From positions 4,908,992 to 4,962,894 of the forward strand of contig BFEA01000034.1 of the NCBI GenBank assembly GCA_003427395.1: DNA of 53,903 nt, read 5' to 3'. Origin of the DNA: Chara braunii (Eukaryota; Plantae; Charophyceae). Made by a program: the position numbers and the translations under genes. The notes beneath the pieces were generated by a model. The model ran no database searches, was not told where the DNA came from, and was given only the letters and a program-made list of their open reading frames with translations. Positions 1-53,903 of this stretch are shown here, piece by piece. Positions within the stretch are counted from its first letter, which is position 1. Each line of letters begins with the position of its first letter.

Positions 1-1497
1 ATATTCATCTTTTCTCCTTTTTTGTATAGGAGTGTCAAGACACCTTGCCCAACTAACTCCCCAGTTCGTCCCGTGTCCCAAGTCTCATGGTAATATTCCA
101 TGAGGTCCTGTGACATGTTCGGCCACATTGCCACCCAAAATTCCTTGGGCAACCCATCTATTCCCGGCGTTTTTTGGTCCTCCATCTGCGCCAGTGCTGC
201 CCATATTTCTTCTTTTGAAAGTGGCTTATCTAAACTATCTCTTTGCAGTTTTGTTAAGGCTTTATTGAGTGGACATAAAAAATCCACAATTTCTTCCATT
301 CGCTGGTGCACCGGGTGGTGTCCACATTCGGATGTGAAGAAGGTCTGATAGAAGTCCCTTGCTATTTTAGTACAGGCAGCTGTAGACGTGTGCAGGGGGC
401 CTTGTGTGGCTTTGGGGTCCTCCAAGGCTTCAATCACAGTCCTCCCTACTTTAGCCTTGGCCAGGTCCGCCAGGGCGAAGAATCTCGCATCCATGGCTCC
501 TTCCATGTTATGTTTGGAGAGTCGGCCCCGTATTCTTATACCTTGCCATCTATACTCCATATAGTTAACAAGGCGAGCCTCTATAGTCTGGATGGCTCTA
601 GCGAGCTCTTCTTGGGCGATATCTGTTTCGTTTTCCTGTTGTTGCATGTGCTGTAGTTGGTGCTGCGGGTTGGATTCTTCAGCGTGGCGGTTTGCCGCCA
701 GAAGCTTGGAGTATTCATTGCACTTGCGGTTCAAAAAAAACAGGCCGTTGTTGAACCATATTGTTTTATCTTGGATTTGGCTTTTCTGTTCCTGCCAATA
801 GGTCCACACGTCTGCGAGGTAGAATTTGAAGTGATTGATGGTCATGAGAGATGTATTCAATTTATAGAATTCTCTCCCCTGGTCTGTTTTTTTCCTAAAT
901 GAGAACATCGCCACGCACATTGCGTGGTCCAGACCCGGGTAGGGGCTGCGGGGAAATATTTCTGCTATCTGAAGTGCCCCTTGCAGGTCTTGTGAGGTGA
1001 GTATAAGGTCAATCCGAGATTTGGAGGCCTTTTCTGTGCTATTCTTACGAAAACAGGTGAAGCGGCGCTCCGCAGGATGATGCCTTCGGAAAGTGTCGAA
1101 GAGATCGAGGGATTGTGACAACTCTGCGATGAGCCTTTCGTCCTTCTCAACATAAGCCGAGCACGGGGCCGGGAGTTTCCATCTATCCAACCAGCGGTCC
1201 GGTGCCGCATTAAAATCGCCTGCCACTATCACGGGGATGCCTACCGGTAGCTTGGGTTTAAGAGACTCGAAGAAGGTCTGTCGTGCTATCGGATCATTTG
1301 GAGCGTATACGTTTAGAATGCTCACCACTTCGAGCTCCAACATTGCTAACAAATAAACCCATCTACCCCCCTCCTGGTCTGCTTCCCAATTGAGCATCTC
1401 TGCTTTGGAGGCTGGCGGGAGCCATATGGCCACGCCCCCGCTGCCGGGACGCGGGGCGTGGGCCCGGAAAGCCTGGTGTCCCCACAGCTCATCATGC
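1..1497 (-). mobile_element. L1/Tx1-clade LINE ORF2 fragment (APE endonuclease to start of RT), frameshifted
   Basis: Manual minus-strand translation gives GVAIW, ILNVYAPND, IVAGDFNA, then KTPGIDGLPKEFW and GVLTLLYKKGEK; homologous to the copy at 11303-18490. Confidence 0.9.
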
Positions 1498-1498
1498 C

Positions 1499-1811
1499 TA
1501 TGGTTGTGCTCCTTAACTTACTGAAGTCTTTTTTTAAGTTTTTTTGAGTTTTTGACTTTTAACTCGAGTTTGGTTAGGAATTCGTTTTTAAAAAGAAAAT
1601 CGTTGGTCTGAGGCAAAAGTGGTTTGCATTGTTATTCTGCATAACATATTTTGTTTTCAGTTTTTTTTTTTTTATGGTCCGGACATTTCCGGACCTGCTT
1701 CCCTTTCCAGACCGTTCGGAACCATGCATGTCCGGAAGTCCGGAAGTCGGGACCTGATCAGACATGCGTCCGGTCCCCGGACATGGGCTGTCCCGGTCTG
1801 GCGCAGCCATG
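1499..1811. mobile_element. Putative MITE with subterminal TCCGG repeats
   Basis: Imperfect TIR TATGGTTGTGC / GCGCAGCCATG and many TCCGG/CCGGA motifs; no clear TSD. Confidence 0.4.
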
Positions 1812-2426
1812 GTTTTCTTCTTATTCTTTTCCTTTTCCCTTTCCTTTTTCTTTTTCTTTTTCTTTGTTCCTTCGTTTTTGCCTACTTATGTTTGAACAGC
1901 GCCCTCCTCATTTGCAAACGCCAGGGACCCTAATCTGGTATATGCATAGGTGGAGTCACTAGCAGCAACACGGAAATCTCTTTTGCTTGTGAAATGCATG
2001 GTTTGACAATTTCTTCTCGGCCTCCGGCCCCCTATGTTGATGCGCCTCTAAGCATGGCACCGCGTACATGTATGACCGTACGAATTCGTACTCATACGCT
2101 ACTCGTACGGAGGGGTGCCATACTTTTTTTTTTCCCCTTTTTTTTTGTTGGGTGCTGGCCCTGGTGGGGTGTTGGTTAGTGTCCATGCACCCATGGAAAC
2201 GAAGTTTCAAGGCTGATTTCATGTACACAGGGTGTGTGGCTTAGAACACCCCTGCCCACCATTTTCAATTGTTCCAATTTATTTAGAGATTGGATATAGT
2301 CTAATCATATAGCCCCTGGATAATTAAAGAAAAGCAAAGCATAAAAATGTATGGGCACGTGTGTTCCGTCTGTGTTGTGTGTGTCAGTGTCTGTGTGTTT
2401 GATGGTGTTCGTGTGTTCCTTCCAAT

Positions 2427-2481
2427 CACACACACACGCACGCACACACACACACGCACGCACACGCACACACACACACGC

Positions 2482-2536
<55 letters not shown>
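2427..2536. repeat. (CA)n microsatellite; others near 4640-4750, 14560-15190 and 44720-44765
   Basis: Seen directly. Confidence 0.95.
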
Positions 2537-2538
<2 letters not shown>

Positions 2539-2819
2539 CATATTGTTGCTGCAGTGGTTTCGTTTTTTTTTAATTACACCTTTTCTGTTCCTGTTTTTTT
2601 TTTCATACTTTAATGAGAATTTGGGGTTCGTGCTCTGACAATCATTGCATAACATTTTTCATTTCAGATTTTTCTGATTTCTTTTTTTCTTTTCCCCGTA
2701 TGCTGTATATACCAAACATACGTGGCCACGTACTGGGTTCCATACATAAAATATCCGTATGTTATGTACAGAAAGGCCCTGTACATATACGCCCGACAAC
2801 ATAGGTCTGCGGTTGTTGT

Positions 2820-3380
2820 CTTTTCCTTGCCTCGTGTACTTGTGTGTTACCTTTTCTCCGTACTTGTACCCTTCTTGTTTTGCTCCTTTTGGCCTTGCTC
2901 TTTTTTGATTGGCTGCTGTTCTACTCCTTGGCATCTCCTTCCCTGCGTTGTGTTGCTCTTCTCTACCCACCTCAACCGTGCCCTACAGCCTGTGTGCCTT
3001 GCTGCTGCTTGACGTCCAATGTTAGATTCCCTCCCTCCTGTTTCTTCACTTTCTCTCCCTCGCTGCCTTGTGGTGAAATGGGGTCCACAATGTCTGATGG
3101 AAAAATTAGAATGCGGTTGTCTTGCCTTGTGTACTTGTACCCTTCTTGTTTGCTCCTTTCGGCCTTGCTGTTTTTTGCTGGCTGCTGTTTGACTCCTGGG
3201 TACTTCCTTCCCTGCGTTGTATCTCTCATCTACCCACCCACCTCCCCCGTGCCCTCCAGCCTGTGGGCCTTGCTGCTGCTTGACATCCAATGTTACATTG
3301 CCTCCCTCCTGTTCCTTCATTCTCTCTCCCTCGCTGCGTTGTGGTGAAACGGGGTCCGCAACGTCTGATGGAAAACTAGA
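2820..3380. repeat. Two-unit degenerate tandem repeat (~270-300 bp)
   Basis: CTTGCCTYGTGTACTTG...GGGGTCCRCAAYGTCTGATGGAAAA occurs twice. Confidence 0.85.
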
Positions 3381-3530
3381 TAGGTCCCTACGATTGAACT
3401 TTCAACTGGGACAGCTGTGTCATGGGTAAGTGTGGGCCCGCAGTGTCACGTGAAGAACAAACCCAGACCTCTCCGGGCTCTCCCTACGATTGAGGGGAAA
3501 GTAAGACCTCATGCAGGCTGAACTGGGTGA

Positions 3531-4223
3531 GTGTCGGATGGCCCAGTGGTTAGGGCACCAGTTGGAAATGCACATTGTGGTCTAAGGTTGTGGGTGCAAA
3601 ACCCCGGAGCCTCGTGCATAGGCCGATGGCAGGGTGTTACGTTGACGCACTACCACTCACACACTGAGCGCGCACGTGGCCAGGGGGCATGGTGCATAGA
3701 CCTGACCTGGGGTCCACCTGAGAGGGTGCCCAGCAGATACCCAACAGATACTAGCCCCCTGTATATTCCTGGGTCCTCCGGAATGGCAGGCGCGCTTGGG
3801 GTTGCTGGAGGCCATGGGGGGAGATGGCTCCGGGAGGGGCAGGCTCAGTGGGGATGAGGGAGGAGTGAAGGGTTCACCCCCTTCCTAGCAGGAGTGACTC
3901 CCATACCCACAGCACCTGGTGACTTCGGTGCATTGGCCTCCCGGCCGGGTGCCTCGATGATGCAGGACCCTGAGTTCGAAGGGGGTGCACCCTGGGGCAG
4001 AAGTTTAGTAGCTCTGGTCCAGGCTGATACTACGGGGAGTGTAGCAAGGTCTCTCTTCTCCCCCTTCCTGAGAGTCCTGGTCTTGAGTGATATCTGATTG
4101 AGCGGGTGGGCCTGCTGTGCCGGCAGGTGGGCTGAACCCAGCGTGTGAAGCCCCCTGCCGGACCTCCTCCCAGGCTGGGTCATATCCCCGACACCCGGAA
4201 CCCTTAAAAAAAAAAAAAAAAAA
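3531..4223 (+). mobile_element. tRNA-derived SINE
   Basis: A box TGGCCCAGTGG, B-box-like GGTGCAAAACC, poly(A) tail ending at 4223, TGAACTGGG repeated in both flanks. Confidence 0.6.
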
Positions 4224-4329
4224 GATTTTGAACTGGGATGGTGGTATGGCAGATAACTGTCAAGTTCCTTAGCATGATATGTTATGCTTGTACTCAAACA
4301 CACACCGACTAGTTCAACTTGGTGAAAGT

Positions 4330-4640
4330 TTGAGAATTTCAACCTCCTGGTGAGTTGGTGAAAGTCCGCTGAAACAGTCTACAAGCACAGTTGTGCTTTT
4401 TTTCTGTGGAGTTGTTTATAGCGAACTCGACAACACACTGATGAGTTCATGCGAGTTCAATGAAACAGTCTATCGCACTCAGTGTTTTTGTGATTGTGCA
4501 TGCAATTTCCGAACATGACAACAAAAGTGCACACACGCACACACACAAACTGATGAGTTGGTGAAAGTCCGATGAAACAGTCTGGCACCGTCATGCTTTT
4601 TGGTCGAGTTGTGCATAGCGAACATGACGACAGCACCCAC
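4330..4640 (+). ncRNA. Tandem array of three degenerate type III hammerhead ribozyme units
   Basis: CTG(A/G)TGA-stem II-GAAACAGTCT cores at 4347, 4438 and 4550 (spacing 91 and 112 nt). Confidence 0.75.
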
Positions 4641-4663
4641 ACACACACACACACACACACTGT

Positions 4664-4745
<82 letters not shown>

Positions 4746-5486
4746 CACAAGCAGTTTCTGTTTCTAAGTGAGCACCTCTAACTAAGAAGTGCCTAATATT
4801 CATTGACAATGTGGGTTCGTTTGGAGTGCCCACAAGACTAGTAGAGGGGCTGCTCTGTTCGGAATGTCCGCGGGTGCATGTTCCATGGGTGGATGACAGA
4901 CGTTCTGTGGGGTTCCGGTTGTGGTGTGAGTAGGTGATGGGCTGCTTTGGTCTGTGCTGGATATGTAGACTGCGTTGTTGACGTCCTCCACTGCTTTGCT
5001 TTACTACCCACCCGCTTACCATCATGGTGTCTTTCCTTGCAGCTTTGTCTGTTTGCTGTGTAGTCTGGCTGCCTCGTCAGTGATGCTTTGTGCCTCACTG
5101 AATCGTTGCCTAGCTGCCCATCCGCGTGGCTTGTCTCACTGTGCAGTTTGCTTGCTTGCAGTGTACTTGGGTGCTCCGTCAACTGCTTTACTAACCGCCT
5201 GAAGTTGTTTCACATATAGTCTCTGAGGATCCTACACAGACAAATGTTCAGTGCATTGTTGCCCTGCTGCCCATCCGCTTGTGTTCTCTTTCCATGCAGT
5301 TTGGTTGTGTCGGGTGCAGTTGGGCTGCCTTGTTCGATTTTTCCCTGGTGCTTTGCCGAGTCATTGCGTTGCTGCCTTTGTTCCAGTTGCGGTGTCAGCT
5401 GCGAGCTGCCAGGCCATGCTCAACATCATGATGTGTTGAGAGAGTTCATGACTCAAAGCATCAAGATGCGGATTCCGTAGATCACC

Positions 5487-5531
5487 GAGGGTTCAGCCTC
5501 CTGACGAGTTGTGCAAGTCGGACGAATCAGT
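5487..5531 (+). ncRNA. Degenerate hammerhead copy
   Basis: GAGG-GTTCAG-CCTC CTGACGA ... GACGAATCAGT; stem-loop I identical to the 8219-8270 copy. Confidence 0.6.
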
Positions 5532-5619
5532 GTGTCACCATCCCAGAGCAGGAACTGACAGTTGTCAAAGCGCTAATTCGGTGCCGGCGTCAGGCCGGGT
5601 CCGTGACGAGGAGAAGGCA

Positions 5620-6530
5620 CTGGCTGACCGCCATAGCTGCTGTGACAGGATGTGGTCACGCGTACAGCACAGAAGCAGCAGGGCGGAAGGCGCCATCGAA
5701 GAACAGGGGTTGTAGCGTGGACCGTGACTGGACCATGCATGGATGAAGATCCCCCTCCTTATCCCGACTTTTTTGGCGCGACTACGGTAAAGGGGAACGA
5801 CCACAACGGAGGTGAACGAGAAGAGCAAGGAAGAGGAGGGTAAGGGGAGCGACCTTTGAAACGAACGAAGACTTAAGGAGAGGGTCGGAGTAGGGAGAAG
5901 CCGGCGACGGGAGACGAGCAGATGGGGAAGACTTCAAGTCGACATCGACAACTGGACAACTGATTGGCAGATGGACAGACGACACACTGCAAACATCAAC
6001 GAGGTGGCCAGGACAATCAGCGCGAGGAGAATTTCTGGGCACTGGCCCTCTGTCCTTTGGGGCCCCGGGGGGAACCCCCAGTGAAGGAAGGGGAAGAGCC
6101 TAGAGGTCCAGGGCTAGATCCATGTTATTTCTAGTAAGGGCAAGGAAGGAGGCACCGACCTACCACCATAGCTGCCGAGATGGGATGTGGTGATGCGTAC
6201 ATCGAAGAGCAGGGGTTGTAGCGCGGATCGTGACTGCCGGTCTTTTGGCATGGCGGCGGTAAAGGGGAACGAGTAGGAGTTCTTCTCGATGACTAGGACA
6301 CAACAGAGGTGAACGAGAAAGCGATAGAAAATGGGATGATTTCAAATCGACATTGACAACTGGACAACTGATTGGTGGGTGGATAGGCAGTGCACTGCAA
6401 TCATCAACGAGGAGACCACGACAATCAGCACGAGAAGAAACTTTGGGCACTGGTCCTTTGTACTTTGGGGCCCTGGGGGAACCCCCCGGTGAAGGAAGGG
6501 GAACAACCCGGAGGTACGTGCCAATCGTCA
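5620..6530. repeat. Degenerate direct duplication (~5620-6110 vs ~6160-6515)
   Basis: Shared blocks CCATAGCTG, CAGGGGTTGTAGCG, ACAACTGGACAACTGATTGG and GGGGGAACCCCC. Confidence 0.8.
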
Positions 6531-6619
6531 GTATCACCCCTGAAAAAACTTTCATCCCCTCTCATTGTCTCTCTCCCTTTCCCTACCGTCTCTTGCGACA
6601 TTTTCTTATACTGCTCTTT

Positions 6620-7180
6620 TACCGACCTGCGACACCCCCCGACTTGTACCCCTCCTTCACAACCTTTCCATTTTCGATCTGCGACATCCCCTGTCACGCA
6701 CTTCACTGATCCCGATCTACGACACCCTTCTTCCCACTCTTCCCATCCGCGATTGCTCACCGAGCCTCCCCGATCCGCGCCTGCCCCATTCCTGATATCC
6801 TCCCCCAATCACCTCCCACTCATCATCTCCCCCTATCTCTCCCCCAGCCCCTGACCCTTCTCGATCCCGATTCACGACTCCCCCCCCTCTCACACCTGCA
6901 CAGATCTTCCCTCCTCCTCCCCCGCGGCCCCTGTTTCGTACTTCCCCAATTCCGATCTACGATATCCTATCTCACCCCTCCCCCCAACCCGATCCCAACA
7001 CCTGCACTGATCTTCCCTCTTTCCCCACCGCGGCCCCTGTCTCACACGGCCCCGATCACGATCTACAATATCCTATTTCGCATTGGCCCCCAACCTCGAT
7101 CCCGACTTCTCTGTTCTCGATCTGGGACATCCCCATCCCAATCCTTCCTCCCAGTCCCCCCCAAACCCTCCCCCACCCCT
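6620..7180. repeat. C-rich degenerate minisatellite (CCGATCTACGACA-like units)
   Basis: Recurrent CCCGATC and CGATCTACGA motifs. Confidence 0.6.
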
Positions 7181-7183
7181 ATC

Positions 7184-7320
7184 CTATGTATCACTCGCAG
7201 TCGCAACCGCGGACCATTTTACCGCCTGCGGTCGGGATCCCGACCATGGCGGCCGACCGCCCGCGGCCGAGTGCGGGCATGAAACCCCGAGAATTTTTTT
7301 GGGGCAAAAAAACAGGGAAT
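7184..7320. mobile_element. Terminus of the CTATG-TIR (CCGCGG-rich) hAT-like MITE family
   Basis: CTATGTATCAC...GGTCGGGATCCCGACC matches the reverse complement of ~15560-15691. Confidence 0.75.
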
Positions 7321-7427
7321 ATATATATATATATATATATATTGCTGTCCTAGAAATAGCGATGAGGAACTGCCAGCTTGAACTACGCCATGCTCTACCA
7401 GGTGAGTTGTTTAATCCTCCATCCCGC

Positions 7428-7612
7428 ATCTCTGCCTGCATTGTGCATGGGCCTGGCCATTACATGGCTATTGTACACGCCTCTAACCATTGGGACGTGT
7501 GGAACGACGGTGTCATGGTCCATGCCATGATTGATATTACTGATTTCTTACTCTATGATGCTGTTCTCTTGCCACATCAAACTGTCCGCAACCTCCTTTA
7601 TGTCAAAGATCA
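7428..7612 (+). pseudogene. Fragment resembling the His box of a USP/peptidase C19 deubiquitinase
   Basis: ISACIVHGPGHYMAIVHASNHWDVWNDGVM...RNLLYVK fits AVIxHxG..GHY.A....W..ND..V....LLFY; cut by an N gap. Confidence 0.55.
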
Positions 7613-8218
7613 NNNNNNNNNNNNNNNNNNNNNNNNNNNNNNNNNNNNNNNNNNNNNNNNNNNNNNNNNNNNNNNNNNNNNNNNNNNNNNNNNNNNNNNN
7701 NNNNNNNNNNNNNNNNNNNNNNNNNNNNNNNNNNNNNNNNNNNNNNNNNNNNNNNNNNNNNNNNNNNNNNNNNNNNNNNNNNNNNNNNNNNNNNNNNNNN
7801 NNNNNNNNNNNNNNNNNNNNNNNNNNNNNNNNNNNNNNNNNNNNNNNNNNNNNNNNNNNNNNNNNNNNNNNNNNNNNNNNNNNNNNNNNNNNNNNNNNNN
7901 NNNNNNNNNNNNNNNNNNNNNNNNNNNNNNNNNNNNNNNNNNNNNTTGCACGTGAGAGGCACAGTGGAGGTGGAGTTCAAAGAAGAATGAGAAATTTAAT
8001 GGTTTCAATCTGCCCTTGTTTTTTCTTTTTCTTTTTATTTTTGCATGTTATCACTGTGCCCGTTTTTTGTTTTTATTCTTTGTTCCGCAAAGTGCGCTCT
8101 TTTAGTTTGTAGTGATGTGACAATATATATATAAATATGTATATCGTCACAAACAGAACTGCGCGGTAAGCCGTAGGCAGAGAGAGAGAAGAGGACAACA
8201 AACGAGGGGCTGTGACAA

Positions 8219-8270
8219 ACTGTTTCGTCGGAGTTTCACCGACTCATCAAGAGGCTGAACCCTCAACAGT
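8219..8270 (-). ncRNA. Type III hammerhead ribozyme (near intact)
   Basis: Minus strand reads ACTGTT GAGG GTTCAG CCTC TTGATGA GTCGG TGAAACT CCGAC GAA ACAGT; all three stems pair perfectly; core has C3 changed to U. Confidence 0.85.
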
Positions 8271-8404
8271 CTCCAGAATCCCCTCACCGATTACACTGTA
8301 AATGATAATCTACCTTAACCAAAATCAAAGTAGACTATCACTCACCCACACCAGATGGAAAACTCTACAGACTGTCGGTATATATATATATATATATATA
8401 TATA

Positions 8405-9101
8405 CAGGGTTGCTGGCGTTCGGGACGGGCCGACCGCCCGAACGTTGGGGACCCCCTCTTGAGTTCGGCCGAACGCGGACCCAAAAAAACAAAAAATGAA
8501 TTTTAAAAAATCTGAAAAAAATATATGTTATGCATAAGAATAAACTAAACAACATTCGCCTTAACATTACATCCAAATTCTTTACCAAAATTGAAATAAA
8601 AATCAACTACCAAAAATAAATAATAATGATAAAAATTAGGGGAAAACAAACGAGAATGAAATTATTGAGTGGGCGAGCACGTTTTTGACTCCACCATCTT
8701 TGGCGATTTTTCGTTTTTTTTTGGCTTTGACAAATGCCATGAAAATTTATATATCTGTAGCTTACATAATAAATAATTTACAAATAAACTTTAAAAAAAT
8801 CATATTTTGTTTCATGCCCCGAAATAAAGGAAAAACAAAAAGTCAGAAGAGAGAAAAAACAAATTAGCGAGTGGGCAAGCAAGTTTTGACACCACCATAT
8901 TTGCCGATTTTTCATGTTGTTTTGGCTAAACAGAATGGCTTCAAAATTAACAGGGAGATACCTTACATCACAAAGAACTCACACAAAAAATGTCAGAAAA
9001 AGATAATAATATTTAGGTGCCAAAATAGTTTTTTGTGGGGTCCGAACCCTTTCAGGTTCGGGCCCCGTACCGCGACCCGAACGTTCGGCCTGGCAACCCT
9101 A
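8405..9101. mobile_element. hAT-like MITE inserted in (TA)n
   Basis: TIR CAGGGTTGC / GCAACCCTA, subterminal CCGAAC repeats, AT-rich core. Confidence 0.8.
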
Positions 9102-9782
9102 TATATATATATATGTATATGGGCGTGCAGATTAAGAAAAGCTCTACATGCCTATGATTTTTAATATTTTTTTGTGATATTTACTGGAAGGAAAAAAAAA
9201 AAAAAAAAAAAAAAAGTTTCGGTTGTGNNNNNNNNNNNNNNNNNNNNNNNNNNNNNNNNNNNNNNNNNNNNNNNNNNNNNNNNNNNNNNNNNNNNNNNNN
9301 NNNNNNNNNNNNNNNNNNNNNNNNNNNNNNNNNNNNNNNNNNNNNNNNNNNNNNNNNNNNNNNNNNNNNNNNNNNNNNNNNNNNNNNNNNNNNNNNNNNN
9401 NNNNNNNNNNNNNNNNNNNNNNNNNNNNNNNNNNNNNNNNNNNNNNNNNNNNNNNNNNNNNNNNNNNNNNNNNNNNNNNNNNNNNNNNNNNNNNNNNNNN
9501 NNNNNNNNNNNNNNNNNNNNNNNNNNNNNNNNNNNNNNNNNNNNNNNNNNNNNNNNNNNNNNNNNNNNNNNNNNNNNNNNNNNNNNNNNNNNNNNNNNNN
9601 NNNNNNNNNNNNNNNNNNNNNNNNNNNNNNNNNNNNNNNNNNNNNNNNNNNNNNNNNNNNNNNNNNNNNNNNNNNNNNNNNNNNNNNNNNNNNNNNNNNN
9701 NNNNNNNNNNNNNNNNNNNNNNNNNNNNNNNNNNNNNNNNNNNNNNNNNNNNNNNNNNNNNNNNNNNNNNNNNNNNNNNNNN

Positions 9783-10712
9783 CCACCAATAATAGGCAGC
9801 CCGTGGATGTTTTTGTCAAAAAAAAAGGAAAAAAAAAAAAGAAAGAAAGGCCTCCCCTCTTGCTGCAGGCTGCACATGCCAGACAGAAAAGAAGAAAAAA
9901 AGGAAAGAAAGGCCTCCCCTCTTGCTGCAGGCTGCACATGCCAGACTGAGTTAGGGGGGGAAGGGGGGTGGCCATGATTCACTTGGAGAGAAACAGGCAG
10001 GAAATTTAAATAAAAATTGGGAAAAAGATCAAGGATATGGCCAAAAAAAAAAAAAAAAAAAAGATATGGCCATTACTTGCAAAATATCCATGCGGAGATG
10101 TAACATCTTGACATAACTTGGGCTCACTCCCTCTAACAAAGAGGATTGGATTCCATGCCAGCATCTGGACGTGTTTGTGGAGAGGTGCAGGAAATTGCAA
10201 TTGATCTGCTGTTCTGCATCTCTGGCTAAAACCTATCCAGATTCACGTGGTTGATCCAATCCCGTTTTGCTTGTGGGACTGTGTCCCTTAACTGATTCAT
10301 CATAGAGGCTGATGATGAAAAGCAAAACTGAGCTGGGTGGAACTCCACATTGAGCTCGGATTAAAGAAAAAAAAAAAAACATTGAGCTGGGATGAAGAGG
10401 GCAATCTGATCCAGCGGCCTACCTCAGTTGGTAAGGCATGCAAGTGGCATTCAGGAGGTCTTGGGTTCAATCCCCATTGGCCTCATGTATCTTCCTGGGC
10501 ATGCTTGGCGCCCGCCACCTAGAGATAGCCCGTTGGTCCCCCCAATTGGCATTAAAAAAAGCAGGCTCTGCTGATGTTCATAGGGGGAGGGGTAATCGGG
10601 GAGGCACAGCGACTGGCCGCTCAGATGATGCTCGGTCCCTCTGTCACCGGCTGTCCCCTGGCCGGTGCCCCCCGTTGGGGGTTCCCTGAAGGCTATCAGG
10701 CCACCCGAGACC
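9783..10712 (+). repeat. Apparently identical copy of 30830-31759 (probable assembly artefact)
   Basis: Same sequence and ORF track at an offset of 21047; bounded by an N gap and a Nextera adapter. Confidence 0.9.
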
Positions 10713-10730
10713 TATCAGGCCACCCTGGGC

Positions 10731-10768
10731 CTGTCTCTTATACACATCTAGATGTGTATAAGAGACAG
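10731..10768. other. Nextera mate-pair junction adapter (inverted Tn5 mosaic ends), artefact
   Basis: CTGTCTCTTATACACATCT AGATGTGTATAAGAGACAG. Confidence 0.99.
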
Positions 10769-11302
10769 GGTTATGGGTGGTGGGAACATTTAGGGGCAGT
10801 TAGGGGCGGTTGGGGACAGTTAGGGGTGGTTAGGGGAGGGGGGGAACATTTAGGGGGAGTTAGGGGCGGTTGGGGACAGTTAGGGATGGTTAGGGGAGGG
10901 TGGGAACATTTAGGGGCAGTTAGGGGCGGTTGGGGACAGTTAGGGGTGGTTAGGGAAAGTGTGGATGGTTATGGGTGGGTGCATACAATTGTGGGTGGGT
11001 TTGGGTGGGTAGGGGTGAAAAACAAAATTGGTTGGGTATGGTACAGGTGGTTAACAAAAGGTTTGGGTGTAGGTGGTCATGGGTAGTTTTGAAACAGAAA
11101 GTCCATGGGAAGTTATGGGCAGTTACACTCTGAAGGGGTTCAGGAATGGCAGGTACAGGTACACGTTTTTCTTTTTTGAGCAGGTAAGGATGGGTAAAGG
11201 TCCAGCATGCCATCTATACAGTGGGTATGAGTGGTTAGTTTTCAAAGAGGGTATGGGCAGGTAAGGTACAGGTATTCCAAAAAATCCCAGTTGCCACCTC
11301 TG
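10769..11302. mobile_element. Right end of a non-autonomous hAT-like element with a G-rich 60-bp minisatellite
   Basis: Ends TTGCCACCTCTG (reverse complement CAGAGGTGGCAA); GGGTATG subterminal repeats; TTAGGG-containing units at 10770-10960. Confidence 0.55.
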
Positions 11303-24026: not shown

Positions 24027-26149
24027 AGAAAATTCAAAAAAATTCCCCCCTCTCCCTTCCTTCCTCCATTCCCTCCATTCCCCTATCTATCCCTTTACCC
24101 TAATCTGCCCCCGTTGGGATTTAATTCCCAGCCCCAGAATAGAGTATTCCTCACAATCTGCCCATGCCCCTTCCAGGGTTTCACCACCCGCCTAATAAAA
24201 CCCCTGCAGAGCTGGGCTCTCCCCCTCCCCTGTTCACAAACTCCCATGCGACATAAACATACTTCCCTCTTAAAATTTCTTGATAAATGATGGAGTACAC
24301 AATAATCAAGTCGATGAAGATGAGGAAAAGCAACGTATTACTGTTGGAATTTCCTACCAAAATTAAGGAATGAGGAAAAATAAATAAATAAATAAATAAT
24401 TGAGAAGTTAAGAACAAAAAAACTTGGATTTTCAATTTAATTTTTTTTAGGTATTTGAAGAAATACCTTATAGATGTTTGGTATTTAAAAAATACCTTTC
24501 CAGTCAGTCCAGTGATACAGAGATACAAATTTCATATAGATAAGAGAAAATTAATAGGATATATTATTAAGTTGGTGACTCGGTTAATTCATTTGCTGAT
24601 GACTTGGATGATGAGTAGGTTGATTAATTAGTTAATGATCTAGATGATGATTGTGATGATGATTAATTAACTAGTTAGTTAATAATAAATATAGACTATT
24701 TACTTGTTTTAGAAGACACTGATTAAAATCTGAAATTCGTAATGGATGGAACTGAAAATCAAAACAGAAAATTCAATCAAGAAAAAACGTGAGTTACTCC
24801 CCCCTCCCCCTTCCTTTTTCCAGGAAATCTACAAATCTATCTCTCTCATCCACCACCTCTTCCCCTTCACTCCCTCCTTGTTCCCGTCCTTCCACGTCTC
24901 CCGCCCTCTCCCACACCCTTCCCCACTACTCCTTCTCGTTCCCCCAACTTCCCCCATTGCTTCCCCAAAAAAGGAAAGCGGAGCACCATAAGGAGAAGCA
25001 GAGTCAAAGAAGAAGAGGGTTAATGCGGAGGAGAAAAGAGGGATGAGGCTGAAGGGCACGATGGAGGAGGAACGTATTCCAAAAAAAAAAAAGAATTAGG
25101 TGAAAGAGGGTGGAGAAGATCACCCTCCCTATCTCAAAAATCGCGTCGATGATAATGATGATGATGATGATGACGCCCCTTGAAGCCGCCGTCCTCCCAC
25201 AATTGATAGAAATGATCTGGAGTTGCTCATCGGTCGTCTCTCTCCTGTTTATAATCGTCTCCGTAGTAGTGCGCTCCATTCCCCTTGTCTGTCTTCCCCA
25301 AACACTCCGGCCCAGTTGTATACACGACCGGAGAAATCATTACTTTTTGAACTCCTGTTTACTTCTGACCCTTCCTTCGACGTTAACGTCAAAGGAGTTA
25401 ATGCGTCCAATCCCACGAGCCTGTCGTGGCGATCCTCAGCAGGCGTCGCCTTTAGAAAGAGCCTTCGTGTTCACACAAGAGTCACTGCAAAATCCTTCCT
25501 ACCTCCCTCCACCTCCACCATCCCCTCCCTCACAGTCACCCCTTCCTTTCTTCCGGGCGCAAACGCTTGCGTCGTGAGGTCATGTCGTGCAGAACACGCG
25601 CGCCTACGTGCTGGCCAAAACTCACCAGCGAAAGACGCGCGGTACAGCGCGAACGCACACTCGCGTGCGCTTGTCGCAGAGCGCTCCTCCATTTTTCGGA
25701 CATTTTTTTATCTGTCTGGCTGCTTCATCTATTGGTGGGGAGCGGCACCTGCTGGAAACCGGGTCCAGCATCCCATCCATACATCTTTTTTTACGTATCA
25801 TCATAACCAGATCACAGTGCTTGAAACAGAGTCCAGCGTCCTGTGGTAGCCTTTCTCCCGAAACCCCTCCCTCACCCTTGACCTGGCAGGGTATCAGAGG
25901 GAGCCACTAGGGGGCACCAGTGGGTCTTTCCTAGCCCGCCAGGATCAACTGCCTCTGAGCCGTCCTCAAGCTACCTATGCAAGGGATCTTTGAGCTGAGA
26001 GTCATGCTCATCCTCCCTTCTACCAACTACTCGTGTTGAGAACCTGACTCAGCGTCCCTTGGATTCCTAGGTTGAACCACTCTGCTGGAAAACGGGTCCA
26101 GCGTCCCATGGGTACGTGGAGGGAGGGGGGGCTCCCACCCAACCCACCT

Positions 26150-26990
26150 TTAACCTTGGGTTGAATCATCGATTCCTATGCCACCCGACTGATCGCATGG
26201 GGGAATTCACTATCCCCTCTCCATAGGGAGGCCGCTATTTGCCTCTTCAAGGCTTCAAGTCCCATTTCACTTAGCGGTCATAAGACTGACTTGTACCATA
26301 AGGATGCTAACACCACATTATTAACAAGTTAATAACCAGGGATCTACCAAAAATCGAGGTGTGTCGCCCGTTCCAAGCCGTAATTTTGGTTCTGGCCGGG
26401 TTCGCCACCCAGTCGCCGTTGGTCGCCGGTTTACCCTTGGCTGATAGAGATGCTCCAAGGACTCTCAACAAAACCTTCGAAGGTAGCCATGTACTGTGTG
26501 GTCTCTCCGGCGGTCTCCCACCCTGGTGGTGCAGCCACCAGCCCACCGGTTTTTGTCCCCAATTAACTGTCACATTTGATAGCCGGCAAAATCGTTCAAT
26601 CAGGGCTTTCACTGCTTCTAGGTTTTGTGCGCATGCCTCTATTATGATCGTTAGGTCATCCACGAAGAGGGAGCATACTGGAATCGCCGTATTGGGGATC
26701 CTTGTTATCCTGACCCTCCTAATATCCTTGTGGCTTCGCAGATTAGCTTATAAGGCCTCCATTATGATTAAGAAGAGGTAAGGAGCAATCGGGTCCCCTT
26801 ATCTGACCGACCGCTGGAGTGGGAACTGGCGGCCCACAGTGTTGTTGACTTGAACACTTGTGGTCACGTTCTTCTGGAGGATCCTTACCCATCGTCGAAA
26901 GGCCAGACCAAAATTCATTTTTTCCATACACATCTAGGAACTGCCAATCCACAAGGTCGTAAGCCTTTTTGAAGTCAATAAAAATGATTG
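26150..26990 (-). mobile_element. L1/Tx1 RT fragment
   Basis: IFIDFKKAYDLVDW, GDPIAPYLFLIIMEAL, FVDDLTII, HTSIFGRSLVIN. Confidence 0.9.
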
Positions 26991-28115
26991 CTGATGGGGG
27001 GGGAACATCCTGTGAACCTCATGGATGGAAGAATTCCACGGGTTGCTCACTCAACAACACCACGATTTGCCAAGGCAAGTCTTGTTGGAGGGAGAGGAGA
27101 TATTTGTTGGATGGGAGGAGGAGCTTTATGCAAATCTTTCTTTGCAACAGTTGGGCGACACGAACAATGCAACTGTGATGGCTGAGCTGTGTGAGTGTAC
27201 CAGAATCCTTGAGAGGTGAAAGAGCTGTTCACGGAGCTTTTGCCAGGAGGAGATGAGGGTTGTCCGCCTGGCGAACAACGATCACCTTCTCTAGATGGAG
27301 TTCATTAATCCCACGGACAGGAAAGGGAGAGTGTACAGAGTGAGAACGAGGTGGTGTAGAGTGAGGACAACGAGGTGCACCATTACCTAGCAACTGATGA
27401 CAAAGGGCAATATATGGATGCACAACTACAACTACAATTACAACACCAGAGCCTTATCTACAACCCCCCAGTGGTGATGGGTACTGGAGCTCCTATGACA
27501 AGTGATGAGGGGGTAATGGATGACATGGCGTGGCGTGTGGAGGCTCAAGTGCGATTGCAGCAATATCCATCGTTTGAGGACGATGAGTTGCACATGAAAG
27601 CTCAATTACAACTAGGGCAACAAACTCCCACTGGATCCCCTAGAGCGGCAATCGGCCTCCCCGGAGAGGGCCAAAACCTGCTCCAGGAAACCCCGGACCC
27701 TCTCCAGCCTCACGGTGAAAAGCACTTACAGGATGCTTAGGGTCTGCTGAGACTTGAAAGATGTAATAACTGATAGGTGGCATATGGATGTGCTCCAAGG
27801 ATGGAAGGGGGACAATAGCAGATCCAAGGGATAACGGAGCCCCAGGAAGAGACAACTATCACCACAGCCCTAGGAAACAACAAATACCAATATCTTTGTA
27901 TTGTAAGATGTATCAATGGGACGTTGGACCCGGTTTCCAGCAGGTGCCGCTCCCCACCAATAGATGGAGCAGCCTGACAGATAAGCCCTCAATTCTGACG
28001 GTTCTCTTACCACCGCCAGGATAGAGGGATATCGCAAGGGCTATTNNNNNNNNNNNNNNNNNNNNNNNNNNNNNNNNNNNNNNNNNNNNNNNNNNNNNNN
28101 NNNNNNNNNNNNNNN

Positions 28116-29600
28116 AAAAAAAACACCTCAATGTGGATAGACAACTTCTTAAACCTATAAGGTGGTTTCACGACTGCAAGAGTAGGCCGACAAAAATCGC
28201 CTCGCTCCAATGGGAAATCACTCACTGTTGTCTCCCCACGAACAATTGGCTAATCGACCATACACAGTTGGAAAACATTTTGCTGCAGTGCCCAACTGCC
28301 ATCTTGGCGTGGGGATCGTGGGATAGGATTTGGAGACAGATGGTCCCAAGTCAGCCATGGCCCTGGGACTGGAGAGCAATCCTGCTAAGCTATCATCCGG
28401 CTCTACAGCAGGGGACCTTCGAAAGGAATATGTTCTCCCTGGGAAGGAAGACTGTCTTGTGGACCTTGTGGTGGCAACGCTGCGCATTGGAATTAGAAGG
28501 AAACAGGGTGGAGGGAGAGGAAAGGAGGGATCAGAACCCACTTTCAACTGGAACTTACCCAGAGGTGGTAGGAGACCAAAAGGACACTAGACACCCTCTA
28601 CACATGCAAGGACACATCGGACAGGATTTCTCAGTTGCCGAAGACTGGCTAGGGGGGAGGAGGGAGGAATGGGTAGGAAGGGTATACTGGTCAGGAGAGA
28701 AGAGCGGGGAAAGCCAAGGGAGAGAAGTGGACACACGAGCCGAAGTCCCCCGGGATTATCGCCTCTCCTTCAAAGACAGGACAGAGGTGGACCCCAGCAT
28801 CCCCCTGCGGCCCGCAGACGAATTCTCAGATCCCTTCCCGCCACACCCGCTGTGCCTGGAGGAGAGGTTCTGGTGAAAAGCGCTATACCCCGTGGCTGGT
28901 ATCTAGTTCCCAGTAGTTCCCAATGATTCTTCTCATGCTTTTTCTTCAAAACAAATCAGGAGGAACGCTGAGCTCATTCGGGCGAAAGGCCGGTTCGGAG
29001 AAGGAGGGAGAGACGAGAGGACCCACTGGTGCCCCCCTGTGGTTCCCTCGTGTCTCCAAGGACGGGAATGCTGTACACGGCCAGCAGCGGTTGGAGATTG
29101 CCTTTCCTTGATAGAGGTTTTTCCATTTTTAAAGGAAGGTTAGATTAGAGGGACGAGTACAGCTGGAGGGAGAAGATTGTCATCAGCAGTGCTCTACAAC
29201 AACCTGCCCAGTCCATCCTCTGAACCCAGAGTAATCAATGCTGGCAGGTCCAGGACCTGGTCTTATTTCTGGTTTTCTGGTTCCTCCTTTTTTTTTTTTT
29301 TTTACAAAACATCCTCCACTGGTGATAGGGGTGCTGATACGAGCAGACACCGCTACCACCGGGGGAGAGGTTCCATCTTTTGGTGGGGAGCTTCACCTGC
29401 TGGAAAACGGGTCCAGCGTCCCTCTTACAGATTGTACTCAGAACATCTTAGAAAAATGGAAAATAGAGAAAGTTCCTCCTAACTGTTTTTCGAATCATTC
29501 TGTATAAGGGACGCTGGACCCGTTTTGCAGCAGGTGATGCTCCCCACCAATAGATGGAGCCTTTTCTTTTTCTTTTCAAAAAAAAAAAAAAAACGAAAAA
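28116..29600 (+). mobile_element. L1/Tx1 3' portion (ORF2 C terminus, structured 3' UTR, poly(A)) with an antisense short insertion at ~29288-29471
   Basis: SLQWEITHCCLPTNNWL and PLRPADEFSDPFPPH match the other copies; inner insertion flanked by GTTCCTCC duplication. Confidence 0.9.
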
Positions 29601-31460
29601 ACAAACGGTTCCTTGCCGTCTCTTCTCCCTGGTAACAACGGAGGCTGAGGTGAGGGAGAGGACTTTCTTTTTTTTTTTTTTTTTTTTGGACTGAACAAGG
29701 GTTACGAGATCTTCATGTCCCTGATCAGGAGCTGCTGAAGATAGACTGTGGAAACGGAAAACGGCTTGATCAGGCAAATGATGTGCTGCACGGGGATTTT
29801 CAACCTCATCTGTGACAAGACAAACGAGTAACAACAGTTGCCCCTGTGCACTGCTAGAGAGGGACATCAGGGCGGGCAGTGGGTGCAGCAGCAGGACAAG
29901 GCGCCATCAACGTGAGATGGGTTGGCAGATCTATCGACTAAAGGTAGGCGTGTTGGCTGGGTTGGAGGGTTGTGGACTCCTCGTTCAGGTTGGAGCGGTG
30001 CGCAGAGGAATGGCGCCCCCATCGGGAGAAGGGGAAGGGGAGCCCTATGGTGGTGGGTCCCGGATGGGAAGACGGGTATCCAAGATCCTGTGGGGGAAAC
30101 GATGGGGGAGTGAACGACCAGGGCAGACAGAAGGAAGGCGGCTACGGGTCTGGATCGTTGCCACGTCAGCTTTGACAAAAAGCTTGGTATCCACCTGCAG
30201 CTGCCTCTGGATAATAATCAGACAAATAATAAAAACGACATAGAGGCCACGTGGCCTTTTTTTGCTAGTGCTCAAGTAATGATGATAGGCATACACCACT
30301 TGGCGCGTTCTCCACAACATGCTGTGCCCGCCCATATTTTAGGAAATTTCTGGTCATCGTTTGAGATGTGCGAGTATGGGTTTCAAAATCAGATACTGCA
30401 ACTGAGACCTGATGCCCGCATTTTTGGAATTTCCTGTTCATCGTCTGAGAAGGGTGGGTATGACTTTTAAAATCAGATACAGTAGTTGCGGCCTGATGAG
30501 TGGATGAGATAGGAGGGTGGGTAGTGTGTTTGTCTGGATTGGAGGGGTCTGGGGATTCTCCTTCATTAGGGTTTGGTAGGTAGCTGGGCATATGATTGAT
30601 CAAGCTGTTGCCAGGAAAAAGGTTAGTCCACCATCTCGGTCTGATGGGCAGTCAATCCCCTCCGAGTCGTCTGAGGGCAATCAATGCTGTCCGTCGTCTA
30701 CAGCTTACATCTTGCTCCGCCTTTGTAATTGGGACGCTGGACCCGGTTTCCAGCTGGTGCAGCTCCCCACCAATAAGATTGGAGAGCCATCTATAACAGG
30801 GAGCCTATTATTGGAGGATGCTCTTATCACCACCAATAATAGGCAGCCCGTGGATGTTTTTGTCAAAAAAAAAGGAAAAAAAAAAAAGAAAGAAAGGCCT
30901 CCCCTCTTGCTGCAGGCTGCACATGCCAGACAGAAAAGAAGAAAAAAAGGAAAGAAAGGCCTCCCCTCTTGCTGCAGGCTGCACATGCCAGACTGAGTTA
31001 GGGGGGGAAGGGGGGTGGCCATGATTCACTTGGAGAGAAACAGGCAGGAAATTTAAATAAAAATTGGGAAAAAGATCAAGGATATGGCCAAAAAAAAAAA
31101 AAAAAAAAAGATATGGCCATTACTTGCAAAATATCCATGCGGAGATGTAACATCTTGACATAACTTGGGCTCACTCCCTCTAACAAAGAGGATTGGATTC
31201 CATGCCAGCATCTGGACGTGTTTGTGGAGAGGTGCAGGAAATTGCAATTGATCTGCTGTTCTGCATCTCTGGCTAAAACCTATCCAGATTCACGTGGTTG
31301 ATCCAATCCCGTTTTGCTTGTGGGACTGTGTCCCTTAACTGATTCATCATAGAGGCTGATGATGAAAAGCAAAACTGAGCTGGGTGGAACTCCACATTGA
31401 GCTCGGATTAAAGAAAAAAAAAAAAACATTGAGCTGGGATGAAGAGGGCAATCTGATCCA

Positions 31461-31902
31461 GCGGCCTACCTCAGTTGGTAAGGCATGCAAGTGGCATTCA
31501 GGAGGTCTTGGGTTCAATCCCCATTGGCCTCATGTATCTTCCTGGGCATGCTTGGCGCCCGCCACCTAGAGATAGCCCGTTGGTCCCCCCAATTGGCATT
31601 AAAAAAAGCAGGCTCTGCTGATGTTCATAGGGGGAGGGGTAATCGGGGAGGCACAGCGACTGGCCGCTCAGATGATGCTCGGTCCCTCTGTCACCGGCTG
31701 TCCCCTGGCCGGTGCCCCCCGTTGGGGGTTCCCTGAAGGCTATCAGGCCACCCGAGACCCGAGGCTGAAAAGGCCTCCGTTGTCAGATTAGACACAAGAT
31801 TGAATTTACCTGGGCTGGTTAGTCCGATGATAATACCTCAGGCCATCGCCCTTTCTTTTTTCTTTAAAGAGGGAAATCTGGAAGAAAAAAAAAAAAAAAA
31901 AA
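31461..31902 (+). mobile_element. tRNA-derived SINE
   Basis: A box TACCTCAGTTGG, B box GGTTCAATCCC, non-tRNA body, poly(A) at ~31885-31902. Confidence 0.7.
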
Positions 31903-32393
31903 CAAGCTCCAGGGGCTGCCTACGGTGCTAGTATGAGCAGACACGGCAGTCCTGTGGCTGGCTCCAGTCTGTTGGTGGGGAGCTTTACCTGCTGGAAATG
32001 AGGTCCAGCGTCCCATAACGAAATTTCGGGGTGCTCAGAACAGAAGATGATTGGAAGGCCACCTGCCTCTTCAGCCCGCAGGCGGCGTGATTTATCACAA
32101 CCCAGCAAGCAGCTCCTCCCCTTTTCAAGCATCACGCACTCTCCCTTTTTTTTTTTTTTTTCAACCAGAACAATCCCCGGAGGCAGCTTGAGATGCTGGT
32201 AGGAGCAGACATGTCAAGCTACTCCCAGGGAGGCCCCATCTATTAGTGGGAAGCTGCACCTGCTGGGAACGGGGCCCAGCGTCCCCTTTTAAGGTCGCAG
32301 TGAGGGCCCCACGGACACATAGTGGCAGAGGTACTGGTGGTTTAAGTGCAAAGCTGACAGCTTTTTTGTTTCATTTGTTGCCTTCCACTGTAA

Positions 32394-32416
32394 GGTCCCT
32401 TCTGGCTAAGATCTTT

Positions 32417-32464
<48 letters not shown>

Positions 32465-32505
32465 TGGTTCTGATCAAGTGTAGTATCTGTTCTAATCATA
32501 TTTAA
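32394..32505 (+). pseudogene. U2: U2 snRNA 5' fragment split by a poly(T) insertion
   Basis: CCTTCTGGCTAAGATC-[Tn]-GATCAAGTGTAGTATCTGTTCTAATCA, including the branch-point pairing motif GTAGTA. Confidence 0.85.
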
Positions 32506-32589
32506 AAAAAAAATTAAAAAAAAATCTGAAAACAGAAGAACATAATTATAAGCCGAAGCCACGGAAAAAGGGACAACATAGCAAACAAA

Positions 32590-34309
32590 GGGCATCGCCA
32601 TACCCCTCCCGGAATGTTTAAAAGACAAAACCTATGGTGGGTGTAGCTTTCGATGTTTTTTTTTTTTTTCCCGGAAGATAGGGCATAGCCACACCACTCT
32701 CGAAATGCGCAAAATGAGAATGAACTTCATCGCACAACATAGCCAGATGCACCCGCCACATTTTTGTCTTTTCCACACTTGGAGAGTGGTGTGGCGAGGC
32801 CCATACATGCTCCATTTTGCACATTCAGGGAGTGGTGTGGCGAGCCCCAAAGTCTTTGCAGTGATGAACTGGGAAGGCTGCTGAATACCTGGGGCTTTAC
32901 GGAATCAGGATCATCCAGTTGGCTCCCCAACGAATTGATTGGAGCATTGTCCATGCCCACTCTCCCCGCCCCCCGAAAACAAAAAGAAACAAGGATCGTC
33001 CAGTTGGCCATGCCGACTGAAGGCATACTCATGCTAAGGACCTCCCCACACCACTCTTGAAACGATGCAAGGTCTAAAGAGCTGTCAGGCGTTTTCAAGA
33101 GTTGCGCTTTCGAGAGTTTTTGGCCCTTGGCCACACAGCACTCTTGAAACCGCGACTCTCTTGGAGACTATGCATAAAAGAGTCTGACGCGAATTTGTTT
33201 TTGTTTTCTGTTCAGTACTGTAGCCTGCCTGACACCTCTTGAAAATTGAGGGTCCTTCGAGCGGTACGCTTGAAACCTAAAGTTTTCCAGGCTGGGGATT
33301 CGGGGATTTCAAGAGCCACTCTTGAAACCCGTTTCTGACAGCTCTTGAAGGATGTTTATGGGTTAACACCTTCAAGAGGCTGTGTGGCGGTTTAAAGACT
33401 CTTGAAAATACGTTTTCAAGAGTGGTGTGGGGAGGCCCTAAGGGGGTTAAACTTTTCTCCTAAGCTCTGGAGGAGATTGCTGCGAGATGAGACGGCTGTG
33501 GCTTCCACAGAGTGTTAACGGGAGAAGTTTGTTCTCGCGTTGCCAAACATTGATCGCGTCAATCCCATACACACACGACATTGGGCCGCGCTCCGCTACT
33601 CACTTCATGCACAAACGACAGAAAATATGGTCGTGTATATTTCTTTCCATGTTTTAACGGAAGATGCATTCTCAATTTGCACATTAAATTTGGTGAGTAG
33701 TGGAGAGAGGCCCATTCACAATTTTCAAGCATAAAGACAAAGTAGGCTTATATTGCTTTCACGTCATCTGCATACGCGATATTCACAATAGCATAGAGGC
33801 TAATCACCTCTCTGCACTGCTCATGGAATGCACAAAAGAAAAAAATGATGGTGGCGCATCTTTCCATCTTCTAGTGGAAGATTCATTCTCAATTTGTACA
33901 TTTGGTGAGTAGTGCAGTTAGGACCAAAGCAGACCAGTGTTCGACGACCACACTAGGGGCCTGGCTGCACTACTCTCGACATGCACAAAAAACAGAAATC
34001 ATGGCCGTGTATCTTTCCATATATTCTGGCGGAAGATTCACTCATGTTTTGCGCATTTCGAGAGTAGTGCAGCGAGGCCCTAGGTCACAGAAGATTTCAA
34101 GAAGAAGAAGAAGATACTTCGTACCAAGAAGCCATCTGATGCATACAGCCACGGCCATAATTGCAGTCAGATAGAGGGCCTCGCCCACTACTCTCGAAAT
34201 GTGCAAAACGAGAAATGAATCTTCCGCTAGAACATGGAAAGATACACCGCCATGATTTTTGTATTTTGTGCATGTCGAGAGCGAGAGTTACTGTAGTGGA
34301 GCGAGGCGC
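32590..34309. mobile_element. Cluster of ~125-bp PIF/Harbinger-like MITEs: 32590-32848 with nested 32681-32802; 33583-33713; ~33795-33925; 33957-34080; 34176-34309; also ~35328-35439
   Basis: TIR GGGCCTCGC..CAC(C/T)ACTC with 3-bp TSDs AAA, ATA, ATT, TAG and AGA. Confidence 0.85.
33038..33438. mobile_element. PIF/Harbinger (Tourist-like) MITE
   Basis: TIR GG(A/G)CCTCCCCACACCACTCTTGAAA; TSD TAA; internal CTCTTGAA repeats. Confidence 0.9.
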
Positions 34310-36007
34310 AGATTCTAAGAAGTCCAAGTGTGAGAGTATGCGCTGAGTCTGATAAGTTCAGCATATGATTAGCACCTTGCCTCCTTGGCCAAACCTGGAT
34401 AGAGAGGGAGTCACATGGTGTCTTTTTTCTGCTTCTCTCTCTTTTTTTTCATTCGAGACGGCTGCGATCTATCGGTGGGGAGCATCCCCTGCTGGAAAGC
34501 AGGTCCAGCATCCCTTGTTTTTTTTTTTTTTTTTTTTTTTTTTGAAGTCGATGGTGTTTTAGAGTGCACAGTGATCACCTGGAGCTGTGGGCCATGGGTG
34601 TCCTGGAATATGAGACCACCTCCCATCCCATCCTCACGTCAATACTCCTACCGCACCCCCTATCCCACTATCCTACCTCAGTGTGACCAGCACTCAGGAC
34701 CATTACCCTACCAATGGGCAGGTAACTTGGACCGAACAGCAGTGATAGGCACCAGGGATGATAGGTTGCCCCGCCCAGCCCTGGTGGAAGCGGAATCGGA
34801 CGAGCCTTGTCGAACGGGAACTTCGGACGCCAGGCCCCGACAATCTACTACAGGGCCCAAGAGACTCTGGACCCTAGGTTCAGACAGGGTAGCACCCACT
34901 GAAGCAGTCTTACCGTCCTTCCCCTAGCTTACCCAAGGCCAGGCGGAACTCAGACTGGCCGCCTGGCCTGAGCGACTTATATCCCTATCCCTACCCTTAC
35001 CCTAGGGTCTAAGCCTTATATACAGCCACCAGACAGTTCTATCCGAATGTCAGTAGGAACCCCTTACCTGAACCTACTGCAGATACCAGACCCCACCCAG
35101 TGACTAGACCCCCCCAGTCTGATAGTTGTGTAGTTCGCAAGCTATGTGTATACCCGAAGGCTGTGTATGCTCCATGAACCTGTGTATCGAGGTGTACAGA
35201 CAGCATCATGTGTGGAAACTTGTGTATGTAACCCAGATATTTCACTTTCCTACTGCAGGACCAGCATTGATTACCCTTCGTGAAACCAAAAGACACAAAT
35301 CTGCTGATTATGCAGTCTGATAGGTTTGGGGCATCACGCTCTCGAAATGTGCAAAACGAGAAGTCCCTGTAGAACATGGGCAGATGCACCTGCCATATTT
35401 TTGTCTTCTTCACATTTCCAGAGTGGTGTGGTGAGGCCCTTGGTATACAGTTATACCCGTGCCTCCTTCGGGGAATGCATGAGAGAGTGGAGCTATGGTC
35501 TTCTACCGCAATAGAACATACGATGGTCGTTATGGATGTATCTGGACTGAATGGTGCCCCAAATGGAGCCACAATGACCATACATTCTGCTCTATGGGAG
35601 GAAGGACATGAATCGCGTGGTATAATAATATATAATCTTGTTTGCAATCTGACCCTTCCTGGGGGTCACAGCCCCACTGGTGAAGATGATCAGATTTAGT
35701 GCCTGAATCTGGATGTGTTCTATGCCAGAGATGCAGAAAAGCAAATCAACCGCAATTTTCTGCAGGTGTCCACAAACGCATCCAGATTCAGGCGTTAAAT
35801 CCAATCCTCTTTGGTAGTGGGACCTCGCCCCTGGAGGATGGGTCCTCTGAGAATTGAAGAATAAAATTGTAGTAGATTGTGCAATATGCAGATACGTTGA
35901 CATTGGTTTAGGATGGCATGGTCTCTGAGATGTGAAGTCCTGGTACAGGAAGGGGTAGGAGTTGTTCTAGGATTAGGAGGCCAGGATGGCTGATAAAGCA
36001 TAGTCTT

Positions 36008-38356
36008 TAATGAACTGACTTTGGCCGGCTTTGATTTTCTTTCCTGGAACCATCGAATGGGTTTCAGAAGGTCCTGATGGATGTTGAGGTGCCGGGCCCA
36101 TCGGTCGTTTATCACCTCTCGTAAGTGTCGTTTGGGCCTTAGCATCTTATAGGCAGATTTCACAGTCATTTTGTGTAAGTACACCCAGTTGGGGGGCGCG
36201 CCTGGCCGGAGTTGCGGCAATTTCCAGCGCCATTCCAGAGGGTCCAGAGCCAGTTCGTGAATACCTCTTTCTGGACAGAACGCCACGCGTTCGTTGTCTT
36301 TCTCCAACACTCTTACCCTCCTCAGGCTTGCCTTGTCTTGCCATACGAAGGGGCCCCTGTTACCTTGCAATGTTTTATCCTCTTTTATCATGTAGTACTC
36401 AAGCAAGGCGTGCTGTGCCGTTGTGTCATGGACTCGGGCGACCGTGCCGGGCCGGTCTTGTTGGGCCACCCAATCGTCCTCTTTTATTGTGGGCCCTCGT
36501 TTAAGGTTTTGGTACCAGGCTAGCGGGATTCTTTCGATTATTTCGTCGAGGTGGTCCTGGGTGTGATGACAGTATTTTAGCTGTCTCTTATACACATCTA
36601 GATGTGTATAAGAGACAGCCAATCGTCCTCTTTTATTGTGGGCCCTCGTTTAAGGTTTTGGTACCAGGCTAGNGGGATTCTTTCNATTATTTCGTCGAGG
36701 NGGTCCTGGNTGNGATGACAGTATTTTAGCNTNGTTTTCAGTTGTGTTGACGTCTTCCAACCCCTTCTCTCACAATCCCATAGGTCCCCTACCCTGAATA
36801 TTCCCTTCTTGACCCAACTTGCCCATGGGGAGGCGGAGCTGTTCATTATTTGTCCCCTGCCGTCAGTTAACCACCTGTTTCCAAAAAGGGGCTGTCGAAA
36901 AGTTTCCTCCCAACGTTCTGGCGGCGGTCAATCCGGGAGAGGAAGTCTGCGCCAACTTTTCAGGAGGTCNGNCCAGAAGAGTTCNTTTTGTTGCTCGGCT
37001 CCGTACCGGGATATTTTGCGTGGGATGATCCAAAACTGGTTGTCTATCCATGCGAGCGAGTCTGTCCCCGCAGGGGATTCTGGTGCCACAAACGACTGGC
37101 TTGTGGATCGCACCACCCTGGAACAAAAAGGGCTGCTGACACCATGGTGCCCGCGATGTTTGAAAACCTTCCCCCCCAATAAAAGGATAGAAACCATCGA
37201 GCACATCTCTATGCAGTGCCCCATTGCTCTGTTTGTATGGAGGTGGTGGGACCGAGTGTGGCGAAGGATGGGAGCACGGACGGAGTGGCCATGGTCATGG
37301 CAGGCCATCCTAGCTGGGTGTGCCTCCTTACCTTGGATAAAGTTCTAGTGGAAGGGGCCGAAATCTTTGAACAAATCAAGCAACAGATCCAGCTAGAAAT
37401 AATGCGCAGATGGGAGGCAGCAAAAAACCATCTGGACCAGTTTAAACAAATCGAGGACATTTAAAGGGCGCTGACGAGTTTCTGCACTGACTGGTTGGGG
37501 GGAGAAAGGGGGGGGTGGGTGGAGGGGAAGATATAGAAGAGCAGTTGATCCCAGACGCAGCTAGGGATTATCGTCTAGCCTTTAAGGATTGGACGTGCAT
37601 AGACCCCACATTCCCACTCCGCCCAGCAGCAGACTTTGTGGATCCCTGCCCGCCCCATCACCTGGCCCTGGTAGAATATTGCACATGATTACCCCGTTTC
37701 CCTTCCCCTAACTGTGAAACGAAGCGTCAAGGGAGAGGAAGGGACCCCACTGGTGCCCCCCGGTGGGTCCTTCCCTCTCCCTTTGAAAACGGAGTAAGGA
37801 GAAAAGGCGAGATGAAGCCGGCGCTAGGATTACGGTGAGGAGTTTGCTGGTCTGAGGAGTTTGCTGGCCAGATTGTTTTGAGAGCGGTGGTGTGAGGCAG
37901 CAGGTATTAGGCGCCCGGGTTCTCTCCCTCTTTCAAGCAAGCCTGCTCAGTCAATCCTCTGAATATCAGAGTAATCAATGCTGGCAGGTACTTCTCTCAC
38001 AGACTCAAATCCCTTATCTATCTTCTCATCTATAGTTTCCGCTGAGGGAAGAAACAGGGAGGATAAGAGTTAGCGGGCAATAGCAGATATCAGGCGCCCG
38101 GTACAGGGCAAAGAGGCTCTTTCCCCTCCGCCCAATGTCCTGCACAGTTAATCCTCTGGATTCAGAGTAATCAATGCTGGCAGGTACCCCTCAAGGTTCC
38201 GATTCTGATACTACCCAAGGTCACCCAAGGTCATTTTTGTAAAGGGGACGCTGGACCCGTTTTCCAGCAGGTGATGCTCCCCACCAATAGATGGAGCCCC
38301 TCCTCAGGTAGTAGCGGTGTCTGCCCTTACCAGCACCACTAGTTCCGAAAGGAGAT

Positions 38357-38389
<33 letters not shown>
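36008..38389 (+). mobile_element. 5'-truncated, 5'-inverted L1/Tx1 insertion
   Basis: 36008-~37075 is antisense ORF2 ending KVSSL; sense part from ~37085 (TNDWL) to poly(A); perfect TSD GATAAAGCATAGTCTT at 35992-36007 and 38390-38405. Confidence 0.9.
36581..36618. other. Nextera mate-pair junction adapter, artefact (with ~110-bp local duplication)
   Basis: CTGTCTCTTATACACATCTAGATGTGTATAAGAGACAG. Confidence 0.99.
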
Positions 38390-38391
<2 letters not shown>

Positions 38392-39053
38392 TAAAGCATA
38401 GTCTTCTATATTTTTTACATACTAATCATCATCATCATCATCATCATAAGTATCATTATCTCAAAAGTTCATCATCATCATCATCATCATATGAGGGACG
38501 CCGAGCCCTGTTCTCAGCATGATCAGTTTGGTCGCTCCGGGTAGACTGTGAGGACCCTGGCCTCAATCTTCTTATTGGTAATATCAGCCTTGGGCATTGG
38601 GCCCATTTAAAAAAAAAACAAAAAAAGGAGCTGGGGCAAGGTGGCACTAGCAAAGAGGAATTAGGATTTAATGCCTGAATGTGGACAAGTTCGCAGTGAG
38701 GTGAAGAAACTCACAAGTGATCTGCTGTTCTGCATCTCTCCATAAAATGCATCCAGATGCATTCACTTAATCCAATCCTCTTTGCTACTAGTTCACACTT
38801 CAAAAGCATGAATGATGATGATGATGATGATGATAAACTTCTGCTGATTCTATGTAAACTGTGAGATAATGACACTAATGATGATGATGATGATGATGAC
38901 GATTATGATGATGATTAGTATGTCAAAAATATAGAAGACTGTGCTATATCAGCAATTCTGGCCTCCTAATCCAAGAACAACTCGTAGCCCTCCCTGTACG
39001 AGTACATTAAATCTTAGAGACAAATTGAATACCATCCTAACCAACGTCAACCA

Positions 39054-39800
39054 TTGCACCTGCTGGCAGTAACAAGACTACCAATGCTAATGGCTGTGTG
39101 GCAAATGAGATGTGCGCATGAGCACAGGCAGCATACATATGGTTACATGGAGGCTCGGGCCTCGATTCTAGAAACAATCATCGTCAACACACAGGAGGCC
39201 TGGCAAGAGCTCAGAAATATGCTACGGAAGGAATCAAATATAAACAAACGGAATGGACTCTCGGATAACTTTCGCTGTATCTGGGTGGACAGTGCACAAA
39301 AACTCTGCGAATTGGATCATAATAACCAGCTGGGATGGAAACAGTGGATGCTGATGGAATCACAATGGGAACGATTACCAAGAAGCCATTTTCAGTTCCC
39401 ATTCCAACCAACCACTTCATCCTTCTCCCGGCCTGACATCCCCCTCACATTTCCAAACCCTCTTTCCCTCTTGCACCTCTCCAAACTCTCCCCCTAACCC
39501 TTCCTCAATCCTGCCCCGGTACCCTCCCTCCCCTCCCTTCCCGACCACACCCGCTTCCCACCCTCATCGCAGAAGGCCGGCCAAGCAGGGACTTCCCACT
39601 GGTGGAGCTGCAGAGGGGATTACTCTCCAGAGATAGAGGATGCAGCCAGCTCCCACTACACATCGATTCTCGGACAACAGACTGTTCCTCACAGCTGGAA
39701 GGTTGGCAGACCAGTGGAGACAGACTCAGACAGTGTTTATGATCGACAATAGAACGACAACGTGACAATGTGAAAACACAATGACACAATGACACAATGC
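39054..39800 (+). mobile_element. 3' end of a different L1/Tx1-like family
   Basis: LMAVWQMRC...FRCIW resembles the ORF2 C-terminal WxxRN...FxxxW region; short (GACACAAT)n tail. Confidence 0.5.
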
Positions 39801-40836
39801 CATGGGTTTATGGGTGGGTGGGAACAAGGGGGGGCTGAGGCCACCCCATACCAACGATTGGGTTTTTTGGGCTTCGGGAGGGTGGGAACATAAGGATGTC
39901 CGTACCTAGGTCAATTAAACCACCAGTATCTTTCCCCATATGTCGGCCGGGGGCATTGCGCGCCGGCCCGAAAATCAAGACTGGCCGCCAATTCTATCCA
40001 TCGGCGGCCGCCCTTCAGGCCAGCACGTTACCCAACGCCTCTGCAAAATAGCTGGGAAAGGTACTTGTGGTTTATGTGCTGCATCAAATGGGAAATTGCC
40101 TGCGCATTTTGTTCAGTATTTTTTGTTGGAGTCCTTCGTATGGCAACTTGCAGGAAATGGCACCTTCCATTTTCAAGTTCTTGTAGAATAACTCATGCCT
40201 TAGCGAGCGTGACTTATTTGAAATTGCTTTTTGATATGAATTGATGAATGCCTGCATCAGGGACGTCTCTAATTGGTAGTGTGGACAGGGATATGGGCCC
40301 AGTGCCCAAGGCTGAATTATATCAGTGCCAGGAAACGGGCCCGGCGTCCCTCGCAATGATTATAGAGAAAAGCAGTAAGTATAACTGTATAAGGTGTGGA
40401 ACCCCATTGGGGAGACAAAATTGCTGATAGACTGCGGGAGACTATCTAACATACCCCGTCCTGCCTGGCTAACTCTGAGAACCCCCCAATGGAAGCAGAG
40501 CCTTCAAACTGCATTAAATTTTTGAATACTCTCAACCACACTTCACACCGCATATTATTGTAATAATATGGCACGATGCACCTGACTTCCACGTAACAGC
40601 ACATGCACATTTTAAACAATGGCACATCACAAAACACAGCAACACATGGCAACAAACAGACAGAATACAGCTGTCCTCCAGACAACAGCACATAGTACAC
40701 ACTAAAGTTTAACACCCAGGAACACTCTCAACCACGCTTCACACAGTACATTGCAATATAGCACGAGCCTCAGGCACCTGAATTCCACGCAACAGCGCAG
40801 ACACATTTTACACAATAGCACAATTAGACACAACAA

Positions 40837-40935
40837 TAGATGGAGCCGCTCCCCAGGTGCTAGTGGTGTCTGCTCTTATCAGCAACCCTAACACAGGTGG
40901 GGGTATTGTTTCAAAAAAAAAAAAAAAAAAAAAAA
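40837..40935 (+). mobile_element. ~100-bp 5'-truncated LINE 3' end
   Basis: TAGATGGAGCC...poly(A) flanked by 11-bp TSD AGACACAACAA. Confidence 0.85.
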
Positions 40936-41993
40936 AGACACAACAACACACGGCAACAATCAGACAGATGGTGATTGAAAGCCAACAGCTTATAATTGCA
41001 TCAGTGGTTCCGGTTACTCGTAGAATCCTTAAACAAAATCAGGAGTGGTAGAGGCGGGGCCGCTCACCCCCCAGCCCTCTCATGTATACAGTCCCTTCTT
41101 GTTCACACTGTTTTCATTTCAGACATTGTACTCTATAGGGACGCTGGACCCGATTTCCAGCAGGCCCTGCTCCCCACCAATAGATGGAGCCTCCCCTTTA
41201 TTTCTAGAGGTGCCTGCTCTTATCAGCACCCCTAGCAGCGGCTCGGGCCGTTCTTTATCAAAAAGAAGAAGAAGAAGAAGAAGAAGAAGAAGAAGAAGAA
41301 GAAGAAGAAGAAGAAGAAGAAGAAGAGGGGAAAATTTGTCTGGCGCCCCTGTAATTTCCATTATTTTGCGCCGCGCCCCTCACCACGGCCGATTTACCCT
41401 GTCGCGCCCCTCTGACCACGATTCAAATTTCCCATAACACCCCGGTGTAGGTAGGGCCTGAAATAGTAGTATAACACAAAACTTTTTCATGACAATGAGG
41501 GCTTTCCTCTCATAGTACCATCATCATGAATTCACCATCGCCAGAAAAATAGCGATTTCCACCCTTCTGCCCTTGTACTACTCAGGTTGAGAAGTGCTCT
41601 TGCACTCGTTCAATATATACTACTTTCGCTGCAAGACTCCCGCCTACCTCTGCTGTAAATTTCCAAATAACTACGACGAAATATTGAAAAATCTGAAAAT
41701 GCAACGGGCAAAAAAGACAAAAAAGGCAAAAAAGGCAAAAAAAAGGCAACGAGGTAATCCTCGAAAAAATATATGCCGACAATTTGCCCAGCGCAGGCCT
41801 CGGGGTTCCGCCGCCGGAAGTATTACTGAGTCGATCTTTACCCGTGACGCGGCTCCCAGAAGTTACCGCAAGCATGACCAGTCCTGTATCCCAATGTCGA
41901 GGCTGGCGAATCGTCAGTAGACGTTGAGCCTAGTCAGGAGGCATGTCAGGCCCAGTTCTCAGCTCAGGGTCCAGTTCCTGCTCAGATCTGATC

Positions 41994-44290
41994 TCAGTCC
42001 CCGTCATACCATTTCTTCAGTTTACTGGCCAGTTCTCCCCAGTAGCCGCCGGATCTCTTTCCGACTTTCACCACTCCTGCGATAAAAGCCTCCTTGGGGT
42101 ACCCGAGAATCCTGAGTTCCCTGCTTAGGGAGATCAGCCCCAGCCAGGCTGCCCACTTTGAATTTGTGTTCTGTTTGATTCTCCAGATCGTTCCTGCTAT
42201 AACAGCCCATTTTTGGCCCTTATCGCCAAAGGATCCATAATCTTTGATGGTTTTGAAATGCTGGGAAGTCGGCGACAATAAGGTTGGTTTCCAGGAAGGA
42301 AATCAGCCCACTGCCGGCCTCCGTTCGCTCCAGTGTGAGATCTTGATGGTAACAGTTGCCTATGGTATCCAATCTGGCCTGCGCCTTTTCTTCTTCATTT
42401 GGAATGGACCCGTTGTACCATGTTGCTAGCAGTAGGTCATCCATGAATCTGTCCCCTTGGATCAGTTTCGCATCACTACCCAGATCATTCAGAAAACGAG
42501 ATTCGGAGAAAATACAGAGAATGCATGCCAGCGCTGGGCTAGCCTTCCCACCCATCGGGATTCCTATCCTCTGCACTAGCGTCTCCCCCTTTGCTAGAAA
42601 AAATATGTGATTCAGTTGAAACTCAACCATAGATCGTAGATGGGATAATCTAATCGATCGCCAGCCATCTTCACCGTGAGATTTTCCGAAAGTGGCTTTC
42701 TTGCTTCTTAACTTAATCCTCACCCACCAGATACCCCTCTTGTGGAACGAGTCAATCAACCAAGACACAGCAGTGAGAATTTCTTCGTGAGGTAATTTTG
42801 AAAACATCTCCTTTATATCATATGTTCTGAGAATGATCCGACCATCCATCCCGAATTCTGTGTTTTTTTTTGTTAATTCTCTCAATCTGGGATTTCAGGG
42901 CACCTGTGGATGGAAGATTAAAATTTCGTTCTCTCAAGTTTTTTATCAGAAAGTGTAGTGCTTTGCTCAAGCAGCTAAACAAAGACCTTGCGGGGTTAGA
43001 AAACGTTGGGACTATTGGCCTGCGTTTTTCAAGGTCCTTGTCCTTAGGGATCACATAGGCCGCTTGCAACTTCCCTTTTCCATCCCATTTAGCAATCTGA
43101 TTAAACTTCTTTTGTTTGTATTCTGTCTTCATATTCTTCATAATTTCATTCTCTGTGCTTTCACATTTTTCATAGCTGCTATTCTTGTTGAACATTTAAT
43201 CCATGCCATTCAGGTATCTGATCGGACATTCGACAATTGTTTCTCCACTGTTCCTATCGGCCGGAGACAGAACCAAACCCTCGAGTGCTTTCTTAATCCC
43301 AAAGACATATTCCGTACTGACTGCCCCTTCCTTGTCCTTTGGTGTGTCCCATCCTGCCTGATGCAAGTGCATAACAAATCGCTCCTGGGCATGGATCAGT
43401 CCCATAGCCCTCAGCGGAGCTATGGCATCATTGCAGGCTTTATTTACATCCAGCCTGCTAGCCAATCCGCCGGGCACTGGGGAGTTCTTCGAGTTACAGA
43501 GAAGGGCTGGAACATGGTCCAGTTCACTAAGTCGTATCCTAACATGCCCATCAACTTTGGGCAGATCGAAGTCATCACAAGAACAGACAACATGCTGCTG
43601 TTTTGCAAAGTGCTTCTGATTGTGCAGGATGTCAGCGATAGTCGGAGCCTTATTCCAGACTATTCTGAACCGCTGCTGCAGGATACTACTCAGCTTCTTG
43701 TGCTCGATTTTCTGTCCCACCCAGTCACATAGTGATTTTTTCACTTGCGATTTATTTATAGATGGATTGTATGGGATCTTTGCAGTCAACCAGATTCTTG
43801 GGTTGATTCCAAATTTTTTCTTCATGGTTCTAGTGAGGATTCCGCGTGTGATTTGTCGGTCCCTATGAGAGGTTAGTGATTTAACTGTCATCTCCATGTC
43901 AACCAGCTCATCCAGTGATTTTTTCATCAGTTCACGTCTCTTCCATGGTGCACGAAGTAATGCAATTACCTCGGCTTTCATCCTTTCCTGCTTACCCTTC
44001 GTTCGTTTGATGTCCCATAATAACCAGTTACCTCCTTCTTGTATCAATTCTTTCGCGTCCTTTAGTAGCATCCTCTTGCCATCTTTCTCGATGATACTAA
44101 AACCAAAAACCAGTTTTATTAATCTCCAGGACTTCAGCCAAACACCTCCTTGGTTGTTATCAATTCTTACCTGCTTTTTCGTTCTTTGTGCAGTATGCCC
44201 CTGCTGGATAGCTTTTGAATACCAACACAAAAAAAATTCATATGCCCCCACCGGTAGGGTGCATCTTTTCAGTGCACCTCTATGGCTATG
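41994..44290 (-). mobile_element. Penelope-like element A (Chlamys-type), linker plus RT; 5' end lost
   Basis: YVIPKDKDLEKRRPIV, YDIKEMFSKLPH, GIPMGGKASPALA, RFMDD, ELRILGYP; upstream CSC...DGH motif; no C-terminal endonuclease. Confidence 0.9.
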
Positions 44291-44302
44291 CGCATGGCAG
44301 AC

Positions 44303-44359
<57 letters not shown>

Positions 44360-44719
44360 NNNNNNNNNNNNNNNNNNNNNNNNNNNNNNNNNNNNNNNNN
44401 NNNNNNNNNNNNNNNNNNNNNNNNNNNNNNNNNNNNNNNNNNNNNNNNNNNNNNNNNNNNNNNNNNNNNNNNNNNNNNNNNNNNNNNNNNNNNNNNNNNN
44501 NNNNNNNNNNNNNNNNNNNNNNNNNNNNNNNNNNNNNNNNNNNNNNNNNNNNNNNNNNNNNNNNNNNNNNNNNNNNNNNNNNNNNNNNNNNNNNNNNNNN
44601 NNNNNNNNNNNNNNNNNNNNNNNNNNNNNNNNNNNNNNNNNNNNNNNNNNNNNNNNNNNNNNNNNNNNNNNNNNNNNNNNNNNNNNNNNNNNNNNNNNNN
44701 NNNNNNNNNNNNNNNNNNN

Positions 44720-44763
<44 letters not shown>

Positions 44764-44804
44764 ACACACGTGCATAGTGGCCACTTCCTCTCTCTCTCTC
44801 TCTC

Positions 44805-45993
44805 TGTTACATGACCAGTTGGGCGATGTACATATATAACCGAGGATCCGCAATGTGATGAAAAGGACTGAATGGACAATGCAGTGCAAGTGAAATCTCA
44901 ATAAGCAGTGTACATCCTGTTACATACAAAAATGGTGCTTTATAGCGCAGTGGAAGAGTTAGATACAAGTCCTGACCTGACCGGGACTGACCTCTCTCAC
45001 TTAGTGCAAGGCAGCGCAGCAGAATGCTAGAATACTAATGACTAGCCCAATCAATGTCGCAGTACAGACCAAACATACGTCATCCTCATCACAAGGTGTG
45101 AAGGGGCCTGGCACTACACACAGGAAGAATGCGCCGGGTCCAGCCCATACACAGACGAAGTGGAGGGGAGCAGACGAAGAAGACGGGGGAAGATGGGAAT
45201 GTCGTCAACATTAAGTCTTCGTTACAAGTCCTAGATAATCCCTCGTCAAATGTCTGAAGCCCAATGTCGAGTCTGGATCCAAATGTCACCAAGCCCACTC
45301 TCTCATAGTCTCCTGATGCAGTGAAGTCAGGTAATGAGAGGGTGAGAGGGAGATGGTGGACTGAGAAGAGGAAGAAGAACTCGCTCTCTCTCTCATGTGT
45401 CTGGTACTAACCTGTGAAGATGGCGCCGTGCTGCAGGTACCTCGAAGGCGAAGCTGGAGCTATGGCGCTGCAGGTAAGTCTCCCCGGCCTCCGCCCAATC
45501 TCTCTCTCTCTAATACTACTCTAGCTCCTAATAGCGCCCAGCTCTGAAGACTACTGCTAACGCTACTAGCGCCCAGCGCTGAAGACTACTGCTAGTGCTA
45601 CTACCACTCCTGCAGCGCTCCTCCAGAGTGCTGTTGCCGAATCCTGAAGACTACCTCCTGCCTCCTGAACTGCACGTGAAGTGCCTGGGAAGTACCTAGG
45701 AACTACCTGCAGCCTCCTGGGCGGGCCAGTTCTATATCGTCCTGGCCCGTCCAGGAGGTTGCTCTTGCCAATGACGAAACGTGCCAGACCCAGGCGTTGA
45801 AGCTCAACCAAGGGTTGTCTTGAAAACAGGCCTAAAATGGCCTGTGCTAAGACCCTGGTCTGGTGCCTGAGTTTCAGGGCAGGTCGATCTTATGAGGGCC
45901 TGAAAATGGCCCTCCGTTTCAGGCTGAAAAGACGCAGGACCGGAAAGGAAATGGTTAGAGCATAGCAACAAACGTTGCACAGCTCATCTCACG
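44805..45993 (-). mobile_element. Possible solo LTR
   Basis: Minus strand begins CGTGAGATGAG (TG-like) and ends TGTAACA; non-coding; no TSD seen. Confidence 0.3.
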
Positions 45994-46656
45994 TAATGGT
46001 AGTGAGGGTAATAGAACGAAAAAATAAGAAAGACGAGCTCAACATCAGCAGGGAGGATATCGTCTGGGGTTTCTAGGTCGTCTACTATCTTCCTCTCTTC
46101 TAGTCTTAGCAATAACATAACGTAAGGTACCATAGGAAATTTCAGAAAAAATCCTAAATACTCGTAGCCAGAAAATGATAGCGTCTAGGAGCCATAAAAA
46201 AAACTTACACCATTCCATTATGTTGATACAGCAAACTCAAAAAGCCAGGTAGCTAACAAAGCACGAGGTAGGACGCATAGGGAGTGTTGATTACACGAAA
46301 GAAGATACAACAAAGTGTAGACAAGCATGTGGCAAGCATAAGGCGAAACCGACGGGGAGCATTAACACAACAGGTGGGGAGGAAGAAGATGATGATGGGT
46401 GAGGAGGAAGAGGTGCATTTTGGGATGGATTGGAAGCGAGGTAGGGGTTGGGCAGGAAAGAAGTGTAGTGAGGGAAGGAAACGAGTAAGAAACAAGAAGT
46501 TCAACCAGTAGTCGTAAAAAATCTTGAAGCCTGAGCAATATAATTAAATGTCATCGTTGAGCACAAGAACCATCCATCAGTTGAGCACAAGAACCATCCA
46601 TCATGGTAGCCAGGCGTAAGACCTGGATCGCATGGAGGGAGGTTAGTCGGCAACAA

Positions 46657-46703
46657 CCCGACATGTTTTGAATGGCGCCGAAAGACCACTCATCATCAGG
46701 GGC
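46657..46703 (-). ncRNA. Minimal type I hammerhead of PLE type (G12 mutated)
   Basis: Minus strand CCC CTGATGA T GAGTGG TCTTTCGGCG CCATTC AAAAC AT GTC GGG; palindromic stem III ACATGT. Confidence 0.75.
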
Positions 46704-49700
46704 ATCACTAAGGGCCAAGATAGGTAATGCTTACGACTACTGGAGTTTAAATAGGTAAGCTGACGAGAGGCCATCGGAGTTCTTCGTAGGAGGAGCCACT
46801 TATCTCTGCGTAAAGTCAATAATTCGTTGTAGCTGTGCTTGGTCTAGAAACTTCTTTTTCCAAGGATATAAGTCCAACCAGATGTAATGCCTTTGCTGTC
46901 GGCCATCGGAGAGCGTAGGTTGTAGGATCGAGCAGGTACTGTGAAACTCCATCTTAGAGTAGAGGAAGTCGGAACGATAAGGGTGAATGAGGTAATNNNN
47001 NNNNNNNNNNNNNNNNNNNNNNNNNNNNNNNNNNNNNNNNNNNNNNNNNNNNNNNNNNNNNNNNNNNNNNNNNNNNNNNNNNNNNNNNNNNNNNNNNNNN
47101 NNNNNNNNNNNNNNNNNNNNNNNNNNNNNNNNNNNNNNNNNNNNNNNNNNNNNNNNNNNNNNNNNNNNNNNNNNNNNNNNNNNNNNNNNNNNNNNNNNNN
47201 NNNNNNNNNNNNNNNNNNNNNNNNNNNNNNNNNNNNNNNNNNNNNNNNNNNNNNNNNNNNNNNNNNNNNNNNNNNNNNNNNNNNNNNNNNNNNNNNNNNN
47301 NNNNNNNNNNNNNNNNNNNNNNNNNNNNNNNNNNNNNNNNNNNNNNNNNNNNNNNNNNNNNNNNNNNNNNNNNNNNNNNNNNNNNNNNNNNNNNNNNNNN
47401 NNNNNNAAAGAGATAATGAAGGGTAGGAGAGGCGGAAAGAGAGAGGACGAAGTTGGGAGGGAGGGAAGATGGATGTGGGAGAGGTAGAGGAAAAGGAAAG
47501 GAAAGGGACGGTAGCCAGCGGGTTAGGGGGAGAGAGGTGTCAGGCGAAGGTGATCAAAGCGACAGGAAAAAAAAAACAGAGTTTGGAGAGAAGAAAGCGG
47601 GTTTGGTGGGAAGAGCGGCAGCGCGACGGTGCTGAATTCGCGAGACCGGCGCAGCCGAAAGAAGGAAACGAATGCGTACGCAGGGAATATAAATCGGGTT
47701 CTGCAGGGGAAGCCGACCTGTAGGCCGATCAGGCGCCGAAAAAGCTTGACACGGTTACCGTCTGATTGGAAACGTTTCAGACTGCTATCTTTGCAGGGCC
47801 CTCTATCTATAGGCACTTGGAAAACCCAACTTGGGCCTTGCTTCCTTTTTCCACGGCTTCATCCCGACTCTATTCCGAACCCCTTTTTTTCATCAAGAAG
47901 GGTACCCTATGTTTGCCTATTTTCAAACCATCCTGAGGACCCTGTTTCCCGCTGATATAGGATGTAGGTTCTATCAGAAGAATTGTTTCCAATGGGTCAG
48001 GCAGAATACCCAGTCCTTCCAACAATCAGCAAATTTTTCGAGAGAAGGCAGAAAGAGTATTATCAAAACAATGATATGGGTAGCCTCTCAGTCTGAGTTC
48101 CTTCTTTAGTGTAAAGAGGAAGGCCAGCTCTGCAAGAGGCATAGTGGCGAAGGTTCTAGCTCTGTGCAAAAATGAACTGATGACAGCGAGTTTTTGTTGT
48201 TTGCTAGAGAAAGAAGAGAAATCTTGAATAGCTTGAAAGGAAATAGTGTCAGATGCAAGCATAGGAGCCTGATTGCGATGAGTAGGAGCACAATGTATAC
48301 CCGTAGGTTGTGGAAAGACTTGTAGCTGGCAGCCCAAAAAATCTCATCTTCCACTGGAACTGGTTTCTTCCAAGGTCAGGTTCCTGTCGTAGCAGCTTCT
48401 GAACCGGTGCAGAATGTGGTTTGCCTTCCTTCGTGACAACTGATTCCCTTGCTTGAAACTGACAAAGATGGATACATCATCCACCAATCTTACACCATGG
48501 ATCAAAGTGCGATCCTTCCCTAGAGAACAAAGGAAGTGGAATTCGTTATACATGCATAACATGGCTGCCAGAGCAAGGCTTGAGGATTTGCCATAGGAAC
48601 TCCGACGTTCTGTTTGAGTAGTTTTTACCCTTGGCCATAACGTAAGTGTGTTGAAGATCGAAGTCGACAAAATCTTCTATTGATGTGAAGCTTATGACTT
48701 TCCAATCTATGATAGACTTACTTAACAAGAGTTTGGCTGCTTTGCCTCTCTTTTTTACCCAGACCCCGTCATACCCTTGGAACTTAAAACAGTAAGAGAA
48801 CCATCGGACTGCATCTCGGATAGAAGAATGAGGTAATCTGCTGAACATTTCCTTAACATCAAAACTTGCACTAATGAGAGCATCAAAGGTGGTGATAGAA
48901 CTGTTGATTTTGTCCAGAGTCGGCGCTAAATCCTGCATACTATACAGGTTGAAATGTGGCATTGTAGTCAAGTTCTTCACCAGTATGTTGAGACAGGCTG
49001 TGATTCGTTTGCAGGCCAGAAGAGAAGGTTCAAACGACGTAGGATAGATTGGTCGCCACTTCCGTACATCCTTATGTTTGGGAATAGCGTAACCCTTCCC
49101 TAGCTACCTTTCCTATTCCAATTGCCTATTGACCCAAAGTGGGAATCACAAAACTTTGTTCGACGTTCCTCCATAATAGTAGCCTCATCTTTATCTTTAA
49201 TAATGCAAAAACCGGGGTTTTGTAAGAACAACGTATTCATACCACGCTGGTAGTAAACAGGATAGCAGAACAATGTGTCACCGAGATTATGGTCCACGGG
49301 TACCGATACTAGGCCATCTAATAGCTCTTTCCATTTGAAGACACTTTGGGGGATGAAGGGAAGTCCACGTAAGTCTTGTAGACGGTGAGGGAGCGATGGG
49401 GTGTTATCAGGAGTTATGGGGTCAGGGGGAGGGGGAGAGGAAGAGGGAGGGGGGGAAAAAAACCGCACGAGGGGTTAATGGCAAATGAGACAGAATTGAG
49501 TGTGTGATGCTTGAAGCAGGATTTTAGTGAAATGGTTGGTATAAAGAAGGTAGGGGGTTTAGGTGTGAGAGAGGGAATGTTCTTGAGGGTGCAAAGCAGT
49601 TGTGAGCGCAGGAAGGCTGGAGTGCATGGAGAAGAAGGAGGAATGTTGCGAGAATTAAGGAGCCAAGAAGGAAGCATGGTAGAATCTTTAGATCTGAAGG

Positions 49701-50841
49701 CGATGTGTCCATTTATAGTGGGGAGCAATGAGCTGAGGAGTGCATAATTAGAGTGAGACATAAGCTTATCTGTGAGGAGGGAGGAATCAGTTGCAATGAG
49801 CTCAGAGAAGTGGCTACGAACCTTATGACAAGCGCAGAGCAAACTGGGTTGGCGTGAGAAAGACCGGGAATTGTGTAATAGTTGTGCCAAACACTTGTTT
49901 TTTGTCCATACTACGCGCATTCGGCGCGAGCGCATACTGGCTAATGAGGAGGGAATATTAGTTTCATGAATCAACCGAGCACATAGACAACGAACAGCAG
50001 ATTTGGAAAGCTTGTCAGAGTATTGGATCCGGAAAATGAGCCGTTTTCGAGGGGAGATCCCAAACTTCCGTCGAAAGGTATTGGATAAGATAGCACGCAG
50101 TGATTGTCTCGAGGCCTTCTTTGAAAAACACCTGACCACATTATATGCAATAATCAAATTATCGAATGACCATTTATACAAATTCTTCCTCTCATACGGA
50201 TGACTAAGGAAACGAGAAACAGGCATCTTCAGTGACTCAGAACGTGAGCAAAATTTCGAGACAGATTCTACCTTGAATACACATTCATTTTTGAACCACG
50301 TCATACAGTATGCTGGTCCCTGCCAAACATGCTTGTTATTACAGATGCACCAAAGACTCGTTTCAGAACCTTCCAAGAATCAGGCAAGATACAACCACCC
50401 TTCGAGACAACAGAAAAAAAATTAATGCCTAGCCGAACGCACTCATCAAAGATATGCATCAATGACATCGACGAGATACCGACCGAGGTAACAAAGAAGG
50501 CTAATCTTTGGTTACGAGGTTGTCTGCCATCTTCAAGCAGTTCATACTTAGATGTATGAGTGAGTTGCCTCTTCCTGGCCACTCTGAGCCTTTCACGCTT
50601 GCCTGGTCTGCAGTGCTTACCTTTCTTCCTTCTATTACTAGCCGCTTTACTATTCAGATAGGGAGAAGCCCAGCTAATGAGCTTAGATTCCACAAGCAGC
50701 AGGTCAGAAGTCCGGGATTTAGCACGAGGTATAGCGACGTAGTTGTGAATGTCTGCCCTTCGTAACCATGTGTACAATCTGTGGTTTCGAACAACACCCG
50801 AAGAGACGTTCAGGGAATTGGTACGATGAACATGCTCATAC

Positions 50842-51249
50842 CTATGAATCCCCCGCGGTCATGACCGCGGGGTCAATCTTGGCCCGCGGTCGGGATCCCG
50901 ACCGCCGAGGTCGGCTGCGGGCGAGGGCCGCGGTCGGAAAACTCCGACATTTTTAATTCCTAGGATAATAGGCAAAAAAAAAACAAAAAATATGGGGTTG
51001 TAGGTTTTTTTACGCTTCACAACCGTATATTTTTAGTTTTATTTTTTAACTTCGTTTTGGATTAAAAAAAACAAATGAAAAACAGAAATCCCTCAGGCAA
51101 AAGTTCTTCACTTTATTCTTTTAGTAAGAAAAATATAGGATTTTGGTTGTTTTTTATCTCAAATTTGGTAACGAGTTTTGATATGACCCCAAGGCAAAAG
51201 TTGTTCAGTTTATTGTTTTGGCATAACATATCTGTTTTTCAGATTTTTC

Positions 51250-51283
<34 letters not shown>

Positions 51284-51380
51284 ACCGCGGGCTGCGGTCA
51301 TGACCGCGGCCCGGGGGGATTCATCGTGACCGCAGTCCGCGGTCGTGCTCACGGTGACCGCGGCACGGGGGGATTCATAG
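50842..51380. mobile_element. hAT-like MITE (CTATG TIR) inside the GIY-YIG domain
   Basis: TIR CTATGAATCCCCC/GGGGGATTCATAG; TSD GCTCATAC/GCTCTGAC; removing it restores the reading frame. Confidence 0.9.
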
Positions 51381-51508
51381 GCTCTGACCACCTACGATGT
51401 AAGGATCGAGTGGTGCACCCTACATAACAATGTTTCATGAACGGGGAAATCAAACAGTACATGATGGGACTAGGAGAAGCAAGGAAATCAGTTTTGATTT
51501 CGTCCAAA

Positions 51509-51599
51509 CGCTGGTTACAAACAATGTAAGGGGTCCGGCGTTTTGGGAACGCCGGACCCCCAGGAGCAAAAAATTCCGACCGGATTTTGGCAAAAAAAG
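51509..51599 (+). mobile_element. Short hairpin-containing insertion with 21-bp TSD
   Basis: TCAGTTTTGATTTCGTYCAAA at 51488 and 51600; perfect 13-bp stem at 51530-51560. Confidence 0.8.
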
Positions 51600-51717
51600 T
51601 CAGTTTTGATTTCGTTCAAAAAATATAATATGTCCGTTTTGACGAAATGACTGTTATGCGAAGGGAGAGACATGCCTTGAGGAGAGTCCACAAAGATCCA
51701 TCGCTCAGGCAAAACCC

Positions 51718-53089
51718 CTATTCCTGCGCAATATGCTCGTCATCATCGATGTCCACGTGCTGCGTGGCTTGCACATTTAAGCCCGTCTTGCTCATCTTCT
51801 TTAGGTTCCTCAACTTCAGAGTCTTGGGCTGGGCGAGCCGGCCTTGGTTGTGGACGAAGATCGAAGGCTAGGGAAGCTCGTAATTCCACTATCTCGTTGA
51901 TGGCCTGTTCGCAAATGACAAACGTAATTCCTTCCTTACCGCAAAGGATCTACAAATCGTGCTTCTTCAGGCGTTTGAGATATTTCTTCGTCTCTTTCAA
52001 AAACTCAGCTCGCTCTGTTGTGGCGGTCTTGAAGGCGAGTCGTTCCGAGGCTCTTTTTGGTGGAGATGGTGGCAAGGTGAGATCATCCAGACCATCTTCA
52101 TGTGTCTCCTGTGCGTCCTGATCATCGTCGTCCAGAGCCTCATTCATTCTTCTTGCGAGATTGGAGCGAGGGGTACGGCCTTGCCGCACCAGCTTGGAAA
52201 TAGCCCGTTCAAATCTCTCTTTGAGGGCTTGCACCTCCATATCAGCGATTCGCTTCCCTTCTTTGACAGCATTAAACGCTTTGAGCAGCTTTTGGAAATC
52301 GTCCGAGGTAGGAGTCCCAACGCCGACGACTCTCGCCTTGCCTCTAGCAGGAGCCTCAGATGGGCTCGTGATGCATACACCAGCACCCGACCTCTTCAAA
52401 GCATTGCCCGATAGTTTCATGGTTCTGGTGAACTCCTCCATATTCTTCTTAATAGACTCATACTCACAGCGTAATGTATCGACTTGCCTTTCGAGTCGGT
52501 CCCGTTCAACCTCGATGTGAGTTGTGCGTGAAGAATCAGGTGCTGCGACATGCCTCTGCACGTCGGACTTCCCCAGAAACAACTCGCAGGCATTGTTAAT
52601 CTTGGAGCCTACGATCGTCCCGATCCGTTCTTCAAAGTCTTGTCTCTCCTTACGTTTCCTTAGTGCTTTTTCCTCTGCCTCCTTCACCTTGCGTTTCTCC
52701 TCTTCTTCCTTTAGCAGCCTTTCTTTCTCGTGGATCGCTTCTTGTCTGGCCTCCAGCTCGGACGCCATGAACTCGAATACTCTGTCCAATTTCTCCTGGT
52801 TTAGCTTCCACCAAGGTTGCTTGGGAACCATGATTTGTCCCGACGAGAAGTTAGAGTTGGGGTTTAAGTTAGCAGATTGTGTGGAAGGGGGTGGGGGTAG
52901 CGCGAGCAACGGTGCCTGCGAAGTGGAACGCATGGATGAGTTTGCAGCAGAGGGAGGCGGAGACAACGGAGGGAAAGCAGATGCTCGGGGTTGATGTGGA
53001 AAGGAAGGCTGGCGATATGGGCAGTCACGCGCGAAGTGTCTCCGCGTGTTGCAGTTGAAGCAAAACCTGGGTGTCGACATTGCCCGCAA
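51718..53089 (-). CDS. PLE ORF1: gag-like CCHC zinc knuckle, Pro-rich linker, coiled coil, acidic tail (probable premature stop at 51950)
   Basis: CFNCNTRRHFARDC = CX2CX4HX4C; E/K-rich helix; coding-like sequence continues past the TAG at 51950. Confidence 0.8.
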
Positions 53090-53903
53090 AGCAAGATGGA
53101 ATTAGATAGAATAGTTGAATCCTGCAAAAAAATTCACAAGGACAAGCGAACGTCAGAACTTGTCGAGAATTCCCGCTGGTAATGGCTTCACTGATAGGGT
53201 GGATGAGAAGGATGGAGGGGCCAAAGACAAAGACCGGAAATCGTAAAGATAGAAGGTAAGCATCAAGGAGCGAAACCAAGGAATGAATGGGCGCCGAGCA
53301 TAGACAGAGGAGGGGCGCAGGGAAGCGAATAGGGAGAAGACACGCAAAGGGTGAAATGGCGCGGAAGGACAGGGTAAGAACAAACAGAGGATGAACTAAC
53401 GTAGACAAGGGTGAATGTACGACGACTCAAAAAAGCAAGCAACAGAGTGGTATACGTCACACCAGCAATCGATAGAAGGCAAAATCTTGTAGAAAGGGCT
53501 TCGATCAAGTAAGACAGCGAGCAATGGGTTAAACGTAAAGCAAATCAGTACGGCAGATGGACGAAGGCAAATGTCGGAGAATGAGCGGACGGAGGGCGGA
53601 AATAGATAAGGGCGAATCGAGAGCAGAGGACGAAAGGGGTGGAAGAGCAGATCGAAGAGGGTAGGTAGCGTGGCACGAGCAACCAGTTACATCAATCGGA
53701 AAAAAAGGAAACCGGCAGGCAAATGATAGGTGAAGAAGAGAGCGCTCAACTGGGGGTGAAAACACAGAGGACAAAGGACAAGGAAAACGGATCAGGAACA
53801 AAGGTTGAGGAGCAAAGGGTAAAGAACAAATGATAAGGGACAAAGGACGAATGATAATGGACAGACACCCAGCAAGTTGGCAACAACCACTCGACACAGG
53901 GCC

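Follow-up and report, generated by a model that had tools for sequence, protein, structure and literature searches.

Positions 4305-4632 of a 53,903-nucleotide stretch of Chara braunii DNA (contig BFEA01000034.1; the whole stretch is called the window below) probably consist of three stacked, old and 5′-truncated 3′ ends of a short non-coding hammerhead retroposon that integrates into (CA)n. The anatomy of the stack, that is, the 3′ end, the 5′ ends, the orientation of the copies, the microsatellite and the position of the hammerhead, fits the insertion mode of Chlamys elements, and we therefore read the block as a stack of truncated retroposons.

Direct reading of positions 4100-4900 and a repeat finder showed that a 34-nt core block is present three times, head to tail, at 4347-4380, 4438-4471 and 4550-4583, such that the units of the array are spaced by 91 and 112 nt. 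Each block has the order core, stem II, GAAAC and AGTCT, and the motif GAAACAGTCT is common to all three units. When the copy at 4347-4380 was taken as the reference, the core blocks of units 2 and 3 were 76% and 94% identical to it, respectively. The number of chance matches to the core block with three or fewer mismatches was 0.00 expected for the window, and the pattern GATGA-N10-30-GAAACAGT was observed three times in the window versus 0.08 expected. All three units are in the same orientation, and their pairwise identities range from 73 to 78% (78% for units 2 and 3, and 78% for units 1 and 3). Because the units are only 73-78% alike, the array was not called as a tandem repeat by TRF at its thresholds. 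These results bear out the original prediction of three head-to-tail units at 4330-4640, for which the expectations for the core block and for the pattern leave little room for chance. That prediction had also assigned CTGATGA and GAAAC motifs to all three units, which is correct for units 2 and 3, whereas the core of unit 1 reads CTGGTGA. The coordinates of the array and of the related copies are collected in the table.

Table. Hammerhead-bearing units, their borders and related copies in the window
Feature	Position	Strand	Description
Left (CA)n remnant, (CA)4	4297-4304	.	Direct reading
Unit 1, longest copy	4305-4437	+	5′ end within 4305-4332; complete but decayed type III hammerhead, followed by the 3′ tail
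Unit 1 hammerhead relic	4324-4380	+	Direct reading and alignment to family copies
Unit 1 3′ tail	4381-4437	+	GCA/TGC hairpin 4385-4396; T7 4397-4403; tail hairpin 4409-4434
Unit 2	4438-4523	+	Starts at C3 of the core; CTGATGA 4438-4444
Unit 2 parts		+	Stem II 4445-4461, degenerate; GAAACAGTCT 4462-4471; T5 4485-4489; tail to 4523
CA-rich junction, interrupted (CA)n, units 2/3	4524-4549	.	26 nt
Unit 3	4550-4632	+	Starts at C3 of the core; CTGATGA 4550-4556
Unit 3 parts		+	Stem II 4557-4573; GAAACAGTCT 4574-4583; T5 4597-4601; GGTC 4602-4605; tail hairpin 4606-4631
Right (CA)n microsatellite	4633-4749	.	TRF 4634-4749, period 2, 58 copies
Further decayed family copy	5479-5533	+	CTGACGA; GAAT for GAAA; stem II (shortened) and stem III broken
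Best-kept family copy	8217-8272	-	Type III hammerhead; C3 to U (TTGATGA)
Element around 8217-8272 (-)			About 235 nt; (TA)n on both sides, 8123-8144 and 8379-8404

Behind each core block lies a tail of about 55 nt that contains a small GCA/TGC hairpin, a run of 5-7 T residues and a GAGTTGT-N14-ACAAC hairpin; the hammerhead of the array copies is located about 55 nt from their 3′ end. The GAGTTGT...ACAAC hairpin was found after every unit (4409-4434, about 4493-4523 and 4606-4631), and in unit 1 it is followed by ACA, which joins to unit 2. All of the units share the same tail end, ...CGAACATGACAACA, i.e. ...CGAAC(A/T)(T/C)GAC(A/G)ACA, which then gives way to CA repeats.

Two further features of the units were observed. 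The GCA/TGC hairpin together with its T5-T7 run (4385-4403, 4475-4489 and 4585-4601) lies about 5 to 15 nt past the ribozyme in each unit and resembles an element-internal stop signal of the Pol III or intrinsic type. A compensatory change in this small hairpin was considered and rejected, as only the GCA/TGC pairs are conserved in all units. The 11-mer TTGGTGAAAGT is present three times, at 4319-4329, 4355-4365 and 4558-4568. Two of these occurrences constitute the stem II loop, and the third is situated where the 5′ strand of stem III would be expected in unit 1, which suggests a small conversion or duplication inside that unit.

The window also contains dispersed members of the same hammerhead family. 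The best-kept copy, 8217-8272 (-), scored 38.4 bits with Rfam Hammerhead_3 over the whole model with stems I-III, which is below the gathering score of 48.5. The minimum free energy (MFE) structure of 8215-8274 (-) is a three-way junction of -19.2 kcal/mol, and this was the only hammerhead fold among the regions that were folded. A BLAST search within the window showed that stem II and its loop in the array are 83-87% identical to those of 8217-8272 (-). The predicted kinship with the stem II loop of a ribozyme at 8219-8270 was thus confirmed, except that stem II of unit 2 is broken. The same type of search showed that the copy at 5479-5533 (+), which was absent from the original prediction and is located 730 nt downstream of the (CA)58 tract, on the same strand as the array, is 77% identical over 70 nt to the 8127-8378 element. 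Since the identity among the array units (73-78%) is as low as that among the dispersed copies (77%), the copies are old. The Rfam alignment of 8217-8272 supports a type III topology for the family ribozyme. The earlier view that the block is the relic of a hammerhead-bearing retroelement is also supported. The element of about 235 nt, which together with its (TA)n flanks spans 8123-8404 (-), begins with CCGACAGTCTG, a sequence similar to a hammerhead end (the 3′ strand of stem II plus CAGTCT); judged from its sequence, this may be a partial upstream copy.

Alignment to these dispersed copies revealed how far each array unit extends in the 5′ direction. Unit 1 aligns to 8272-8217 (-) from the 5′ strand of stem III through stem I into the core (GAGAATTTCAACCTC versus GAGGGTTCAGCCTC), whereas in both pairwise and multiple alignments units 2 and 3 align to the dispersed family only from CTGATGA onward. 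In the 9 nt preceding the core, the in-register match to the stem I of the family was 8/9 for unit 1 (binomial P about 1e-4), compared with 3/9 for unit 2 and 1/9 for unit 3. It follows from this pattern that, in this family, the type III hammerhead is contiguous and its stem I short, and that unit 1 retains stem I. The alignments indicate that C3 of the core is the point at which units 2 and 3 are truncated. Comparison of 4224-4323 with the upstream portions of the other hammerhead copies revealed no significant homology.

The 55-nt tail has no further copy in the window, and it showed no significant similarity to the sequences flanking the copies at 8217-8272 (-) and 5479-5533 (+); a candidate tail homology at AGTTGT..AGCG was dropped for the same reason. 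The concept of a 3′ end common to the family therefore draws on only the three local units. As judged from these comparisons, the tail is specific to a subfamily that is known here only from those units.

The stack is embedded in a (CA)n microsatellite, and the borders of its units are microsatellite sequence rather than a ribozyme cleavage site. The tail of unit 1 is followed by ACA, that of unit 2 by a 26-nt interrupted CA sequence and that of unit 3 by GCACC and about (CA)58. The (CA)4 on the left, the CA-rich junctions between the units and (CA)58 on the right all point to the (CA)n insertion bias of Chlamys/Penelope-like retroposons. The units likewise show the 5′ truncation, shared 3′ end and head-to-tail order of such elements, with 5′ ends that differ between unit 1 and units 2 and 3. 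The placement of the tails also bears on the claim that units 2 and 3 carry a different, longer stem I (GAGTTGT...ACAAC). A hairpin of this kind does exist after each unit, but what was taken for a long stem I belongs to the 3′ tail of the copy before it, and 3 or 26 CA-rich bases lie between this hairpin and the core that follows.

The 5′ ends of units 2 and 3 coincide within 1 nt, at C3 of the core. For two truncations that occurred independently and at random, with uniform probability over roughly 130 nt, a shared 5′ end would be expected in about 1-2% of cases. Because this coincidence is improbable, part of the stack may be the product of a local duplication or of a single multi-copy event. 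A local duplication between CA tracts, a single multi-copy event and a preferred 5′ end are all possible explanations for the shared end. Judged by the pairwise identities of 73-78%, units 2 and 3 do not stand out as sisters.

None of the array units has the type III three-way junction with contiguous stems and a cleavable NUH site that self-cleavage would call for. The core of unit 1, at 4347-4353, has G in place of the invariant A6. Its stem I (GAG/CTC, 4332-4346) directly precedes the core, stem II (4354-4370) has a U-C mismatch and a C to U change at 11.1, GAAA is found at 4371-4374, and stem III is reduced to the single A15.1-U16.1 pair. In unit 2, CTGATGA and GAAA are intact and stem II is broken. 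Unit 3 also has intact CTGATGA and GAAA sequences, and its stem II is the best kept of the three, with 5 bp (GTTGG/CCGAT) and a G-U at 10.1-11.1. The alignments showed that next to the core of units 2 and 3 there is neither a stem I nor a cleavage site, and that the 5′ strand of stem III is likewise missing. As originally predicted, each unit carries a hammerhead core; however, the assignment of a type III core to every unit does not extend to units 2 and 3, which contain only the part from the core to the 3′ end and have no hammerhead fold.

Homology searches and folding gave a similar picture. Rfam did not detect a hammerhead in the array, either at the gathering score or at E<=10, when 54 kb and 6 kb were searched, so that at this scope the Hammerhead_3 search proposed earlier returned no match in the array. 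When only 351 nt were searched, the result was an alignment involving unit 3 of 14.0 bits (E=4.3) with a 53-nt 'loop' in stem I, compared with the gathering score of 48.5. MFE folding of each unit and junction yielded no hammerhead fold, with z-scores from -1.9 to +1.4. The MFE structure of unit 1 (z = -0.6) is not a hammerhead, and a hammerhead-shaped structure of this unit had an energy of +5.3 versus -11.9 kcal/mol for the MFE structure. For 4400-4473, the junction that comes closest, the hammerhead-shaped fold was +0.9 versus an MFE of -18.5 kcal/mol; in that fold the base at position 17 would be G, and three unpaired bases would separate the hairpin from C3. All three array ribozymes are dead, and neither self-cleavage nor release of a ~100-nt RNA is expected from this locus. 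The idea that the units are self-cleaving monomers of ~90-110 nt from a tiny tandem retrozyme is not supported, as units 2 and 3 lack those parts of the ribozyme that lie 5′ of the core.

In the mechanism that we propose, the copies would have been made by target-primed reverse transcription, catalyzed in trans by an RT/GIY-YIG enzyme of the Penelope-like (Chlamys-type) class. The RNA would pair through its CA-like 3′ end with a nicked (TG)n strand, and incomplete cDNA synthesis would give rise to the 5′ truncations. The head-to-tail order could result from repeated hits on the same microsatellite or from a single event with template jumping. The role of the ribozyme in an intact element would be to trim transcripts that are multimeric or result from read-through. 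We also considered a more specific origin for the shared core start of units 2 and 3, namely a family-wide hot spot at which RT stops at the base of stem I of a ribozyme-cut RNA. According to this reading, the cut would leave stem I as a 14-15-nt terminal hairpin where a Penelope-type RT stops. Alternatively, the upstream tail hairpin would replace stem I, resulting in a hammerhead split across the junctions. Either version seems quite improbable to us. If a core hot spot were real, it would be a genomic footprint of ribozyme-cut RNA serving as template.

Other explanations of the array were weighed against the stack of truncated retroposons. Microsatellites are prone to slippage and unequal exchange, and such events between (CA)n tracts could have duplicated one truncated insertion locally, thereby generating units 2 and 3, with unit 1 being a separate, longer insertion or the original. 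This scenario would account for the nearly identical starts of units 2 and 3, both at C3 and no more than 1 nt apart, and for the CA repeats that border each of them. We nevertheless consider it unlikely, as units 2 and 3 (78%) are no more alike than units 1 and 3 (78%), and as the core block of unit 3 is nearer to unit 1 (94%) than to unit 2, which is itself 76% identical to the unit 1 reference. It is more doubtful still that units 2 and 3 represent a full-length mini-element of ~85 nt, running from CTGATGA to GACAACA(CA)n, i.e. a minimal parasite of Penelope-like machinery that has kept only the 3′ region recognized by RT. The two units do have an identical 5′ start, a conserved tail and a CA-like 3′ end, but they are the only two examples and both are decayed, unit 1 continues upstream into stem I, and no further copies were found in the 54 kb. 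Our estimate is that such a mini-element is highly improbable.

The array could also be the relic of a type III tandem retroelement of ~100 nt, in which the tail hairpin and the core together form the hammerhead and circularized monomers undergo rolling-circle reverse transcription. Several observations are compatible with this explanation: the units are head to tail with spacings of 91 and 112 nt, GGTC/GAG before the tail hairpin of unit 3 resembles a GUC cleavage triplet, CTGT at 4404-4407 is able to pair with ACAG past GAAA, and the tail hairpin has been retained in 3/3 units, once by way of a U-G wobble. However, the array does not consist of equal monomers, since unit 1 has a canonical short stem I at the place where a tail and (CA)n are found in units 2 and 3. 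Moreover, the core junction would be disrupted by the 3 and 26 CA-rich bases between the hairpin and C3, the only close junction has a G at position 17, and the array ends exactly at the long (CA)n tract. The hammerhead-shaped form of 4400-4473 is also far less stable than its MFE structure (+0.9 versus -18.5 kcal/mol), and Rfam gave either no match or 14 bits at best. A tandem retroelement of this size is thus very unlikely, and we continue to favor the stack of truncated retroposon ends.

Mobilization by a local Penelope-like RT had been suggested on the basis of the window. A Penelope-like region at ~48-53 kb on the minus strand contains a weak CCHC knuckle (Pfam, E=0.0068; motif at about 53062), and a motif scan of this region found one CCHC and one LVDD. 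The ORF pieces of the region had no RT or GIY-YIG match in Pfam or the protein atlas, and a protein search found no relatives of the ORF at 49414-50376 (-). The RT ORF at 12924-13379 had only relatives of <=38% identity. BLAST detected no similarity between the local Penelope-like copy and the array units; the 3′ side of this copy lies in the N gap 46997-47406. The copy is decayed and 44 kb away, and so it has no special claim as the mobilizer of the array. The suggested mechanism of mobilization is plausible in view of published work on such elements (PMC8557442), but not its attribution to this copy, whose RT was not confirmed and which has no special link to the array.

Wider searches were carried out with sequences of the array and of its family. 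A metagenome scan with GAAACAGTCT-N25-45-ATAGCGAAC identified 32 loci, 0/32 of which had a hammerhead core upstream; all of them are therefore chance matches. A viral scan with the core plus stem II identified two contigs of one phage that carry an unrelated type III hammerhead with the same stem II and loop. This intergenic phage hammerhead (IMG/VR L001 3338-3365 (-) and L002 3909-3936 (+)) has a 28-nt stretch comprising the core, stem II, loop and GAAAC that is identical to 8217-8272. Since it differs in stems I and III, the identity probably reflects convergence in a small sequence space. A full-text literature search with the core sequences found no match.

Inspection of the remainder of the window revealed several other repeats. 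Pieces resembling U6 snRNA are present at 18522-18584 (-), 18633-18673 (-) and 20141-20250 (+), the best of which scored 54.3 bits. Because the match of the best piece is confined to the 3′ 63 nt of the model, these are probably fragments of U6 retro-pseudogenes. Identical sets of A-rich tandem-repeat calls at 9818-10062 and 30865-31109, which are 21 kb apart, indicate two copies of a poly(A)-rich retroposon end or of a segmental repeat. An interstitial 30/60-nt tandem repeat of TTAGGGG-like decamers, a telomere-like motif, was found at 10770-10955. N-run assembly gaps occupy 7613-7945, 9228-9782, 14792-15140, 22661-22789, 28046-28115, 44360-44719 and 46997-47406; several of them adjoin microsatellites, and many of the long listed 'ORFs' run across gaps.

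Although the array locus itself is dead, decayed DNA, its organization suggests that type III hammerheads in Chara braunii travel with short non-coding retroposons that resemble Penelope/Chlamys elements in their behavior, unlike those of plant LTR retrozymes. Our reading supports an emerging view in which 'retrozyme-like' hammerhead repeats are non-autonomous Penelope-like derivatives, and would extend it from type I hammerheads of animals to type III hammerheads of a streptophyte alga. The general idea of retrozymes as non-autonomous Penelope-like derivatives is already known (bioRxiv 10.64898/2026.07.22.740005). The recurrent start of copies at the catalytic core offers a minor clue to how ribozyme cutting and reverse transcription may be coupled.

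Chlamys-type Penelope-like elements of the green lineage have a preference for (CA)n, are frequently 5′ truncated and form partial tandems (Craig, Yushenova, Rodriguez, Arkhipova 2021, PMC8557442). Non-autonomous Chlamys derivatives with multicopy head-to-tail insertions have been described for Chlamydomonas, not Chara, and the Chlamys-2_cBra element of Chara braunii has a gag-like CCHC ORF and a canonical 3′ hammerhead (PMC8557442). In contrast to Chlamys-type elements, the array block is without a coding part, and we liken it to them by anatomy, not by tail sequence. Plant LTR retrozymes carry their ribozyme in LTRs of ~350 bp, have a PBS, a PPT and a 4-bp target duplication, and produce circles of 600-1000 nt (Cervera, Urbina, de la Pena 2016, PMC4918200). 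The array family resembles them in having a type III hammerhead, in being non-coding and in belonging to the green lineage; 8217-8272 (-) aligns over the whole of the Hammerhead_3 model (Rfam RF00008), and unit 1 has the same layout. TRF, a repeat finder and BLAST within the window identified no LTR-sized direct repeats around the array, and neither a PBS nor a PPT was found. Metazoan non-LTR retrozymes contain type I hammerheads and consist of up to tens of complete-ribozyme monomers of 170-400 nt that give rise to linear and circular RNA of unit length (Cervera and de la Pena 2020, PMC7229834), and animal retrozymes have been argued to be non-autonomous derivatives of Penelope-like elements (Li, Clavereau, Pollet 2026, bioRxiv 10.64898/2026.07.22.740005). 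The array is similar to metazoan non-LTR retrozymes in that short non-coding, hammerhead-bearing repeats are arranged head to tail. Conversely, the array family is of type III, its units of 86-133 nt have (CA)n borders, and 2/3 of them are without the 5′ third of the ribozyme. Taken by analogy with these systems, the array behaves as a non-autonomous Penelope/Chlamys retroposon rather than as a plant LTR or metazoan non-LTR retrozyme.
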